Source of the DNA: an uncultured Verrucomicrobia subdivision 3 bacterium
GTDB taxonomy: Bacteria > Verrucomicrobiota > Verrucomicrobiia > Limisphaerales > UBA11358
Direction of reading: 5' to 3'
NCBI GenBank assembly: GCA_903835255.1
Contig: CAILMI010000026.1
Coordinates: 2,740 to 66,739 of the forward strand
Length of the DNA: 64,000 bases
Shown in pieces: positions 1 through 64,000 of the stretch. The position numbers were made by a program, and so were the translations under genes. The notes beneath the pieces are model-generated. The model was not told the origin of the DNA and did no database searches. It was given only the letters and a program-made list of their open reading frames with translations. Within the stretch, counting starts at the first letter, position 1. Each line of letters starts with the position of its first letter.

Positions 1-1302
1 CAGACTGATCCCCTGCTGCCAGCCTCCTTGATTCCGCGCTGGCGCCGCTGGCTGGGCGGGCCCTTGCGGGCAGTCGTCACTTCAGTGGCTGTTTCGCTGG
101 CGGCTTGGCTCGGCTCGTGGCCGCTCACCGCGTATTATTTCCACCTGTTAAGCCCGGTAACACTGCTCGCCAACCTGCTGGTCGTGCCGCTGGGCAGCGC
201 CGCCCTCGCCTGCAACCTCGGCAGCCTCCTCTGCGGCGACGTGTTCCCCTGGGCGACGGAGCTGTTCAATCACAGCGCCTGGCTCTGGATGAAGCTGATG
301 CTCGAAATCAGCCAGGCCAGCGTCCGGCTGCCCGGGGCCTTTTTCTACGTCCGCAGCCCGGGGCCGGTGGACTTCGTGATTTATTATGGCGCCCTGCTCG
401 CCCTGCTGTCCGGCGCCGTGTTCCAGAAACGATGGCGCTGGGTAACGCTGGTGGGTCTGGTGTTCATTACCCTGTTTTATGCGGGGCGCTGGCAGAGGGC
501 TCGGTCCAACGCCGCGCTCACCGTTCTGCCCCTGAACGGCGGACACGCGGTATTTATTGAGTCCGGCCGGCACGGCGGCGACCTGCTCCTGGATTGCGGC
601 GATACGAACGCCGTGGAGTTCATCATCAAACCCTTTCTACACGCCCGGGGCCTGAATCATTTGCCGCAACTCGTGCTGACACAGGGTGACAAGCGGGATA
701 TGGGCGGGGCCCCATGGGTCTGCGATCTGTTCTCGGTCGACCGGGTCATCGCCAGTCCGGTGCGATTTCGTTCGCCCGCATATCGCCAGACTCTGGCCGG
801 GCTGGCATCGACGACCAACCGGCTCCGCATCGTCAGCCGCGGCGATACCCTCGGCGATACCCTCGGCGTATGGACCGTGCTGCATCCGGCGGCAACGCCT
901 CCGCTCCCTCCTTATTCACAGGCCGACGACAACGCGCTGGTGGTGCAGGGAACCCTTCACGGCACCCGGGTTTTATTGCTGTCGGATCTGGGCCGCGACG
1001 GCCAGGCCGCGCTGCTGGAATGCGGCCGGGATTTGCGTGCCGACATCGTGATTGCCGGGCTGCCAGCCCACGGCGAACCGATGGAGGAGGCGCTGCTGGA
1101 TGCGGTGCGGCCGGCGGTGATTGTGGTGGCGGATTCAGAGCTGCCCGCCAACCGGCGCGCCTCAGCTGGCCTGAAGGAGCGGCTGGCGAAAAGAAAAGTA
1201 ACGGTGATCTACACCCGGACGGCGGGCGCGGTAACGATGGTCGCCGGCCGTTCCGGCTGGAGAGTAGAGACCATGGATGGTCAGACCTTCCAATCCCCCT
1301 AG
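1..1302 (+). CDS. comEC: ComEC/Rec2 competence protein, C-terminal part (5' end outside window)
   Basis: Frame open from base 1; Competence-domain TM segments (LLANLLVVP) followed by a beta-lactamase-like domain (LLLDCG, DDNALV, VLLLSDL). Confidence 0.85.
   Translation, partial: QTDPLLPASLIPRWRRWLGGPLRAVVTSVAVSLAAWLGSWPLTAYYFHLLSPVTLLANLLVVPLGSAALACNLGSLLCGDVFPWATELFNHSAWLWMKLMLEISQASVRLPGAFFYVRSPGPVDFVIYYGALLALLSGAVFQKRWRWVTLVGLVFITLFYAGRWQRARSNAALTVLPLNGGHAVFIESGRHGGDLLLDCGDTNAVEFIIKPFLHARGLNHLPQLVLTQGDKRDMGGAPWVCDLFSVDRVIASPVRFRSPAYRQTLAGLASTTNRLRIVSRGDTLGDTLGVWTVLHPAATPPLPPYSQADDNALVVQGTLHGTRVLLLSDLGRDGQAALLECGRDLRADIVIAGLPAHGEPMEEALLDAVRPAVIVVADSELPANRRASAGLKERLAKRKVTVIYTRTAGAVTMVAGRSGWRVETMDGQTFQSP
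841..868 (+). repeat. 12-bp in-frame tandem duplication (GGCGATACCCTC x2) in comEC
   Basis: Directly visible; encodes GDTLGDTLG. Confidence 0.9.
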
Positions 1303-1319
1303 CCGCCGGGCGGAAGCGG

Positions 1320-1667
1320 CTACGGTCTCAGGGTGTGACTGACGGAGACATGGCGCGCCTCCGGGATGATAAACTTTTTCACCTCCACAGAGACGGACTG
1401 GGGCTGGAACTCGGCCAGAATAGCCGCGGCGATGTCGGCGGCAAGTTTTTCAATGAGCTTCCACTCGCGGCCCTCGCCGAATTTCAAGAGACGCTGGGTG
1501 ACGGCGTAATAATCAATCGTGTCAGCGATGCCGTCGCTTTTGGCAGCGGCGGTGAAATCGGACTCCAGAACCACGGTCAGCAACAGGCGCTGGGGCCGGG
1601 CGCGTTCCGCGTCCGGCACGCCCACGCGGTAAAACACTTCGAGATCAACGAGCGAGATATTAGACAT
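1320..1667 (-). CDS. folB: Dihydroneopterin aldolase
   Basis: FolB motifs (VGVPDAERARPQRLLL, TIDYY, LIEKLA, VEVKK); 115 aa. Confidence 0.9.
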   Translation of the reverse strand: MSNISLVDLEVFYRVGVPDAERARPQRLLLTVVLESDFTAAAKSDGIADTIDYYAVTQRLLKFGEGREWKLIEKLAADIAAAILAEFQPQSVSVEVKKFIIPEARHVSVSHTLRP

Positions 1668-2787
1668 GGCGTTTCCGGGATGGGGAGGTCTGGTGGCCGC
1701 CGGTATTTTTTTTAAGCACCGCTGCGAGCAGGGTTCGGGTCGGCCGGTTTAACTTCAACTTTTTCGCCGCCGCCAGCGTCACCCAGCGGAACGCCTGCGC
1801 CTCGTGATTGAGCGTCACCTCCGACCGGCCGACAACGCGGCAGGTATAATTCAGGAGGATAAAATGGGCGTCGCGGTAAAACTCTTTCGAACGGACGCAA
1901 TCCTGCGCCAGCACAAATTGAATGTCCGCCACCTTGAGTCCGGTCTCCTCACGGATCTCGCGGCGCAAGGCAGCTGGGGAGGTTTCGCCCCACTGAATCT
2001 TGCCGCCGGGGATGCCCCACTTGTCGGACCATTTATGCGTTTTGACCATCAGCACTTCGCCGGCGCGGTTGAATATCAACCCCCCCACCGTCGGGATGGG
2101 GAGGCCCGGAGCGGCCGTTTTTTGACGGGAACTCCGGCGGTCCACCGCCGCTCCAAAATCCAGATCGCCCTCCTCCAAAGCCCGGCGCAATTCTCCCAAA
2201 TGCTCAACGATCAGGCCGGGCCGGGCGGCGCGAAGCTGCGCCAGCGTGTTGTAACCGGTCAGCACGGCGCAGGAATGCACCCCGCCATGGTGCGCGGTCT
2301 CGATGTCATGCTCCATGTCGCCGATAAACAGCGTCTGCTCGGGCCGGAGATTATTTTCGGCGAGCAGGTCGCGGATTTTTTTGCGCTTATCCCAGACATC
2401 GGTGTAGGGGCGGTCGAGATACGCGCCGAAGCCGGTGACGCGGGACTGCACGGCAAAGTGGTCGGAGTGAATGGTGCTCAGAAGAAACGTGCGCAGTTTT
2501 CGGGTCCGGCAGAACTGGAGAAACTCGCGGGCATGCGGTAGTTCCACCACCGTGTGCTGCGCCTCCTTGAACCGGCTGTGAAACCATGCTTCCAGCTGCG
2601 GCATCGGCACGTCCGGCGTGTGCCGGTCATAAAAGCCGGTGAAGGGCAGACTGAACTCGGCCCGGAATTGATCGAGAGACATCGCCGCCTTGCCCGCCTG
2701 GGCCAAAACATAATTGGAGGCTTCCAAGACCGCAGGCAGGTCGTCCACCAAGGTCCCCGACCAGTCGAAGATGATGTTTCGGATCAC
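1660..2787 (-). CDS. HAD-family phosphatase fused to a NUDIX hydrolase
   Basis: HAD motifs FDWSGTLVDD and FIGDMEHD; Nudix box GGKIQWGETSPAALRREIREETGL; overlaps folB start by 8 bp. Confidence 0.85.
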   Translation of the reverse strand: MIRNIIFDWSGTLVDDLPAVLEASNYVLAQAGKAAMSLDQFRAEFSLPFTGFYDRHTPDVPMPQLEAWFHSRFKEAQHTVVELPHAREFLQFCRTRKLRTFLLSTIHSDHFAVQSRVTGFGAYLDRPYTDVWDKRKKIRDLLAENNLRPEQTLFIGDMEHDIETAHHGGVHSCAVLTGYNTLAQLRAARPGLIVEHLGELRRALEEGDLDFGAAVDRRSSRQKTAAPGLPIPTVGGLIFNRAGEVLMVKTHKWSDKWGIPGGKIQWGETSPAALRREIREETGLKVADIQFVLAQDCVRSKEFYRDAHFILLNYTCRVVGRSEVTLNHEAQAFRWVTLAAAKKLKLNRPTRTLLAAVLKKNTGGHQTSPSRKRHV

Positions 2788-2873
2788 GCAATAATTTTAA
2801 CCATGAAACCTATGAAACACACGAAAAGTTTTACGCACTTGAAACTTGAAACCTGACACTGGAAACTGACCTC

Positions 2874-3527
2874 ATGCTCATCGCCTTCCACAAACCGTTC
2901 GGCGTCCTGTCGCAATTCACCGGGGACGGCTCGCCGAACCGCGCGCTGGCGGAATTCCGCTTTCCCGCCAATGTCTATCCCATTGGGCGGCTGGATGCGG
3001 ACTCCGAGGGATTGCTGCTGCTGAGCGACGAGCCGGCCTGGAACGAGCGGCTGCTGCACCCGCGCCACGCGCATGCCCGCGAGTACTGGGCGCAGGTGGA
3101 GCGGATCCCGACGCGCGAGGCACTGGATGCCCTGCAGCGCGGCTTGGTGATTCAAGGCCGCAAAACCCTGCCCTGTCGCGCCTGGATCTTGGAGCCGCAG
3201 CCACTAGTCGGACCTGCCACTCCCTGCGCGCCATCCTCCGCCCGCCAGAGCGCTGCAATTGATGACGTCGCGCACGGAGTGATGCATCCTACCTTGCCGC
3301 CGCGCAATCCGCCCATCCGCTTCCGCAAGAACGTGCCGGACTGCTGGATCGGCCTGGAACTGATTGAGGGCAAGAACCGGCAGGTGCGGCGGATGACCGC
3401 GGCCATCGGGCACCCGACGCTGCGGCTGATCCGGGCGCGGGTGGGCGGATTGCAACTGGGAGATTTGGCCGCGGGCGAATGGAAGATCCTATCCGAGGCG
3501 GAACGCGCGCGGGCGGCGCAGGATTAA
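2874..3527 (+). CDS. rluE: rRNA pseudouridine synthase (RsuA/RluE family) with an in-frame insertion
   Basis: GRLDADSEGLLLL catalytic motif, EGKNRQVRRMTAAIGHPTLRLIR. Confidence 0.85.
   Translation: MLIAFHKPFGVLSQFTGDGSPNRALAEFRFPANVYPIGRLDADSEGLLLLSDEPAWNERLLHPRHAHAREYWAQVERIPTREALDALQRGLVIQGRKTLPCRAWILEPQPLVGPATPCAPSSARQSAAIDDVAHGVMHPTLPPRNPPIRFRKNVPDCWIGLELIEGKNRQVRRMTAAIGHPTLRLIRARVGGLQLGDLAAGEWKILSEAERARAAQD
3207..3293. repeat. REP-like imperfect palindrome inserted in frame in the pseudouridine synthase gene
   Basis: 24-bp arms at 3207-3230 and 3269-3292 match 17/24 as inverted repeats; 87 nt = 29 codons. Confidence 0.7.
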
Positions 3528-3581
3528 TTATTCACACGCGCGCTTGCATTGCGCGGCTTGGAATTTAAACTCCGCGCGCCC

Positions 3582-5624
3582 ATGGCCAACTTGAGCTCAC
3601 TGAATCCGCAACAACGCCAGGCCGCTGAGACCCTTCACGGCCCGATTTTGATCCTGGCCGGGGCGGGCACCGGCAAGACGCGCGTCATCACCTACCGCAT
3701 CGCGCACCTCATCGACCAGGGCGTCCCGCCGGAGAACATCCTGGCCGTCACCTTCACGAACAAGGCCGCGCGCGAGATGCAGGAGCGCATCCACAAGCTG
3801 CTGCCGCACCTGAAGGCCCGGAAGCGCGACGGGGAACCGCCCAAGCGCCCGACCCTGTGCACGTTCCATTCCCTGTGCGTCCGCATCTTGCGCGCCCACA
3901 TCGAGGCTCTCGGCTACAAGCGCAACTTCGTCATCTACGACGAATCCGAGCAGCTCGCGGCCGTGAAAAAAATTCTGAGCAGCATCTCGGCCAAGGGCGA
4001 AAAGACCGACCCCGGGGCTATTCTCGCCCTGCTGAGCAAGTTCAAGAACGGGGGCGAGGCCTCGGCGGCGTTCGCGGACCCCAGCGTGCGCGCGCTGGCC
4101 CAGCACATCCGCACGCGCTACGAATCCGCCCTGCGCGCCTGCAACGCCGTGGATTTCGACGACCTGATCCTGCTGACGCTGCGGCTGTTCAATGAATTCC
4201 CCGACGTGCTGGAAGTCTGCCGCGCCAAATACCGCTATGTCATGGCGGACGAGTATCAGGACACCAACGGCTCGCAGTTCCAGCTGATCCACGCGCTGAC
4301 GCTGAAGCATCGCAACCTCTGCGTGGTGGGCGACGACGACCAGAGCATTTACGGCTGGCGCGGCGCGGAGATCGCCAACCTGCTGGACCTGGAAAAACAT
4401 TACCCCGAGGTGAAGATCGTCAAGCTCGAGCAGAACTACCGCTCGACCAACACAATCCTGACGGCCGCCAACGCGCTGATCAAAAACAACACGCGCCGCC
4501 GTGCCAAGCAGCTGTGGTCGCAAAAGGGCCAGGGAACGAAGATCCTGCTGCGCGCCTGCAGCAACGAGGAGGAGGAGGCCACCGAGCTGGTGGGGCAGAT
4601 TGAATTCGCCCGGCTGGCGCACCGCATTTCGTGGAAGGAGAATGCGATCCTGTTCCGCACCAACATCCAGTCGCGGCCGATTGAAACGGCGCTGCGCAAG
4701 GCGGGCGTGCGCTATCACCTGATCGGCGGGCAAAGCTTTTTCGACCGGCGCGAGATCCGGGATTTCCTCGCCTATCTCAAGATGTTCATCAACCCGCACG
4801 ACGACATCAGCCTCCTGCGGATCGCCAACACCCCCGCCCGGGGGCTGAGCGACGTGACGATGGAGCGGCTGCTGGCCGCCAGCCAGGAACGTCAGTGCTC
4901 GGTGTTCGCCGCCATGAAAAACCCGCTGGTGCAGTCGAGCTTCCAGAAGCGGACGCAGGAATGCCTTGCGACGTTCGTGGAGTTTGTGGAGCGCACGCGG
5001 GCGACCCTGGCCGACCCGGCCGCCCAGCACGAGCCCAAGGTCTTGCAGGCCTGGGCGGATCATTTTCTCGACGAGTCCGGCTACCTGCATGAACTGCGCC
5101 GCCAGGAAAAGGAAGCCGAAGCCGGCGAAGCCCGCGTCCGCAATCTGCGCGACCTGACCGCCACGCTGGATGGCAGCGATGCCGTCGGCAAGGCGCTGTT
5201 CGAGCGGCTGGAGGCATTCCTCGAGAACATCACGCTCGACTCCGACCGGGAAGAGGAGGAGGAAAAAGGCGACGTCGTCACGCTCATCACCATGCACAGC
5301 TGCAAGGGACTGGAGTTTCCGCGCGTGTACATCGTCGGGCTGGAGGACGGGCTGCTGCCGCACACGCGCTCGACGGTTGAAGGCACGCTGGACGAGGAGC
5401 GGCGGCTGTTCTACGTGGCCGTCACGCGGGCGATGCTGTCGCTCACCATCAGCCATTGTGCGAGCCGGAAGAAATACGGACAACTGCTGCCCTGCCACCC
5501 CTCCCGTTTTCTCAAGGAACTGCCCCTGGAACTCGTGGAGCAAGCCGAGGAAAGGGAGCAGAAGCCGGTGAGCGCGGCGGTTGGAAAAAGCCTGTTTGAT
5601 GCCATGCGGGAAGCCATGGAGTGA
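3582..5624 (+). CDS. ATP-dependent DNA helicase, Rep/UvrD/PcrA family
   Basis: Walker A AGAGTGKT, DEYQD, VVGDDDQSIY, QNYRS, TMHSCKGLEF, EERRLFYVAVTRA; ATG 3582 preferred over TTG 3549. Confidence 0.95.
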   Translation: MANLSSLNPQQRQAAETLHGPILILAGAGTGKTRVITYRIAHLIDQGVPPENILAVTFTNKAAREMQERIHKLLPHLKARKRDGEPPKRPTLCTFHSLCVRILRAHIEALGYKRNFVIYDESEQLAAVKKILSSISAKGEKTDPGAILALLSKFKNGGEASAAFADPSVRALAQHIRTRYESALRACNAVDFDDLILLTLRLFNEFPDVLEVCRAKYRYVMADEYQDTNGSQFQLIHALTLKHRNLCVVGDDDQSIYGWRGAEIANLLDLEKHYPEVKIVKLEQNYRSTNTILTAANALIKNNTRRRAKQLWSQKGQGTKILLRACSNEEEEATELVGQIEFARLAHRISWKENAILFRTNIQSRPIETALRKAGVRYHLIGGQSFFDRREIRDFLAYLKMFINPHDDISLLRIANTPARGLSDVTMERLLAASQERQCSVFAAMKNPLVQSSFQKRTQECLATFVEFVERTRATLADPAAQHEPKVLQAWADHFLDESGYLHELRRQEKEAEAGEARVRNLRDLTATLDGSDAVGKALFERLEAFLENITLDSDREEEEEKGDVVTLITMHSCKGLEFPRVYIVGLEDGLLPHTRSTVEGTLDEERRLFYVAVTRAMLSLTISHCASRKKYGQLLPCHPSRFLKELPLELVEQAEEREQKPVSAAVGKSLFDAMREAME

Positions 5625-5649
5625 CCCGCCTGCACGGGCTGGGGGACGA

Positions 5650-6618
5650 CTAGGGGCGGGCGCACAGAAAGACCCCCTCCTCACCTGAGGGCGTGACCCA
5701 TTCCTGGAGAACGGAAAGCCCGTGGCGGCCGAGCGCCTGACGGACTCGGCTGGGCGTGTAACGGTAGGAGAAAAAGAGGCGGATGACTTCACCGCGACGG
5801 AATTCAAACGACTTGGATTCAATCTGAAAGCGGCGACGGCGATGGAAGCGGAACCGCGCCACGACCCGCTTGAGCCCCGAGCCGCCCGTCTCTACTCCCA
5901 TCTCCAGCGTGCCGTCACTGCGCTCCACCCCCAGGTCGAGCAGGAAAGTCAGCAGCCAGTCGCGCGTGAGCGCATTGTCGTACTGCGGGAGAATTTTCGC
6001 CATCCCGGCGGCGTCATCCCCGCCCGGTGCCAGATTCGCGCTGAACAATAAAAAATCCCGGGGGCGGACCAGCGCTGACAGCTTGGACAAAATGGCTGAC
6101 GGCTCGAAATTGGGAATCATGCCGAAGAAAGTCACCAGAGTGGGCTGACGGGAAAGAAGGGCGGCAGGCAAATCCTCCGCCGTGGCCAGATCGCACACGA
6201 AGGGAAAACAGCTTTTGTCCGGCAGCACGGCGAGCGCGGCCTGGCGGGCGACCAGGACCATGGCGGTGCTGACGTCGCAGGGCGTGTAAGAAACCCCCTT
6301 GCCGGCGGCCTTCAATAATTTCAGAAGGCGCGTGTCCTTTTGTCCCCCGCCGCAGCCCAGGCCGAGCACGTGGACGCGGCGGGCCGTGAGATGACGCGCC
6401 GCCTGCTCAAAGGCGAGGTCATAGGTGGCCGCGCACGACGCGTCGTTGCGGGAGGGGGAATAGGCCTGGTGCAATGCGAGCCATTGCTGCGTTTGCCGAG
6501 GGCTGTCGTAGTGAAACTTGTGATTCACCCGCCGCGTGCGCAGCGAGACAAGCAGATCGCGCCGGACGTTTTCAGGAAACTGGCTGTCGTGGATTGTGAC
6601 GCGCGCGGGGGATTTCAT
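5650..6618 (-). CDS. SAM-dependent methyltransferase, EgtD (histidine N-methyltransferase)-like, divergent
   Basis: HKFHYDS resembles EgtD PKYFYD; SAM motif VLGLGCGGGQKD; C-terminal FFSYRYT. Confidence 0.65.
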   Translation of the reverse strand: MKSPARVTIHDSQFPENVRRDLLVSLRTRRVNHKFHYDSPRQTQQWLALHQAYSPSRNDASCAATYDLAFEQAARHLTARRVHVLGLGCGGGQKDTRLLKLLKAAGKGVSYTPCDVSTAMVLVARQAALAVLPDKSCFPFVCDLATAEDLPAALLSRQPTLVTFFGMIPNFEPSAILSKLSALVRPRDFLLFSANLAPGGDDAAGMAKILPQYDNALTRDWLLTFLLDLGVERSDGTLEMGVETGGSGLKRVVARFRFHRRRRFQIESKSFEFRRGEVIRLFFSYRYTPSRVRQALGRHGLSVLQEWVTPSGEEGVFLCARP

Positions 6619-6625
6619 GCGCGGC

Positions 6626-7054
6626 TCATGGTTGCGGGAAGATCCGGTAGAGCATCAAATAAACTCCAACGCCCGTCACCGACACATACATCCACAGCGG
6701 CCAGGTCCAGCGGGCAATGCGTTTGTGCCCCTCAAAATCCTGGCGCCGGGCGCGGTACAGCGTCATCAGAATCAAGGGGACGATGACGACCGCCAGAACG
6801 GTGTGCGTGAGCAGGATGCCCAGATAAATGGGGCGGAACCAGGCGGGCTCAACAAAATGGGTGACGGTTTTGACCGTGGCATGATAGGTCAGGTAGCACG
6901 CCAGAAACACGATCGACGTGGTGAATGCCGCGATCATGCAGTTGCGATGCGCAATTTTATTTCCGCGTTTGATAAAGATGAATCCCAGCGCCAGAAAGAC
7001 CGCGCTCAGACTATTGAGGGCGGCGTTGACGGCGGGCAGATCGTGCAGGGTCAT
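6626..7054 (-). CDS. DUF420 family membrane protein
   Basis: Four TM helices, AHRNCM, HTVLA, HKRIARWTWPLWMYVSVTGV; typical neighbour of cox genes. Confidence 0.85.
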   Translation of the reverse strand: MTLHDLPAVNAALNSLSAVFLALGFIFIKRGNKIAHRNCMIAAFTTSIVFLACYLTYHATVKTVTHFVEPAWFRPIYLGILLTHTVLAVVIVPLILMTLYRARRQDFEGHKRIARWTWPLWMYVSVTGVGVYLMLYRIFPQP

Positions 7055-7707
7055 GGTTCGCGTTCGAGTTGGTGAATCGTCTCAAGGAGGCGCGGCTGGA
7101 CGGCGGACCATTCCACGCCCTCGCCCCCGGTTTCAAAGACGGCTCTCAGCCGGGCGTGCTTGTCCACCACGACAAAAATTGTGGTGTGGATGAACAGGTC
7201 CGCGGCATTTTTCTGGTCATCCGCCTTCACGGCCTGGGCGCTCAATTTGAGACTGCCGGCGGCGAGCGCAGCGACCTCCTGTTTTGTGCCCGTGAGAAAA
7301 AACCAGCGGCGGGGATCGGCCTGAAAGCGCTCCCCATATTTCTGAAGCACGGCAGGCGTATCGAAATCAGGGTCGGTGGTGAGGGTCACCAGTTTGGCGG
7401 TGCTGGAGGCCGGCAGCAGCTCCTGCAGGGACTGCATCTGACGGGTCAGGCGCGGGCAGGGTCCGGCGCAGCGGGTGAAGATGATGTCGCCCACCCAGAC
7501 CTGGTTGGTCAGGTCGGCAAGGGTCGTGACCCGGCCGCTCTGGTTAGTCAGGGTGAAATCAGCAATGGAGCCGAGGACCGGCAATGCGCCGGGATGCGCG
7601 CGCTGGAGCTGGGCGAGGGAAACGAGGTACGCCAGCGCCATAAGACCCGTGAGCAGGCTGAACCCGAGCCAGAGGGTTCGAGGCAGTTGCCGAGGGTTTT
7701 CAGCCAT
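7051..7707 (-). CDS. sco: SCO family copper chaperone
   Basis: IFTRCAGPCP (CxxxC), conserved His in IHTT, N-terminal TM anchor. Confidence 0.9.
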   Translation of the reverse strand: MAENPRQLPRTLWLGFSLLTGLMALAYLVSLAQLQRAHPGALPVLGSIADFTLTNQSGRVTTLADLTNQVWVGDIIFTRCAGPCPRLTRQMQSLQELLPASSTAKLVTLTTDPDFDTPAVLQKYGERFQADPRRWFFLTGTKQEVAALAAGSLKLSAQAVKADDQKNAADLFIHTTIFVVVDKHARLRAVFETGGEGVEWSAVQPRLLETIHQLEREP

Positions 7708-7737
7708 GGACGTTAGGGGGGCGCCGGCGCGGGCGGC

Positions 7738-8505
7738 TCACTCGAAGCTCGTCTGGGCGCCGGTCTTGGACTTGAGCCACTGGTTGTATTCGGCCGGGGA
7801 TTGCACGACTAGAAAGCCGCCAGCCATGTTGGCGTGCAGCGCGCCGCAGAGCTGGGCGCAATTGATCTGGTAGCGGCCGGTCTGGGTGGGATTGAACCAG
7901 ACGGGAATCCGCAGGCCGGGAATCGCATCCTGACACACCCGCATGGAAATGATTTTCAGCGAATGGATCACGTCCTTGGAGCTCAGATAAACGATGACCG
8001 GCTTTCCGAGCGGCACGTGGATTTCATTGAGCAATTGCACATCGTCCTTGCCGTTGGGGTCGGACGGGTCCACGCCAAAAACGTTGTCGAGCTGAACGAA
8101 CTTCATGTCCTGCCGGCCGAATTCGCCATCGGTCCCGGCATAGCGGGCGTTCCAGGCGTATTGCTGGGCGACGACCTGGATCACGGTGGAATCCTTCGCC
8201 GCAGGAAATTGGTCCACTGCCTTGGCCCAGAGGGGCACGGCAATGAAGATCAGCAGCACCGCCTCGGCGAGGACGACGCCCAGCTCCAGGTAGCTCGAGG
8301 CGTGGTTTTTCACCCCCACATAATCGGCCTTGGGGTTGCGCGACTGGCGGAACCGGTTCACGACGTAGAGGAAATAGACGATCCATCCGACGAACAGCGC
8401 GATCATCAGCCAGTGCACGTAGATGACCAGGTCGTCAACGCCCTGGCCGTTAGTGGAGGCCAGCGGGGGGAGGCCGAGGAGATGTTCGCCAAACCAGTTT
8501 TTCAT
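7738..8505 (-). CDS. ctaC: Cytochrome c oxidase subunit II
   Basis: Two TM helices; CuA ligands DVIHS and CAQLCGALHANM. Confidence 0.92.
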   Translation of the reverse strand: MKNWFGEHLLGLPPLASTNGQGVDDLVIYVHWLMIALFVGWIVYFLYVVNRFRQSRNPKADYVGVKNHASSYLELGVVLAEAVLLIFIAVPLWAKAVDQFPAAKDSTVIQVVAQQYAWNARYAGTDGEFGRQDMKFVQLDNVFGVDPSDPNGKDDVQLLNEIHVPLGKPVIVYLSSKDVIHSLKIISMRVCQDAIPGLRIPVWFNPTQTGRYQINCAQLCGALHANMAGGFLVVQSPAEYNQWLKSKTGAQTSFE

Positions 8506-8762
8506 ACTTCAGTCAGAGTCTTGGACGGGGGAGGGTTAACCGCAGCGGTTTCCCGGCGGATGAGATAAACAAAAAAAGTGGCGACGGTCGCCAGCACGGT
8601 GACGATGACGCCCAGCAGCGTGAAAATACCCCAGTTCATGCCCTGGGCCATGGGCGAATCGGACTGGCCAAAACAGGTGGCGCAGGCGAACAGCGGGGCC
8701 GGCAAGCCGGCGGCCAGCAGCACCGCCAGAATCCGTTTTAAATGGAGGCGCGGAGATATCAC
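8502..8762 (-). CDS. Small membrane protein with CxxC motif (cox-operon accessory)
   Basis: Signal-like N-terminus, ACATCFG, one TM helix; 4-bp overlaps with both neighbours. Confidence 0.7.
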   Translation of the reverse strand: MISPRLHLKRILAVLLAAGLPAPLFACATCFGQSDSPMAQGMNWGIFTLLGVIVTVLATVATFFVYLIRRETAAVNPPPSKTLTEV

Positions 8763-8944
8763 AGATAGCGAATCTTTTTCAACTTCTTCAAAAAGTAAAC
8801 ACCGTAGAAGACGACTCCCAGGCCGGCAATGAGGGACGCCGCGCCGGAAGCCGGATGGCCCGACGCAAAGGCCCAGGACGCGCTCCCGAAGGCCAGCCCG
8901 GTGAGCAGGGTGACAAACACAAGATGAAAGGCTTTTAATGACAT
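8759..8944 (-). CDS. Small two-TM hypothetical protein
   Basis: 61 aa hydrophobic ORF packed inside the operon. Confidence 0.7.
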   Translation of the reverse strand: MSLKAFHLVFVTLLTGLAFGSASWAFASGHPASGAASLIAGLGVVFYGVYFLKKLKKIRYL

Positions 8945-8945
8945 A

Positions 8946-9263
8946 TCAGTGCATCTGGGTGCCGACCGGGAAATCGCCCATGGCCCAGAGGGTCAGACCC
9001 ATCAGGACGGCGAAAAAAAACACCGTGAAGGCCAGCAGGGCGTAGATCATTTTCTTCTCGGACAGCAAATGCATGAGGAAGCCGGCGACGACGAAGGCGT
9101 TGACGCAGGCCACGGCGAGGATGAGGGCGACCTTGGCCGGCCACCCATAATGCGGCAGGAAGGAGATGCCGATCATCAGCGCCGTGGTGCACACCACGGC
9201 GATGAAAACATAGACACAGCGCCGGACGTACGCGGAATACTCCACAGGATGGGATTCGCTCAT
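8946..9263 (-). CDS. ctaF: Cytochrome c oxidase subunit IV family protein
   Basis: Three TM helices, FLMHL motif, position after subunit III. Confidence 0.75.
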   Translation of the reverse strand: MSESHPVEYSAYVRRCVYVFIAVVCTTALMIGISFLPHYGWPAKVALILAVACVNAFVVAGFLMHLLSEKKMIYALLAFTVFFFAVLMGLTLWAMGDFPVGTQMH

Positions 9264-9269
9264 AAATTT

Positions 9270-10139
9270 TTACATTAAATAAAGGACCGGGAACAGGAAG
9301 ATCCAGACCAGGTCCACAAAATGCCAGAACAACCCGGAAATCTCGATCCGGTTGGTGAACCGCTCGGGATCGGTCGCCCACATTTTCCGGCCCGGGCCCC
9401 ACAGGTAGCCGATGACCAGGGTGCCGCCCAGAATGTGCAGGGCGTGCAGGCCGGTGAGGGTGAAATAAATGGCAAGGAAGGTGTTGTGCCAGGGCCCGTA
9501 ATTTTCCATGGACTTGATGTGCGCGCGCTCCACCGTGACGCTTCCGTGCTCGATGTGCTTCTGCGCCCGCAAATCCATGAGATCTTTTTCATCGGTCACA
9601 ATGCGCCCCTCCAGCGTCACCGATTCTAATTCGTAATGATGGGTGACGCCCTCGGACACCTTGGAAAAGGCATTGCCGCGGTAGCGGTGCTCCTCCACTT
9701 CCTGGTGCGTGGCTTGATCCACATACACCGCGCTTTCAAAATGGCCGTCGGCAAACCGCCCATCCGTCATCTTGATTTCATAATGGATCCACTTGTCGTG
9801 GTACTCGTACATTTTCACGCACAGGAACGTCAGCGCCAGCGCGATGGTGCAAGCGTGGAAAAACTTGAATTTACGGAAATTTCCGACCTTGCACGCGACC
9901 CACGCCAGCAGGGTCGTGATGGCTGAGAGCGCGAGGATGACGGTATTGAGCGTGCCGAGCCAGACATTGAGCCAGCCGTGCGGCCATTCGCCGGGGGCGG
10001 CCCCGACGCGGAGCAGCACATAAGCGGAGAAAAGGCCGCCGAAGAGCATCACTTCCGACGCCAAGAAAAGCCAGATGCCGAGCTTGGCGTTGTAAAGGCC
10101 GGTGTCCGGCCGGGGCTTGGAGGTATAGGGAATTTCCAT
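9270..10139 (-). CDS. ctaE: Cytochrome c oxidase subunit III with a soluble insertion
   Basis: WLFLASEVMLFGGLF, YFTLTGLHALH, WHFVDLVWIFLFP. Confidence 0.9.
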   Translation of the reverse strand: MEIPYTSKPRPDTGLYNAKLGIWLFLASEVMLFGGLFSAYVLLRVGAAPGEWPHGWLNVWLGTLNTVILALSAITTLLAWVACKVGNFRKFKFFHACTIALALTFLCVKMYEYHDKWIHYEIKMTDGRFADGHFESAVYVDQATHQEVEEHRYRGNAFSKVSEGVTHHYELESVTLEGRIVTDEKDLMDLRAQKHIEHGSVTVERAHIKSMENYGPWHNTFLAIYFTLTGLHALHILGGTLVIGYLWGPGRKMWATDPERFTNRIEISGLFWHFVDLVWIFLFPVLYLM

Positions 10140-10142
10140 GAA

Positions 10143-12017
10143 TCAATGTGCGGTTGCAGGGAGAGGTTTGTCCGCCGGCCCGGCCGGTTCATTCTGGGGG
10201 ATGAAATCCACCGCGTGCCCGGGCACGCTGTATTCGTACGGACCGTGGTGCACCTGCGGTTCGTGGGTGAAATTGCCGTGCGGCGGCGGCGTGGGGGTCT
10301 GCCACTCGAGCGTGGTGGCGTCCCAGGGATTATCATTCTTCACTTTTTCACCGTGCTTGATGCTCCAAAAGACATTGATGATGAAGGGGATTTGGGCGAT
10401 CCCCAGGCACATGGCGCCCCACAGGATGCCCGTGTGCAGCGATAGGATACTGTCGCTCAGACCGCCCACCGCATCCGCGCCCGCCTTGCTATTGACGGCG
10501 GCAGAATAGTTGGCGCCGCCGTCGGACATGCGCCGGAGCATGCCCGACATGCCCTGGAAGAACATGGGCAGGAAGACGACGTTCATGAACACGAAGGAAC
10601 CCCAGAAATGCACCCGGCCCCAGAACTCATTCATCATCCGCCCAGTCATTTTGGGATACCAATAATAAACGCCGGCAAACAGCGCGAAAATGGTTCCAGG
10701 CGCCACCACGTAATGGAAGTGGGCAATGATATAATAGGTGTCGTGCAGGTGCACGTCGCTGACGTTGAAGCCCAGCGGCAAACCCGTCAACCCCCCGATG
10801 CCGAACATCGGCAGGAACGCCAGGGCGAACAGCATCGGCGTGTTGAAGCGGATCGAGCCCCCCCAGAGCGAGATGAAAAAACACGTCAGGATGATGACCG
10901 AGGGGATGGAGATGATCATCGTCGTCGCTTGGAAGAAGGTGGAGATTTTCGTGCCCATGCCGGTCAGGTACATGTGGTGCGCCCAGACGATGAAGGACAG
11001 GAAGCCGACGGCCAGCACCGCGTACACAAGCGATTTGTAGCCCCAGATCGGCTTGCGAGTGTTGTTGGCAATGACCTCGCAGACAATGCCCATGGCCGGC
11101 AAAATCAGGACATACACCTCCGGATGTCCGAGGAACCAGAACAGATGCTGCCACAGCAGCGGGCTGCCGCCGCCGCTGACATTGGCCAGCTGGCCGCCCA
11201 CGGCCAGGCCGGTCGGCAAAAAGAAGCTCGTGTGGGCCACGTTGTCCATCAGCTGCATGACGGCGGCGGCTTCCAGCGGCGGGAACGCCAGCAGAAGAAT
11301 GAACGCCGTGACGAACTGGGTCCAGACAAACCAGGGCAGGCGCATCCATGTCATGCCCGGCGCCCGCAATTGAATGATGGTGGCGATGAAATTCGCCGCG
11401 CCCAGCAGCGAGGAGGTGATCAAGAAAATCATCCCGATGATCCAGAACAGCTGGCCGTCGGTGGGGATGGTCGTCGCCAGTGGCGAATACGAGGTCCATC
11501 CCGCCTGGGCCGCGCCGCCGGGAATAAAAAAGCTGACCAGCATGATTAGGCCGCCGATGAAATACGCCTGAAAGCTGGCCATGTTCAGCCGCGGAAAGGT
11601 CATGTCCGGCGCCCCGATCATCAGCGGCACCACGTAATTGCCGAACGCCGCAAAGGCCAGCGGCACGATGCCCAGGAACACCATGATTGTCCCGTGCATC
11701 GCCCCGAAGGAATTGTAGAGCTCCGGTGAAATCGCGCCGCCGGCGGCCACCTGGCCCAGCACCCGCTCCAGCAGCGGCCCGATGAAGGGCACCGGGATTC
11801 CCGGATGCGCAATCTGCCAGCGCATCAGGAGCATCAGCCCGAATCCGAACAGCATGAACAGCAGCGCGGTAATGCCGTATTGGATTCCGATGGTTTTATG
11901 GTCGGTGGAAAAAATGTATTTCTCCCAGAAGCCCGGCTCGGGATGAGCATGGTCGCCGTGACCGGAATGGGTGTCTGCCGGGCGGAACGGGGGGAATTGG
12001 TGAACGGTCGTTTCCAT
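10143..12017 (-). CDS. ctaD: Cytochrome c oxidase subunit I (A1-type heme-copper oxidase)
   Basis: HGTIM, GHPEVY, WAHHM, HDTYYIIAHFHY. Confidence 0.97.
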   Translation of the reverse strand: METTVHQFPPFRPADTHSGHGDHAHPEPGFWEKYIFSTDHKTIGIQYGITALLFMLFGFGLMLLMRWQIAHPGIPVPFIGPLLERVLGQVAAGGAISPELYNSFGAMHGTIMVFLGIVPLAFAAFGNYVVPLMIGAPDMTFPRLNMASFQAYFIGGLIMLVSFFIPGGAAQAGWTSYSPLATTIPTDGQLFWIIGMIFLITSSLLGAANFIATIIQLRAPGMTWMRLPWFVWTQFVTAFILLLAFPPLEAAAVMQLMDNVAHTSFFLPTGLAVGGQLANVSGGGSPLLWQHLFWFLGHPEVYVLILPAMGIVCEVIANNTRKPIWGYKSLVYAVLAVGFLSFIVWAHHMYLTGMGTKISTFFQATTMIISIPSVIILTCFFISLWGGSIRFNTPMLFALAFLPMFGIGGLTGLPLGFNVSDVHLHDTYYIIAHFHYVVAPGTIFALFAGVYYWYPKMTGRMMNEFWGRVHFWGSFVFMNVVFLPMFFQGMSGMLRRMSDGGANYSAAVNSKAGADAVGGLSDSILSLHTGILWGAMCLGIAQIPFIINVFWSIKHGEKVKNDNPWDATTLEWQTPTPPPHGNFTHEPQVHHGPYEYSVPGHAVDFIPQNEPAGPADKPLPATAH

Positions 12018-12020
12018 AAT

Positions 12021-12923
12021 TTATTTAAGTTTATCCCAGACCAGCAGCGCCAGCAGCAAGGGCAGGTAGAGGATGGAGGCGAAAAAGAGCTGCCGCGCCC
12101 GCGCCAGGGTCAGCTGCCGCGAAAACTGGATGGCGCTCCACAGAAAAGCCGCGCCCAACAGCAGCGCGCCGGCCAGATAAAACGTCCCCGCCATCCTGAA
12201 CACAAAGGGGAACAGGCTCACCGCTAGCAGCGCCAGCGTATTGCTCACGGCCTGCTGCCCCGTGCGCCGTCCGTCCGGATCCACCCCGGGCAGCATTTTG
12301 AATCCCGCCTTCGCATAGTCCTCCCGATACATCCAGGCAATGGCAAAGAAATGGGGCAGCTGCCAGAAAAATAAAATGGCGAACAAGGCCCACCCCTCAC
12401 TGCTCCACTCGCCGCGCGCCGCCGTCCACCCCATCAACGGCGGCAAGGCCCCGGGTACCGCCCCAATCACCGTGTTCAGCCAGGTCACCCGCTTGAGCGG
12501 CGTGTACAGAAAAAGATAGCTGACCAGCGTGATCGCGCCCAGAACACACGTCAGGAGGTTGACGGCCAGCGCCAGATACACCAGGCCAGCCACGGAACTC
12601 GCCCCACCAAAAATCATCACCGTCGTCGGCTGCATCCGGCCCGACGGCAGCGGACGGCTTTGGGTCCGGCGCATCCGGGCGTCATAATCGCGCTCCAGCA
12701 GCTGGTTCAACGCCGCTGCGCCGGCGGCCACCAGCGCCGTGGCGGCCAGCGTGTTGAACATCAGTGCAAAATTCATCGCCCCGCGCCACCCGAGATAAAA
12801 CCCGACCAACGTCGTCAGCAGCACAAGCGTGGTGAGGCGCGCCTTGACCAGATCGGCCCAGACGGCAGCCCAGCTTTTTTCGCCGGCGGCAGCATTTAAA
12901 ATGTCCGCGGAAACTTCTTTCAT
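12021..12923 (-). CDS. ctaB: Protoheme IX farnesyltransferase (heme O synthase)
   Basis: NQLLERDYDARMRRTQSRPLPSG, YTPLKR, WQLPHF. Confidence 0.95.
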   Translation of the reverse strand: MKEVSADILNAAAGEKSWAAVWADLVKARLTTLVLLTTLVGFYLGWRGAMNFALMFNTLAATALVAAGAAALNQLLERDYDARMRRTQSRPLPSGRMQPTTVMIFGGASSVAGLVYLALAVNLLTCVLGAITLVSYLFLYTPLKRVTWLNTVIGAVPGALPPLMGWTAARGEWSSEGWALFAILFFWQLPHFFAIAWMYREDYAKAGFKMLPGVDPDGRRTGQQAVSNTLALLAVSLFPFVFRMAGTFYLAGALLLGAAFLWSAIQFSRQLTLARARQLFFASILYLPLLLALLVWDKLK

Positions 12924-13975
12924 TTCATTGACGGGACCCCTGAAAAGGCCCCCACCCCGAACCCGCCGGAAGCTTGAACAGCCGAATCCGACGTGAAACG
13001 TCTAAAAGCAATAAGGCACGCCACGGCGCCTGTCACGAGCGAAAGCGCTCCCACCAGGACATGCCCGGTGGCCACGTCTGCCGCCTTGTTCGTCCAAATG
13101 GTCGCCGCCCCCAGCCCGACCTGCACCCCCATCAGCACCAACCAGAACAGGGTGAACCGGCTCAGGACATCCCCGCCCCCCCGCTGACGCCGCGACAGCA
13201 CAGCGCAGGCGGCTGTCAGAAACACAATGACCAGCGCCATGGCGCGATGCACCATCTGCAGCTGGATTTGAAAGGCGGTGACGGGAGCCTCCTCGGTGAC
13301 GGAAACGCGGCGGCTATTGTAAAGGGCGACGGCATCGGGGCTAGTGTCCGGCCATACTTTTCCGTAGGCCAGAGGGAAATCAGGAATGGCCAGCCCGGCG
13401 TGCTGATGCCGCATCGTCGCCGCAATAATTAATTGGGCGAAAATGATCAGCGTCGTGCAGAGCAGAAGGGTTTTTAGGCCGCTCGAAACAGAGGGAAGGG
13501 TTCCCCCTCTGATCCAAAAACGGCTGGTAAACAGTGTGATGGCGCAGAGCAGAACAAAAAACACCTGCGCCACGGTGGCGTGAAAGATTCCCAGCGAATC
13601 CATGTGCAATGTCACGCGCAGTCCGCCAAGGATGCCTTGCGCGATAACGCCGAGGAAAGCGGCCACACCAAGCCAGCGGAGCCAGCGCCGGGAATCCGAC
13701 ATCCAAATCCAAACGGCCAGCACCGTCGTGAGCAGGCCCACGGCCGAGGCCAGCAACCGGTGGGTGTGCTCATAGAAAATGCCGCCGACCCACTGTGAAA
13801 TCGGGAAGGTGAACATGTTGTAACCATACGTATTGGGCCAGTCCGGCACCGACATGCCCACGCCATAACTGGTCACCAAGCCGCCCAAACCCACCAATAA
13901 AAACGTGGTAAAGGCTGTAATCCCTGCAAACCGGAACATCCAGGGACGAATTATTGGGGGACTTGTTTTACTCAT
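12920..13975 (-). CDS. ctaA: Heme A synthase (COX15/CtaA)
   Basis: GMSVPDWP, EHTHR, QGILGG, HATVA, QMVHR. Confidence 0.9.
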   Translation of the reverse strand: MSKTSPPIIRPWMFRFAGITAFTTFLLVGLGGLVTSYGVGMSVPDWPNTYGYNMFTFPISQWVGGIFYEHTHRLLASAVGLLTTVLAVWIWMSDSRRWLRWLGVAAFLGVIAQGILGGLRVTLHMDSLGIFHATVAQVFFVLLCAITLFTSRFWIRGGTLPSVSSGLKTLLLCTTLIIFAQLIIAATMRHQHAGLAIPDFPLAYGKVWPDTSPDAVALYNSRRVSVTEEAPVTAFQIQLQMVHRAMALVIVFLTAACAVLSRRQRGGGDVLSRFTLFWLVLMGVQVGLGAATIWTNKAADVATGHVLVGALSLVTGAVACLIAFRRFTSDSAVQASGGFGVGAFSGVPSMK

Positions 13976-13990
13976 GCGTTTTACTCATGC
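13965..13990. repeat. 13-bp tandem duplication of the ctaA start region
   Basis: GTTTTACTCATGC x2. Confidence 0.9.
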
Positions 13991-14044
13991 CTGAAAACAG
14001 TCAGCACGTTCAACCGAACGGAGAATCAATTCTCCGGCCGGGGG

Positions 14045-14746
14045 TTATTTGGATTCAAAGGTGAATTGGGCGCTCGCTCCGGTCGCCCCGACCTCAATCT
14101 CCTGGGTTTGAACCCCGAGCTTGCGATGTGAGGCCTGCATCGTGTATTTGCCGGGCGGCACATTTTTAATGACAAAGCTTCCGTCCGTGCCGCTGACACA
14201 AAAATACGGACTGTCGAACACCGTCACCCAGGCGAACATCCACGGGTGCACATCGCATTGGAATTTCAAAAACGGCTCCGGATTGGCAAAGGTGTAGGTC
14301 AGGTCCGCGCCGCCCGGCATCTGAACATCGTTGGACTCCGGATTGCCCGCCGCAGTGGGCTTGGAATGAACATTGTGGACGCAGGCATCGGAGTTTTTGA
14401 CGACGATTTTCTGGCCTGTCTGCACCGCGACAATGGTCGGCAGATAGAGACAGCCTTTTTGGTCAATCACCACGGGCGGCGCGCCGGCGCCGGCAGCGGG
14501 TCCCGCCGCCCCCTTCAGGGACACCACCACATCCGCCAGTTCCCCCTTGGCTCCCACCACGTAAAACCGGGTCAGCGGAGCCTTGGTGTAGCCGGGGCTG
14601 CAATTCGGGTCATCCAAAATCGGCGTGATTTCCTTTTCACTGGGCGGCACGCCCTTGAAAACGACAGTTCCGGTGAGGTCGGCGGCGGTGGCAGCCGGCC
14701 CCACAGCCAGCATCGCGCCCAATAGGAAAAAAGAGAATATCTTCAT
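14045..14746 (-). CDS. Exported cupredoxin-like / carboxypeptidase-regulatory-like domain protein
   Basis: Signal peptide from ATG 14746 (MKIFSFFLL); DQKGCLY, HNVH, CDVHPWM motifs. Confidence 0.75.
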   Translation of the reverse strand: MKIFSFFLLGAMLAVGPAATAADLTGTVVFKGVPPSEKEITPILDDPNCSPGYTKAPLTRFYVVGAKGELADVVVSLKGAAGPAAGAGAPPVVIDQKGCLYLPTIVAVQTGQKIVVKNSDACVHNVHSKPTAAGNPESNDVQMPGGADLTYTFANPEPFLKFQCDVHPWMFAWVTVFDSPYFCVSGTDGSFVIKNVPPGKYTMQASHRKLGVQTQEIEVGATGASAQFTFESK

Positions 14747-15098
14747 AATTTCGTCGCCAAATTTAGCACCCTGAAACACCGGGTCAAGTTCTTCGTGAAT
14801 TTTTTCACAAGCGCCCCCGGAAAAACCTCCGCGCGCGCCCCCGCTGGCTGTTCTCAGGGCCCGAATCCACCTCGCAGGAACCTGAAAAAGCGGCCGAAGA
14901 CCGGTTTCGCCCCTGCAGCAGTTTTGAATGACGCCGCCGGCCAACCAGTTCTGGCAGGACGCCCTCCACCACCCTGCCGCCCGCAACACTCGCTACCCTC
15001 GCGGCAAAGCGATGAGGAATTGCATGTCTTGCGCCCTTCGACGATTGAATACCATTTCCGCTTTGGCTCGCGCGGCGTTAGTTGCTAGTTTCAAGCCG

Positions 15099-16727
15099 AT
15101 GCCGGACATCGTCCTCACTACCCTCAACGCCAAGTACAGCCATGCCGCGTTCGGACTGCGCTACCTGTACGCCAACCTCGGCGAGCTGCAGCCCCGCGCC
15201 GTCATCGCCGAATTTGACATCAACCTGCGCCCGCTCGATATCGCCGAGGCCCTGCTCGCACGCGAACCGCGCATCCTCGGCTTCGGCATCTACATCTGGA
15301 ACGTCGCGCAGACCACCGAGGTCATCGCCGCCCTCCGGCGCGTCCGGCCGGAAATCCTCATCATCCTCGGCGGCCCGGAAGTCAGCTACGAGACGGAGGG
15401 GCAGAAAATCGTGGAACTGGCCGACCACGTCATCACCGGCGAGGCGGACCTGAAATTTGCCGAGGTGTGCGAACAGTTGCTTTTGCCGGGGCGCAGATCC
15501 TCTCCAGCTTTGACTGAAAATCCCGGCTCAGTGGAAACCCGACCTGCCGCTGGCTTGCCAAAAATCATCGCCGCCGGTGTGCCAGACGTCTCGCGCCTCG
15601 CCCTGCCCTACGATTTTTACACGGAAGCGGATCTGGCGCATCGCATCGTGTACGTGGAGGCGTCGCGGGGCTGCCCTTTCACCTGTGAATTCTGCCTGTC
15701 GTCGCTCGACATCCCCGTGCGCCAGGTCCCGCTGGAGCCGTTTCTGGACGCGATGCAGCGCCTGCTGGACCGGGGATTAAAGCAGTTCAAGTTCGTGGAC
15801 CGCACCTTCAACCTGAACATCGCCACCAGCAAGGCGCTCCTGAAATTCTTCCTGGCGCGCCATCAGCCTGGGATGTTCTTCCATTTTGAGATGATCCCCG
15901 ACCGCCTGCCCGCCGAGCTGCGCACCGTGATCGCCCAGTTCCCCCCCGGATCGCTGCAGTTCGAGGTGGGAATCCAGACGTTCAATCCGGCGGTCGGCGC
16001 GCTCATCAGCCGCCGCCAGAATTACGAGCGGCTCGCGGACAATTTCCATTTCCTGCGGAACGAAACGCGCGTCCACATCCATGCGGACCTGATCGTGGGA
16101 CTGCCCGGGGAAACGCTGGAAAGCTTTGGCGCCGGGTTCGACCGGCTCCTCGCGCTCGGCCCGCAGGAAATCCAGGTCGGGATCCTGAAACGGCTGAGGG
16201 GCACGCCCATCATCCGGCACGACGCGGAGTGGCAGATGGTTTACGGCGCCCCTCCGCCCTACGAGATTTTGCAGAATAAGCTGCTCGATTTCGCCACACT
16301 GCAGCGGCTGCGCCGCTTCGCAAAATACTGGGACCTGATCGGCAACAGCGGCAACTTCGTGGCCGTCGCCCCGCTGATCTGGGCCGCCGCGGGACCCGGC
16401 GCCCGGCAGGCCCCGGGAGACGAGAAGGCGCCGCCACCGTCGCCGTTTCAGGCCTTCCTCCGGCTCAGCGACTGGCTTCATGCCCGGCTCGGGCGCACCG
16501 ACAGCATCGCGCTGGCGCGGCTGATGGAAGGGCTATTTGAATTCCTCACCCGCGAACGGGGGCACGATTCCGGCCGGGTGATCGAAGCTTTCCGGGAAGA
16601 CGGGCGGCGGACCGGCCGGCGCGAGACCCCCGCCTTCCTGAAGGAATCCGGGACGGCCGATAGGGCCGATGTCCGCGTCCGCGACCGGTCGCTGCCCAAA
16701 CGCCAGGCACGGCATTGGGCGCCATGA
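15099..16727 (+). CDS. B12-binding radical SAM protein (DUF4080-type C-terminus)
   Basis: LNAKYSH, ILGGPEVSYE, SRGCPFTCEFCLS (CxxxCxxC), FVDRTFN; ATG 15099 follows a -10 box. Confidence 0.85.
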   Translation: MPDIVLTTLNAKYSHAAFGLRYLYANLGELQPRAVIAEFDINLRPLDIAEALLAREPRILGFGIYIWNVAQTTEVIAALRRVRPEILIILGGPEVSYETEGQKIVELADHVITGEADLKFAEVCEQLLLPGRRSSPALTENPGSVETRPAAGLPKIIAAGVPDVSRLALPYDFYTEADLAHRIVYVEASRGCPFTCEFCLSSLDIPVRQVPLEPFLDAMQRLLDRGLKQFKFVDRTFNLNIATSKALLKFFLARHQPGMFFHFEMIPDRLPAELRTVIAQFPPGSLQFEVGIQTFNPAVGALISRRQNYERLADNFHFLRNETRVHIHADLIVGLPGETLESFGAGFDRLLALGPQEIQVGILKRLRGTPIIRHDAEWQMVYGAPPPYEILQNKLLDFATLQRLRRFAKYWDLIGNSGNFVAVAPLIWAAAGPGARQAPGDEKAPPPSPFQAFLRLSDWLHARLGRTDSIALARLMEGLFEFLTRERGHDSGRVIEAFREDGRRTGRRETPAFLKESGTADRADVRVRDRSLPKRQARHWAP

Positions 16728-16795
16728 GAGGCGGGAGACGGGAGAATCCCGCTATGCAAGATTGCGCTGCGCTGATTTCCTATTAATCTGCGCCC

Positions 16796-17779
16796 ATGAA
16801 ATATCGCACTCTGGGCCGGACCGGCTGGAAGGTCTCTGAGATCAGTTTCGGCGGCTGGGCCATCGGCGGCGGCTGGGGCGACGTGAGCGACGCCGAATCG
16901 ATGGGCGCGCTCCACGCGGCACTCGACGGCGGCGTGAACTTTTTTGACACGGCAGACTGCTATGGCGACGGCCGCAGCGAACGGCTGCTGGCGAAACTGC
17001 GCAGGGAACGGAAGGAGAATTTTTACATCGCCACCAAAGCCGGTCGCCGGCTCAACCCGCACGTGGCCGACGGCTACAACCGCAAGAACCTCACCGCCTT
17101 CGTTAACCGCAGCCTGAAGAACCTGAACACCGACGCGCTCGACCTTCTGCAATTGCACTGTCCGCCGACGGAAGTTTTTTACCGCCCGGAAGTGTTCGGC
17201 GTCCTAGACGACCTCGTGAAAGCCGGCAAGGTGCAGCATTACGGGGTGAGCGTGGAAAAAGTCGAAGAGGCGCTAAAAGCCATCGAGTACCCAGAGGTGA
17301 AAACGGTGCAGATCATCTTCAATCTATTCCGGCAGCGCCCGTCGGAGCTGTTCTTCGGAGAGGCGCAACGGCGGAAGGTCGGCATCCTCGCGCGCGTGCC
17401 GCTGGCCTCAGGCCTGCTGTCGGGCAAACTGAATCGCGCGAGCCGGTTCGCGGCGGATGACCATCGCCGCTACAACCGGCACGGCGAAGCGTTCGACCGC
17501 GGGGAAACCTTCGCCGGCGTGGACTACGACACGGGCCTGCGCGCGGTCAGGGCGTTGCGCCCGCTGGTACCGCCGGGCGCGACGCTGGCGCAACTGGCCC
17601 TGCGCTGGATCCTAGAATTCCCGGCGGTGACCTGCGCAATCCCCGGCGGCAAGCGCCCGGCGCAGGTGACGGACAACCTCGCCGCATCGGACCTGCCGCA
17701 TCTGTCCGCCGGCACGCTCCGGAAAATCCGCGCGATCTATGAGGCGGAGATTCGCCCGCTGGTCCAGCATTACTGGTGA
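16796..17779 (+). CDS. Aldo/keto reductase
   Basis: LGRTGWKVSEISFG, FDTADCYG, ATKAG, LLQLH, ARVPLASGLL. Confidence 0.92.
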   Translation: MKYRTLGRTGWKVSEISFGGWAIGGGWGDVSDAESMGALHAALDGGVNFFDTADCYGDGRSERLLAKLRRERKENFYIATKAGRRLNPHVADGYNRKNLTAFVNRSLKNLNTDALDLLQLHCPPTEVFYRPEVFGVLDDLVKAGKVQHYGVSVEKVEEALKAIEYPEVKTVQIIFNLFRQRPSELFFGEAQRRKVGILARVPLASGLLSGKLNRASRFAADDHRRYNRHGEAFDRGETFAGVDYDTGLRAVRALRPLVPPGATLAQLALRWILEFPAVTCAIPGGKRPAQVTDNLAASDLPHLSAGTLRKIRAIYEAEIRPLVQHYW

Positions 17780-17860
17780 GATCGCGCCGGGCGGCACAGA
17801 GCCCTGAGCGGACGTCAAAGCCCCTTGCTCCCCTGCCCGGGTTGCGTTAATTTGCGCCCC

Positions 17861-19009
17861 ATGGAATCCTCTTTTTCCACACCCGGCGCCCCGCCGCCGC
17901 TGATCACTCCGCCGCCCGTCATCACCCCGCCGCCCTCGTCCCGGCCGCGCCGGCGCCGGGGCTGGATGATTGCCGCCCTCGTTTTAATCCTGCTGCTGGG
18001 GTTCAGCCTGCTCGGCAACCTCTCGCAGTTCGTTTCCCACACGCTGAGCGGCGGCTTGAGCCGCAGCCTGAAGAACAGTGCGGCGCACGAGTCCGGCCCG
18101 CGGCTAGAGGAGGTCGTGCTGGAGGATAACGGATCGCACTACAAGATCGCGGTCATCTCAGTGGACGGGATTATCACCCGCCGTGGTGCCGATGCGGGAG
18201 GACACGACATGGTGGAGGTGATCAAGGCCCAGCTCGACCGGGCGCGGGAGGACAATCGGGTCAAAGCCGTGATCCTGAAAGTGGATTCGCCCGGGGGCGA
18301 GGTGATGGCCTCGGACGACATCAGCAAAGCCATCGCCTATTTCCAAGCGGACACGAAGAAGCCGGTGATCTGCTCGATGGGCAGCCTTGCGGCGAGCGGC
18401 GGCTATTACATTTCGGCCCCCTGCCGCTGGATTGTGGCCAACGACCTGACCATTACCGGGAGCATCGGAGTGATCATGCACGGCTATAACTTCCGGGGAC
18501 TGATGGATAAGGTCGGGGTGGCCCCGATGACCTATAAGAGCGGCAAGTACAAAGACATGCTGAGCCCTGACCGCAGCACCAACGATATCCCGCCGGAGGA
18601 ACACGCCATGGTGCAGGCGTTGATTGACGAAACCTTTCAGAAGTTCAAGGGCGTGGTGCGCGCGGGACGGGCGGCCGCCCACGAGAAAAATAAGGCGGAA
18701 GGCAGGGCCCTGGCCGCCAACTGGGAGGATTCCGCCGACGGACGCGTGCTGTCCGGCACCCAGGCGCTCACGCTCGGCTTCGTGGACCAGGTGGGCGATT
18801 TCGACGACGCGGTGGATCGCACGGAAAAGATTGCGCGCCTGACTAACGCGAATCTGATCGAATACCGCGAACACTATGACCTGTCAGATTTTCTCTCCCT
18901 GTTCAGCCAGAGCGGCGCGGCCTCCTCGGTGAAAATCGACCTCGGCCTCGACATTCCCAAGCTCCGGGCGGGATGCATGTATTTCCTCTGGCAGACGCCG
19001 GAAAACTGA
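17861..19009 (+). CDS. sppA: Signal peptide peptidase SppA (peptidase S49)
   Basis: VDSPGG, AASGGYY, TGSIGV, SGKYKD; N-terminal TM. Confidence 0.92.
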   Translation: MESSFSTPGAPPPLITPPPVITPPPSSRPRRRRGWMIAALVLILLLGFSLLGNLSQFVSHTLSGGLSRSLKNSAAHESGPRLEEVVLEDNGSHYKIAVISVDGIITRRGADAGGHDMVEVIKAQLDRAREDNRVKAVILKVDSPGGEVMASDDISKAIAYFQADTKKPVICSMGSLAASGGYYISAPCRWIVANDLTITGSIGVIMHGYNFRGLMDKVGVAPMTYKSGKYKDMLSPDRSTNDIPPEEHAMVQALIDETFQKFKGVVRAGRAAAHEKNKAEGRALAANWEDSADGRVLSGTQALTLGFVDQVGDFDDAVDRTEKIARLTNANLIEYREHYDLSDFLSLFSQSGAASSVKIDLGLDIPKLRAGCMYFLWQTPEN

Positions 19010-19012
19010 GCG

Positions 19013-19636
19013 ATGAAAAATGTCACCGTCATCACACATCCGCTCATCCAGCACAGCCTGACCCGGCTGCGCGACCGGCGCACCCGGCCGCAGGAGTTCC
19101 GCCGCCTGCTGGGCGAGATTGCCGCGCTCATGGTTTACGAGGCGACCCGCTCATTTGCCGTCAAGAAGGTCCCGGTGCAAACGCCGCTGATGCGGACGCA
19201 CGGAGCCCAGCTCGAACGCCCGGTCCTGCTCGTCCCCGTGCTGCGCGCCGGCCTGGGCATGCTGGAGGCTATCCTGCAGCTCGTCCCCCACGCCCAGGTC
19301 GGATTCATCGGATTAAAACGCGAGGAAGCCACCCTGCGCGCCCGATTCTATCACCAGAGCCTGCCTAAAAACCTCGGCCGTTTTGAAATCATCCTGATCG
19401 ACCCGATGCTGGCCACCGGCGGCAGCTCGGTGGCCGCCCTGGATTTGCTGGTCGAACAGGGCGCGAAGAACATCCGCCTGGTGAATCTGGTCGCCGCCCC
19501 CGAAGGCATCCGCGCCGTGCAGAAAAAGCATCCGCGCGTCCCCCTCTTCACCGCCGCCCTGGACCGCCAACTCAACTCTCAAGGCTTCATTTTGCCCGGC
19601 TTAGGCGATGCGGGGGATCGACTGTTCGGAATCTGA
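19013..19636 (+). CDS. upp: Uracil phosphoribosyltransferase
   Basis: HPLIQH, VLRAGLGM, DPMLATGGS, PGLGDAGDRLFG. Confidence 0.97.
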   Translation: MKNVTVITHPLIQHSLTRLRDRRTRPQEFRRLLGEIAALMVYEATRSFAVKKVPVQTPLMRTHGAQLERPVLLVPVLRAGLGMLEAILQLVPHAQVGFIGLKREEATLRARFYHQSLPKNLGRFEIILIDPMLATGGSSVAALDLLVEQGAKNIRLVNLVAAPEGIRAVQKKHPRVPLFTAALDRQLNSQGFILPGLGDAGDRLFGI

Positions 19637-19699
19637 CCCAGCCGCCGTCCGCGCGAACCGCTGCACCCTCGCCGCCGGAAATCCCTCTTCCGCGTTTTT

Positions 19700-19715
19700 T
19701 GTCAATCTATTGACA
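19700..19715. promoter_or_regulatory. Palindrome TGTCAAT-CT-ATTGACA, candidate operator upstream of the sigma factor gene
   Basis: Perfect 7-bp inverted arms in the intergenic region. Confidence 0.45.
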
Positions 19716-19860
19716 GGGACATTGGCGGCGCGGGGCCTCTCCCAGAATCCGCTTTGGAGACCGGGCCGGGGCCGCACGGCAGCCCGAATCCGGGCCGGAA
19801 ACAATTTCATATATTTTTCTTGCAGGAGTGGATTTCGTCTCTAGTGTCTTGCCAAGGACT

Positions 19861-20862
19861 ATGGGGGTATCAAAAGGAAAAGCCAAAACAGCCATCGCCA
19901 CAGCGCGTGCGGACGCGGCACCCATTCCTGCCCTTCCCGAGCCCGCCCCGTACGTCATTCCCGAACCTAGCCTGGCCGGAGCCGCGGGGGACGACACGAC
20001 CACATTCACCCGGCGGGAAGAATCCCGCTACGACGGCGACACCGCCATCCGTCTGTACCTGCGGGAAATCGGGCAAGTGAAACTGCTGACGCCGCAGGAA
20101 GAAATCCAACTGGCGGCGCGGATCAAGAAAGGTGACAAAAAGGCGCGCGAACACATGATCAAGGCCAACCTGCGCCTGGTCGTTAAAATCGCCCGCGACT
20201 ACGAGGGCATTGGACTGCCGCTGCTCGACCTGATCAGCGAGGGCAACATCGGCCTGATGAAGGCCGTTGAGAGGTTCGACCCGGCCAAGGGCGGCAAGCT
20301 CTCCACCTACGGCTCGTGGTGGATCAAGCAATCGATCAAGCGCGCCCTCGCCAACCAGTCCAAGACCATCCGCCTCCCGGTGCATCTGGTGGACAAGATC
20401 TCCAAGATGCGGCGGACCGCCACGAAACTGCAGGAGATGCTCGGGCACGAGCCCACCGACGAGGATCTGGCGGATGAAATGGGCATGACCGCCTCGCGCG
20501 TGCGCCTGATGCGGCAGGCCTCCATCCGGCCCGCCTCGCTCGACGCGCCGATCGGCGACGACGACTCGAATAATTTCTCGGATGTGGTGCAGGATGAAAA
20601 CGCCACCTCTCCCTATGACAACCTCGAGGACAAGACCGTCACGGGGATGCTGCAGGACATGGTGAAGCACCTGGACGACCGGGAAGCGACTATTTTACGG
20701 TTCCGGTTCGGCCTCGATGGAGGCACGGAAAAAACCCTGGAAGAAGTTGGCGTGAAGTTTGGCGTCACGCGCGAACGCGTCCGCCAGATCCAAAACCTGG
20801 CGCTGAAAAAGCTCCGCCGGATGATTGAAAAATTGGAAGTGACCAAGAAACAAGATGAATAA
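19861..20862 (+). CDS. RNA polymerase sigma-70 factor (RpoD/RpoS-like, no region 1.1)
   Basis: LYLREIG, ANLRLVVKIA, DLISEGNIGLMKAVERFD, STYGSWWIKQ, TRERVRQIQ; candidate promoter TTGCAG-16-TAGTGT at 19820-19847. Confidence 0.93.
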   Translation: MGVSKGKAKTAIATARADAAPIPALPEPAPYVIPEPSLAGAAGDDTTTFTRREESRYDGDTAIRLYLREIGQVKLLTPQEEIQLAARIKKGDKKAREHMIKANLRLVVKIARDYEGIGLPLLDLISEGNIGLMKAVERFDPAKGGKLSTYGSWWIKQSIKRALANQSKTIRLPVHLVDKISKMRRTATKLQEMLGHEPTDEDLADEMGMTASRVRLMRQASIRPASLDAPIGDDDSNNFSDVVQDENATSPYDNLEDKTVTGMLQDMVKHLDDREATILRFRFGLDGGTEKTLEEVGVKFGVTRERVRQIQNLALKKLRRMIEKLEVTKKQDE

Positions 20863-21391
20863 CTCCCCCGTCACGGCGGCCCAGATCGCGCACGCCATTC
20901 GCAATGTCCCTGATTTTCCCAAGCCGGGTATCCAGTTCAAGGACATCACGCCTGTGCTGGCCGACGCGCGCCTGTTCGCCGGCAGCATCGACCTGTTGAC
21001 CGAGGAATTCGCGCCCGGATCGGTGGACGCCGTCATCGGCATCGACGCGCGCGGCTTTATCTTCGCCGCCGCTGCCGCCACGAAACTCAAGGCCGGCTTC
21101 GTGCCGGTCCGCAAGAAAGGCAAGCTGCCCTACCAGACCCTCGAGCAGGATTACGCGCTGGAATACGGGCACGCCACCGTGGCCATGCATGTGGACGCGC
21201 TCAAGCCGGGGGCGCGGGTGCTGCTGATCGACGACCTGCTGGCCACCGGCGGAACGGCCGCGGCCGCCATTGCGCTCATGAAAAAACTGGAGGCCAACAT
21301 CCTGGGCGTGGTTTTTCTGATCGAACTGAAATTCCTCGGGGGGCGCGGCAAACTGCCGGGCCAGCCGGTGCGCTCCATCGTCCAATACTGA
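20855..21391 (+). CDS. apt: Adenine phosphoribosyltransferase
   Basis: PDFPKPGIQFKDITP, DARGF, LEYG, IDDLLATGGT. Confidence 0.97.
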   Translation: MNNSPVTAAQIAHAIRNVPDFPKPGIQFKDITPVLADARLFAGSIDLLTEEFAPGSVDAVIGIDARGFIFAAAAATKLKAGFVPVRKKGKLPYQTLEQDYALEYGHATVAMHVDALKPGARVLLIDDLLATGGTAAAAIALMKKLEANILGVVFLIELKFLGGRGKLPGQPVRSIVQY

Positions 21392-21443
21392 AGGCCCATA
21401 CTGAAGGGTTTCCAACCGCGCGCAGACCGCTATACTGCAGCCA

Positions 21444-22136
21444 ATGTATTGGCTGCAACTATCCGACACCCGCCTATTCCTGTTCGTCAACCGGTCCCTG
21501 GTCAATCCGTTCTTTGACTGGCTCATGCCGGTGTTGAGCGGCGGCCCGGGATTAAAAAACGCTCTGATTGCCTTATCCATAGCGGCGGGCCTCGCCCTGC
21601 TCGCCTTCGGCAACCGGCGCGCCCGGCTCTGCGTGCTGCTCCTGACTTTGGTGATGGCCACCAACGACGGACTGGTCTGTAAAACCCTGAAACACGCCAT
21701 TGCCCGGCCACGCCCGTTCGTCACCCTGCCGGAGGCGCGCCTCTTCGGCACTATCGGAAAAGGCTATCGCCCCCCCGGATCCGCCGCACCAAACGCGGGC
21801 GCACCGGCACGCCCCGCCAACCACAACAGCATGCCGTCCTCACACGCCGCCAACTGGTTCGCCGCCGCCATGGTGCTGTTCCTGTTCTATCGCAAAAGCG
21901 CGAGGCTCATGCTACCGCTGGCCGCCGCCGTCGCCTTCTCGCGCGTCTACAACGGCGTCCATTATCCGGCCGACGTTCTCGCCGGCGCACTGATCGGCGC
22001 CGGCTATGCCGCCGCCGTCGCCGTCGTCCTGGAAACAGCCTGGCAGTTTTTCGGAGCGAAATGGCTTCCCCGCTGGCACGCCCGGGTGCCCTCGCTGGTG
22101 CCGGATTTGAAATCGCTGGATCCCCGGAACCGCTGA
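21444..22136 (+). CDS. PAP2-family membrane phosphatase
   Basis: K..IARPRP, SMPSSH, SRVYNGVHYPADV. Confidence 0.9.
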   Translation: MYWLQLSDTRLFLFVNRSLVNPFFDWLMPVLSGGPGLKNALIALSIAAGLALLAFGNRRARLCVLLLTLVMATNDGLVCKTLKHAIARPRPFVTLPEARLFGTIGKGYRPPGSAAPNAGAPARPANHNSMPSSHAANWFAAAMVLFLFYRKSARLMLPLAAAVAFSRVYNGVHYPADVLAGALIGAGYAAAVAVVLETAWQFFGAKWLPRWHARVPSLVPDLKSLDPRNR

Positions 22137-22139
22137 ACC

Positions 22140-23000
22140 ATGGCCGCCACGGAAATTCTTCTGCGCGTCCGAAATTATGATCTGGCCGCCACGCTGGACT
22201 CCGGCCAGACCTTCCGCTGGCAGCCGCAGCAGGAATCCTGGACCGGCATCCTGGGAGAGCATTGGGTGCAATTGACGCAAACGCCGGACGGCATCCGCGC
22301 CGCCACAGCCGCTCCGGTGGAAAACTGGGACTGGCTCCGGCAGTTTCTCCAGACGGACATCGATCTGGCGGCTATCCTGAAAACATTCCCCGACGACGGG
22401 CCGATGCGAGCCGCCGTGGCGGCCTGCCCCGGCCTGCGCCTTCTCAGACAGGACCCGTGGGAATGCCTGGCCTCCTTCATCCTGTCCTCCACCAAACAGA
22501 TCGTGCAAATCCGCCAGATCGTCGCCCTGCTCTGCGAACGCTTTGGCGAGCGGCGGGCGCCGCAGGCCGCCCTGGCCGGCGACGGGATTTATTCATTTCC
22601 ATCCGCCGCACGCCTGGCCCGCGCCACGGAGGCCGAGCTGCGCGCCTGCAAGATGGGATTTCGCGCGCCCAATCTGCTGGCCGCCGCCCGGGAAATTGCC
22701 GACGGGCGATTTGACTTGGAACGCCTCCGGAAATTGCCCCACGCCGAGGCGCGCGCAGCGCTGATGCAGCTGCGCGGCGTGGGCGGGAAGATTGCCGACT
22801 GCGTTTTGCTGTTCGCCTATGGGTTTGATTCCGCATTTCCGGTGGACGTCTGGATCGAGCGCGCGCTGCAACAGCTTTATTTCCCGCGCCGCCGGGCCAG
22901 CGAGCAGCGCCTGCGCCGCTTTGCCGCCACCCATTTCGGCCCGCACGCCGGCTACGCCCAGCAGTATCTTTTCCATTACATCCGCACAAAATTGCACTAG
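22140..23000 (+). CDS. 8-oxoguanine DNA glycosylase (Ogg/HhH-GPD family)
   Basis: TLDSGQTFRW, RQDPWECL, HhH motif LRGVGGKIADC, FPVDVW, AGYAQQYLF. Confidence 0.9.
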   Translation: MAATEILLRVRNYDLAATLDSGQTFRWQPQQESWTGILGEHWVQLTQTPDGIRAATAAPVENWDWLRQFLQTDIDLAAILKTFPDDGPMRAAVAACPGLRLLRQDPWECLASFILSSTKQIVQIRQIVALLCERFGERRAPQAALAGDGIYSFPSAARLARATEAELRACKMGFRAPNLLAAAREIADGRFDLERLRKLPHAEARAALMQLRGVGGKIADCVLLFAYGFDSAFPVDVWIERALQQLYFPRRRASEQRLRRFAATHFGPHAGYAQQYLFHYIRTKLH

Positions 23001-23016
23001 CCTCCCCGCCGGCACT

Positions 23017-23781
23017 ATGAAACTCGACGCCCTCATCACCCCGTCGGAATTCGCCGCCCTGTCAGGGCGAGACCTGAGCCGGACCGCCTGCGTGGTGTTC
23101 GATGTGCTGCGGGCCACCAGCACCTTTGTGACCGCGCTGCACCACGGCGCCGAGGCCGTCATCCCCGTCTGCGACATCGCCGAAGCCCTCACCCTCCGCC
23201 AGCAGCGCCCGGAAGTCCTGCTCGGCGGCGAGCGGCACGGCGTCCGCATCTCCGCTGGGGGCGTCGAATTCGACCTGGGCAATTCGCCCCGGGAATACTC
23301 CGGCGTGCGCGGCAGGACCATCGTGTCCACGACCACGAATGGCACGCGCGCCCTGCGCGCCTGCGCAGCCGCCCCCACCGTCCTGGCCGCCTCCTTTTTA
23401 AATCTGACGGCGACGGCGGAATTTCTCCTTCAGAATGATTCCGAAAATATTCTGCTGGTGTGCGCCGGCACGGGCGAAAACGCGGCGCTCGAGGATGTGC
23501 TGGGGGCGGGGGCCTTGTGTGATTTGCTGGCAGGGGCATCGCGCGCCCAAGACCGGGTGGAACCTCGGTCCTTCCACGCCCTTTCCGATGCGGCCCAAAT
23601 TGCGTGGCGCATCTATCGCGAGTCGAAAGCAGACCTGCCCGGCGCTATGAGCTCTTCAGAAAATGCCCGGCGGCTGCTGGCCATCCCCGGGCTGCGCGAC
23701 GACGTCGCCTTCTGCCTGCAACAGGACCTCTATCCTCTCGTCGCCACAATGGACAAGGGCGGCGTCATCCGGACAGTTTAA
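23017..23781 (+). CDS. comB: 2-phosphosulfolactate phosphatase (ComB family)
   Basis: DVLRATS, GGERHG, GNSPRE, TTTNGT, LEDVLGAG; ATG 23017. Confidence 0.88.
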   Translation: MKLDALITPSEFAALSGRDLSRTACVVFDVLRATSTFVTALHHGAEAVIPVCDIAEALTLRQQRPEVLLGGERHGVRISAGGVEFDLGNSPREYSGVRGRTIVSTTTNGTRALRACAAAPTVLAASFLNLTATAEFLLQNDSENILLVCAGTGENAALEDVLGAGALCDLLAGASRAQDRVEPRSFHALSDAAQIAWRIYRESKADLPGAMSSSENARRLLAIPGLRDDVAFCLQQDLYPLVATMDKGGVIRTV

Positions 23782-23868
23782 TCTCTTGCCAACGCCGATG
23801 GATGCCCACGGGGACAGCTCTGGTCACTGTTCTTTTTTAATCCTGAGGAATCGATTTTGGAATTCGGG

Positions 23869-24720
23869 TCAGACCACGAACTCCAGTTCCTGCCGGTGGG
23901 GAAGGAGACCGCGCTCGAAGGCTTGACCGAGGAAACGGCGGATGGATTCCCTGCCCCGCTCCCCGTAATCGAGCGTCCAGTGGTTCACATACATCCCCAC
24001 GAATTTGTCCGCTAGGTCGAGCCCCATATCGCGGGCGTATTGCAGCGCGTGCTGCACCGCCTCCGGGCGATGGTCCAGGCTGTATTGGATGCTCGCCGTG
24101 AGCGTGTCGGAAATCTGCTTGCGCGTGGCGGGGGCGAATCGCTTGTGAATGACATTGCCGCCGAGCGGCAGCGGCAGGCCGTCGTTTTCGCGCCCCCACC
24201 AGACCCCGAGATCCTCGCACAGCACCAGCCCCTCATTGCGGTAAGTCAATTGCCCCTCGTGGATGATCAGCCCGATCTCGGCCGTCCCATTTTTCACGGC
24301 GGCAAAGATCTGGTCGAACGGAACGACCACATAATTAATTTCCTTGGCCGGCTTACCAAGCCAGAGCTGCAGCGCCAGGAACGCGCTGGTCATGGTGCCG
24401 GGCACGGCGATTTTCTTCTTCGCAATTTCTTCGCGGGAAAAATTCCGCTTCGCCACCAGCATCGGGCCGTAGCCGTCGCCCATGCTCGCGCCGCTGGGCA
24501 GCAGCGCGTATTGGTCGGAGACATAAGCGTAGGCGTGGATGCTGACGGCGGAAATATCCAGCTCGCCCCGGGTGGCGCGTTCGTTGAGCGTCTGAATATC
24601 CTGCAAGATGTGCTCGAACTCAAAGCCGTGGGAGGGGATCAGCCCCTTGGCGAGGGCGTAAAACATGAAGGCGTCATCCGGATCAGGCGAATGGCCGAGG
24701 GTCAAGGTCGTTGGCGACAT
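23869..24720 (-). CDS. mqnD: 1,4-dihydroxy-6-naphthoate synthase (futalosine menaquinone pathway)
   Basis: GHSPDPDDAFMFY, IHEGQLTY, PLPLG, MYVN; ATG 24720. Confidence 0.9.
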   Translation of the reverse strand: MSPTTLTLGHSPDPDDAFMFYALAKGLIPSHGFEFEHILQDIQTLNERATRGELDISAVSIHAYAYVSDQYALLPSGASMGDGYGPMLVAKRNFSREEIAKKKIAVPGTMTSAFLALQLWLGKPAKEINYVVVPFDQIFAAVKNGTAEIGLIIHEGQLTYRNEGLVLCEDLGVWWGRENDGLPLPLGGNVIHKRFAPATRKQISDTLTASIQYSLDHRPEAVQHALQYARDMGLDLADKFVGMYVNHWTLDYGERGRESIRRFLGQAFERGLLPHRQELEFVV

Positions 24721-24834
24721 GGCTGGAAAAATAAACCACGGCGGACGCCCTGTCACGACGAGAAGCGGGGACGGACCGATCCGGTTCACCGAAGTTATTT
24801 GAGACCGCGCCGGCCGACGGCTATCTTGTCGCGC

Positions 24835-25161
24835 ATGAAATCCGCCGCACATACCGCCCTGGTCCTGGTCACCGCGCCGGACCTAAAGACCGCCCGGAGC
24901 CTGGCCGGGAAGGCGCTCCAGGCGCGCCTAATCGCCTGCGCCACACTGGTACCGAGGGTCGAATCACATTACCTGTGGCGGGGGAAGCGGACCTCGGCTG
25001 CAGAGGTGCTTCTCCTCCTCAAGACCCGGAAAACGAAACTGGCCGCGCTGGAAAAACTGGTGCTCGCCGCGCATCCCTACGACACCCCGGAGTTCCTGGT
25101 TTTGACCCTGACAGCCGGTACGCCGAAGTATCTCGACTGGCTGGCGGCCAGCTGCCCCTGA
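24835..25161 (+). CDS. cutA: Divalent-cation tolerance protein CutA
   Basis: C-terminal part of the 24040 ORF: LIACAT, SHYLWRG, HPYDTPE; promoter TTGAGA-17-TATCTT directly upstream. Confidence 0.88.
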   Translation: MKSAAHTALVLVTAPDLKTARSLAGKALQARLIACATLVPRVESHYLWRGKRTSAAEVLLLLKTRKTKLAALEKLVLAAHPYDTPEFLVLTLTAGTPKYLDWLAASCP

Positions 25162-25240
25162 ACGCGGACGCCGCATTCCTCCGGGGCGGAATTCAGGGCC
25201 ACCCGACCTGGGGCATGGGCCGGCACAAACCAGACAAGCC

Positions 25241-25330
25241 CCACCCACACTGACTCGTTGAGCGACGAGGCAAAGGATAAAGAGGGGGAGATTTGGATCT
25301 CCGGAAAGTGCTTCCACCTCCAATTTTATT
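25241..25330 (+). repeat. Degenerate direct repeat, copy 1 (left flank of lower-GC cassette)
   Basis: Shares CCAC.CAC..GAC...TTGAGCG.CG.GGCAAAGGATAAAG..GGGGAGATTTGG ... CACCTCC..TTTTATT with 30041-30118. Confidence 0.75.
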
Positions 25331-25446
25331 GCTGCTTAAAAACGGGAATGGACAGAAAAAAAATGCAGAATAATATTAATTTTTTCAGCGGTATTATTCA
25401 TAAACGGAACTGGAAATATGGCTGTTCAACTTAACCTTGGCATATC

Positions 25447-25540
25447 GGTGGGCGGGGCGGGCAACCCCCTGCCCGCCGCTGTTGCCCATCATCGCGGGCT
25501 GACTGACCACGGCGGCGCTCACGGAGCAACGCGACCCACC
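25447..25540. repeat. REP-like element of the same family as the rluE insertion
   Basis: 25513-25540 matches 3266-3293 at 20/28 nt; internal GCGGGCA/TGCCCGC hairpin. Confidence 0.6.
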
Positions 25541-25631
25541 AGCCCACAGTTGCCAAGAACGGCTATAGAGGGGCAGATCTGCCTTAGTTTAGACCCGAAG
25601 AGTTTGAACTGACGCGCAGGAAACAACGGAT

Positions 25632-27056
25632 ATGCTGTTTAATTCCCTCACCTTTTTAGCCTTCTTCGCCTTGGTCTTGGGGCTGCATCGCCTGCCAATC
25701 GCTTGGCGGGCAAAGAAGTTCAACCTCTTGGTGGCCAGCTACATTTTTTACAGCGCCTGGAATCCGGTTTTTCTGCCACTCCTCATGGCGACAACGGTTT
25801 TAGATTGGGCGGCAGGGTCGTTGATTTACAAAGCTAAAACACCCACTTCCAAGCGCGCTTACTTAATCATAAGCCTGGTCGGCAATCTGGGGATGCTGTC
25901 CTTTTTTAAGTATGGCGAGTTTTTTTTGGAAAACTTTACCCGCCTTGTTCAGGGATTCGGAATTCATTATGCCCCCCCGCAATGGAGCCTTCTCCTGCCC
26001 CTCGGAATTTCATTTTACACTTTCCACTCCCTCTCCTACGTGCTCGACCTATACCGGGGCAAAGCCAAGCCCGTAGAATCCTTTCTGGACTACGCGCTCT
26101 TCGTTACATTTTTTCCAACCCTAGTCGCCGGACCGATTCTGCGAGTCCATCAATTTGCACCGCAACTTGTCAAACCGAAGGCGGCCACCGGCGAGCAATT
26201 CAGCCGCGGGCTAGGACTGCTCGTGCTGGGGTTATTTGAGAAGTGCGTATTGGCAGACGGCGTGTTCGCTCCAGTCGTCAATGCCGTTTATGATTCCCAC
26301 CAGGTGCCGGATTTTTTCTCCGCCTGGTCGGCGCCCATTCTTTTTGGCTCTCAGATATTCTGCGATTTTGCCGGCTACTCCACCTGCGCAGTCGGGACGG
26401 GTCTCTGCTTTGGGTTTTTGATTCCAAACAACTTTAGAAACCCATTTGCCGCCGTCGGTTTTTTTGATCTCTGGAGTCGCTGGCATATTTCATTGTCCAC
26501 CTGGATGCGCGATTATGTTTTCCTCTCCATGCGCGGGAGCCTTCGACGCGGCACCCGCGCCTCCTTCAATTTATTTTTCACAATGGCACTCGTCGGATTG
26601 TGGCATGGCGCTTCCTGGACATTTGTCGTCTGGGGATCCCTCCAGGGGGGATTGCTGATTCTCGAACAATATCTGAGACGCTGGTGGGGCAATCTGGCCT
26701 TTCTGAACACTCTTCCCGGCCAACTCGGTCTCGCTTTGCTGACTTCGCTGGTTGCGCGGTTGACCAATGTTTTTTTTCGCGCAGGGAGCCTGTCAGAGGC
26801 CTGCCGGATTTTCAAGGGACTGACAGGCGCCGCCGGTGAAGGCGCTTTGTTTTCTGTGGACCGACTGGACGCCGGAGTGGCGTGGGGGGTCGCGGCGGCA
26901 ATTTTTGCCTGGCAATGGTGGAATCGTGATGAACCCGCTCAGAAGCCGCACCCCAATTTCGGCTGGGGGGCACAGGTTGTCGGGGTAAGCATCATGCTAG
27001 TTTTAATCATCATCGCATCCGGAGAAGACAATGCGTTTATCTATTTTCAATTCTGA
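25632..27056 (+). CDS. MBOAT O-acyltransferase (AlgI/DltB family)
   Basis: LPLGISFYTF, LVAGPI, DFAGYS, WSRWHISLSTW, GLWHGA. Confidence 0.92.
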   Translation: MLFNSLTFLAFFALVLGLHRLPIAWRAKKFNLLVASYIFYSAWNPVFLPLLMATTVLDWAAGSLIYKAKTPTSKRAYLIISLVGNLGMLSFFKYGEFFLENFTRLVQGFGIHYAPPQWSLLLPLGISFYTFHSLSYVLDLYRGKAKPVESFLDYALFVTFFPTLVAGPILRVHQFAPQLVKPKAATGEQFSRGLGLLVLGLFEKCVLADGVFAPVVNAVYDSHQVPDFFSAWSAPILFGSQIFCDFAGYSTCAVGTGLCFGFLIPNNFRNPFAAVGFFDLWSRWHISLSTWMRDYVFLSMRGSLRRGTRASFNLFFTMALVGLWHGASWTFVVWGSLQGGLLILEQYLRRWWGNLAFLNTLPGQLGLALLTSLVARLTNVFFRAGSLSEACRIFKGLTGAAGEGALFSVDRLDAGVAWGVAAAIFAWQWWNRDEPAQKPHPNFGWGAQVVGVSIMLVLIIIASGEDNAFIYFQF

Positions 27057-28113
27057 CACCCCCTACAGTTCACCCTGGTGGAAGATGTGGCTACTGGTGC
27101 TGCTTCTGACAGGCTCACTCCTCGGCGGCGTGGAGCTTTACTGGCGAATCGGCGGACACCTCCCTCGGGTCAAAGACGACAAACCGCTTTGGGCTTACTA
27201 CCGCCAGCGGGCGTCCTCTGCTGATACCCAGACGGTGGCTCTCCTAGGGGCTTCAGAAATCCAGACCGGCTTTTCATTGGAAACGTTTTCCAAGAGCTTC
27301 CCGGATTACCAGGTGAACCAGCTAGGCATCAGCGGGACCGGACCTTTGCCCGCTCTAAGGGACTTGGCGAACGACGAAAATTTTCGGGGCGTCATCATTT
27401 GCGCGATCAACCCGAAAACGCTTGCCGACAAGGATCCCCGCAATTTGCAGAATTCCTTTGTTCACTACTACCATACGCAGACCACCCTTAACTCCCGACT
27501 CAATCGGCGATGGGGCGCCCGGCTTGAAAACAGCCTGGTCCTTTTAAGCGATCGCCTGAGCCTCCAGAGCTGCCTTCATGCCTGGCAGGGTTACCATGCC
27601 TTCCCCGGACCCATCGAAAGATACATGACGGATGAGCGCGAGTTGCGGATTGATTTCTCGAAGATGGCCCCCGCCCGGCTTTCGGATTTACACGCCCGGC
27701 GACTGGATTATTTTGCCAAGAATTACCCCCCCGGCATTTACAAACCCGCCCCATGGCTTGAAACCGCGCTCCGGATCGAACCGGAAATTGAAAAAATTCA
27801 GCGCCGGGGCGGCCAAGTGGTGTGGGTGCGCTTTCCACTGGATGCCCAAGCCGACGCCCTGATTGAGAAAAGCACGCCCCACGCGGAATTCTGGGACCGA
27901 TTTGTCACCCAAACGAAAGCCATCACCATTGATTGCCACACCCTTCCCGAACTTGCGACATTCTCCGCGCCGGACACCACGCACCTCGACTGTCGCGACG
28001 CGCCCCGATTCACCGCCGCCCTCCTGAAACAGCTGGTCAGGAAAGGGGTCCTTCCTCCCAGCAAGACTCTGGTTGCCATGGAGGAAAAACCCTATCCCCC
28101 GCCTTTGGAATGA
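27031..28113 (+). CDS. Membrane-anchored AlgJ/DltD-like (SGNH-like) partner of the MBOAT
   Basis: N-terminal TM, LLGASE (G-S-like), NQLGISG, DTTHL (DxxH); overlaps MBOAT end. Confidence 0.55.
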   Translation: MRLSIFNSDTPYSSPWWKMWLLVLLLTGSLLGGVELYWRIGGHLPRVKDDKPLWAYYRQRASSADTQTVALLGASEIQTGFSLETFSKSFPDYQVNQLGISGTGPLPALRDLANDENFRGVIICAINPKTLADKDPRNLQNSFVHYYHTQTTLNSRLNRRWGARLENSLVLLSDRLSLQSCLHAWQGYHAFPGPIERYMTDERELRIDFSKMAPARLSDLHARRLDYFAKNYPPGIYKPAPWLETALRIEPEIEKIQRRGGQVVWVRFPLDAQADALIEKSTPHAEFWDRFVTQTKAITIDCHTLPELATFSAPDTTHLDCRDAPRFTAALLKQLVRKGVLPPSKTLVAMEEKPYPPPLE

Positions 28114-28474
28114 CAAACGGAAAATAATATCGGGATCCATTAGCCCGCATCGCCAGTACGGCGAACCAAGTCATCCCGGGGTGCGAAGATTTTGATGTTG
28201 ATCGAGCTCGAAAAAAAATCCGCCTTCCATTGCAGGCATAGAAATACAACCCTTTCCCCGCACCTTGGACAACTCCCGCGCCGGCCCAAATAACGCCCAA
28301 GATGCGGACGCGATCGCAGAGCTTGAATCCATGTGTTCCCAAGGCTACACTCTTTTAGCTTTTCCGGCATCTGCGTTTGGATGGCTGGATTTGCATTCCA
28401 AATTTCGGAAGCATCTGGAAACCCAGTCGGGCGGTCTCGATCACGCGCCGGATTATATCGTTTATCAATTGTGA
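28110..28474 (+). pseudogene. Disrupted ~120-codon ORF between the AlgJ-like and KAS genes
   Basis: ATGA overlap with the upstream stop and GTGA overlap with the downstream start; in-frame TAA at 28125 and frameshift(s) near 28180 and the A8 run at 28211-28218; intact 3' part 28265-28474. Confidence 0.6.
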
Positions 28475-29703
28475 GCCAGAGACTCAAATCACTACTTCAA
28501 CAGGAGCCGATCGGCGTTACTGGGCTTGGTGTTTTTTCAGCCGCCGGAGGCACGAAAACGGAGTTTTTTAACACCCTTCTTCAGGGGCGCTCCCCGGCAG
28601 TATTTGCATCCATGGACAATCGCCGCATCCCCTTGTGCTGCGCGCCGGAAGCAGACCTGAACCTTGCCGGGTTACGCAAGTTTTCAAAACATGACCGTGC
28701 GGTTCAAATGGCTCTGATTGCCGCTCAACAATCGTGGGAAGAATCCCAACTCGCATCCAAACCGGTTCCTCCAGATCGCATTGCTGTGCTGGTAGGAACT
28801 TCCCGCAGCGTGATTGGAAAAACAATCGCAGCCGCAACCATTCAAAACAGTTCCCAGATTCTGCCCAGCCTGGCTCCCCATTCGACCATTGCGGCGTTGA
28901 GCGGGGCCTTGGGTCAATATTTCGAGACACGCGGACCTGCTTTGACCATTTCAGCCACTTGCGCTTCCACGGGACACGCCATCGCCCTGGCCGCACAGCA
29001 AATTCTCCTAGGGGTGGTGGATGTGGCACTTGTCGGCGGGAGTGAAGCGCCAATTTTGCCCTCGCTAGTCCTCCAAATGCATGCCGCTGGGGTTTTAGGG
29101 TCGCACGAAAGAGCCGAATTGGCTTGCCGACCCTTTTCCGCCTGCCGCAATGGAACCATTATTGGCGAAGGCGCAGGCTTTCTGGTGTTGGAATCATTAC
29201 GCTCAGCCCGCCGCCGCGGAGTCGAAGTTCTGGCGCAATTGACGGGATGGTCAACCGGATCGGATATAACACAACGCACCTCCATCAGCCAAGATGCCGA
29301 ATCCACCCGCCTTAATCTTATGTCCGCACTGGAACTTGCCGACCTGCGACCCCACCAAATCGGTTACGTTCACACCCATGGCACTGGCACCATTATGAAT
29401 GATTTGGCTGAAGCCCGCGCGCTGCATCAGATCTTTGGCGACAAAGTTGCCTGCTCCTCCACGAAAGCGGTTACCGGACATTGCATGGGGGCCTCAGCAG
29501 CCCTCGCATCGGTCACCGCGATTCTCGCCATGAACTCTAGCTGGTTACCCCCCAGCGCCAACTGCTTGAATCCGGACCCGGATTGCAAATTGGATCTAAT
29601 TCGCAACGCCCCCCGCAAAGTCCGACCCGATGCGGTGGTGACGAATTCTTCCGGATTTTGGGGGACGAGTTCCGTGCTGGTTTTTTCACGAGAGAAGAAA
29701 TAG
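28471..29703 (+). CDS. Beta-ketoacyl-ACP synthase II (FabF)-like protein
   Basis: Cys-His-His triad: TISATCAST, HTHGTGT..ND, STKAVTGHCMGA; C-terminal NSSGFWG instead of NSFGFGG; GTG 28471. Confidence 0.85.
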   Translation: MSQRLKSLLQQEPIGVTGLGVFSAAGGTKTEFFNTLLQGRSPAVFASMDNRRIPLCCAPEADLNLAGLRKFSKHDRAVQMALIAAQQSWEESQLASKPVPPDRIAVLVGTSRSVIGKTIAAATIQNSSQILPSLAPHSTIAALSGALGQYFETRGPALTISATCASTGHAIALAAQQILLGVVDVALVGGSEAPILPSLVLQMHAAGVLGSHERAELACRPFSACRNGTIIGEGAGFLVLESLRSARRRGVEVLAQLTGWSTGSDITQRTSISQDAESTRLNLMSALELADLRPHQIGYVHTHGTGTIMNDLAEARALHQIFGDKVACSSTKAVTGHCMGASAALASVTAILAMNSSWLPPSANCLNPDPDCKLDLIRNAPRKVRPDAVVTNSSGFWGTSSVLVFSREKK

Positions 29704-30040
29704 GCCCAACGCCTGTGCCGGCTATCGCCAGCGTCGCAGAACCCAGCAGATATCCTCGGGGCTGTATTAAGGCAATCTGAGGCAAGCCGATTGGATTGGG
29801 GCAGCGCACCACGGCAGCCAGTCGTCATTTTCACATTTACCAAAGAATCCCTCAATTACCTACTGATGAAAGCAGCCTCTTTATGACTTTTACGCTCTGG
29901 GCATAGCTTTTCATTTTTTCATCAGACCATCGCAAAAACTCCCAATAAGGGGTGGGCTCACGAGTTGCCAGGCTTTTGGATTGGTAAACTCAGGTGACGA
30001 CCTTTCTTGCGTATTTACAACGGCGCGACCCCAGCACCCT

Positions 30041-30118
30041 CCACCACACCGACCTCTTGAGCGTCGGGGCAAAGGATAAAGGGGGAGATTTGGGAGTTCT
30101 TTCACCTCCGGTTTTATT
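30041..30118 (+). repeat. Degenerate direct repeat, copy 2 (right flank of lower-GC cassette)
   Basis: Aligns by eye to 25241-25330. Confidence 0.75.
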
Positions 30119-30170
30119 CTATTGCCGGCGCCTCCGGTTTTGCGCAGAGTGCGACAGGGAAAGGAATCAC

Positions 30171-30761
30171 ATGGCCTATAACATTGAACTGGAACTCCAG
30201 AAATTTTCAAAGGCCGTCCCGCTCCGGGACGGCAAAACCGCCACGCTGCGACCGCTCCACGCGGCTGATGAAAAGGGGCTACACCAGCTCTTCCTCGACA
30301 TCCCGGAGCCGGAACGGATGTTCATCAAGCATCGGGTGACCGATCTCAAAGTCATCCATGACTGGTGCCAGCAGATCGATTACGGGCGCAACCTGCCTCT
30401 GGTAGGACTGCTCGGCGGGAAGATTATTGGCGCGGCCACGCTGCATCAGCAGCTGGGCGGCTGGAAACGCCATATTGGACGCGTGAGCGTGCTGGTCCAC
30501 CCCGAATTCCGCGGACGCGGCCTAGCCCGCGCGCTGATCGCCGAGATTCTGGGATTTGCGCGCAGCGAGGGGTTGGAAAAGGTCGAAGCGGAATTCATTG
30601 GGGAGCAGGCGACGGCGATGCACATGTTTGCCATGCTCGGCTTCAGCCAGCTGCTGCGGCTAGAGGATTACGTGAAGGACATGCAGGCCATTTCGCACGA
30701 TTACATCCTGATGGGGCTAGAGCTGAAGACCAACGAGGAATACGCCGGCGTGGGCGGATAA
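30171..30761 (+). CDS. GNAT family N-acetyltransferase
   Basis: VLVHPEFRGRGLARAL acetyl-CoA motif; ATG 30171 after AAAGGA. Confidence 0.85.
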   Translation: MAYNIELELQKFSKAVPLRDGKTATLRPLHAADEKGLHQLFLDIPEPERMFIKHRVTDLKVIHDWCQQIDYGRNLPLVGLLGGKIIGAATLHQQLGGWKRHIGRVSVLVHPEFRGRGLARALIAEILGFARSEGLEKVEAEFIGEQATAMHMFAMLGFSQLLRLEDYVKDMQAISHDYILMGLELKTNEEYAGVGG

Positions 30762-30880
30762 AGGTCATGAGTAATTATTTCTTAGCCCGAATTCCGAAGC
30801 GAGCCTTTGCGGAAAATGGCGGGGCGGGCGGAACAACCTGTGCCAGGTTTTACGCGCCACCCCACTCGCTTCGTCGCCTG

Positions 30881-30913
30881 GCGCTGCGCTCGGCGACCGG
30901 GACAGCGCAGCGC
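30881..30913. repeat. REP-like stem-loop
   Basis: Perfect 10-bp arms GCGCTGCGCT / AGCGCAGCGC with a 13-nt loop, intergenic. Confidence 0.7.
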
Positions 30914-31017
30914 GCCATCCCTGCCCTATTTCGGAGTTCGGGCTTAAACCCGGGAGCCACCGCATCGGGCGGACGGGTTTTCCAACGCGCCCGATTCCAT
31001 CGGCCCCCCTGTCCACC

Positions 31018-31284
31018 ATGACGCCGGAAACCTGCCCAAATTGCGGGGCCCTCCTATCCCCGACGGCGAAGTCCTGCCCCGAATGCGGGTCCGATGAAAA
31101 AACCGGATGGTCCGAGGCGGCGGGAGCGGACCGACTGGACCTGCCGGACGCGCATTTTGATTACGAAGAATTCGTGAGGGAGGAATTCAACCCCAGCGTG
31201 GCCCGCCCCCGGGGACTTCATTGGTTTTGGTGGCTTACTGCCCTACTTCTCATCGCGCTCTTCCTGCTTTTCTGTCTCCATTGA
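31018..31284 (+). CDS. Small zinc-ribbon membrane protein
   Basis: CPNCG...CPECG, C-terminal TM helix. Confidence 0.75.
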   Translation: MTPETCPNCGALLSPTAKSCPECGSDEKTGWSEAAGADRLDLPDAHFDYEEFVREEFNPSVARPRGLHWFWWLTALLLIALFLLFCLH

Positions 31285-31296
31285 GGTTGAGCCTGG

Positions 31297-31327
31297 AAAA
31301 AAAGCCCGCTCAAAATGAGCGGGCTTT
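31297..31327 (-). terminator. Intrinsic terminator of the ribosomal/alpha operon (probably bidirectional)
   Basis: AAAGCCCGCTCA-AAA-TGAGCGGGCTTT with flanking A tract, between convergent genes. Confidence 0.85.
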
Positions 31328-31366
31328 GAATTGTCAAAAGAATGACGGGGATTACTTCTTGCAGAA

Positions 31367-31789
31367 TTACTTCTTGGTTTCGGGCTTGGCTTCGACCGCC
31401 GGAGCGGGTTCGGCGGCCGCGGGGGCTTCCGCCACAAAATCCACCCATTCCAAAATGGCGCGCTGGGCGGCATCGCCGTTGCGCTGATTCATCTTGATGA
31501 TGCGGGTGTAACCGCCCTTGCGGTCTTTGAAAGCAGGGGCAATGTCCTTGAACAGGATCTTGGCCGCATCTTCCTGATGCAGGCGGGCCACCGCGAGGCG
31601 GCGATCATGAATGGTGCCTTTCTTGCCGAGCGTGACCATTTTTTCAGCGACCGAGCGGGCGGCTTTAGCCTTGGCCAGAGTCGTGGTGATCCGCTTGTGC
31701 AGGATGAGGCTGCAGACCATGTTGGCAAGCATCGCATTGCGGTGCTCGGACGTGCGGCCCAGTTTGGCCGTTCTTTTAAGATGACGCAT
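31367..31789 (-). CDS. rplQ: 50S ribosomal protein L17
   Basis: MRHLKRTAKLGRTSEHR, GGYTRI. Confidence 0.97.
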   Translation of the reverse strand: MRHLKRTAKLGRTSEHRNAMLANMVCSLILHKRITTTLAKAKAARSVAEKMVTLGKKGTIHDRRLAVARLHQEDAAKILFKDIAPAFKDRKGGYTRIIKMNQRNGDAAQRAILEWVDFVAEAPAAAEPAPAVEAKPETKK

Positions 31790-31798
31790 ATGCTTTCC

Positions 31799-32815
31799 TT
31801 ACTCGGCTTTCTGTTCTTCCTTCGGAGTGTTGTCAATCAGCCCAGGCTCGAAGCTCATGCCCAAGGCCAGACCCAGCGCGGTCAGCTTGTCTTTGATTTC
31901 ATTCAAGGACTTCTTGCCGAAATTGCGGTATTTGAGCATCTCCTGCTCACTCTTCATCGCCAGCTGGCCGACGGAGGTGATGTTGGCGTTGTTTAGGCAG
32001 TTGGCGGCGCGCACGCTCAATTCGATCTCGTTGACGCTCATGGCCAGCAGCTTTTTCTTCTTGGAATGTTCCTCGTCCTGCTTGTCAGCAGCCTCTTCAA
32101 ATTCCACCGCGTTTTTGTCGTAGCCGACAAATACCTCGAGGTGTTTTGACAAAATGGCTGAGGACTGGGTGAGCACGTCATCGGGCGTCAGGCGGCCGTC
32201 GGTCCAGACTTCCAAGACCAGGCGGTCGTAGTCGGTGCGATTGCCCACGCGGGCGGCTTCCACAGCATAACGCACGCGGCTGACCGGAGAGAACAGGGAG
32301 TCAATGGCCACCACGCCGATGGCCTGGCCGGACTTCTTGTTTTCGTCGCTCGGACAAAAACCGCGGCCGACCTTGACGGTCAGCTCCATCTCAAACTTTT
32401 TCTTTTTATCCAGCGTACAGATCAGCTGGGTCGGATTAACCACCTCGAGGTTCTGATTAGTCTGGATGTCGGCGGCGGTCACAGCGCCCTCGCGGTTGAC
32501 GGAGAGAAGCAGCGTCTGCTCGTCGCGGGTGTGGGCTTTAAATTTCACCTTCTTCAGGTTCAGCACGATGTCCGTCATGTCTTCCACCACGCCTTCGATG
32601 GTGGCAAACTCATGCATGGCGCCGTCCACCTTCAGGGAGGTGATGGCCGCGCCCTCCAGCGAGGAGAGCAGCACGCGGCGAAGGGAGTTCCCGACGGTGT
32701 GGCCGTACCCGGTTTCAAAGGGATCGGCGACAAATTTAGCGTAGGTGGCAGTGGCCGAGGCTTCGTCCTTCTGCAACCGCTTCGGCATTTCAAAACGTCC
32801 AAGTCTGACTGGCAT
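31799..32815 (-). CDS. rpoA: RNA polymerase alpha subunit
   Basis: GYGHTVGNSLRRVLLSS, RTDYDRL, ELSVRAANCL, NFGKKSL. Confidence 0.98.
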   Translation of the reverse strand: MPVRLGRFEMPKRLQKDEASATATYAKFVADPFETGYGHTVGNSLRRVLLSSLEGAAITSLKVDGAMHEFATIEGVVEDMTDIVLNLKKVKFKAHTRDEQTLLLSVNREGAVTAADIQTNQNLEVVNPTQLICTLDKKKKFEMELTVKVGRGFCPSDENKKSGQAIGVVAIDSLFSPVSRVRYAVEAARVGNRTDYDRLVLEVWTDGRLTPDDVLTQSSAILSKHLEVFVGYDKNAVEFEEAADKQDEEHSKKKKLLAMSVNEIELSVRAANCLNNANITSVGQLAMKSEQEMLKYRNFGKKSLNEIKDKLTALGLALGMSFEPGLIDNTPKEEQKAE

Positions 32816-32922
32816 AATGTTCCTTCAACAATTTTAATCTGATTCCGTCGGCCATTATTCCCGCAGCCAACGGAACCCGTTTAATTGTTTTTTTGTCCCG
32901 CACCCGCGGGACGGGTTTAGGG

Positions 32923-33531
32923 TTAACGGGAATAAAATTCGACGACGGCCTGTTCGTTGGCGATCGGCTGGATTTCGTCGCGGGTCGGGATGCGCATGAC
33001 CACGCCCTTGAACTCTTCCTTGTTCAGGGACAACCAGTCCGGCACGGCGCGGCTGGTGGTGACTTCCATGTTTTTGGTCGCCAGCTGGCGCGACACGTTG
33101 TGATTCTTGACGGCGATCACATCATTCACCTTCAGGGCATAGGAGGGGATGTTGACCTTGCGGCCTTTGACGGTGATGTGGCCATGGCAGACCATCTGGC
33201 GGGCGGCGGCGCGGGTGTTGGCTAATCCGAGGTGGAACACCACGTTGTCCAAGCGGGTCTCCAGGATTTGGAGCATCTGCTCGCCGGTGACGCCGCGGCG
33301 GCGGAGGGCTTTTTCATACACGCCACGGAACTGCTTTTCCATGAGGCCGTAGAAATAACGGAACTTCTGCTTCTCGATCAGGCCCAGGCCATAATCGGTC
33401 GTCTTGCGGCGCGACTTCGGCCCGTGAACACCGGGACCGTAGTTGCGGCGTTCAAGATATTTCGTCGGGCCGAAAATCGGAATTCCGAAACGGCGGCTGA
33501 TGCGGACGCGGGGACCTGTATAACGAGCCAT
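32923..33531 (-). CDS. rpsD: 30S ribosomal protein S4
   Basis: MARYTGP, ETRLDNVV, VNIPSY. Confidence 0.98.
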   Translation of the reverse strand: MARYTGPRVRISRRFGIPIFGPTKYLERRNYGPGVHGPKSRRKTTDYGLGLIEKQKFRYFYGLMEKQFRGVYEKALRRRGVTGEQMLQILETRLDNVVFHLGLANTRAAARQMVCHGHITVKGRKVNIPSYALKVNDVIAVKNHNVSRQLATKNMEVTTSRAVPDWLSLNKEEFKGVVMRIPTRDEIQPIANEQAVVEFYSR

Positions 33532-33533
33532 GT

Positions 33534-33569
33534 TTTAGTTGAGAGTTGAGCGTTGAGAGTTGGGTTGAT
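33534..33569. repeat. Heptamer tandem repeat (GTTGAGA/GTTGAGC) between rpsK and rpsD
   Basis: gttgaga gttgagc gttgaga gttgggt visible. Confidence 0.7.
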
Positions 33570-34111
33570 TACACGCGGCGCTTCTTGCGCGGACGGCAGC
33601 CGTTGTGGGGGATGGGCGTCACGTCTTTGATCGTGCTGATTTCCAAGCCGATAGCCTGGAGGGCGCGGATGGCGGATTCGCGGCCCGAGCCGGGGCCTTT
33701 GACCCGGATTTCAACTTCCTTCATTCCATGGGCCATGGCCTGACGGGCGGCGTCTTGGGCCACCTGCTGCGCTGCATAGGCCGTGCTTTTGCGGGAGCCT
33801 TTGAAACCGACCCGGCCGGCGCTGGACCAGCCGATGAGGTTACCCTGAGCGTCGGTGATGGTGACCTGCGTATTATTGAAGGTGGCCAAGATGTTAGCGA
33901 TGCCCGAGACGACGTTTTTAGCGTGCTTGGCCTTGACAATCTTCTTGGCGTTGACGTCCTCGCCCAAAAGTTCGGCGGCGGTGGGTGCCGCAACCGTGGC
34001 GGGGGTTTCCGCAATTGCAGCGGTTGCCGGAAGCACAGCTTTTTCCGCGGCTTCAGCCGCGGGCTTTGCATCTTTTTTGGGAGCGGATTTCTTTTTAATT
34101 TCTTCGGCCAT
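33569..34111 (-). CDS. rpsK: 30S ribosomal protein S11 with N-terminal extension
   Basis: [35 protein letters not shown]; ATG 34111. Confidence 0.97.
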
Positions 34112-34129
34112 AATCAACAATTCAGAGGG

Positions 34130-34525
34130 TTAGGTGATGCCAGCTTTAGCGTTGGCATTGCGCTGCACGCCGACCGTCTTGCGCGGACCCTTGCGGGTAC
34201 GGGCGTTGGTCTGAGTGCGCTGACCGCGCACCGGCAGGCTGCGCATGTGACGGACGCCGCGGTAGCATTTGATGCCCTGCAAGCGCTTGAGATTCATGCC
34301 CAGTTCGCGGCGCAGGTCGCCCTCGATGACATATTTGCCGTCCTGGATCGCGTGCACAATCTGGGAGAGCTGCTGCTCAGTCAGATCCTTGGCCCGGATG
34401 GCGGGATCGATGTTAGCGCGCTCCAGGACCTCCCGGGCGTTGACTGGGCCGATGCCATAGATGTAGCGCAGCGCGATGTCGATGCGCTTGTTGGGCGGAA
34501 CTTCCACTCCGATGATACGTGCCAT
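34130..34525 (-). CDS. rpsM: 30S ribosomal protein S13
   Basis: [25 protein letters not shown]. Confidence 0.98.
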
Positions 34526-34534
34526 AAAATTAAA

Positions 34535-34648
34535 TCAGCCCTGACGTTGTTTGTGACGTTTATTCGAGCAGATGACGCGGATGACGCCCCGGCGTTTCAC
34601 GATCTTGCAGTGCTCGCACAATTTTTTTACCGACGCTCGAACTTTCAT
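34535..34648 (-). CDS. rpmJ: 50S ribosomal protein L36 (not in ORF track)
   Basis: Hand translation [37 protein letters not shown]. Confidence 0.97.
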
Positions 34649-34651
34649 TTT

Positions 34652-34870
34652 CTAAATCGTTTTGTTTTCCGGCAAAATTCGCCCCACTGACAGGTCGTAA
34701 GGCGTCAATTGCAATGTTACTGTTTCACCCGGTGCCAGCCCGGCAAATCCCGGCTTCGCCCGGCCCGCCACAAAGGCCAGCAGGCGGTGGCCGTTGGCCA
34801 GCTCCACCTCGAACGTGTGGGGCGACCGCGGCCCGATCACGACCCCTTCAACACAGAAGGCGTCTGCCAT
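34652..34870 (-). CDS. infA: Translation initiation factor IF-1-like protein, divergent
   Basis: VEGVV...FEVELANGH...PYDLSVGRI; syntenic position between map and rpmJ. Confidence 0.7.
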   Translation of the reverse strand: MADAFCVEGVVIGPRSPHTFEVELANGHRLLAFVAGRAKPGFAGLAPGETVTLQLTPYDLSVGRILPENKTI

Positions 34871-35619
34871 GTCAAAATCTCCGGTTCACCCCCGGTGACT
34901 AGCACCGTATGCTCAAAATGGGCTGATAGTGAACCATCCCGCGTCACCACTGTCCAGCCGTCTTTCAAAATTTTTACGTCTGCAGCCCCCGCATTGACCA
35001 TCGGCTCAATCGCCAGCGTCATGCCCGGCCGCAGTTTCTGGTCCATCTTGCCGTCCACAAAATTAGGAATCTGCGGCTCTTCATGCAACGAACGACCCAC
35101 GCCGTGACCCACAAATTCCCGGACGACACTGAAGCCGTGACCCTCGACATAGCCCTGAATCGCGCGCGAGATGTCGGACACCCGGTTGCCCGCAACTGCC
35201 GCCGCAATGCCCAGCGCCAGAGATTTTTCAGTCACGTCCATCAACTGCTGGGCCAAAACGCCGCACCCGCCCACTGCCATCGTCCAGGCGGTGTCGCCGA
35301 TAAAACCGCGGTACACCACGCCCACGTCCACGCTGACAATGTCGCCAAACCGGAGTTCGCGGTCATTGGCCAGTCCGTGCACGACTTCTTCATTCACCGA
35401 AATGCATGTCTGGCACGGGTACTTGCGGTACCCCAGAAACGCGCTTTTGGCCCCGTGCGCTGCCATCCGTTCGCCGGCAAACCGGTCCACCTGATTAGTG
35501 GTCACCCCCGGGCGAATAAACCCAAGGATTTCAGCCAATACTTTGCCCGCCACTGCGCCGGCCAAACGCATCGCCTCCAAATCCGCGCCGCTCTTGAGGA
35601 TAATCTTCTCCACAAACAC
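34837..35619 (-). CDS. map: Methionine aminopeptidase type I
   Basis: SVNEEVVHG, GHGVGRSLHEEP, AIEPMV, SAHFEHT. Confidence 0.96.
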   Translation of the reverse strand: MFVEKIILKSGADLEAMRLAGAVAGKVLAEILGFIRPGVTTNQVDRFAGERMAAHGAKSAFLGYRKYPCQTCISVNEEVVHGLANDRELRFGDIVSVDVGVVYRGFIGDTAWTMAVGGCGVLAQQLMDVTEKSLALGIAAAVAGNRVSDISRAIQGYVEGHGFSVVREFVGHGVGRSLHEEPQIPNFVDGKMDQKLRPGMTLAIEPMVNAGAADVKILKDGWTVVTRDGSLSAHFEHTVLVTGGEPEILTWQTPSVLKGS

Positions 35620-35622
35620 CGC

Positions 35623-37017
35623 TTAAAGACGGCCGCGCACCCGACCCTTTTTCAGGAAACCGTCGTAATGGCGCATCAGCAGGTGCGATTCAATCTGGCG
35701 CATCGTGTCCAGCAATACCCCGACGGCGATCAGCACGCTGGTGCCGCCGAAAAACTGGGACACATTCTGCGGAATATTCATTTCCTTCGAGAGGATTATG
35801 GGGATGGTGGCAATCACGGTCAGGAAAATGGCCCCCGCCAGCGTGATCCGGCTCATTGCCTTGTGCAGGTAGTCACTGGTCCCCTGCCCTGGGCGGACGC
35901 CGGGGATGTAGCCGCCGTTCTTCTTCAAATCATCCGCGATCTGCAATTCGTTGAACTGGGTGGCCACCCAGAAATACGAGAAGAACAGGATCATCACCGC
36001 ATAGAAAGCCAGATAGGGGACCGAGCCGGGATTGAGAGCCTGGGCGATGCCGAGGAAGATGTTTTTCAAGAACGGCTGGCTCACGAAATTTCCGAGATGT
36101 AAAAAGATCGGCTGGGGGAACATCAAAATGGATTGAGCGAAAATAATCGGCATCACGCCAGCGTAATTGACCTTGAGCGGCATGAAAGACGTTCCCCCTG
36201 CGTACATCTTGCGTCCGACAGCCCGCTGCGCGTACTGCACGGGGATCTTGCGCTGAGCCTGGGTGACGGCAATCACCCCTGCCACCACGCTGACCAGGAG
36301 CAGAATCATCACCGAACCCGTCCCGATCAGGTGCGGGTGGTTATCGCCGCCGCCGGTGGGGAAAAACATATCCTGGAGCCCAGTGACTGCCAAGGGGAGG
36401 CGGGCGACAATGCCGATGGTGATGATTAGAGAAATGCCGTTGCCAATGCCGCGCTCGGTGATCTGCTCGCCCAGCCACATAAGAAGCATGGTGGCCGTGG
36501 TCATGATCAACACCGTCTGAATGCGATACCACCAGATATGATCCAGATCATAAATGAGGGGACGGCCGATGCCGGGAAACAGTTTTTCAGGGTTTTCCCA
36601 GCCGATGGCAAAAAACAGTCCTTGGGCCAAGCAGAGCAGCACGGTCAGGTAGCGGCCGTATTGGATGATTTTGGCGCGCCCGCCCTCTTCCCGCGCCAGC
36701 TTGCTCAATTTTGGCCAGACCGCCGTGAGCAGCTGGATGATGATGGTCGCGCTGATGTAGGGCATGATGCCCAGCGTTCCCATGGCGCAATGCTCCAGTG
36801 CCCCGCCGGCAAAGGTGTTGTACATCCCGAGCATCCCGCCGCCGTTTTGCGAATGGCTGGCAAAATAAGTTTGAAGCGCATTCCCATCCAAACCCGGCAG
36901 CCGGATCCAGGCGATCAGGCGGGCCACGAAAAGCACTCCCAGCGTGAACAAAATCCGGGACTTAAGTTCCGGAATCTTGACGCAGTTGCCGAACGTGTTG
37001 AGGATGGAGCGGAACAT
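35623..37017 (-). CDS. secY: Preprotein translocase SecY
   Basis: LGIMPYISATII, GIGNGISLII, GVMPIIFA, IPGVRPG, GGTSVLIAVGV. Confidence 0.98.
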   Translation of the reverse strand: MFRSILNTFGNCVKIPELKSRILFTLGVLFVARLIAWIRLPGLDGNALQTYFASHSQNGGGMLGMYNTFAGGALEHCAMGTLGIMPYISATIIIQLLTAVWPKLSKLAREEGGRAKIIQYGRYLTVLLCLAQGLFFAIGWENPEKLFPGIGRPLIYDLDHIWWYRIQTVLIMTTATMLLMWLGEQITERGIGNGISLIITIGIVARLPLAVTGLQDMFFPTGGGDNHPHLIGTGSVMILLLVSVVAGVIAVTQAQRKIPVQYAQRAVGRKMYAGGTSFMPLKVNYAGVMPIIFAQSILMFPQPIFLHLGNFVSQPFLKNIFLGIAQALNPGSVPYLAFYAVMILFFSYFWVATQFNELQIADDLKKNGGYIPGVRPGQGTSDYLHKAMSRITLAGAIFLTVIATIPIILSKEMNIPQNVSQFFGGTSVLIAVGVLLDTMRQIESHLLMRHYDGFLKKGRVRGRL

Positions 37018-37031
37018 GAATGAATGCTGCG

Positions 37032-37505
37032 TCAGGCCTTGGCCGCCGAGACAGATTTACGGGCAGCCACCTCGCAGGTGCCGCCCTTGGCCTCAATCTT
37101 AGCACGGGCCGAAGCGCTGAAGGCACTGGCAATCACGGTCAGTTTTTTGGATAACTCCCCGTTGCCCAGAATCTTGACGCCGTCCGACCGGCCGTTGGAA
37201 AGGCCCACCGCCTGCAATGCCAGCTCGTCCACCCGCGCCCCGTCCTCAAACCGGTTGAGGTCGGAGACGTTGACACCGTTGTATTGTGTGGTGAACCGGG
37301 CGTTGTTGAAACCGCGCTTGGGCATGCGGCGGATCAGCGGCATCTGGCCGCCTTCGAAGCCGATGCGGATGGAGCTGCCGGAACGGGCCGTCTGGCCCTT
37401 GCCGCCGCGGCCGGCGGTTTTTCCGCGCCCGCTGGATTCGCCCTGGCCCAGACGCTTGGTGCGGTGTTTGGAGCCGGGACGGGGTTTAAGATTGTGCAGT
37501 CGCAT
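37032..37505 (-). CDS. rplO: 50S ribosomal protein L15
   Basis: GKTAGRGGKGQ, FEGGQMPL..R.PKRGF. Confidence 0.98.
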   Translation of the reverse strand: MRLHNLKPRPGSKHRTKRLGQGESSGRGKTAGRGGKGQTARSGSSIRIGFEGGQMPLIRRMPKRGFNNARFTTQYNGVNVSDLNRFEDGARVDELALQAVGLSNGRSDGVKILGNGELSKKLTVIASAFSASARAKIEAKGGTCEVAARKSVSAAKA

Positions 37506-37519
37506 AATAAATTAAGAAA

Positions 37520-38134
37520 TCAAGCCGTTGCCGGGATCGTTTCCGGGGCCTTAGGGGCCTCCACTTTTCTCATTTCCAGCCCGCGGCTTTTATAGATGGT
37601 TTCCCGCAGGCGCATGCTCAGCAGACCCTTGAGCGTGGCCTTGACGACGTTGGCAGCGTTTTTGGACCCGAGCGATTTGGTCAGCACATCCTTCACACCG
37701 ACGGATTCCAGGACGGCGCGGACTTTTTTGCCGGCGATAATTCCAGTTCCGGGCGAGGCCGGGCGCAGCAGCACTTTGGCGCCGCCGTAAGAACAATACG
37801 CTTCATGCGGAATGGTCGTGTCCTTGAGGGCCACCAGCACCATCTGGGCCCGGGCGACTTCGCCGCCGCGCCGGATGGCATCCGCGACTTCCGCAGCTTT
37901 GCCCAAACCGACTCCGACACGTCCTTTTTTGTCGCCCACCACTACTAGAGCGCCGAAACTGAAACGGCGTCCGCCCTTCACAACCTTGGCGGAGCGGTTA
38001 ATGAAGACGACCTTCTCGACCAGATCTTCGCCACCAGCGCCAAAGGAATTGGGACGATCGCCCGGAGGTTTGCGGCGGCCGCGATGTTGCTGGCCGCGTT
38101 GCCCGTCACCACCCGATTTATTGATTTCAGCCAC
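37520..38134 (-). CDS. rpsE: 30S ribosomal protein S5
   Basis: [27 protein letters not shown]. Confidence 0.98.
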
Positions 38135-38148
38135 AGTATTTATTCAGG

Positions 38149-38508
38149 TTAAAATTTTAATCCCGCTTCGCGCGCCGCTTCCGCCAGCGCCTTGACCTTG
38201 CCGTGATAACGGGCGCCGCCGCGATCGAACACCACTTCCTTGATGCCCTTGCCCAATGCATTCTTGGCCGCAAGCGCCCCGATGGTTTTAGCGCCCTTCA
38301 CGTTCGCCGCCACGTCTTTGGGAGCCGTCTTGCTCACCGTCGAAGCGGCCGCCAGGGTCACTCGGGCATCGTCGTCAATGAACTGGACGTGGATGTTCTC
38401 ATTGGAGAAGCACACCGCCATGCGAGGACGCACGCTGGTTCCGACCACTTTCTTACGGATGCGCCAGCGGCGAAGCTGGGCCAATTTCTGCTTTTTTTCG
38501 ATTCTCAT
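38149..38508 (-). CDS. rplR: 50S ribosomal protein L18
   Basis: RPRMAV, VFDRGGARYHGKV. Confidence 0.97.
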   Translation of the reverse strand: MRIEKKQKLAQLRRWRIRKKVVGTSVRPRMAVCFSNENIHVQFIDDDARVTLAAASTVSKTAPKDVAANVKGAKTIGALAAKNALGKGIKEVVFDRGGARYHGKVKALAEAAREAGLKF

Positions 38509-38544
38509 TTGAATGCGTCACGGATCTGGCCGTGACTAAAATTA

Positions 38545-39081
38545 TTATTGAACCGTCTTCCCTTCCTTGCGCTCGACGTGCTCGCCGGCGTAACGGACGC
38601 CCTTGCCCTTATACGGCTCCGGCGGATAATAGGCGCGGATCTCAGAAGCGACCTTGCCGACCACCATCTTGTCTGGCCCCTCAATCGTCAGCTTGGTATT
38701 TTCCTCAACCGTCACCTTGATCTGGTCGGGGATGTTGTAATTAACCGGATGCGAATAGCCCAGGGAGAGGTTGACCACCTTGCCGGTGACCGCAGCCTTA
38801 AAGCCGACGCCCTGAATCTCCAGCTTCTTGACGAAGCCCTCGGAAACGCCCTTGACCATGTTATTGACCAGCGCGCGGCTCAAGCCGTGAAGCGCCTTGG
38901 CCTCCGCATCGTCGCCGTCGCGGCTGACGACCAAATTATCACCCTCCACTTTGAGGCTGGTGCGCTTGGGCAGTTCCCAGTGAAGCTTGCCCTTAGGCCC
39001 CTCGACCGAGAATTTCTGACCCTTGACCTCCACCTTAATTTTGGCGGGGACGGCAATCGGCTGTTTTCCAATTCGCGACAT
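38545..39081 (-). CDS. rplF: 50S ribosomal protein L6
   Basis: MSRIGKQP, PEPYKGKGVRY. Confidence 0.98.
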   Translation of the reverse strand: MSRIGKQPIAVPAKIKVEVKGQKFSVEGPKGKLHWELPKRTSLKVEGDNLVVSRDGDDAEAKALHGLSRALVNNMVKGVSEGFVKKLEIQGVGFKAAVTGKVVNLSLGYSHPVNYNIPDQIKVTVEENTKLTIEGPDKMVVGKVASEIRAYYPPEPYKGKGVRYAGEHVERKEGKTVQ

Positions 39082-39093
39082 AACTTGAATAAA

Positions 39094-39480
39094 TTACCAG
39101 ATATAGCAGAGCACTTCCCCGCCGAGATTTTTCTTGCGCGCCTGCACATCAGTCATCACGCCCTCCGAGGTGGAGAGGATGACCACGCCCAGACCGCCCC
39201 GCACACGGGGAATTTTGGTGGCGCCCACATACTTGCGCAGGCCCGGCTTGCTGATCCGCTTCAGCCCTTCGATGACGTTCTTTTTTCCGTCATACTTCAG
39301 GCGAATCTTAAGGGTCTTGAGCGGCTTGCCCTCTACGGCCACGTCGGTGACGTACCCCTGCTGCTTCAAAACGTGGGCCACATTCTCCTTGATGCTGGAA
39401 TGCGGCAGTTCAATCGCCGGCAGCAAGGCCCGTCCGGCATTGCGGATGCGGGTCAACATATCTGAAATCGGATCGCTCAT
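39094..39480 (-). CDS. rpsH: 30S ribosomal protein S8
   Basis: DPISDMLTRIRNA, SKPGLRKY, GGEVLCYIW. Confidence 0.98.
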   Translation of the reverse strand: MSDPISDMLTRIRNAGRALLPAIELPHSSIKENVAHVLKQQGYVTDVAVEGKPLKTLKIRLKYDGKKNVIEGLKRISKPGLRKYVGATKIPRVRGGLGVVILSTSEGVMTDVQARKKNLGGEVLCYIW

Positions 39481-39485
39481 AAAAA

Positions 39486-39755
39486 TTACCAGCTCGCTTT
39501 CACCACTCCCGGAATCAACCCATTCAACGCCGCTTCCCGGAAGGTCAGGCGCGAACAGCCGAATTTACGCAGATACCCGCGGCGCCGTCCGCTCATCGAA
39601 CAACGGTTGACCACCCGGGTGGGGCTGGCGTTCTTGGGCAGCTTCGTCAGGCCCACGTAGTCTTTCTTCGCCTTCAATTCAGCACGGCGGGCGGCGAATT
39701 TCTTCACCGTCTCCTGCTTCTTCTTATTGCGTTCCAACCATGCTTTCTTGGCCAT
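39486..39755 (-). CDS. rpsN: 30S ribosomal protein S14, long (zinc-independent) type
   Basis: 89 aa; [17 protein letters not shown], without the CxxC pairs. Confidence 0.95.
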
Positions 39756-39759
39756 AAAA

Positions 39760-40302
39760 TTATTTCTCTGCGAACGGAAAACCCATCATCTTTAACAAGT
39801 CCAAGGCGTGGGCGTTGTCGCCCGCCGACGTCACAATCGTGATGTCCATGCCCTGGGTGCGCTTGATTTTTTCCAGCTCAATCTCCGGGAAGATCGCCTG
39901 GTCATTCACCCCGAAGGTGTAATTGCCGCGCCCGTCAAACTTGCGCGGGGACAGTCCGCGGAAATCGCGGATCCGGGGCAGCGCGGTCGCCACCAGCCGG
40001 TCAAAAAACTCATACATCTCGTCCTTGCGCAGCGTCACCCGGCAGCCGATGTTCTGGCCTTCGCGCAGCTTGAATTGGGCGATGCTGTGGCGGGACTTGC
40101 TGATGGCCGGCTTGCGGCCAGTGATGGCGGAGAGATCCTTGGCGGCATCTTCCAGCGCGCCTTTTTCCAGCGAGGCACTGACGCCCATGTTCACCACGAT
40201 CTTCACCATCTTGGGGATCTGGTGGACATTCTTGTACTGATGCTTTTCCTTGAGGGCCGGCACCACTTCGTTTTTATATTTTCCGTAAAGTCTTGATTTC
40301 AT
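39760..40302 (-). CDS. rplE: 50S ribosomal protein L5
   Basis: [29 protein letters not shown]. Confidence 0.98.
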
Positions 40303-40337
40303 TTTTAGTCGCCACGGATTTGGCCGTGGCAGTTAGT

Positions 40338-40613
40338 TTAGACGGCCGCCGCCGGTGCCGCGCCGCGCTTGCCCGCGCGCGCGTCGTACTGGGTTGCCGT
40401 CATCACGTTGGACACGTGCACCGACCCCTCGCGCTCCACAATCGCCCCCTGGGGATGCTGCTGGCTCTTGGCCGTGTGCCGCTTGATCATCTGCACGCCC
40501 TCAATGAGCACGCGCTGCTTGTCCGACAGGACGCCGATGATTTTGCCGCGCTTGCCCTTTTCTTTTCCGGCCAGCACAACCACCTCATCGCCTTTTTTCA
40601 CATGAAAATTCAT
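40338..40613 (-). CDS. rplX: 50S ribosomal protein L24
   Basis: VKKGDEVVVLAGKEKG, HVSNVM. Confidence 0.96.
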   Translation of the reverse strand: MNFHVKKGDEVVVLAGKEKGKRGKIIGVLSDKQRVLIEGVQMIKRHTAKSQQHPQGAIVEREGSVHVSNVMTATQYDARAGKRGAAPAAAV

Positions 40614-40620
40614 ATAATCC

Positions 40621-40986
40621 TTAGAGAACTTCCGGCGCGAGCGAGATGATCTTCATGAACTTCTTCTCACGCAGCTCGCGCGCCACCGGGCCGAAAATGC
40701 GCGTGCCCTTGGGATTCAATTCCTTGTCGATAATCACGCAGGCGTTGCGGTCAAAACGCAGGTAGGAGCCGTCGGCCCGGGGAATGATCTGGCGCGTCCG
40801 GACGACCACCGCGTCATGAACTTCGCCCTTCTTCACCGTGCCATCCGGCGCGGCGACCTTGACGTGAACCTTGATGACGTCGCCGATACCGGCGTAGCGC
40901 TGGTTGCGGCCCAGCACCCCGATGTTCCAAACAATCTTGGCACCGGTGTTGTCCGCCACATCCAAACTGGAACGAATTTGCAACAT
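40621..40986 (-). CDS. rplN: 50S ribosomal protein L14
   Basis: [27 protein letters not shown]. Confidence 0.98.
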
Positions 40987-40995
40987 AAAATCTTA

Positions 40996-41298
40996 TTAAG
41001 CCGACGCCGGGGTCGCCTGCACCGCGCGGTCCACGACTTCGACCAGCCGCCAACATTTGGTTTTGGACAGCGGACGGGTCTCCTCGATCCGCACGCGATC
41101 GCCCACCTTGGCCTCGTTTTTCTCGTCGTGGGCGTAGAGCTTCTTGTAGGCGGTCACAATCTTCTTATATTGAGCGTGGGGGAAACGGCGCTCCACTTTG
41201 ACGACGATGGTCTTGGCCATCTTGTTAGAGACGACTTCGCCCACGCGTTCCTTGCGGTTGCCGCGTTTCGCTTCCGGTTGTTTTACAGTTTCAGCCAT
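40996..41298 (-). CDS. rpsQ: 30S ribosomal protein S17
   Basis: [20 protein letters not shown]; ATG 41298. Confidence 0.96.
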
Positions 41299-41305
41299 AC
41301 AAAAA

Positions 41306-41503
41306 TTAAACCGTGGGTTTGCGCAACTGGGACATCCGCGTTTCGATGCGGGCGATGTCCTTGCGGAGAGTCCGCAGACGGGCGGGCTTCTCAAGTTGCG
41401 CGCTGGCCTGCTGCAGGCGCAGGGTGAACATTTCGTGGCGCAGATCACGGCCCTTGGCCGCCAGCTCCACCAGCGTCATATCTTTGGATTCAGCAAATTT
41501 CAT
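41306..41503 (-). CDS. rpmC: 50S ribosomal protein L29
   Basis: [10 protein letters not shown]; position between rplP and rpsQ. Confidence 0.92.
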
Positions 41504-41509
41504 ATCCGT

Positions 41510-41932
41510 TTAGCTCGCGTGATGATGCCGCGACACAAATTTTGTTTTGATTGGCAGCTTGGTGGCCGCCAGGCGCATGGACTCGCGCGCAATCGCCTCC
41601 GTCACGCCGTCCACCTCGAACAGGACGTTCGCCGGACGAATGACCGCCACCCAGCCCTCGACGGGCGCTTTGCCCTTGCCCATTCGGGTCTCGAGAGGCT
41701 TCTTGGTAAAGGATTTCTGGGGGAACACCCGGATCCAGAGCTTGCCGTGCCGCTTCATGTTGCGGGCGATAGCCACGCGGGCGGCCTCAATCTGCTTGGC
41801 ATCCATCCAGCACCGTTCCAGCGCCATCAATCCGTATTCGCCAAACGCCACCGTATGACCGCGCGTCGCCAGACCCGTGCGGCTGCCACGGTGCATCTTG
41901 CGGAACTTCACTCTTGCTGGTTGCATTGCCAT
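41510..41932 (-). CDS. rplP: 50S ribosomal protein L16
   Basis: [20 protein letters not shown]. Confidence 0.98.
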
Positions 41933-41949
41933 AACAAAAAATATCTAAA

Positions 41950-42630
41950 TCAGTTCACCGGGAGGGGTTTTTCAACCGGAGCCTGGGGGGCCGCGGCCTT
42001 CTGGGGCTTGTTTTCACCCTTGCAGATCCAGCACTTCACACCCAGCTTGCCGTACATGGTCAGAGCCTCGGCGAAACCGTAATCAATATTCGCACGCAGG
42101 GTGTGCAGGGGCACCCGGCCCCAGTGGTACATCTCGGTACGGGCAATTTCCGCGCCGCCCAGACGACCTGCGCAGCGGATCTTGATTCCCTCCGCGCCGA
42201 AATCCCGGGCGGTCTGAAGGGCTTTTTTCATTGCCCGGCGGAATGACACCCGGCGCTCCATTTGCAGCGCGATATTTTCGGCGACCAGCTGGGCATCCAG
42301 CTCAGGGGTCTTGACCTCGACGATGTCCACGTAAACTTCCTTGCCGGTCAACTTGCTCAAGTCTTCTTTGAGCTTGTCAATTTCGGAACCTTTGCGGCCG
42401 ATGACCACGCCGGGGCGGGCGGTCATGATAGTGACGCGGCAGCGGCTGGTGGCGCGCTCGATCAAAACCTTGGGCACCGAGGCGCCCTCCAACTTCTTCT
42501 TTAGAAAGTCGCGGATCTTGCGGTCTTCCGTCAGCAGGCCGCCAAAATCTTTTTTGTTGGCATACCACTTCGAGCGCCAGTCCTTGTTGACACCGACGCG
42601 CAAGCCGATTGGATTAACTTTTTGTCCCAT
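41950..42630 (-). CDS. rpsC: 30S ribosomal protein S3
   Basis: [31 protein letters not shown]. Confidence 0.98.
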
Positions 42631-42635
42631 ACCAA

Positions 42636-42968
42636 TTATTCGTCGGAAACCGTGATTTTAATGTGGCAACGGCGCTTAAGGATCGGACCGGCCGAGCCGC
42701 GCGCTTTGGGCGTGAAACGCTTGAGGGTGGTTGCGGTTCCGGCCACCGCCTCCTTCACGCGCAATGTTTCCGGCTTCAAATTCTTGTTGTTCTCGGCATT
42801 GGCAATCGCCGAGCGCAGGACCTTGGACACCAGGCGCGCCCCCTTGCGCGGCACGATCTGCAGCACTGCCATCGCCTCCAGCGCGCCCAGACCCTGCACC
42901 TGACGGACCACCTCGCGCATCTTCTGCGCGGACATGGGCACGTTTTTTAAAATTGCAAAAGCTTCCAT
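42636..42968 (-). CDS. rplV: 50S ribosomal protein L22
   Basis: SAQKMR, SAIANA, ARGSA; ATG 42968. Confidence 0.95.
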
Positions 42969-42981
42969 AAAAACGATTGGA

Positions 42982-43263
42982 CTATTTGGCCTCCGCCTTG
43001 GCCGTGTGCGCGCCGTGTTTCTTGAAGGTGCGCGTGAGCGAAAATTCACCCAGCTTGTGGCCCACCATGTTTTCGGTGACGAACACCGGGTTGAAAATCT
43101 TGCCGTTGTGAACGGTGAAGGTCAGGCCGATGAATTCCGGCGTGATGGTTGAGCGCCGCGACCAGGTCTTGATCGGGGTCTTCTGATTGGTCGCCTTAGC
43201 CTTCTGGATTTTGTCCAGCAGGCTGAAATCCACAAACGGACCCTTTTTAATCGAACGTCCCAT
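42982..43263 (-). CDS. rpsS: 30S ribosomal protein S19
   Basis: [22 protein letters not shown]. Confidence 0.98.
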
Positions 43264-43269
43264 AAAAAA

Positions 43270-44124
43270 TTATTTGTTTTTCATCGGCAAACCGTTTCTC
43301 TGAACCACGATGAAGCGGTTTGAGGATTTATATTTGGCGCGCGTCTTGCCGCCCTTAGCCACAAAGCCCCACGGGGACACCAGCTGCTGCCAGCCGCCGC
43401 CGCCCTTGGATTTGCCCTGACCGCCGCCATTGGGATGGTCCACCGGGTTGCGCGCCACGCCGCGGGTGATGCCGCGATGACCGCGGTGCCGGGTGCGGCC
43501 TGCCTTGCCGAGAATGACATTTTCGTGCTCCGTATTGCCGACCTGTCCGATGGTGGCATAGCACTCCTCATTGATGCGACGGATTTCGCCGGACGGGAGC
43601 CGGATCTGCGCAAAACCCTCGTCGCGCGACATCAGCGTGGCCGAACCGCCCGCCGAGCGCACCATCTGACCTCCGCGGCCCGGGGTGATCTCAATGTTGT
43701 GAATCGCCGTGGTGACCGGAATGGACTTGAGCGGCAGAGCATTGCCCACTTCCGGGGGAGCCGTGGGGCCGCTGGAGATTTTAGATCCCACCACCACCCC
43801 GACCGGGGCGATGATGTAGCGCTTGTCGCCGTCGGTATAATCCAACAGCGCCAGGCGAGCCGAACGCATCGGATCGTACTCAATGGCCGAAACCACCGAC
43901 TGAATCCCGTGCTTATTCCGCTTGAAATCCACGAGGCGGATTTTCTGCTTGTGGCCGCCGCCGATGCCGCGCGCGGTGACGCGTCCGTAATGGTTACGGC
44001 CGCCCGATTTCTTTCGCGTGACAACCAGCGACTTCTCGGGCTTCGTCTTCGTAATATCGCTGAAATCTGCGAACGTGACGTAGCGCAGAGACGGCGTTAA
44101 CGGTCTAAAAGATTTAACTGGCAT
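43270..44124 (-). CDS. rplB: 50S ribosomal protein L2
   Basis: GRNHYGRVT, EYDP.RSA, RGVARNPVDHPNGGG; ATG 44124. Confidence 0.98.
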   Translation of the reverse strand: MPVKSFRPLTPSLRYVTFADFSDITKTKPEKSLVVTRKKSGGRNHYGRVTARGIGGGHKQKIRLVDFKRNKHGIQSVVSAIEYDPMRSARLALLDYTDGDKRYIIAPVGVVVGSKISSGPTAPPEVGNALPLKSIPVTTAIHNIEITPGRGGQMVRSAGGSATLMSRDEGFAQIRLPSGEIRRINEECYATIGQVGNTEHENVILGKAGRTRHRGHRGITRGVARNPVDHPNGGGQGKSKGGGGWQQLVSPWGFVAKGGKTRAKYKSSNRFIVVQRNGLPMKNK

Positions 44125-44247
44125 AAATAATATCCAAGTTAGCAACTCTTGGGAGCCGGCGAGCCATTATTCCTGTCCCCGTGAGGGATCAGTTGTCGGT
44201 TCACCATACTTGCTAACCTCTGCATTTTTAGGCGCAAAGGAAAAATG

Positions 44248-44295
44248 AATCTATCAAATGTAAAACGGGATGCAATCCTTTTTTTTATTTTTTTT
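44248..44295 (-). promoter_or_regulatory. Sigma-70 promoter for rplB: UP-like A tract, -35 TTGCAT, 16 bp, extended -10 TG-A-TAGATT
   Basis: On the minus strand: -35 at 44275-44270, -10 at 44253-44248, A-rich tract at 44279-44295. Confidence 0.6.
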
Positions 44296-44548
44296 AGGGC
44301 GGGTTAAAATACACAGTTTACCCGACGTGGCAGGAGTGCGGTGCGCGGCATGCGGCAGAATTGAATCTCCCTAGTAGGCCGCGGGCGGTCGCCGCTCTCA
44401 ACCGCCGGCCAGCTGCGGCGGGCGGATGTCGTTTCGGTTCAGCCAACCGCGTCCCCCTCTTTTCCCGGAGCACTGCGGCTCGCGGTTCATTCCCTAAAGA
44501 GAAGATTATTTCGACACAAATCCCGGCGACTCTGGTACCCTTCCAGGC

Positions 44549-44929
44549 ATGAACGACATCGATCTCACGGGGTTTTCAACCGCCCAACACGAGGCGCTTT
44601 TTGATTTGCTGATCCTGGCCATGTACGCCGACGGGCACCTTTCCTCGCCGGAAGAAGAACGCCTGCAGGAATTGTTGGCGCGCGGGGGATTCGCCGAGGA
44701 GGCGGACCGGCAGCGGCAATGGGATGCCGCCGTGACGCGAATCCGGCCTGGGATTCAATCGATTCAGAAAGCCAAGGAAATGGCCATGGGATTGGCGGGG
44801 GCGTTCACCGACCGCTCCCAGCAAAAACAGGTGCTCGTCGCAGTGGAGCAGATTATGACTTCCGACAACAACCTCAGCACCTGGGAGACCACCCTGCTAT
44901 CGGAACTGCGCTTGAAATTCAGAAGGTGA
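44549..44929 (+). CDS. TerB-like (tellurite resistance family) protein
   Basis: LAMYADGHLSSPEEE ... ADxxL-like C-terminus (MTSDNNLSTWE); extended -10 TGG-TACCCT 7 nt before ATG. Confidence 0.7.
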   Translation: MNDIDLTGFSTAQHEALFDLLILAMYADGHLSSPEEERLQELLARGGFAEEADRQRQWDAAVTRIRPGIQSIQKAKEMAMGLAGAFTDRSQQKQVLVAVEQIMTSDNNLSTWETTLLSELRLKFRR

Positions 44930-45005
44930 GCACGGCGTCGAAAACACCGCCGAAATCCAGCGGCAACAAAAAGTGGCATTGAGTCGGAACCCTGCATTCC
45001 GAATG

Positions 45006-45034
45006 AACCGCCAAGGCTCCAAGGACGCCAAGAG
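45006..45034 (+). repeat. Dispersed 29-bp repeat, copy A
   Basis: AACCGCCAAGGCTCCAAGGACGCCAAGAG, 27/29 identical to 57689-57717. Confidence 0.85.
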
Positions 45035-45202
45035 GCGCTCCAGAACGGCGCAGATTTTTCCCCCGTGTTTGCAGCGGCGGACGTCCTCGCCTGCCGTAGA
45101 ACCGGCGCGTCTCGCCCAGTGGAAAAACCGCGCGCCAATCCAACGCGCCGGACGTATTCGCGAGCCCTTGAAATCGTGTGAATCCCGGGGCAGGCGGCTT
45201 GA

Positions 45203-46984
45203 TTACAGCGCAAGGTTTTTCCGCAACCGCTCCTCCGCCTGTTCGTTGGTCAGGGCTTCCTTCGCACGCAACACCGCCATGCCCACCACCGGCGGATACG
45301 CCTGATCCGCCTTCATGCGCGGCTCCACGTATTCGATGATCTCAAACAGCAGCGCGTTGGCCGCCACATAATCCAAGCGCGTCAGCTGGGCGATGTAACG
45401 CGTCGCACGGTCAATCAACTTCAGATTGCTCGGCACCACCCAAATCATGTAATTGCCCATCACGCGGCCGAGCCGCACCATCGTGCAGGTGGAAACGGCG
45501 TTCATCACCAGCTTCACCGCCACACGCGTCACGCCATCGAGCAGCAAATTCGCTTCGGGCACGGATACCAGAACTGAAATTCCGGCGGCCGACGAAAGAT
45601 CGCCCGCCCGTTCCGGGCCAAAATAAATCAAGCCGGTCTGCGCCTGGTTCTTTTGCGCCGTAGCGAGTTGGTCTAGTTGAAATTGCCGCGCCGACGGCTT
45701 CTCCCCCGCCGCCATGACGGCAATCGCGCTGTCCTTCAATCCGAGCGACCGATGCCGGAGGCCGTGGCGGTCAATTTTGTAGCGCAGCAACTCGGTCGCC
45801 CTGATTTTACCGACGATTTCCAGCGTGCGATCGACTTTCGCCGCCTCCACCAGCCCGCGGACTTCCGCTTCGGCCCACACGACGCAGCGCGGTTCGCGTT
45901 TAAGAATGTTGCGCCAAGCGTCCGACGTCTGCTCGTCAGGCAAAAATAAAAACGCCCAGGATTCGGCGGCCGTGGCGTCGTCAAATTTGCGGAACGGCGG
46001 CGTGCAATAGGTGGGCGAACGCTCGGTCGTGTCCGTTAAAACATCAATGCCCAGGCGATCGGCAAAATAGCTGTTCTGGTGTCCGCTGCGATAAACCGAT
46101 TCCTCCAGCGCAACGATTTTTGCCAGCGCCTCCAGCAGCTCCGGCGAGCGCAGATTTTTGAACAGCTCTTCCAGCCTGGCAAGAAAGTGCGCCGCGACCT
46201 CCGCCGATTTCTGGCCGGAAAGTTCGCAGGCGACGATTTCCAAAATCGCCAGCAAGACGCACAGCTGGATTGACGTCGCCTGCATCCGCGTCGAGCCGGT
46301 GATGCTCATCGGCCCGGTGGCAAGGTTGATCTTTTCGATGCGCGCGTCTTGGATCACCTCGCGGCTGCGCTGAACGTGCTCGCACAAGATGTCATCGGGA
46401 TTGTTATAGACAAAATAAACTTTCGCGCCCGCGTCCACGCCCGCCCAGGCCGTGCCGATGACGAACGAGGTTTCGCCGCCTTCCGTGATGGCGAACACCA
46501 CATCCTTGGCCGACACACCGAGGTCCGCGACTTGTTTTCGACCAAACGCGGTGAAATCCTCGAAGCCTTCCACTGATTTAATGAGCGCGTAATCGCCGCC
46601 AGCCATAACGCTGAAGGTGCGGTTTTCAAAATCAGCGCGGCCGCGCTGCTGCCAGAAATCGCGCCAGATGGAATCCAGCAGAATGCTCAACCGGCCCGTC
46701 GAACCGCAGCCGGTGAAGAAAACCCGCCCGCCGTTTTTAACGGCGGCCAAAACGGTCGCCGCTATTTTTTCCGCGCGGCCGGATGACGCGAACTCGCGAA
46801 ATTTTTTCAGCACGTCTTCATCAGCTTGAAACAGCAAATCCAACGCGGCGGCAATATCGCCTTTTGCCACCTCGCTCAAATGCGCCGTGACCGGGTGCGA
46901 CGATTCGGTGACCAGCGCGCCGAGTTTGAATTGGCCGCTGATCTGCAAAAATTCTTCCGACCGGACTTGAGAACTCGCGCTCAT
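45203..46984 (-). CDS. Double-SIS-domain MurQ/glucokinase-regulator-like sugar-phosphate protein
   Basis: GCGSTGRL, AGG..A....EGFED, TGSTRMQA, and MurQ-like KLVMNAVST..GRVMGNYM..NLKLIDRA; 593 aa, about twice MurQ length. Confidence 0.75.
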   Translation of the reverse strand: MSASSQVRSEEFLQISGQFKLGALVTESSHPVTAHLSEVAKGDIAAALDLLFQADEDVLKKFREFASSGRAEKIAATVLAAVKNGGRVFFTGCGSTGRLSILLDSIWRDFWQQRGRADFENRTFSVMAGGDYALIKSVEGFEDFTAFGRKQVADLGVSAKDVVFAITEGGETSFVIGTAWAGVDAGAKVYFVYNNPDDILCEHVQRSREVIQDARIEKINLATGPMSITGSTRMQATSIQLCVLLAILEIVACELSGQKSAEVAAHFLARLEELFKNLRSPELLEALAKIVALEESVYRSGHQNSYFADRLGIDVLTDTTERSPTYCTPPFRKFDDATAAESWAFLFLPDEQTSDAWRNILKREPRCVVWAEAEVRGLVEAAKVDRTLEIVGKIRATELLRYKIDRHGLRHRSLGLKDSAIAVMAAGEKPSARQFQLDQLATAQKNQAQTGLIYFGPERAGDLSSAAGISVLVSVPEANLLLDGVTRVAVKLVMNAVSTCTMVRLGRVMGNYMIWVVPSNLKLIDRATRYIAQLTRLDYVAANALLFEIIEYVEPRMKADQAYPPVVGMAVLRAKEALTNEQAEERLRKNLAL

Positions 46985-47811
46985 AGATTTGCTTTTGAAA
47001 AAATTGCCGGCTTGGGAAAATTATTGGCCCGCTTGAATTTTTTTGCCGGCGGCGCGGTTTGACATGCCAGCACAAAGCTGCGGAAAATCGCCCGGTAGCA
47101 GGCCCCTTTCTGGACCAGCCGTTCAGGATGAAACTGCACACCCAGGAGGAACGGCATCTGGGCCGCCAGATCCGGCCGAAGTTCAATTGCCTCGACCAGA
47201 CCGTCACAGCTGCGCGCCGTGGCGACAAACGGATCCGCCGGCTCGGCAATTGCCTGATGATGCGTGCTGTTCACGCCCAGGCGGTGTTTCCGGGTGATTT
47301 TTGCCAGCAGCGAGCCGGGCACCACCTCCGTATCGTGCACCAGATCAAACGCCCGATCCATGCGCCGATGGTTCAAGAATCCCGGCGACTGCTTCGCGAT
47401 GTCCGCGATGAGTTTTCCGCCAAACGCCACGTTCAGCAATTGGTGGCCGCGGCAGATGGCCAGCATGGGCTTGCGCTGCCGAAAAATTTCCGCGATCAAA
47501 ATTAATTCAGCCGCGTCGCGCTGGCCCTTGTCCGGCGTCTGCTTCACGGTTTTGAGGATCGCGCGCGGCAGTTTGGCGTCGTAGAGGTTGGGGTTGATGT
47601 CATCGCCGCCGGTAAATAGCACGCCATCCGCATGGCGCACGCTTTCTGCCAGCAAAGCCCGGTCGGTTGTCGCCGGCGCGATGATCGGCAGTCCGCCCGC
47701 CGCCAGGATCGCATTGACATACCGGAGGGATAGGCTGACGGACAAATCACTAAATTCCACACCGCGCAGTTCAACGCTGGGCGTAATCAAAATTAACGGC
47801 GGCCGTTTCAT
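46981..47811 (-). CDS. Gamma-glutamyl-gamma-aminobutyrate hydrolase family (peptidase C26, class I GATase)
   Basis: TGGDDINP, AICRGHQLLNV (Cys), VNSTHHQ, GVQFHPE (His-Glu). Confidence 0.9.
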   Translation of the reverse strand: MKRPPLILITPSVELRGVEFSDLSVSLSLRYVNAILAAGGLPIIAPATTDRALLAESVRHADGVLFTGGDDINPNLYDAKLPRAILKTVKQTPDKGQRDAAELILIAEIFRQRKPMLAICRGHQLLNVAFGGKLIADIAKQSPGFLNHRRMDRAFDLVHDTEVVPGSLLAKITRKHRLGVNSTHHQAIAEPADPFVATARSCDGLVEAIELRPDLAAQMPFLLGVQFHPERLVQKGACYRAIFRSFVLACQTAPPAKKFKRANNFPKPAIFSKANL

Positions 47812-48224
47812 GCCGCAATTTAGAAAAAAAGGCGCCCCCTGTCAGGGAAAAACTGTTTTTTCGGGACCCCAGTTTTTAGGGGTGCGATCGCGAGGAAGAT
47901 GCGCTAGGCGACGCCATCGGGCGGCACAAAATCATATTTAAACGCGCCGCTGGTCGCCACCAGGCTGATCAAGCCTATTGCCCAGACGCGTTTCTCTGCC
48001 AAATTGCGCTTATTAAAATAGTCTCGCTCGATTCGAAAAAATCATTTTTAGACCACTGCGACCGGCTGATGAGACTTCTGTCAAACATCAAGCTTTACGC
48101 TGGCGCGCTCGCGGCCCGCTGGGAAATACTAATTTTGCAACTGGCGGCCTCATTAATCTCTGCTAATCGATATTTTCCAGTGCGAATATTACCCTTCAGG
48201 ATGCTTAATCCGGTTGCGTAACCC

Positions 48225-49538
48225 GTGCCATTGGTGAAAAATTACGAGGTGAAACAAAACAAAACGGGGCTAGCGGCCTCGCCGCCAGCAAATCGCATCA
48301 TGGTGTTGGGTGTCGGCTCGTTCGCGCACAGCATCGGGCGGGCGCTGGCGGACACCGGCGCGGATGTTTCAACGTATCTCACGCGTAATTATGGTCATTT
48401 TGCACCGTCGCTTGTCGGCAAAACTTTTTCGCACGAGACGTTTCCGAGCCCAGTGCCGCTCTTGAGCAAAAACAAAACGGATGTGGCCATCCCGCAGTCC
48501 ATTGACTGGGCGATGCAGCCGTGGGCGAAAAATATGGTGGAATCGGGTGTTGGCATTTTTAGCCCAACCGGGGAGGCGATGAGGATTGAACGCGAACGCG
48601 ATTTTGCGCGCGAACTTTGCGCGCGCTTCAAGATTCCATTTCCAAAATCCTTCGTTGCGTCTAACCGCATCGAAGCCGAGAAAGTCCTCGAAAAAAATCC
48701 GCAGCCATTCGTCATCAAGAATCCGCTCTGCTCGCCGACCAGCCCGGTTCATACAATTTTGTGTGAAACGGTGTCCGACACGCGCGCCTGGCTTCGGCAG
48801 GTGAATTATGCCGAGGGCGTTTTTTTGCAGGAATATCTCGGTCGTGCCGAGGCCGGGCACATTGCACTCGTCAGCGGCGGCGAAATCCATTCGCTCGTGA
48901 CAAACCAGGAATATAAATACGCCTTCAACGGCAACATGGGCATCGTCGCCGGCGCGCCGCTCGGAGGACTGATCGAACGCGACGAAAACGACAAATACGG
49001 CCTGGCGCGGGAATTGATTCATCCGCTGATGCCTTGGCTGCGCGAAGCCCAGTACCATGGGCCGCTCCAAGTGACCGCCATCAAACGGGGCGGCAAATGG
49101 CACGTCATCGAATACAACATCCGCATCGGCATCACTTCCGGCCCGATGATTTTGCGGATGCTAAAAAAGCCGGCGGAAATTATTTTGCGGACGGCGCGGA
49201 ACGAAAAATTAAAGCTGGAGTTCAAAAATAAATTGAACTTCGGCTGCTCGCTCACGCTGGCCGGTTATGGCTATCCGTTCACGCAGGTGCGCGGGCCGCA
49301 GCTGCCGCTGGAGGTGAACGGCAAATTCGACTGCGACGTGTGGTGGAACGAGGTTGCGCGCGGCGCGGACGGCAAACTCATGACCACCGGCCACCGCATC
49401 GCCGATGTGAGCGCGCTGGCGCCAACTCTCAAAACCGCGATCGCCAAAGCTTACGCCAACATCCGTAAAATCCGGGTCGCGGGCAGTTATTTCCGCACGG
49501 ATGTCGGCCAGAGCTTATGGCCGCCGGGTACAGTTTGA
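48225..49538 (+). CDS. PurD (GAR synthetase)-like ATP-grasp ligase, divergent paralog
   Basis: IEYNIRIG, GYGYP, TTGHRI...AYANI....YFRTDVG resemble the PurD C-terminus; PurD GREHA and KADGLAAGKGV motifs absent; start uncertain. Confidence 0.7.
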   Translation: MPLVKNYEVKQNKTGLAASPPANRIMVLGVGSFAHSIGRALADTGADVSTYLTRNYGHFAPSLVGKTFSHETFPSPVPLLSKNKTDVAIPQSIDWAMQPWAKNMVESGVGIFSPTGEAMRIERERDFARELCARFKIPFPKSFVASNRIEAEKVLEKNPQPFVIKNPLCSPTSPVHTILCETVSDTRAWLRQVNYAEGVFLQEYLGRAEAGHIALVSGGEIHSLVTNQEYKYAFNGNMGIVAGAPLGGLIERDENDKYGLARELIHPLMPWLREAQYHGPLQVTAIKRGGKWHVIEYNIRIGITSGPMILRMLKKPAEIILRTARNEKLKLEFKNKLNFGCSLTLAGYGYPFTQVRGPQLPLEVNGKFDCDVWWNEVARGADGKLMTTGHRIADVSALAPTLKTAIAKAYANIRKIRVAGSYFRTDVGQSLWPPGTV

Positions 49539-49543
49539 TTTTC

Positions 49544-49624
49544 AACCATGGAGGGACACGGATCAATGCGATTCCGTTTCGATGCGCTTTCAAAATCTGT
49601 GTCCCTAGGCGTCCTTCCATGGTT
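49544..49624. repeat. Miniature inverted-repeat element
   Basis: AACCATGGAGGGACACGGAT ... ATCTGTGTCCCT..CCATGGTT terminal inverted repeats. Confidence 0.7.
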
Positions 49625-49639
49625 TAATTTGTTCGTTCG

Positions 49640-50791
49640 ATGAAATTGGATTCTGAAAATTTTCCGCTGCGGCCGGCGTGGACTGAGATTGACCTCGGTA
49701 AGCTGCGCCGCAACCTGCAACTCATCCGCAGCGACCTGCCGCGCGGGGTGAAACTGCTCGCCGTCGTGAAAGACGAGGCCTATGGCCATGGCGCCCTCGA
49801 CGTCGCGCGCGTCGCGGTCGAGGAAGGCGCATGGGGCTTTTGCTTGAGCACGCTCGAGGAGGCGATGCTCCTGCGGGAAGGCGGCATCACCGCGCCGCTG
49901 CTGCTTCTCGGCGAACGGCAGGAGGCCGAACTCGAATGGTGCGTCGCGCACCACCTGACGGTTTGCGTGAACGAATTGCACACCGTCCGCAGGCTGGCGA
50001 AAATAGCAGCGGCGTTTGGCAAACAGGTTCCGGTACACGTTAAAATCCACACCGGCATGAGCCGTTACGGCGTGCGCTGGGAAGAGGCGCTGCCGCTCAT
50101 CGAAACAATTGTCGCCGAAAAATCCTTATTGCTCGAAGGCGTGATGACGCATTTCTCGCAGTCGGACGAAGCGGAGAAGAATTTTGCGAACCTTCAATTC
50201 GCGCGGTTCAGCGAAGTGCTGCGCGCGATGGAGCAAAAAGGGATTTCCGTTAAGCTCCGTCACACCTGCAACAGCGGCGGCTTCCTGGATTTGCCTCAGG
50301 CGCATCTGGACATGGTGCGCGTGGGCATTTTGCTTTACGGTGTTTTCCCCTCGCAGGTCTGTCGGAAAATTGAAGGCATCGAACCGGTGATGTCGGTGAA
50401 GGCGAAAATTGCGGCGATCCAAAAACTGAAACCCGGCGAAGTTGTCGGCTACGGGATGCATTACACTGCGCCGTCCGAGCGGCGCATCGCGATTCTTCCT
50501 ATCGGCTACGGCGACGGTTTTCCCCGCGTGCGCAACGAGGGATGCGCGCTCATCCACGGCAGGCGCGCCCCGATCATCGGCGGCATCGCGATGGACGCGC
50601 TGATGGTGGATATCACGGACATTCCGCAGGCGCAGATGTGGGACGAGTCCGTGCTGATGGGCCCGCAAGGCGCCCACGAAATCACCGTGCGCGACATTGC
50701 CAAGCTGAAAAAATCTGTGACATACGACGTGCTGACCAACTGGCGGCTGCGGCTGCGGCGCAAGGCGGTAAACGGTTCAACCACGAATTGA
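49640..50791 (+). CDS. alr: Alanine racemase family protein
   Basis: PLP Lys in AVVKDEAYGHG, KIHTGMSRYG, catalytic Tyr in VGYG, PIGYGDG. Confidence 0.88.
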   Translation: MKLDSENFPLRPAWTEIDLGKLRRNLQLIRSDLPRGVKLLAVVKDEAYGHGALDVARVAVEEGAWGFCLSTLEEAMLLREGGITAPLLLLGERQEAELEWCVAHHLTVCVNELHTVRRLAKIAAAFGKQVPVHVKIHTGMSRYGVRWEEALPLIETIVAEKSLLLEGVMTHFSQSDEAEKNFANLQFARFSEVLRAMEQKGISVKLRHTCNSGGFLDLPQAHLDMVRVGILLYGVFPSQVCRKIEGIEPVMSVKAKIAAIQKLKPGEVVGYGMHYTAPSERRIAILPIGYGDGFPRVRNEGCALIHGRRAPIIGGIAMDALMVDITDIPQAQMWDESVLMGPQGAHEITVRDIAKLKKSVTYDVLTNWRLRLRRKAVNGSTTN

Positions 50792-50854
50792 CACGAACAG
50801 AAACTGTGCCCGCATGATTTGCGGTGCATTGGCGAACTTTCGCGGCTCATTAAA

Positions 50855-51658
50855 ATGAAACTCCTTTTCTCTGAACAAAACTCCGATTACGAGAACTACC
50901 AGTTCCCGTATGCGATCTGGGCCGTTCCCGAACCGGATGAGACGCCAGCGGATATTTTCAACGCCGGATTCCTGCCGTCTTCCCGCAATCTGGACCGGTT
51001 TTATTTGTGTCGCCATGTGCGAGTGAACCTGGCGAAGTTCAAGCCGTCGTCCGAAAATCGCCGCATCCTGCGCAAGGGCGCGGAGATTGAGGTGAAGCTC
51101 GTGGCGCGCGACAAATTCGATTACACGCCGGAACGCCGCCAGTTTTTCAAGACCTACGCCGACATCAAGTTTGGCAAGGACGTGATGACCTACGAGCGTC
51201 TCGACGGGCTGTTCGGCGCGCCGATTATTTCGCATCTGCTCGTATTTACCGATACGGCGAACGGCAAGGAAGTTGGCGTGGCCATGCTGTATCTGGAAGG
51301 CAAGGCGCTGGCGTTTTATTACTATGCTTTCTACGACCTAAATTATTATTCACGAAACCTCGGCATGTTCATGATGACCTCGGCGGTGGCGCTCTTTGCC
51401 GAGCAGGGCAGGGAATTTTTTTATCTGGGCACCTGCTACTCCGACGCGGCGCTTTACAAGACGCAATTTGCCGGCGCGGAATTTTTTAACGGTTTCCGGT
51501 GGTCTTCCAATCTAAAAGAGCTGAAATACATTTTGTGCCGTGACAAAAAAGATTTGCGGCAGCATCTCCTTGAAACCGAGGATTATCGCAAAGAATTTTA
51601 CGGCGGCGATCTTGTCAAAATGACTACCGGAAGCCTGTTTTCAGTCAAGCTGCAGTAG
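50855..51658 (+). CDS. Aminoacyl-tRNA-protein transferase-like (ATE/Bpt fold)
   Basis: R.NL.KFKPSSENRRILRK (ATE_N-like) and YAFYDL....NLG....YLG......YK (ATE_C-like); ATG 50855. Confidence 0.65.
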   Translation: MKLLFSEQNSDYENYQFPYAIWAVPEPDETPADIFNAGFLPSSRNLDRFYLCRHVRVNLAKFKPSSENRRILRKGAEIEVKLVARDKFDYTPERRQFFKTYADIKFGKDVMTYERLDGLFGAPIISHLLVFTDTANGKEVGVAMLYLEGKALAFYYYAFYDLNYYSRNLGMFMMTSAVALFAEQGREFFYLGTCYSDAALYKTQFAGAEFFNGFRWSSNLKELKYILCRDKKDLRQHLLETEDYRKEFYGGDLVKMTTGSLFSVKLQ

Positions 51659-51664
51659 GCGGTT

Positions 51665-52270
51665 TTATCGCGGTCTCACTTGGACGCCCAGCTTCTTTCC
51701 GTCGGTGGCGAATGAGAGGGCTCCCCGATCCAACGCGCCTTCAAACAGGTCGGAGGCGATCAGCAGATTCCCCTCCAAATGCAGGAAATCCCCAGTTCCG
51801 CCAGATGCGCAGCCGCGCGAATCATCACGCTGACTTCGAGCATGCATCCGATCATCGTCTGCAAGCCCGCGTGGCCGCGCCATCTAGGCTCAGCGCGCAC
51901 TTGGCGCTGACGGGAATATCCGGCACGGCTTCGAGATCCGCCATGCTGCCGGGAACATTGCTAAATTTTCCCAAGGTCTAGCTGCGGCAGAAAACTGAGA
52001 AGGCCGTGAGCCGATTTGCCCTACAGGCTGGCCGGCGCGGTCTCGCCGATGGCTGGCAGGCCTAACGCCCGCAGCGGCGAGCTCCACATTCACCGTGCGG
52101 TGAATACCGGAGCCTTGGGAGCTGGCGGTTTTTTGGGGTGGGGCAAGGTTCTGCTCGGACAGGCTTGCGTTCCATTTTACCGGGGAATTCAATAGATTCC
52201 ATCCCGTTTGAAATGCGATTGGAACAATTACGTCCCACCCTGAATTGGCTCTACGCTGTCGGCGTGGCAC
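51665..52270 (-). pseudogene. Decayed L-Ala-D/L-Glu (dipeptide) epimerase, enolase superfamily
   Basis: HAGLQTMIGCMLEVSVMIRAAAHLAEL (frame A) continues after a frameshift near 51790 into DFLHLEGNLLIASDLFEG (frame B); weaker relics ANSGW (~52240) and EQ (~52150); 5' limit approximate. Confidence 0.7.
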
Positions 52271-52533
52271 TCGGCAACATGTCGCTGCACCGCAGTCGCC
52301 ACGTCGCCGAAAAAATAGGATTCCAATCACGGCCAATCAAAATTTTATCGGTAGCCCATCCCTGATTTAGGCGTCGCCGATGGGAAAACAAAACGGAACC
52401 GAACGCGGTACTTTTTCATTTCTTGGCGCTGGGTTTCATGACGTTTTCTGGCGGACATGGCCAAAAAATTGGAAATAGCCAATAAAAACAATGGGGAATC
52501 AATCCAACAAGGGGAGCCATTTCAGGCAGAAGA

Positions 52534-52608
52534 TGGTGCGCGATGGAGGGTTTGAACCTCCGACCCCTACCGTGTCAAGGTAATGCTCTACCACTGAGCT
52601 AACCGCGC
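52534..52608 (-). tRNA. tRNA-Val (GAC)
   Basis: Full cloverleaf: acceptor GCGCGGT/ATCGCGC, anticodon loop TTGACAC, T loop TTCAAAC, encoded CCA. Confidence 0.97.
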
Positions 52609-52949
52609 AACTACACCGACTTTTTAAAAATCGATAATTGATTTTAAAAAACCGGCCCAAATACTCTCAAAAAAAGTCCCGCAGCGCAATTTCATTTTCG
52701 AGGACGGGGATAGATTCAAAGCCGGTCACCCCAGAAAACACCACCGAACGGCATCGGGGGAGACGGCTGGGGATCCCGCATCACCCGCCCGGACCACGCT
52801 TTTGAAGCGGTTTAACGGCGACGGGAGCGGAACCTGGATCCGCACCTGCCCCCGGCGTCCGGTGCATTTTTTTCAAGGTACTCTGCAAAAGAACATGGCG
52901 ATTTCGGCGCCGTTTTTGATAATGTCTTCAGCGCATAAGCAACAACACC

Positions 52950-54212
52950 ATGAACCACTATCTTTCTCTGGGGAAATTTTCCTTTGGCATGGGCGACCGT
53001 TTTGGCCAGCAAGGCCGTGCGCAGCTGCGGGCCTGCGTGCTCGCCACCGAACTGGGCGCCCATTTCGTGCCAGTCTGGAACAAATCCAACCGCGAGCATT
53101 CCTTCATCGGCACCGAGCCGTCCAGCTTGCGCGCCGAGGCCGATGCGGCCGTGCAGGCGCTTGGCTGGAAAAGCCCCTATCACGTGGACGCCGATCACAT
53201 CCGCCTAGAGACGGTGGATCGCTTCATCGCGCCCTCGGATTTTTTCACGATTGATGTGGCGGATAGCATCGGCAAGCCGGCCGCCGCCGCCGATGTGAAG
53301 GCGTTTGTGGACCGTCACCCCGAACTCATCGGCACCGTGTCCATCCCGCATATCGACCAGCCTTTTGCCATTTCCCGCGCCGAAGTGGAGCGGGTGGCCA
53401 ACAAATTCCTGCTGGCCGTTCAGGATGCGGGGAAGATCTACCAGCACATCGTCCGGGCCAAGGGCGCGGAGCACTTCATCACCGAAGTTTCCATGGACGA
53501 AACGGACAGCCCGCAGACCCCGCCGGAGCTGCTGATCATCCTGGCGGCGATCGCCGACCAGAAAATCCCCCTGCAGACCATTGCCCCCAAATTCACCGGC
53601 CGTTTTAACAAGGGCGTGGACTACGTGGGGGATGTGAAACAATTCGAGAAGGAATTCAACGAGGACCTCGCCGTCATCGCCTATGCCATCCAAAAATACG
53701 GCCTGCCGCCGTCGCTGAAGCTGAGCGTCCACTCCGGCAGCGACAAATTTTCCATATACGAGCCGATGCGCCGCGCCCTGAAGAAGTTTGATGCGGGGGT
53801 GCACATCAAGACGGCGGGCACGACCTGGCTGGAGGAGATCATCGGGCTGGCGGAAGCGGGCGGGGATGGCCTGGAGATCGCAAAGGAAATCTACGCCTAC
53901 GCGCGGGAGCATGTGGATGAATTCTGCGCGCCTTACGCCAGCGTGATTGACATCAATCCGGCGCAGCTGCCGACGGCGGCGGTGGTAAATGCATGGAGTT
54001 CGGAGCAATTTGTTTCCGCGCTCCGGCACGACCGGAAAAACCCAGGATACAACCCGAGCTTCCGTCAGTTGCTGCATGTGAGCTTCAAGGTGGCGGCGAA
54101 AAAAGGCGACCGCTATCTGAAGGCGCTCAAAAATCACGAGGCAGTTGTGGCCCGGAACGTCACTGAAAACCTGTTTGAGCGGCACATGAAACCCCTGCTG
54201 CTCGGCTCCTAA
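52950..54212 (+). CDS. uxaE: Tagaturonate/fructuronate epimerase (UxaE family)
   Basis: SFGMGDRF, YHVDADHI, EVSMDET, KLSVHSGSDKF, HIKTAGTTWLE; next to uxaC. Confidence 0.85.
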   Translation: MNHYLSLGKFSFGMGDRFGQQGRAQLRACVLATELGAHFVPVWNKSNREHSFIGTEPSSLRAEADAAVQALGWKSPYHVDADHIRLETVDRFIAPSDFFTIDVADSIGKPAAAADVKAFVDRHPELIGTVSIPHIDQPFAISRAEVERVANKFLLAVQDAGKIYQHIVRAKGAEHFITEVSMDETDSPQTPPELLIILAAIADQKIPLQTIAPKFTGRFNKGVDYVGDVKQFEKEFNEDLAVIAYAIQKYGLPPSLKLSVHSGSDKFSIYEPMRRALKKFDAGVHIKTAGTTWLEEIIGLAEAGGDGLEIAKEIYAYAREHVDEFCAPYASVIDINPAQLPTAAVVNAWSSEQFVSALRHDRKNPGYNPSFRQLLHVSFKVAAKKGDRYLKALKNHEAVVARNVTENLFERHMKPLLLGS

Positions 54213-54216
54213 TTTT

Positions 54217-55650
54217 ATGCCCTACATTCACGAGGATTTTCTGTTAAGCACTCCGGCCGCGCGCCGGCTCTACCACAAGTACGCCGAAGCCGAGCCGATT
54301 TTTGATTATCACTGTCATATTCCTCCCCAGGACATTGCCAGCAACCGCCGGTTTAAGAACCTGTTTGAGATCTGGCTGGAGGGCGATCATTACAAGTGGC
54401 GGGCGATGCGCAGCGACGGGGTGGCGGAAAAATTCTGCACCGGGTCAGCCACGCCGCACGACAAGTTTCTCGCCTGGGCCAGGACCGTGCCGCAGACCCT
54501 GCGCAACCCGCTGTATCACTGGACCCATCTCGAGCTCAAACGCTATTTTGGCATCACGGACCTTCTGGATGAAACCACGGCCGAAACAATCTGGCAGCGG
54601 GCGAACGAGCAGCTGGCCACCCCCGCACTCACCACCCAGGGCATCCTTAAGAAATTCAAGGTCAAGGTCGTCTGCACGACGGATGATCCGGTGGACACCC
54701 TAGAACATCACCGCGCCTTTGCGGCCCAGGGTCACCCGACCCGCATGCTGCCGGCATTCCGGCCGGACCGGGCGCTCATTGTGAATGCCCCCGCCGCCTT
54801 CAACCGGTGGGTGGAGCAGCTGTCTGCCGCCGCAAATGTGGACATCAACAGCTTTGGCGCCTTCACTCTGGCGCTGGAGAAGCGCCATGCCTTTTTCCAT
54901 TCGCAGGGCTGCCGGTTATCCGACCATGGATTGAACCATTGCCATGCCGATTTCTGTACAGAGAAGGTGGCCGCCGGCATTTTCGACAAGGCCCGCCGCG
55001 GCGGGCAGGTGACGCCGGAGGAACACTCCCAGTTCGCCTCGTTTATGATGGTGCTGTTTGGGCAGCTCGACGCGAAGCGAGGCTGGACCAAGCAGCTGCA
55101 TCTCGGGGCACTGCGCAGCAACAACAGCCGGCTGCTCAAGCAGATCGGCCCGGACACGGGCTTTGATTCGATTGGGGATTTCCCTCAGGCGCAAACGCTC
55201 GCCGCTTATCTCAACCGGCTGGACTCCGAAAACACCCTGCCCAAGACGGTCATTTACAACCTGAATCCGGCGGACAACTACGTCTTCGCCTCGATGATCG
55301 GGAATTTTCAGGATGGCACCTCCGCCGGCAAAATCCAGTATGGGTCCGGCTGGTGGTTTCTCGACCAGAAAGAAGGCATGGAGATGCAGATCAATGCGCT
55401 GTCCAACCTCGGCCTGCTGGCCCGATTCATCGGCATGATCACCGACTCGCGCTCGTTCATGAGCTATCCGCGACATGAATATTTCCGGCGGACGCTGTGC
55501 AATCTGGTCGGCCGCGACATTGCGAACGGCGAGATTCCCGACGATGAAAAGCTGGTCGGCCCGATGATCCGGAACATCTGCTATGCCAACGCAAAGCAGT
55601 ACATGGCTTTTCCCGGCATGGACGACCCCGCGCCCAAAAAGAAAAAATAA
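54217..55650 (+). CDS. uxaC: Uronate (glucuronate) isomerase
   Basis: IFDYHCH, GDHYKWRAMR, GSGWWFLDQ, TDSRSFMSYPRHEYFRR. Confidence 0.97.
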   Translation: MPYIHEDFLLSTPAARRLYHKYAEAEPIFDYHCHIPPQDIASNRRFKNLFEIWLEGDHYKWRAMRSDGVAEKFCTGSATPHDKFLAWARTVPQTLRNPLYHWTHLELKRYFGITDLLDETTAETIWQRANEQLATPALTTQGILKKFKVKVVCTTDDPVDTLEHHRAFAAQGHPTRMLPAFRPDRALIVNAPAAFNRWVEQLSAAANVDINSFGAFTLALEKRHAFFHSQGCRLSDHGLNHCHADFCTEKVAAGIFDKARRGGQVTPEEHSQFASFMMVLFGQLDAKRGWTKQLHLGALRSNNSRLLKQIGPDTGFDSIGDFPQAQTLAAYLNRLDSENTLPKTVIYNLNPADNYVFASMIGNFQDGTSAGKIQYGSGWWFLDQKEGMEMQINALSNLGLLARFIGMITDSRSFMSYPRHEYFRRTLCNLVGRDIANGEIPDDEKLVGPMIRNICYANAKQYMAFPGMDDPAPKKKK

Positions 55651-55716
55651 TCACGAGTCCGGCACTTAAAAAACCGGGGCACCGGCGCGGTTTTGCCGGC
55701 CCGCCCAGAATCCACC

Positions 55717-56232
55717 ATGAGCCGTCGCCTCTTCCTTTTTTTGTCCCTGGCATTGCCGCTGGGTGCGGCGACCTTTAGCGTGCGAGACTTCGGCGCCTCC
55801 GGCGACGGCAAATCCATGGATACGGCGTCGATCCAAAAGGCGCTGGACGCCCGCCAGCCCGCCGGCGGCACGGTGCTCTTCCCGCCCGGCACCTATTTGA
55901 GCCAGCCGCTGACGCTTCGCACCCGGACCACGGTGCTGCTGGATCCCGGCGCCACATTGCTGGCCAGCACGAACCAGGCACATTTCATGAAGGTGCCCGG
56001 CGACTGGCTGGCGGCGAAAAGCGGCAGTGATTTCATCCCATTTCTGGGCGGCAAGGATCTGGAGGAAGTCCGTTTGACCGGCGGCGGCGTGATTGACGGG
56101 AATGGCGCGGCCTGGTGGGGCGAGGCGGAAAAAGCGCGCCAGAAAAAAACCGGCTACACCCTGCCCCGGCCGAACCTGGTCGTCCTCGAGAACTCGCAGG
56201 TGACGGGCCTGGACCCAAAACAATCCCCGTGA
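55717..56232 (+). pseudogene. Truncated GH28 / pectate-lyase-fold glycoside hydrolase (N-terminal part only)
   Basis: Signal peptide, VRDFGASGDG, PPGTYLS, GGGVIDGNG, RP; stops before the catalytic NxD/DD/GHG/RxK motifs. Confidence 0.7.
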
Positions 56233-56328
56233 GCCTCGGCTCACAAATCACCAACAGATTTACAGACAGACTCGCTAAAAATCCGCGGCAATCCTCACAG
56301 CAGACAAACACAGCAGACAATTCATCCC

Positions 56329-57690
56329 ATGAAAAAACAATTCCTCCTCTCGGTGCTCGGACTGATGATCTCCCTCCCCCTTCGCGCGGCGCCGTCGGAA
56401 TGGGATCAGGTGCCGGAGATCCTGGCGCGCATCGTCCCGCCGCAATTTCCTGCGCGCGACTTTGTCATCACGCGGTATGGCGCGGTCGGGGATGGCAAGG
56501 CGGACTGCGGCGGCGCGATCCGGAAGGCGATTGCCGCCTGCGCTGAAGCGGGCGGCGGGAGGGTTGTGGTTCCCGCCGGCGACTTTCTGACCGGCCCGGT
56601 CCATCTGCTGAGCGGGGTGAATCTGCATCTGGAAACGAATGCCGTGCTGCGATTCAGCACCGACCCCCAAGCTTATTTGCCCGCCGTATTCACTCGATTC
56701 GAGGGAATCGAATGCTACAACTACTCGCCCCTGATCTATGCGTTTGAACAAAAAAACGTCGCCGTGACCGGGGCCGGAATGCTGGACGGCCAGGCGGCTG
56801 AATCCAACTGGCTGGCGTGGAAAGGCCAGAAAAACAAGGAGGACGGAACGCAAAAGGCGGCGCGCGCGCGCCTTGTAAAAATGATGGAGGCCAACACGCC
56901 CGTCGCCGAACGCCGTTTCGGGGCAGGCGATTTCCTGCGCCCGAGCTTCGTCGAATTCAACCGCTGCCAGAACGTCCTGATCGAAGGGGTCCGCATTCGC
57001 CGCTCGCCGATGTGGGAGCTGCACCCCCTGCTCTGTACCAACGTTACCGTGCGCGGTGTGGACATCGTCTCGCACGGGGCCAACAACGACGGGTGCGACC
57101 CGGAAAGCTGCACGGACGTGCTGATCGAAGGCTGCCTGTTCGATACCGGCGACGACTGCATCGCCATCAAATCCGGGCGGAATGCCGACGGCCGCCGCGT
57201 GGGCGTGCCGTCCCAGAACATTGTTGTGCGGAATTGCACGATGCGGGACGGCCACGGCGGCGTGACCATTGGCAGCGAAATCTCCGGCAGCTGCAGCAAC
57301 GTCTTTGTGGAGAACTGCGAGATGAGCAGTCCGGACCTGACCTGCGCGCTGCGGCTGAAATCCAACGCCATGCGCGGCGGGGTGCTGCAGAATATCTTCA
57401 TGCGCAACGTGAAGGTCGGACGGGTTTCGGATTCCGTGTTACAGATCGATTTCCTTTATGAGGAAGGTGCCCGGGGCAGCTTCAATCCCGTCGCCCGGAA
57501 CATCGTGATGGAAAATATCCAGGGGGCAGACATTCCGCGCGTGCTGAACGTGAGGGGGTTTCCCGGCGCCAGCATCCGCGGGGTGCGGATTTATAACTCA
57601 ACGTTCCGGCAGATTAAAAAGCCCGATGTGGTCATCGACGCCGACGTGACGCTGGTGGATTGCAAGCTGGAACCCTATCGTCCGAATTAA
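56329..57690 (+). CDS. Glycoside hydrolase family 28 (polygalacturonase-like)
   Basis: NNDG, GDDCIAIKSG, GHGG.TIGSE, LRLKS; signal peptide. Confidence 0.93.
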   Translation: MKKQFLLSVLGLMISLPLRAAPSEWDQVPEILARIVPPQFPARDFVITRYGAVGDGKADCGGAIRKAIAACAEAGGGRVVVPAGDFLTGPVHLLSGVNLHLETNAVLRFSTDPQAYLPAVFTRFEGIECYNYSPLIYAFEQKNVAVTGAGMLDGQAAESNWLAWKGQKNKEDGTQKAARARLVKMMEANTPVAERRFGAGDFLRPSFVEFNRCQNVLIEGVRIRRSPMWELHPLLCTNVTVRGVDIVSHGANNDGCDPESCTDVLIEGCLFDTGDDCIAIKSGRNADGRRVGVPSQNIVVRNCTMRDGHGGVTIGSEISGSCSNVFVENCEMSSPDLTCALRLKSNAMRGGVLQNIFMRNVKVGRVSDSVLQIDFLYEEGARGSFNPVARNIVMENIQGADIPRVLNVRGFPGASIRGVRIYNSTFRQIKKPDVVIDADVTLVDCKLEPYRPN

Positions 57691-57717
57691 CCGCCAAGGC
57701 GCCAGGGACGCCAAGAG
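57689..57717 (+). repeat. Dispersed 29-bp repeat, copy B
   Basis: AACCGCCAAGGCGCCAGGGACGCCAAGAG followed by a CCAAGAG heptamer repeat. Confidence 0.85.
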
Positions 57718-57848
57718 CCAAGAGCTGAGCCGGATTCACACCGCCATTGAAGGAAGCCCGCTCATTAAATAAACCCATCGCTATTTTTACGCCCCCTCCT
57801 ATTGGATCGCCAAACCGTGGGATTTAGTTCTTCAAAGAATTCGCTCCC

Positions 57849-59138
57849 TCACCTTGCCGGGCCGGGGGTTGTCGCAGCCGGCACGTCAGCCGGGGAGCAC
57901 AGGCGCTGAAACACCAGCAGGCCGGCAAATATGGCGATCGCCCCGCAGATCACGTAGGGCAGCATGGCCATTTGGACATATAGCGTCGCGGCGAAAATGG
58001 GGCCAAGGATGCGCGCCAGGGCGCCGATGCTTTGGGCGATGCCGAGGGTGGCTCCCTGCTCGTTCGGCGGGGTGAGATTCGAAAGCAGCCCGAAGAGCGG
58101 CGCCCGAGTGAGGCTGGAGCCGACGGACAGAAGCGCCAGCGCCAGCAGCATGCGAATCCACGGCCCATCGGCGCCGCGCAACACCGCCGACCATTGCAAC
58201 GGGCCTTCGCCCTTCAGGAATGGCAGCAGCACGAGACTGAGGCCGGTCATGAAGAGGCTGGCGGCGATCAGCTTGGGCTCGCCAAACTTCTTCACCAGCC
58301 GCCCAATTGCCCCGCCCTGGATCACGGCCCCAATGAGCCCGCAGAACACAAACAGGGAAATGACGGTGGTTGCGGATTTTGTTTCATCCATGCTGACGCC
58401 GAGGTTGAAATGATCACTCACCAGGAGCGGCAGAGTGCTCTCAAAACAGCTAAAGGCAAAGGTGGCGAGGAAAAAAACCAGGATCAACAGGCCGGTTTTG
58501 GGCTGGGACAGCGTGCGCGTCCATTGTGCGAAACGCGGACGGTGCGGGACGGGGGTGGAATCGGGCTTCCAGCTTTCGGCCAGGATGAAATAGGCCAGGA
58601 AAAAGTTTAACGCGCACAGCGCCGCCGCTGTCCAGCCCGGCGCGGTAGCTCCCCCCAGTTTCAGCGCGACCCCGCTGATGACCGGACCAAAGATAAAGCC
58701 GAGCCCGAAGGCCATGCCGATCAGCCCCATCCGCTTGGACCGGTTTTCCGGCGGCGTGATGTCCGCAATGTAGGCCTGGGCGACGGTGATGTTCCCGCCG
58801 CAGGCGCCCGCGAACATGCGGGAGACGAGCAGCGCCCCCAGCGCCAGCGTGTGGTTTTCCAATCCGGAAGCGAGGGCGAACAGCACATAGGAAAAAGCCG
58901 CGCCAGCGGTGCTGATCAGCAGTATCGGCCGGCGGCCGTGCCGGTCCGAGAGTTTCCCCCAGAGGGGCGAGAAGAGAAACTGCATCGCCGAGAAGGAGGC
59001 GATGATGACGCCGATGACGAAGCCGCTGGCGCCATAATGCCGGCTGAAAAGCGGCACCAGCGGCACCACAATACCAAAGCCGATGAGGTCGATGAAGACC
59101 GTCAGGAAAATAACCAGAATGGAGGGCTTGCGGTTCAT
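57849..59138 (-). CDS. MFS transporter, TetA/DHA1-like
   Basis: FIDLIGFGIVVP, GKLSDRHGRRP (motif A), GMAFGLGFIFGP. Confidence 0.9.
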   Translation of the reverse strand: MNRKPSILVIFLTVFIDLIGFGIVVPLVPLFSRHYGASGFVIGVIIASFSAMQFLFSPLWGKLSDRHGRRPILLISTAGAAFSYVLFALASGLENHTLALGALLVSRMFAGACGGNITVAQAYIADITPPENRSKRMGLIGMAFGLGFIFGPVISGVALKLGGATAPGWTAAALCALNFFLAYFILAESWKPDSTPVPHRPRFAQWTRTLSQPKTGLLILVFFLATFAFSCFESTLPLLVSDHFNLGVSMDETKSATTVISLFVFCGLIGAVIQGGAIGRLVKKFGEPKLIAASLFMTGLSLVLLPFLKGEGPLQWSAVLRGADGPWIRMLLALALLSVGSSLTRAPLFGLLSNLTPPNEQGATLGIAQSIGALARILGPIFAATLYVQMAMLPYVICGAIAIFAGLLVFQRLCSPADVPAATTPGPAR

Positions 59139-59402
59139 AGTGGCAACAGCCGCGCAGTCTACTGACCGGAGGCGGAATTGACAGGATTTTCAACAGAACC
59201 CCGATACGACTCAAATGAAATAGCGCCCGGGATGTCAGACGGGCCGGCGGGCCTCTTGGGATCCGGTCGCGGCGCTTCTTCCCCCTTTCAGGGGCGCATC
59301 GGTCCCCGTGAGGGATGGGGGGCGGGGGGGGGGCGCGGCGAATAACTTCGTGAACAAGAAAAACAACTTTATCTTGCCGCCGATTCGATCAGCGGGTCTC
59401 CT

Positions 59403-60899
59403 ATGGGCATGAATGTTGACCCCGTTTCCGACCCGGCGCGCGCCGATGCCAGCGCGAGTCCGGCAGCTGACCTGAAGCAGTCGCGACGGCAGAAGCCGTC
59501 GAGGGCCGACGCCCGGCCCGGCATCGACCGGCTGCCGCCCCATTCGTCGGAGGCCGAACAGGGAGTGCTGGGCTGCGTGCTGCTCTCGCCCAACGAGTGC
59601 ATGGGCCAGTGCATCGAGAAGCTCAAGGGCGATGGCCATCAGGTTTTTTACGATCTCCGGCATCAGACCCTCTATGAAAACTTGGCGCTGATGTATGACG
59701 CGCGCGAGGCGATTGATGTCATCACCCTCCAGCAGCGGTTGAAGGATCAGCAGCTGCTCGACCAGATCGGCGGCATCGCGTATCTGGGGCAGCTGCAGGA
59801 CGCCGTCCCCAGCGCGGCGAACCTGAGCTTCTATCTGGAGATCCTCCAGGAGAAATTCCTGCTGCGCCGCATGATCGCCACCTGCACCGGGGTGGTGGGG
59901 CGCGTTTATGATTACCAGGGCGACGTGGAGACGCTGCTGGACGAGGTGGAGAAGGAGATTTTGCGGATCAACGAGTCGCGGGCGCAAAGCAGCACCTCCT
60001 CGATCAAGGAGCTGGTGGGCAAGGCGATCCTGACGGTGGAAAACTATTTCGACCGCAAGGGCACGCTGAACGGGCTGGGCACGGGCTTCACGGATCTGGA
60101 CCGGATGACCGATGGGCTGCACGGCGCGGAAATGATTGTGATCGCGGCGCGGCCTTCGATGGGCAAAACATCGCTGGCCATGAACATCGTCGAACACGTC
60201 GTGCTGGAACTCAATCAGCCGGTGGGCGTCTTCAGCCTGGAAATGAGCGCGGAATCGCTGATTCTGCGCATGCTCTGCTCGATCGCGCGGGTGAACCTGC
60301 GGAGCATCCGCGAAGGGTTCATGCATGAGACAGATTTCCCCAAGCTGACCAGCGCGGCGGGTAAGCTGGCCAAGTCCAAGCTGTTGATCGACGATTCGGC
60401 GGGGCTTTCCATCCTGGACCTGCGGGCGCGGGCGCGGCGGATGCACCAGCAGCACGGCGTGAAGCTTTTCGTGATTGACTACCTGCAATTGCTGCATTCT
60501 ACTGCGAGACGATCGCAGGACAACCGCCAGCAGGAAATTGCCGATATTTCCAGCGGCATCAAGGCGCTGGCCAAGGAACTGAATGTGCCGGTGATCGTCC
60601 TGGCGCAGCTGAACCGCGAACTGGAGAAGGACAAGAGCCGCAAGCCCCGGCTGTCGGATTTGCGCGAGTCCGGCGCGATCGAACAGGATGCGGATCTGGT
60701 GGGCCTGCTGTACAAACCGAGCTCGGGCGACGAGGAAGACGGCGCGCCCGCCGACGAAGCCGACGGGCTGCCGGTCAATCTGCTGGTCGCCAAGCAGCGC
60801 AACGGTCCGACGGGCGATGTGAATTTAACGTTCCTGAAATCTTATACGCGATTTGAAAACGCCGCCAAAGTCAGCGACGAAGACATCCCGGGCCGATAA
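59403..60899 (+). CDS. dnaB: Replicative DNA helicase
   Basis: PPHSSEAEQ, ARPSMGKT, IDYLQL, LAQLNR, LRESGAIEQDAD, KQRNGPTG. Confidence 0.97.
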   Translation: MGMNVDPVSDPARADASASPAADLKQSRRQKPSRADARPGIDRLPPHSSEAEQGVLGCVLLSPNECMGQCIEKLKGDGHQVFYDLRHQTLYENLALMYDAREAIDVITLQQRLKDQQLLDQIGGIAYLGQLQDAVPSAANLSFYLEILQEKFLLRRMIATCTGVVGRVYDYQGDVETLLDEVEKEILRINESRAQSSTSSIKELVGKAILTVENYFDRKGTLNGLGTGFTDLDRMTDGLHGAEMIVIAARPSMGKTSLAMNIVEHVVLELNQPVGVFSLEMSAESLILRMLCSIARVNLRSIREGFMHETDFPKLTSAAGKLAKSKLLIDDSAGLSILDLRARARRMHQQHGVKLFVIDYLQLLHSTARRSQDNRQQEIADISSGIKALAKELNVPVIVLAQLNRELEKDKSRKPRLSDLRESGAIEQDADLVGLLYKPSSGDEEDGAPADEADGLPVNLLVAKQRNGPTGDVNLTFLKSYTRFENAAKVSDEDIPGR

Positions 60900-60902
60900 A
60901 CG

Positions 60903-63386
60903 ATGAAATCATTTCACCGCCTCTTGGCTGCCGCGCTTGGGCTCGGGCTTGTCGCCGTTGCCGCCGCGCAGACTGCGGGCACCAAAATCAACCGGGTCAA
61001 CATCAAGTTTGTCGGGCCGGCGACGGTCAGCGAGCAGTTCATCCGCGTCAACATCCGCGCCAAAGCCGAGGACCCTTACCGTCCCAGCTCCACCCAGGAC
61101 GACGTCCGCTCGCTTTACGGCACGGGCCAGTTCTACAACATCCGCGTTTCAGCCGATCCCTCCACCAACGGCGGCGTGGTTCTGACCTACATCGTGCAGG
61201 CGCGCCCGCGGGTGACGGAGGTGAAGCTGGAGGGCAACCAGAAACTCAGCGACCGCAAGCTGAAGAAAAAAATCACAGTCAAGGTGGGCGACCCGCTGGA
61301 CGAGCAAAAGCTGTTTTCCAATGTCCAGGAGATCAAGAAGCTCTACGAGAAATACGGCTACCCGGACACCCAGGCCAAATACGTCCTGAATATCGACGAA
61401 AATGCCGGCACCGGGCGGGTCACCTTCCAGATGGTGGAAAGCCCGAAAATCCGGATCGTCGGCGTGGATTTCATCGGCGCGGCGGCTTTCACCCCCAAGG
61501 AATTGAGCAAGCAGGTCAAGACCCGGAAGCACTGGATGTGGTCGTGGCTGACCGGCAGCGGCACCTTCAAACAGGACGAGTTTGACGATGACAAGGAAAA
61601 GCTCTCTGGATTTTACCGGGAACACGGCTACCTCGACTTCGAGATTAAGGACGTTCAATTCACCAACCCGGCGACCAACCGCCTGGTCATCGCCTTCTAT
61701 CTCTATGAAGGCCGGCAATACAAGGTGGGTTCCGTTAAATTTTCGGGCAACAAACTTTTCAGCAACGCCCAGATCATCGCCGGAATGAAGGCCAACCATG
61801 CCTACCAGCGGGTGAAGGGCCCCACCGGCCCGAACGGGCTGGGGATGGATGTGGGCGATACGTACACACCGGAGGGGTTGAAGAAGGATACCACCGCAGT
61901 GCAGGATTTTTACGGCGGCAAGGGGTACATCGACGTGCAGCCGGGGGCCACCCTGCGGGTCGTCCAGATTCCCAACGTGGACACCGGCACGATGGATTTG
62001 GAATTCCAGATCGACGAGGGTCGGAAAACCTATGTCGAAAAAATCAACATCACCGGCAACCTCAAGACCAAGGACAAGGTCATCCGCCGCGAGCTGGCCA
62101 TCGCGCCGGGCGACGTGTTTGATATGGTGCATGTGAAGATCAGCAAGCAGCGGCTGGAGGGTTTGAATTACTTTGAAAAGGTGGAGACCGACCCCGCCCC
62201 GCTCGATCCGCCGATTCCCGGCCGCAAAAACCTGAATCTGGCGGTGACGGAAAAAAATACGGGAAACCTAACCTTCGGGGCGGGCTTCAGCTCGGTGGAT
62301 TCGCTCGTCGGCTATGTGGAAATGACGCAGGGCAATTTTGATCTGTTCCATCCGCCGAGCTTCACCGGCGGCGGCCAGAAACTGCGTCTGAAAGCCCAGC
62401 TAGGCACCCAGCGGCAGGACTATGAGATATCTTTCATTGAGCCGTGGTTTTTGAACCGCAAACTCTCTCTGGGAGTAGACCTCTACCGGCATCAGCTGAA
62501 CTTTGAAAGCCCCAACAACATGTTTGATGAAACCCGCTCGGGCATGCGGGTCAGCCTCACACGGGCCTTGTGGACGGACTTCTTCATCGGCAGCGTCAGC
62601 TACACCCTCGAGCAGGTGGGGATTTCTTTGAACAGCCCCTACGACCAGTCCACGTTCCTGCCCGGACCGCAGGTGCCTCCCGTGATCGACCCCAATTCCG
62701 GCAAGGCCGAGGTGCCCCAGGCCATCTTGGATCAAACCGGCGCCCAGTTGTTCAACCGCTTTAATGCCAGCCTCGCCTACGACACGCGCAACAGCACCCA
62801 GCTGCCCAACCACGGCCAGCGCACCGAAATCAATCCCGAGCTCAGCGTCGGCAGCGCCACCACCTTTTTGAAGATCCAGCTGCGCACCGCCTGGTATTTC
62901 CCCGGGCTGGCCAAGGGCCATGTCATCGAAGTGGTCGGCCGCACCGGCATCGCCTCCAGCCTGACCGGCCCGGACGTCCCCTTCTACGACCGCTACTATC
63001 TGGGCGGCCTGTACTCCCTCCGCGGTTTCAAATTCCGCAACGTCGCCCCGCGGGAGGCCCCCACGGCGACCTACCCCAATGTCAAAGACGAGCCCATTGG
63101 CGGCGATAGCTTCTACTTCGGCTCGGTGGAATACAGCATTCCGCTGCTGGAAAAAGACAACGGGCTGGGCGTGCGCATCGCCACTTTTTATGACATCGGC
63201 TCCGTCGGCGCGGGCAGCACCACCTTCACGGGGAACTTTGATGACGATGTGGGATTGGGCTTCCGGCTGAACATCCCCCATCTGGGCCCGTTGCGCCTCG
63301 ACTACGGCATTCCCATCACCCACGACAAATACAATGGCAGCAGCGGCCAGTTCCAGTTCGGGGCCGGCTACACCCGCGAATTTTAA
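60903..63386 (+). CDS. bamA: Outer membrane protein assembly factor BamA
   Basis: Signal peptide, POTRA repeats, GNLKTKDKVIRRE, LRGF, C-terminal FQFGAGYTREF. Confidence 0.95.
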   Translation: MKSFHRLLAAALGLGLVAVAAAQTAGTKINRVNIKFVGPATVSEQFIRVNIRAKAEDPYRPSSTQDDVRSLYGTGQFYNIRVSADPSTNGGVVLTYIVQARPRVTEVKLEGNQKLSDRKLKKKITVKVGDPLDEQKLFSNVQEIKKLYEKYGYPDTQAKYVLNIDENAGTGRVTFQMVESPKIRIVGVDFIGAAAFTPKELSKQVKTRKHWMWSWLTGSGTFKQDEFDDDKEKLSGFYREHGYLDFEIKDVQFTNPATNRLVIAFYLYEGRQYKVGSVKFSGNKLFSNAQIIAGMKANHAYQRVKGPTGPNGLGMDVGDTYTPEGLKKDTTAVQDFYGGKGYIDVQPGATLRVVQIPNVDTGTMDLEFQIDEGRKTYVEKINITGNLKTKDKVIRRELAIAPGDVFDMVHVKISKQRLEGLNYFEKVETDPAPLDPPIPGRKNLNLAVTEKNTGNLTFGAGFSSVDSLVGYVEMTQGNFDLFHPPSFTGGGQKLRLKAQLGTQRQDYEISFIEPWFLNRKLSLGVDLYRHQLNFESPNNMFDETRSGMRVSLTRALWTDFFIGSVSYTLEQVGISLNSPYDQSTFLPGPQVPPVIDPNSGKAEVPQAILDQTGAQLFNRFNASLAYDTRNSTQLPNHGQRTEINPELSVGSATTFLKIQLRTAWYFPGLAKGHVIEVVGRTGIASSLTGPDVPFYDRYYLGGLYSLRGFKFRNVAPREAPTATYPNVKDEPIGGDSFYFGSVEYSIPLLEKDNGLGVRIATFYDIGSVGAGSTTFTGNFDDDVGLGFRLNIPHLGPLRLDYGIPITHDKYNGSSGQFQFGAGYTREF

Positions 63387-63406
63387 AAATGAAGCCGTAT
63401 CCCCCC

Positions 63407-64000
63407 ATGAAAAATATCGCCGGACGGCTTGCCAGGCTCACCTTCACCCTGGCCGCGGCGGCCGCCACCGCTCATGCCGCCGGCTCCTTTGGCAACCTCC
63501 CGCTTTATTTTGAGGCCGGCTCTCCGGCAGGCTTCACCGCCCAGGGCCGCGACGCCCAATTTTCAATCGGCGCCACCGGGGCCCAGCTCGTGCTGCACAA
63601 AGACGGACTAACCCGAACAGTCCAACTCCAGTTCGCCGGCGCCAATTCCCAGGCCCAGGTCCGAGGCGACGGCGTCCTGTCCGGCACGATCAATCACCTC
63701 ACCGGCAGCCAGCCCGCACAATGGCGGACTGGTATCCCCACGTTTGCCCGGGTGCAGGTCGCGGAGGTCTATCCCGGCATCTCCCTGCTGTACTACGGCA
63801 ACCAGCAGCGTTTGGAATATGATTTCACGGTGGCGCCGGGCGCCTCTCCCGAAGCGATCACCCTCCACTTCACGGGCGCCGACCGCATCGCCCTCAACGC
63901 CCAAGGTGGCTTGGTACTCCACCTCGGTCAGGATGAAATCCTTCAGCCCGCGCCGTTCATTTATCAAACCGTGGAGGGCGTGCGCCGGGAAATCAGCGGC
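63407..64000 (+). CDS. Exported protein, N-terminus typical of SBBP/beta-propeller surface proteins (3' end outside window; not in ORF track)
   Basis: Hand translation MKNIAGRL...NLPLYFEA...W.TGIPTFARV....YPGISLLYYGNQQRLEYDF.VAPGA.P..I.L.F.G; alternative in-frame ATG at 63389. Confidence 0.75.
   Translation, partial: MKNIAGRLARLTFTLAAAAATAHAAGSFGNLPLYFEAGSPAGFTAQGRDAQFSIGATGAQLVLHKDGLTRTVQLQFAGANSQAQVRGDGVLSGTINHLTGSQPAQWRTGIPTFARVQVAEVYPGISLLYYGNQQRLEYDFTVAPGASPEAITLHFTGADRIALNAQGGLVLHLGQDEILQPAPFIYQTVEGVRREISG

Follow-up and report, generated by a model that had tools for sequence, protein, structure and literature searches.

A Cys-less relative of Ate1/Bpt linked to peptidoglycan genes: a candidate aminoacyl-tRNA transferase for stem-peptide synthesis where MurC or MurD is missing

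The window analysed here, a stretch of 64,000 nucleotides from an uncultured Verrucomicrobia subdivision 3 bacterium, carries a three-gene cassette on the plus strand, the last member of which encodes a 267-residue ATE/Bpt-like transferase of a Cys-less subfamily (50855..51658), so named from its open reading frame and translation, its ATE_C score of 24.9 bits and its predicted fold. The reading frame is intact from the ATG at 50855 to the TAG at 51656-51658, and translation is unlikely to start further upstream, at the in-frame TTG at 50819, since the sequences of homologs open with the Met-Lys. The middle gene of the cassette, separated from the ATE-like gene by 63 nt, is an alanine racemase gene, alr (49640..50791, plus strand), which scores 357 bits with TIGR00492 against a cut-off of 168 bits. 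It is preceded on the same strand by the first cassette gene (48225..49538), encoding a PurD-like ATP-grasp ligase that matches GARS_A and GARS_C and reaches 113 bits with the purD model, below the 288-bit cut-off. In the genome as a whole (3.17 Mb in 70 contigs, 97.5% complete), the ATE-like gene is present as a single copy, BLASTP against all open reading frames recovers no alr homolog besides the one in the cassette, and the PurD-like protein is a paralog of a true PurD candidate that is encoded elsewhere and shares 20% identity with it. Scans for promoters and terminators at the ATE-like locus gave nothing better than shuffled sequence.

The cassette is a conserved unit. The order purD-like-alr-ATE-like is kept in 14-15 of 20 relatives, and across the 20 neighbourhoods compared the PurD-like gene and alr are the only conserved neighbours, remaining in the same order and on the same strand, often overlapping, down to 45% identity. 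The PurD-like and ATE-like genes occur together in 51 of the 57 genomes that hold either, and no epimerase, Mpl, MurF or Ddl gene adjoins the cassette in the 20 relatives. One database protein of 424 residues (P0085) joins an Ala_racemase_C segment to ATE-like sequence; this reflects a true fusion of alr and ATE, or else an annotated gene that reads through a 4-nt overlap. The initial annotation had described the neighbours as alr and an ATP-grasp gene rather than clpS and aat, and this description holds: both neighbours lie upstream, and neither ClpS (PF02617) nor Aat (PF03588) was found anywhere in the 97.5%-complete genome.

Several other features flank the cassette. Divergent from it are the genes for a double-SIS MurQ-like protein of 593 residues and a C26 gamma-glutamyl hydrolase (45203-47811, minus strand), neither of which is conserved beside it in relatives. 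Directly downstream of the ATE-like gene, and convergent with it, are dipeptide-epimerase-like remnants (51668-52180, minus strand) that are spread over three reading frames and have lost internal parts; residues 1-37, 73-108, 277-303 and 304-346 can still be recognised. They are a paralog of an intact gene elsewhere in the genome (C40:32827-33876), and no such neighbour is seen in the 20 relatives. Past the cassette region, UxaE, UxaC and a GH28 glycoside hydrolase (52950-57690; pectin/hexuronate use) appear unrelated to the ATE-like gene.

The sole Pfam match of the ATE-like protein is to ATE_C, over residues 136-210, and its 24.9 bits against a cut-off of 25 is a borderline score that indicates a remote relative. 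Among 71 family members, ATE_C is matched by 60 at E<=0.01, Acetyltransf_6 by 43 and Acetyltransf_1 by 14; ATE_N is matched by neither the ATE-like protein nor any of the 71, and FemAB (PF02388) by none of them at E<=0.01. NCBIfam arginyltransferase models align with residues 52-217 (E 7e-14), the best of them at 51.8 bits, far below its cut-off of 170. Database names vary, some members being called GNAT family N-acetyltransferase and many being called arginyl-tRNA-protein transferase by JGI pipelines. When the family profile is compared with PDB sequences, the GNAT acetyltransferase 3d8p is found at E 3e-6, equal to or better than Ate1, and the Ate1 alignment does not reach the N-lobe. Sequence profiles do match GNATs; at the position of the acyl-CoA pyrophosphate-binding loop (Q/R-x-x-G-x-G/A), the protein reads R-N-L-G-M-F, with G170 alone conserved.

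Conservation of the family is far beyond chance. A total of 2818 proteins were found, the best 120 of the 2818 at 80% identity or above, and a search of 1.8 billion representatives returned 481 clusters, in which full-length relatives share 25-42% identity and are all 230-270 residues long. Look-alikes were also seen in the ESM Atlas, where one cluster consists of 224-residue ATE_C/GNAT proteins that are mostly phage-encoded (Uroviricota) and another comes from Bacteroidota. R56, Y201, K202 and G213 are invariant in the 71-sequence alignment. The initial annotation noted the lack of the usual N-terminal Cys-Pro-Tyr region; the segment itself is present and conserved (Y12, Y15 and F17-P18-Y19) but has no Cys motif, and no conserved Cys occurs anywhere in the alignment, residues 1-75 included.

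Genuine ATE_N+ATE_C paralogs, recognisable by a G-W-R-R/H-F-G motif, also exist in the order to which the bacterium belongs, and in six genomes they are found alongside the ATE-like gene. Alignment of the family with these paralogs by hhalign gives a probability of 99.1% (E 6e-19) over residues 24-217, and in a tree (quick search only) 92 family members split from the paralogs on a long, fully supported branch. The ATE-like protein is a Cys-less offshoot of the Ate1/Bpt fold, in a clade apart from the true paralogs. Of the two segments named in the initial annotation, the ATE_C-like one is recovered by Pfam and homology in the N-lobe by hhalign, but ATE_N as such is not matched by its profile. 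Some genuine ATE_N+ATE_C paralogs in the order are Cys-less too (L040:5693-6547 in genome G324, and L072-L080); the one in G324 is divergent from the cassette and adjoins it.

The AlphaFold model (pLDDT 95, pTM 0.91) retrieves human, yeast and K. lactis ATE1 first in Foldseek (E 6e-10), followed by FemX, the peptide synthases Sba18/Sbb17, which depend on tRNA, and MprF; FemX, Sbb17 and MprF are, like ATE1, aminoacyl-tRNA transferases. An independent all-against-all structure search aligns human ATE1 over 241 residues, spanning the model from 1 to 267, at Z 16.5, ahead of K. lactis Ate1 (14.7), MprF (13.1), FemX (11.2 and 10.5) and FemA (9.6); ordinary single-domain GNATs score about 10, and the FemX and FemA matches lie mainly in the C-lobe. 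The profile and structure comparisons proposed with the initial annotation thus come out in favour of ATE1 and the ATE paralogs, with Pfam FemAB unmatched and FemX the weaker match of fold.

The invariant Y201-K202 pair aligns to Y303-K304 of Ate1, whose catalytic Lys, K304, corresponds to K305 of FemX (PMC9351520). The Ate1 residues that bind Arg, S255, S273, E277 and Y289, are replaced by F154, M173, A177 and F189; because these pocket-aligned positions hold no acidic residue, Arg would be an unlikely donor, and a small or apolar donor is plausible. In K. lactis Ate1, Cys23/26/95/96 form the Zn/Fe-S site and R80 recognises acidic protein N-termini (PMC9351520). In the hhalign alignment a nearly invariant G-F-L-P of the ATE-like family falls on the G-W-R-R of the paralogs, such that Leu-Pro stands in place of the Arg pair. 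It is in this G-W-R-R motif that we take R80 of Ate1 to lie. The family therefore has in common with Ate1/Bpt (PF04376+PF04377) the two-lobed fold along its whole length, profile homology and the Tyr-Lys pair, but differs in having no Zn/Fe-S Cys cluster, no ATE_N match and no Arg pair, as well as in its lack of a ClpS partner, its linkage to mur genes and its separate clade. That aminoacyl-tRNA is the donor is suggested by the fold and the conserved Lys.

The ligases of the MurC-MurF series serve as an antibiotic target and, to our knowledge, are regarded as common to all bacteria that have peptidoglycan. In the genome that carries the cassette, MurC, MurD and MurE are all absent, the only Mur-ligase-family genes in the genome being MurF, Mpl and FolC, and MurI was not found in the genome either. 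MurA/B-type steps, Mpl, MurF and Ddl are retained, and the Mpl assignment is firm (449 bits against a cut-off of 388.7, with a murC score of 309.6 that falls below 335.1). The dcw cluster (contig C55:142000-161500, locus L007) reads rsmH-ftsI-(SIMPL-like)-murF-mraY-(LysM protein)-ftsW-murG-murB-ddl-ftsQAZ, with no murE, murD or murC. A SIMPL/DUF541 protein is encoded between ftsI and murF in this cluster, and a LysM-domain protein (L007:11513-12259, minus strand) occupies the position expected for murD. The genome also has the intact dipeptide-epimerase-like gene on C40 and an ambiguous fold-type-IV aminotransferase. We considered the epimerase-like gene as a source of D-Glu and gave up the idea of a specific link: genomes that have the cassette and genomes that do not hold an ortholog equally often, and neither congener has one.

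Distribution was examined in a fixed set of 151 genomes from the order; these are related and are not independent observations, so that Fisher values overstate the support. The ATE-like gene is present in 54 of them, 51 of which also have the PurD-like gene. MurC is found in none of the 54 genomes with the ATE-like gene and in 62 of the 97 without it; the corresponding figures are 5 and 69 for MurE, 17 and 76 for MurD or a MurD-like protein, and 1 and 44 for MurI. Mpl is near universal across the 151. Many of the genomes that lack MurE and MurC retain a MurD-like gene that scores lower than usual, at about 190-350 bits where standard MurD reaches 370-420 (for example G270:C95:25549-26082, G224, G235 and G201); this gene may have changed role. 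At the same time, 24 genomes have neither the cassette nor MurC/MurE, and their set of Mur-family ligases is limited to Mpl, MurF and FolC (G251, G221, G230, G246 and G235, for example); some are near complete, and some are congeneric with carriers (G251 and G322). Because of these 24 genomes, the cassette cannot be the sole source of the peptide in this order, and there must be either scavenging or some additional route. Some backgrounds can do without the cassette, and a model in which it is an obligatory replacement for MurC-E is weakened. Elsewhere in the phylum, a 201-genome sample yielded a single distant family member, in a genome of another class (G069), where it is convergent with an extra MurE paralog and adjoins gltB/gltD, in the presence of a full Mur set.

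A second phylum gives a complementary picture. In one order of Patescibacteria, the family is present in 18 of 151 genomes, and MurD is found in only 1 of these 18, against 98 of the 133 genomes without the family. In 9 of the roughly 10 loci with sufficient flanking sequence, the homolog lies directly downstream of a MurC/Mpl-like gene and is translationally coupled to it, the partner scoring 240-263 bits with the murC model, below the cut-off. Five Patescibacteria carriers have a MurC-like protein, a short MurE and a MurF-like protein only, with no MurD. In five Patescibacteria loci, a PgeF/YfiH-like (Cu-oxidase_4) gene lies 3' of the ATE-like homolog, with a weak Pfam match of 34 bits in one (L052:8774-9655) and a match below the cut-off in another (L049:3176-4015). 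The PgeF/YfiH family edits residue 1 of the stem peptide.

Metagenomic contigs place the gene inside mur operons. In a set of 80 loci found with a sister clade as query, a set that includes near-duplicates and 22 uninformative loci, MurE is immediately upstream of the ATE-like gene in 24, alr in 16 and MraY in 8, the last being the normal slot of murD, and a MurC/Mpl-like gene is immediately downstream in 33. Neither MurD, MurI nor a canonical MurC occurs in any of the 80. In L105, overlapping genes are arranged as rsmH-ftsI-murE(short)-ATE-like-murC-like-murB-murA-ddl-murF-mraY, and in L172 the order murF-like-mraY-ATE-like-mpl-like again puts the ATE-like gene in the usual slot of murD. Two ORFs in the L105 operon have no PDB relatives and are not MurI. 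The MurE proteins found with the family in Patescibacteria and in the metagenomic operons are short, at about 410-425 residues (L054:1269-2528, L057:1372-2646 and L105:6778-8004), and are without the N-terminal domain of standard MurE; the first residue of the short MurE corresponds to residue 97 in T. maritima MurE, and domain 1 is thus missing. In established MurE structures, domain 1 holds the UDP moiety.

Overall, we believe that the ATE-like family most likely works in peptidoglycan precursor synthesis and not in protein degradation. Within this setting, the specific reading towards which we lean, with some reserve, is that the ATE-like protein acts as an aminoacyl-tRNA transferase, coupling the first residue of the stem peptide (residue 1, probably L-Ala) to glutamate off the nucleotide, with Mpl-type loading afterwards. 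For example, consider a cell that has the cassette and no MurC, MurD or MurE. The ATE-like enzyme would move an amino acid from aminoacyl-tRNA, most likely L-Ala-tRNA, to glutamate, acylating its alpha-amino group; the glutamate could be free or could already carry diaminopimelate (gamma-Glu-DAP). This would make the first bond of the stem peptide away from UDP-MurNAc. The bond between the glutamate gamma-carboxyl and the diamino acid would be formed by an ATP-dependent ligase, the PurD-like ATP-grasp enzyme in this genome and the domain-1-less MurE in other lineages. A ligase of the Mpl/MurC type would then load the finished peptide onto UDP-MurNAc, and MurF would add D-Ala-D-Ala. The order of the two bonds could be either of those just given, and glutamate as acceptor is argued from gene context, the acceptor-binding Arg of Ate1 not being conserved. 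Against the scheme count the 24 genomes that have neither the cassette nor MurC/MurE, the absence of MurI as a source of D-Glu, the five carriers that keep MurE and the 17 that keep a MurD-like gene, and the full Mur set of G069.

An aminoacyl-tRNA transferase acylates amines only, and therefore cannot extend UDP-MurNAc-L-Ala at its carboxyl end. Of the two bonds in the stem tripeptide, the one from Ala to Glu would suit a tRNA-dependent transferase, and the one from the Glu gamma-carboxyl to DAP would suit an ATP-dependent carboxylate ligase, such that the cassette would supply one enzyme for each type of bond and Mpl would supply the loading. MurD would become needless, as would MurC and MurE in this genome, and off-nucleotide assembly would account for the loss of MurD with the family and of MurC and MurE here. 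The pathway would end in the known UDP-MurNAc:L-Ala-gamma-D-Glu-meso-DAP ligase reaction of the Mpl route, but with MurC-E absent, its substrate would be a peptide newly synthesised off the nucleotide. In the bacteria known to us, the role of Mpl is confined to recycling peptide that MurC-E made before.

Transfer of an amino acid from charged tRNA to a free, amino-acid-like amine has precedents in DhpH-C, DhpK, PacB, VlmA and Orf11, and DhpH-C itself uses Leu-tRNA and an analogue of an amino acid to form a dipeptide (PMC12945691). The structures of Sbb17 and Sba18 are among the fold matches of the ATE-like model. Enzymes of the DhpH-C type, however, are Fem-like double-GNAT proteins of actinomycete secondary metabolism, whereas the ATE-like family is widespread and embedded in primary cell-wall operons.

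The most serious alternative, though an unlikely one, is that the family comprises branch transferases of the Fem kind, which would use aminoacyl-tRNA to acylate the free side-chain amine at residue 3 of a UDP-MurNAc-peptide or lipid II, the racemase and the ATP-grasp ligase contributing a D-amino acid to that bridge. Residue 3 of the finished stem is the site that Fem enzymes decorate, and the D-Asp ligase of Enterococcus works with its racemase in this way on the bridge. The ATE-like protein resembles FemX, FemABX and MurM in its GNAT fold and catalytic Lys, and by prediction in using aminoacyl-tRNA to form a peptide bond of a cell-wall precursor; its fold matches include FemX and FemA at Z 9.6-11.2, its gene is linked to cell-wall genes, its patchy and dispensable distribution within genera fits an accessory modification, and in G069 it stands beside a complete Mur set. 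Yet ATE1 is clearly the closer fold and FemAB is unmatched in Pfam, and Fem enzymes coexist with MurC-F, whereas the ATE-like family is found in genomes without MurC or MurD, and in the place of murD. A branching role leaves unexplained the absence of MurC from all 54 carriers in the one order and of MurD from all but 1 of 18 in the other, the position after mraY in the slot of murD, and the flanking by murE and murC-like genes in mur operons that are otherwise complete and murD-less. The Fem analogy of the initial annotation, then, is borne out for the cell-wall peptide setting but not for the site of action, for which distribution and gene positions point to the core stem in lieu of MurC/MurD and not to a side branch.

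Somewhat more doubtful is the idea that the enzyme serves salvage alone, re-attaching L-Ala to imported or recycled gamma-D-Glu-DAP for use by Mpl, with the net peptide drawn from the environment. The near universality of Mpl in the order is in keeping with this, the 24 genomes with Mpl and MurF and no cassette suggest that scavenging is viable, and the window also has the MurQ-like and gamma-glutamyl hydrolase genes and the decayed dipeptide epimerase. The metagenomic operons nevertheless place the gene with murA, murB, ddl, murF and mraY, as in de novo synthesis, and identity of at least 80% across many genomes (the best 120 of 2818) suggests a core role.

We regard as improbable a third reading, in which the protein is an acyl-CoA-dependent GNAT N-acyltransferase that makes no use of tRNA and acts on an amino acid or a cell-wall intermediate. 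It would account for the match to 3d8p at least as good as that to Ate1, for the Acetyltransf_6 and Acetyltransf_1 matches in 43 and 14 of the 71 members, and for the members named as GNATs, but the whole-length match to ATE1 at Z 16.5 is well above that of single-domain GNATs at about 10, the homology to the ATE_N+ATE_C paralogs takes in the N-lobe, and a missing peptide ligase would not be made good by an acetyltransferase. Finally, although many members are named arginyl-tRNA-protein transferase by JGI and NCBIfam arginyltransferase models match weakly, an ordinary Bpt-type N-degron role, the transfer of Leu or Arg to N-terminal Asp/Glu for ClpS/ClpAP, is very improbable and was rejected, with ClpS and Aat not found in the genome, no score anywhere near an equivalog cut-off, no ATE_N, Cys cluster or Arg pair, and true ATE_N+ATE_C paralogs coexisting in six genomes as a separate clade. 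The suggestion in the initial annotation that the acceptor is not a protein gains support from the same absence of ClpS and Aat, from the change of the Arg pair to Leu-Pro and from the peptidoglycan genes that accompany the family in three independent settings, all of which would suit a small molecule or cell-wall peptide.

The complementary distribution with MurC or MurD in two phyla, together with the placement of the ATE-like gene in mur operons, is what this work adds, and in the literature searched no description of such a tRNA-dependent route to the stem peptide was found. Whether stem assembly off the nucleotide operates in several lineages, replacing the supposedly universal MurC/MurD(/MurE) steps, is in our judgement evenly balanced; the lineages concerned may include this soil Verrucomicrobiota order, some Patescibacteria and further uncultured groups. 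If true, a tRNA-dependent bypass would change the textbook pathway of peptidoglycan synthesis, and would explain the many environmental genomes that seem to miss essential mur genes. It would also provide the first non-protein acceptor for the Ate1/Bpt fold, and would tie cell-wall synthesis directly to the pool of charged tRNA.
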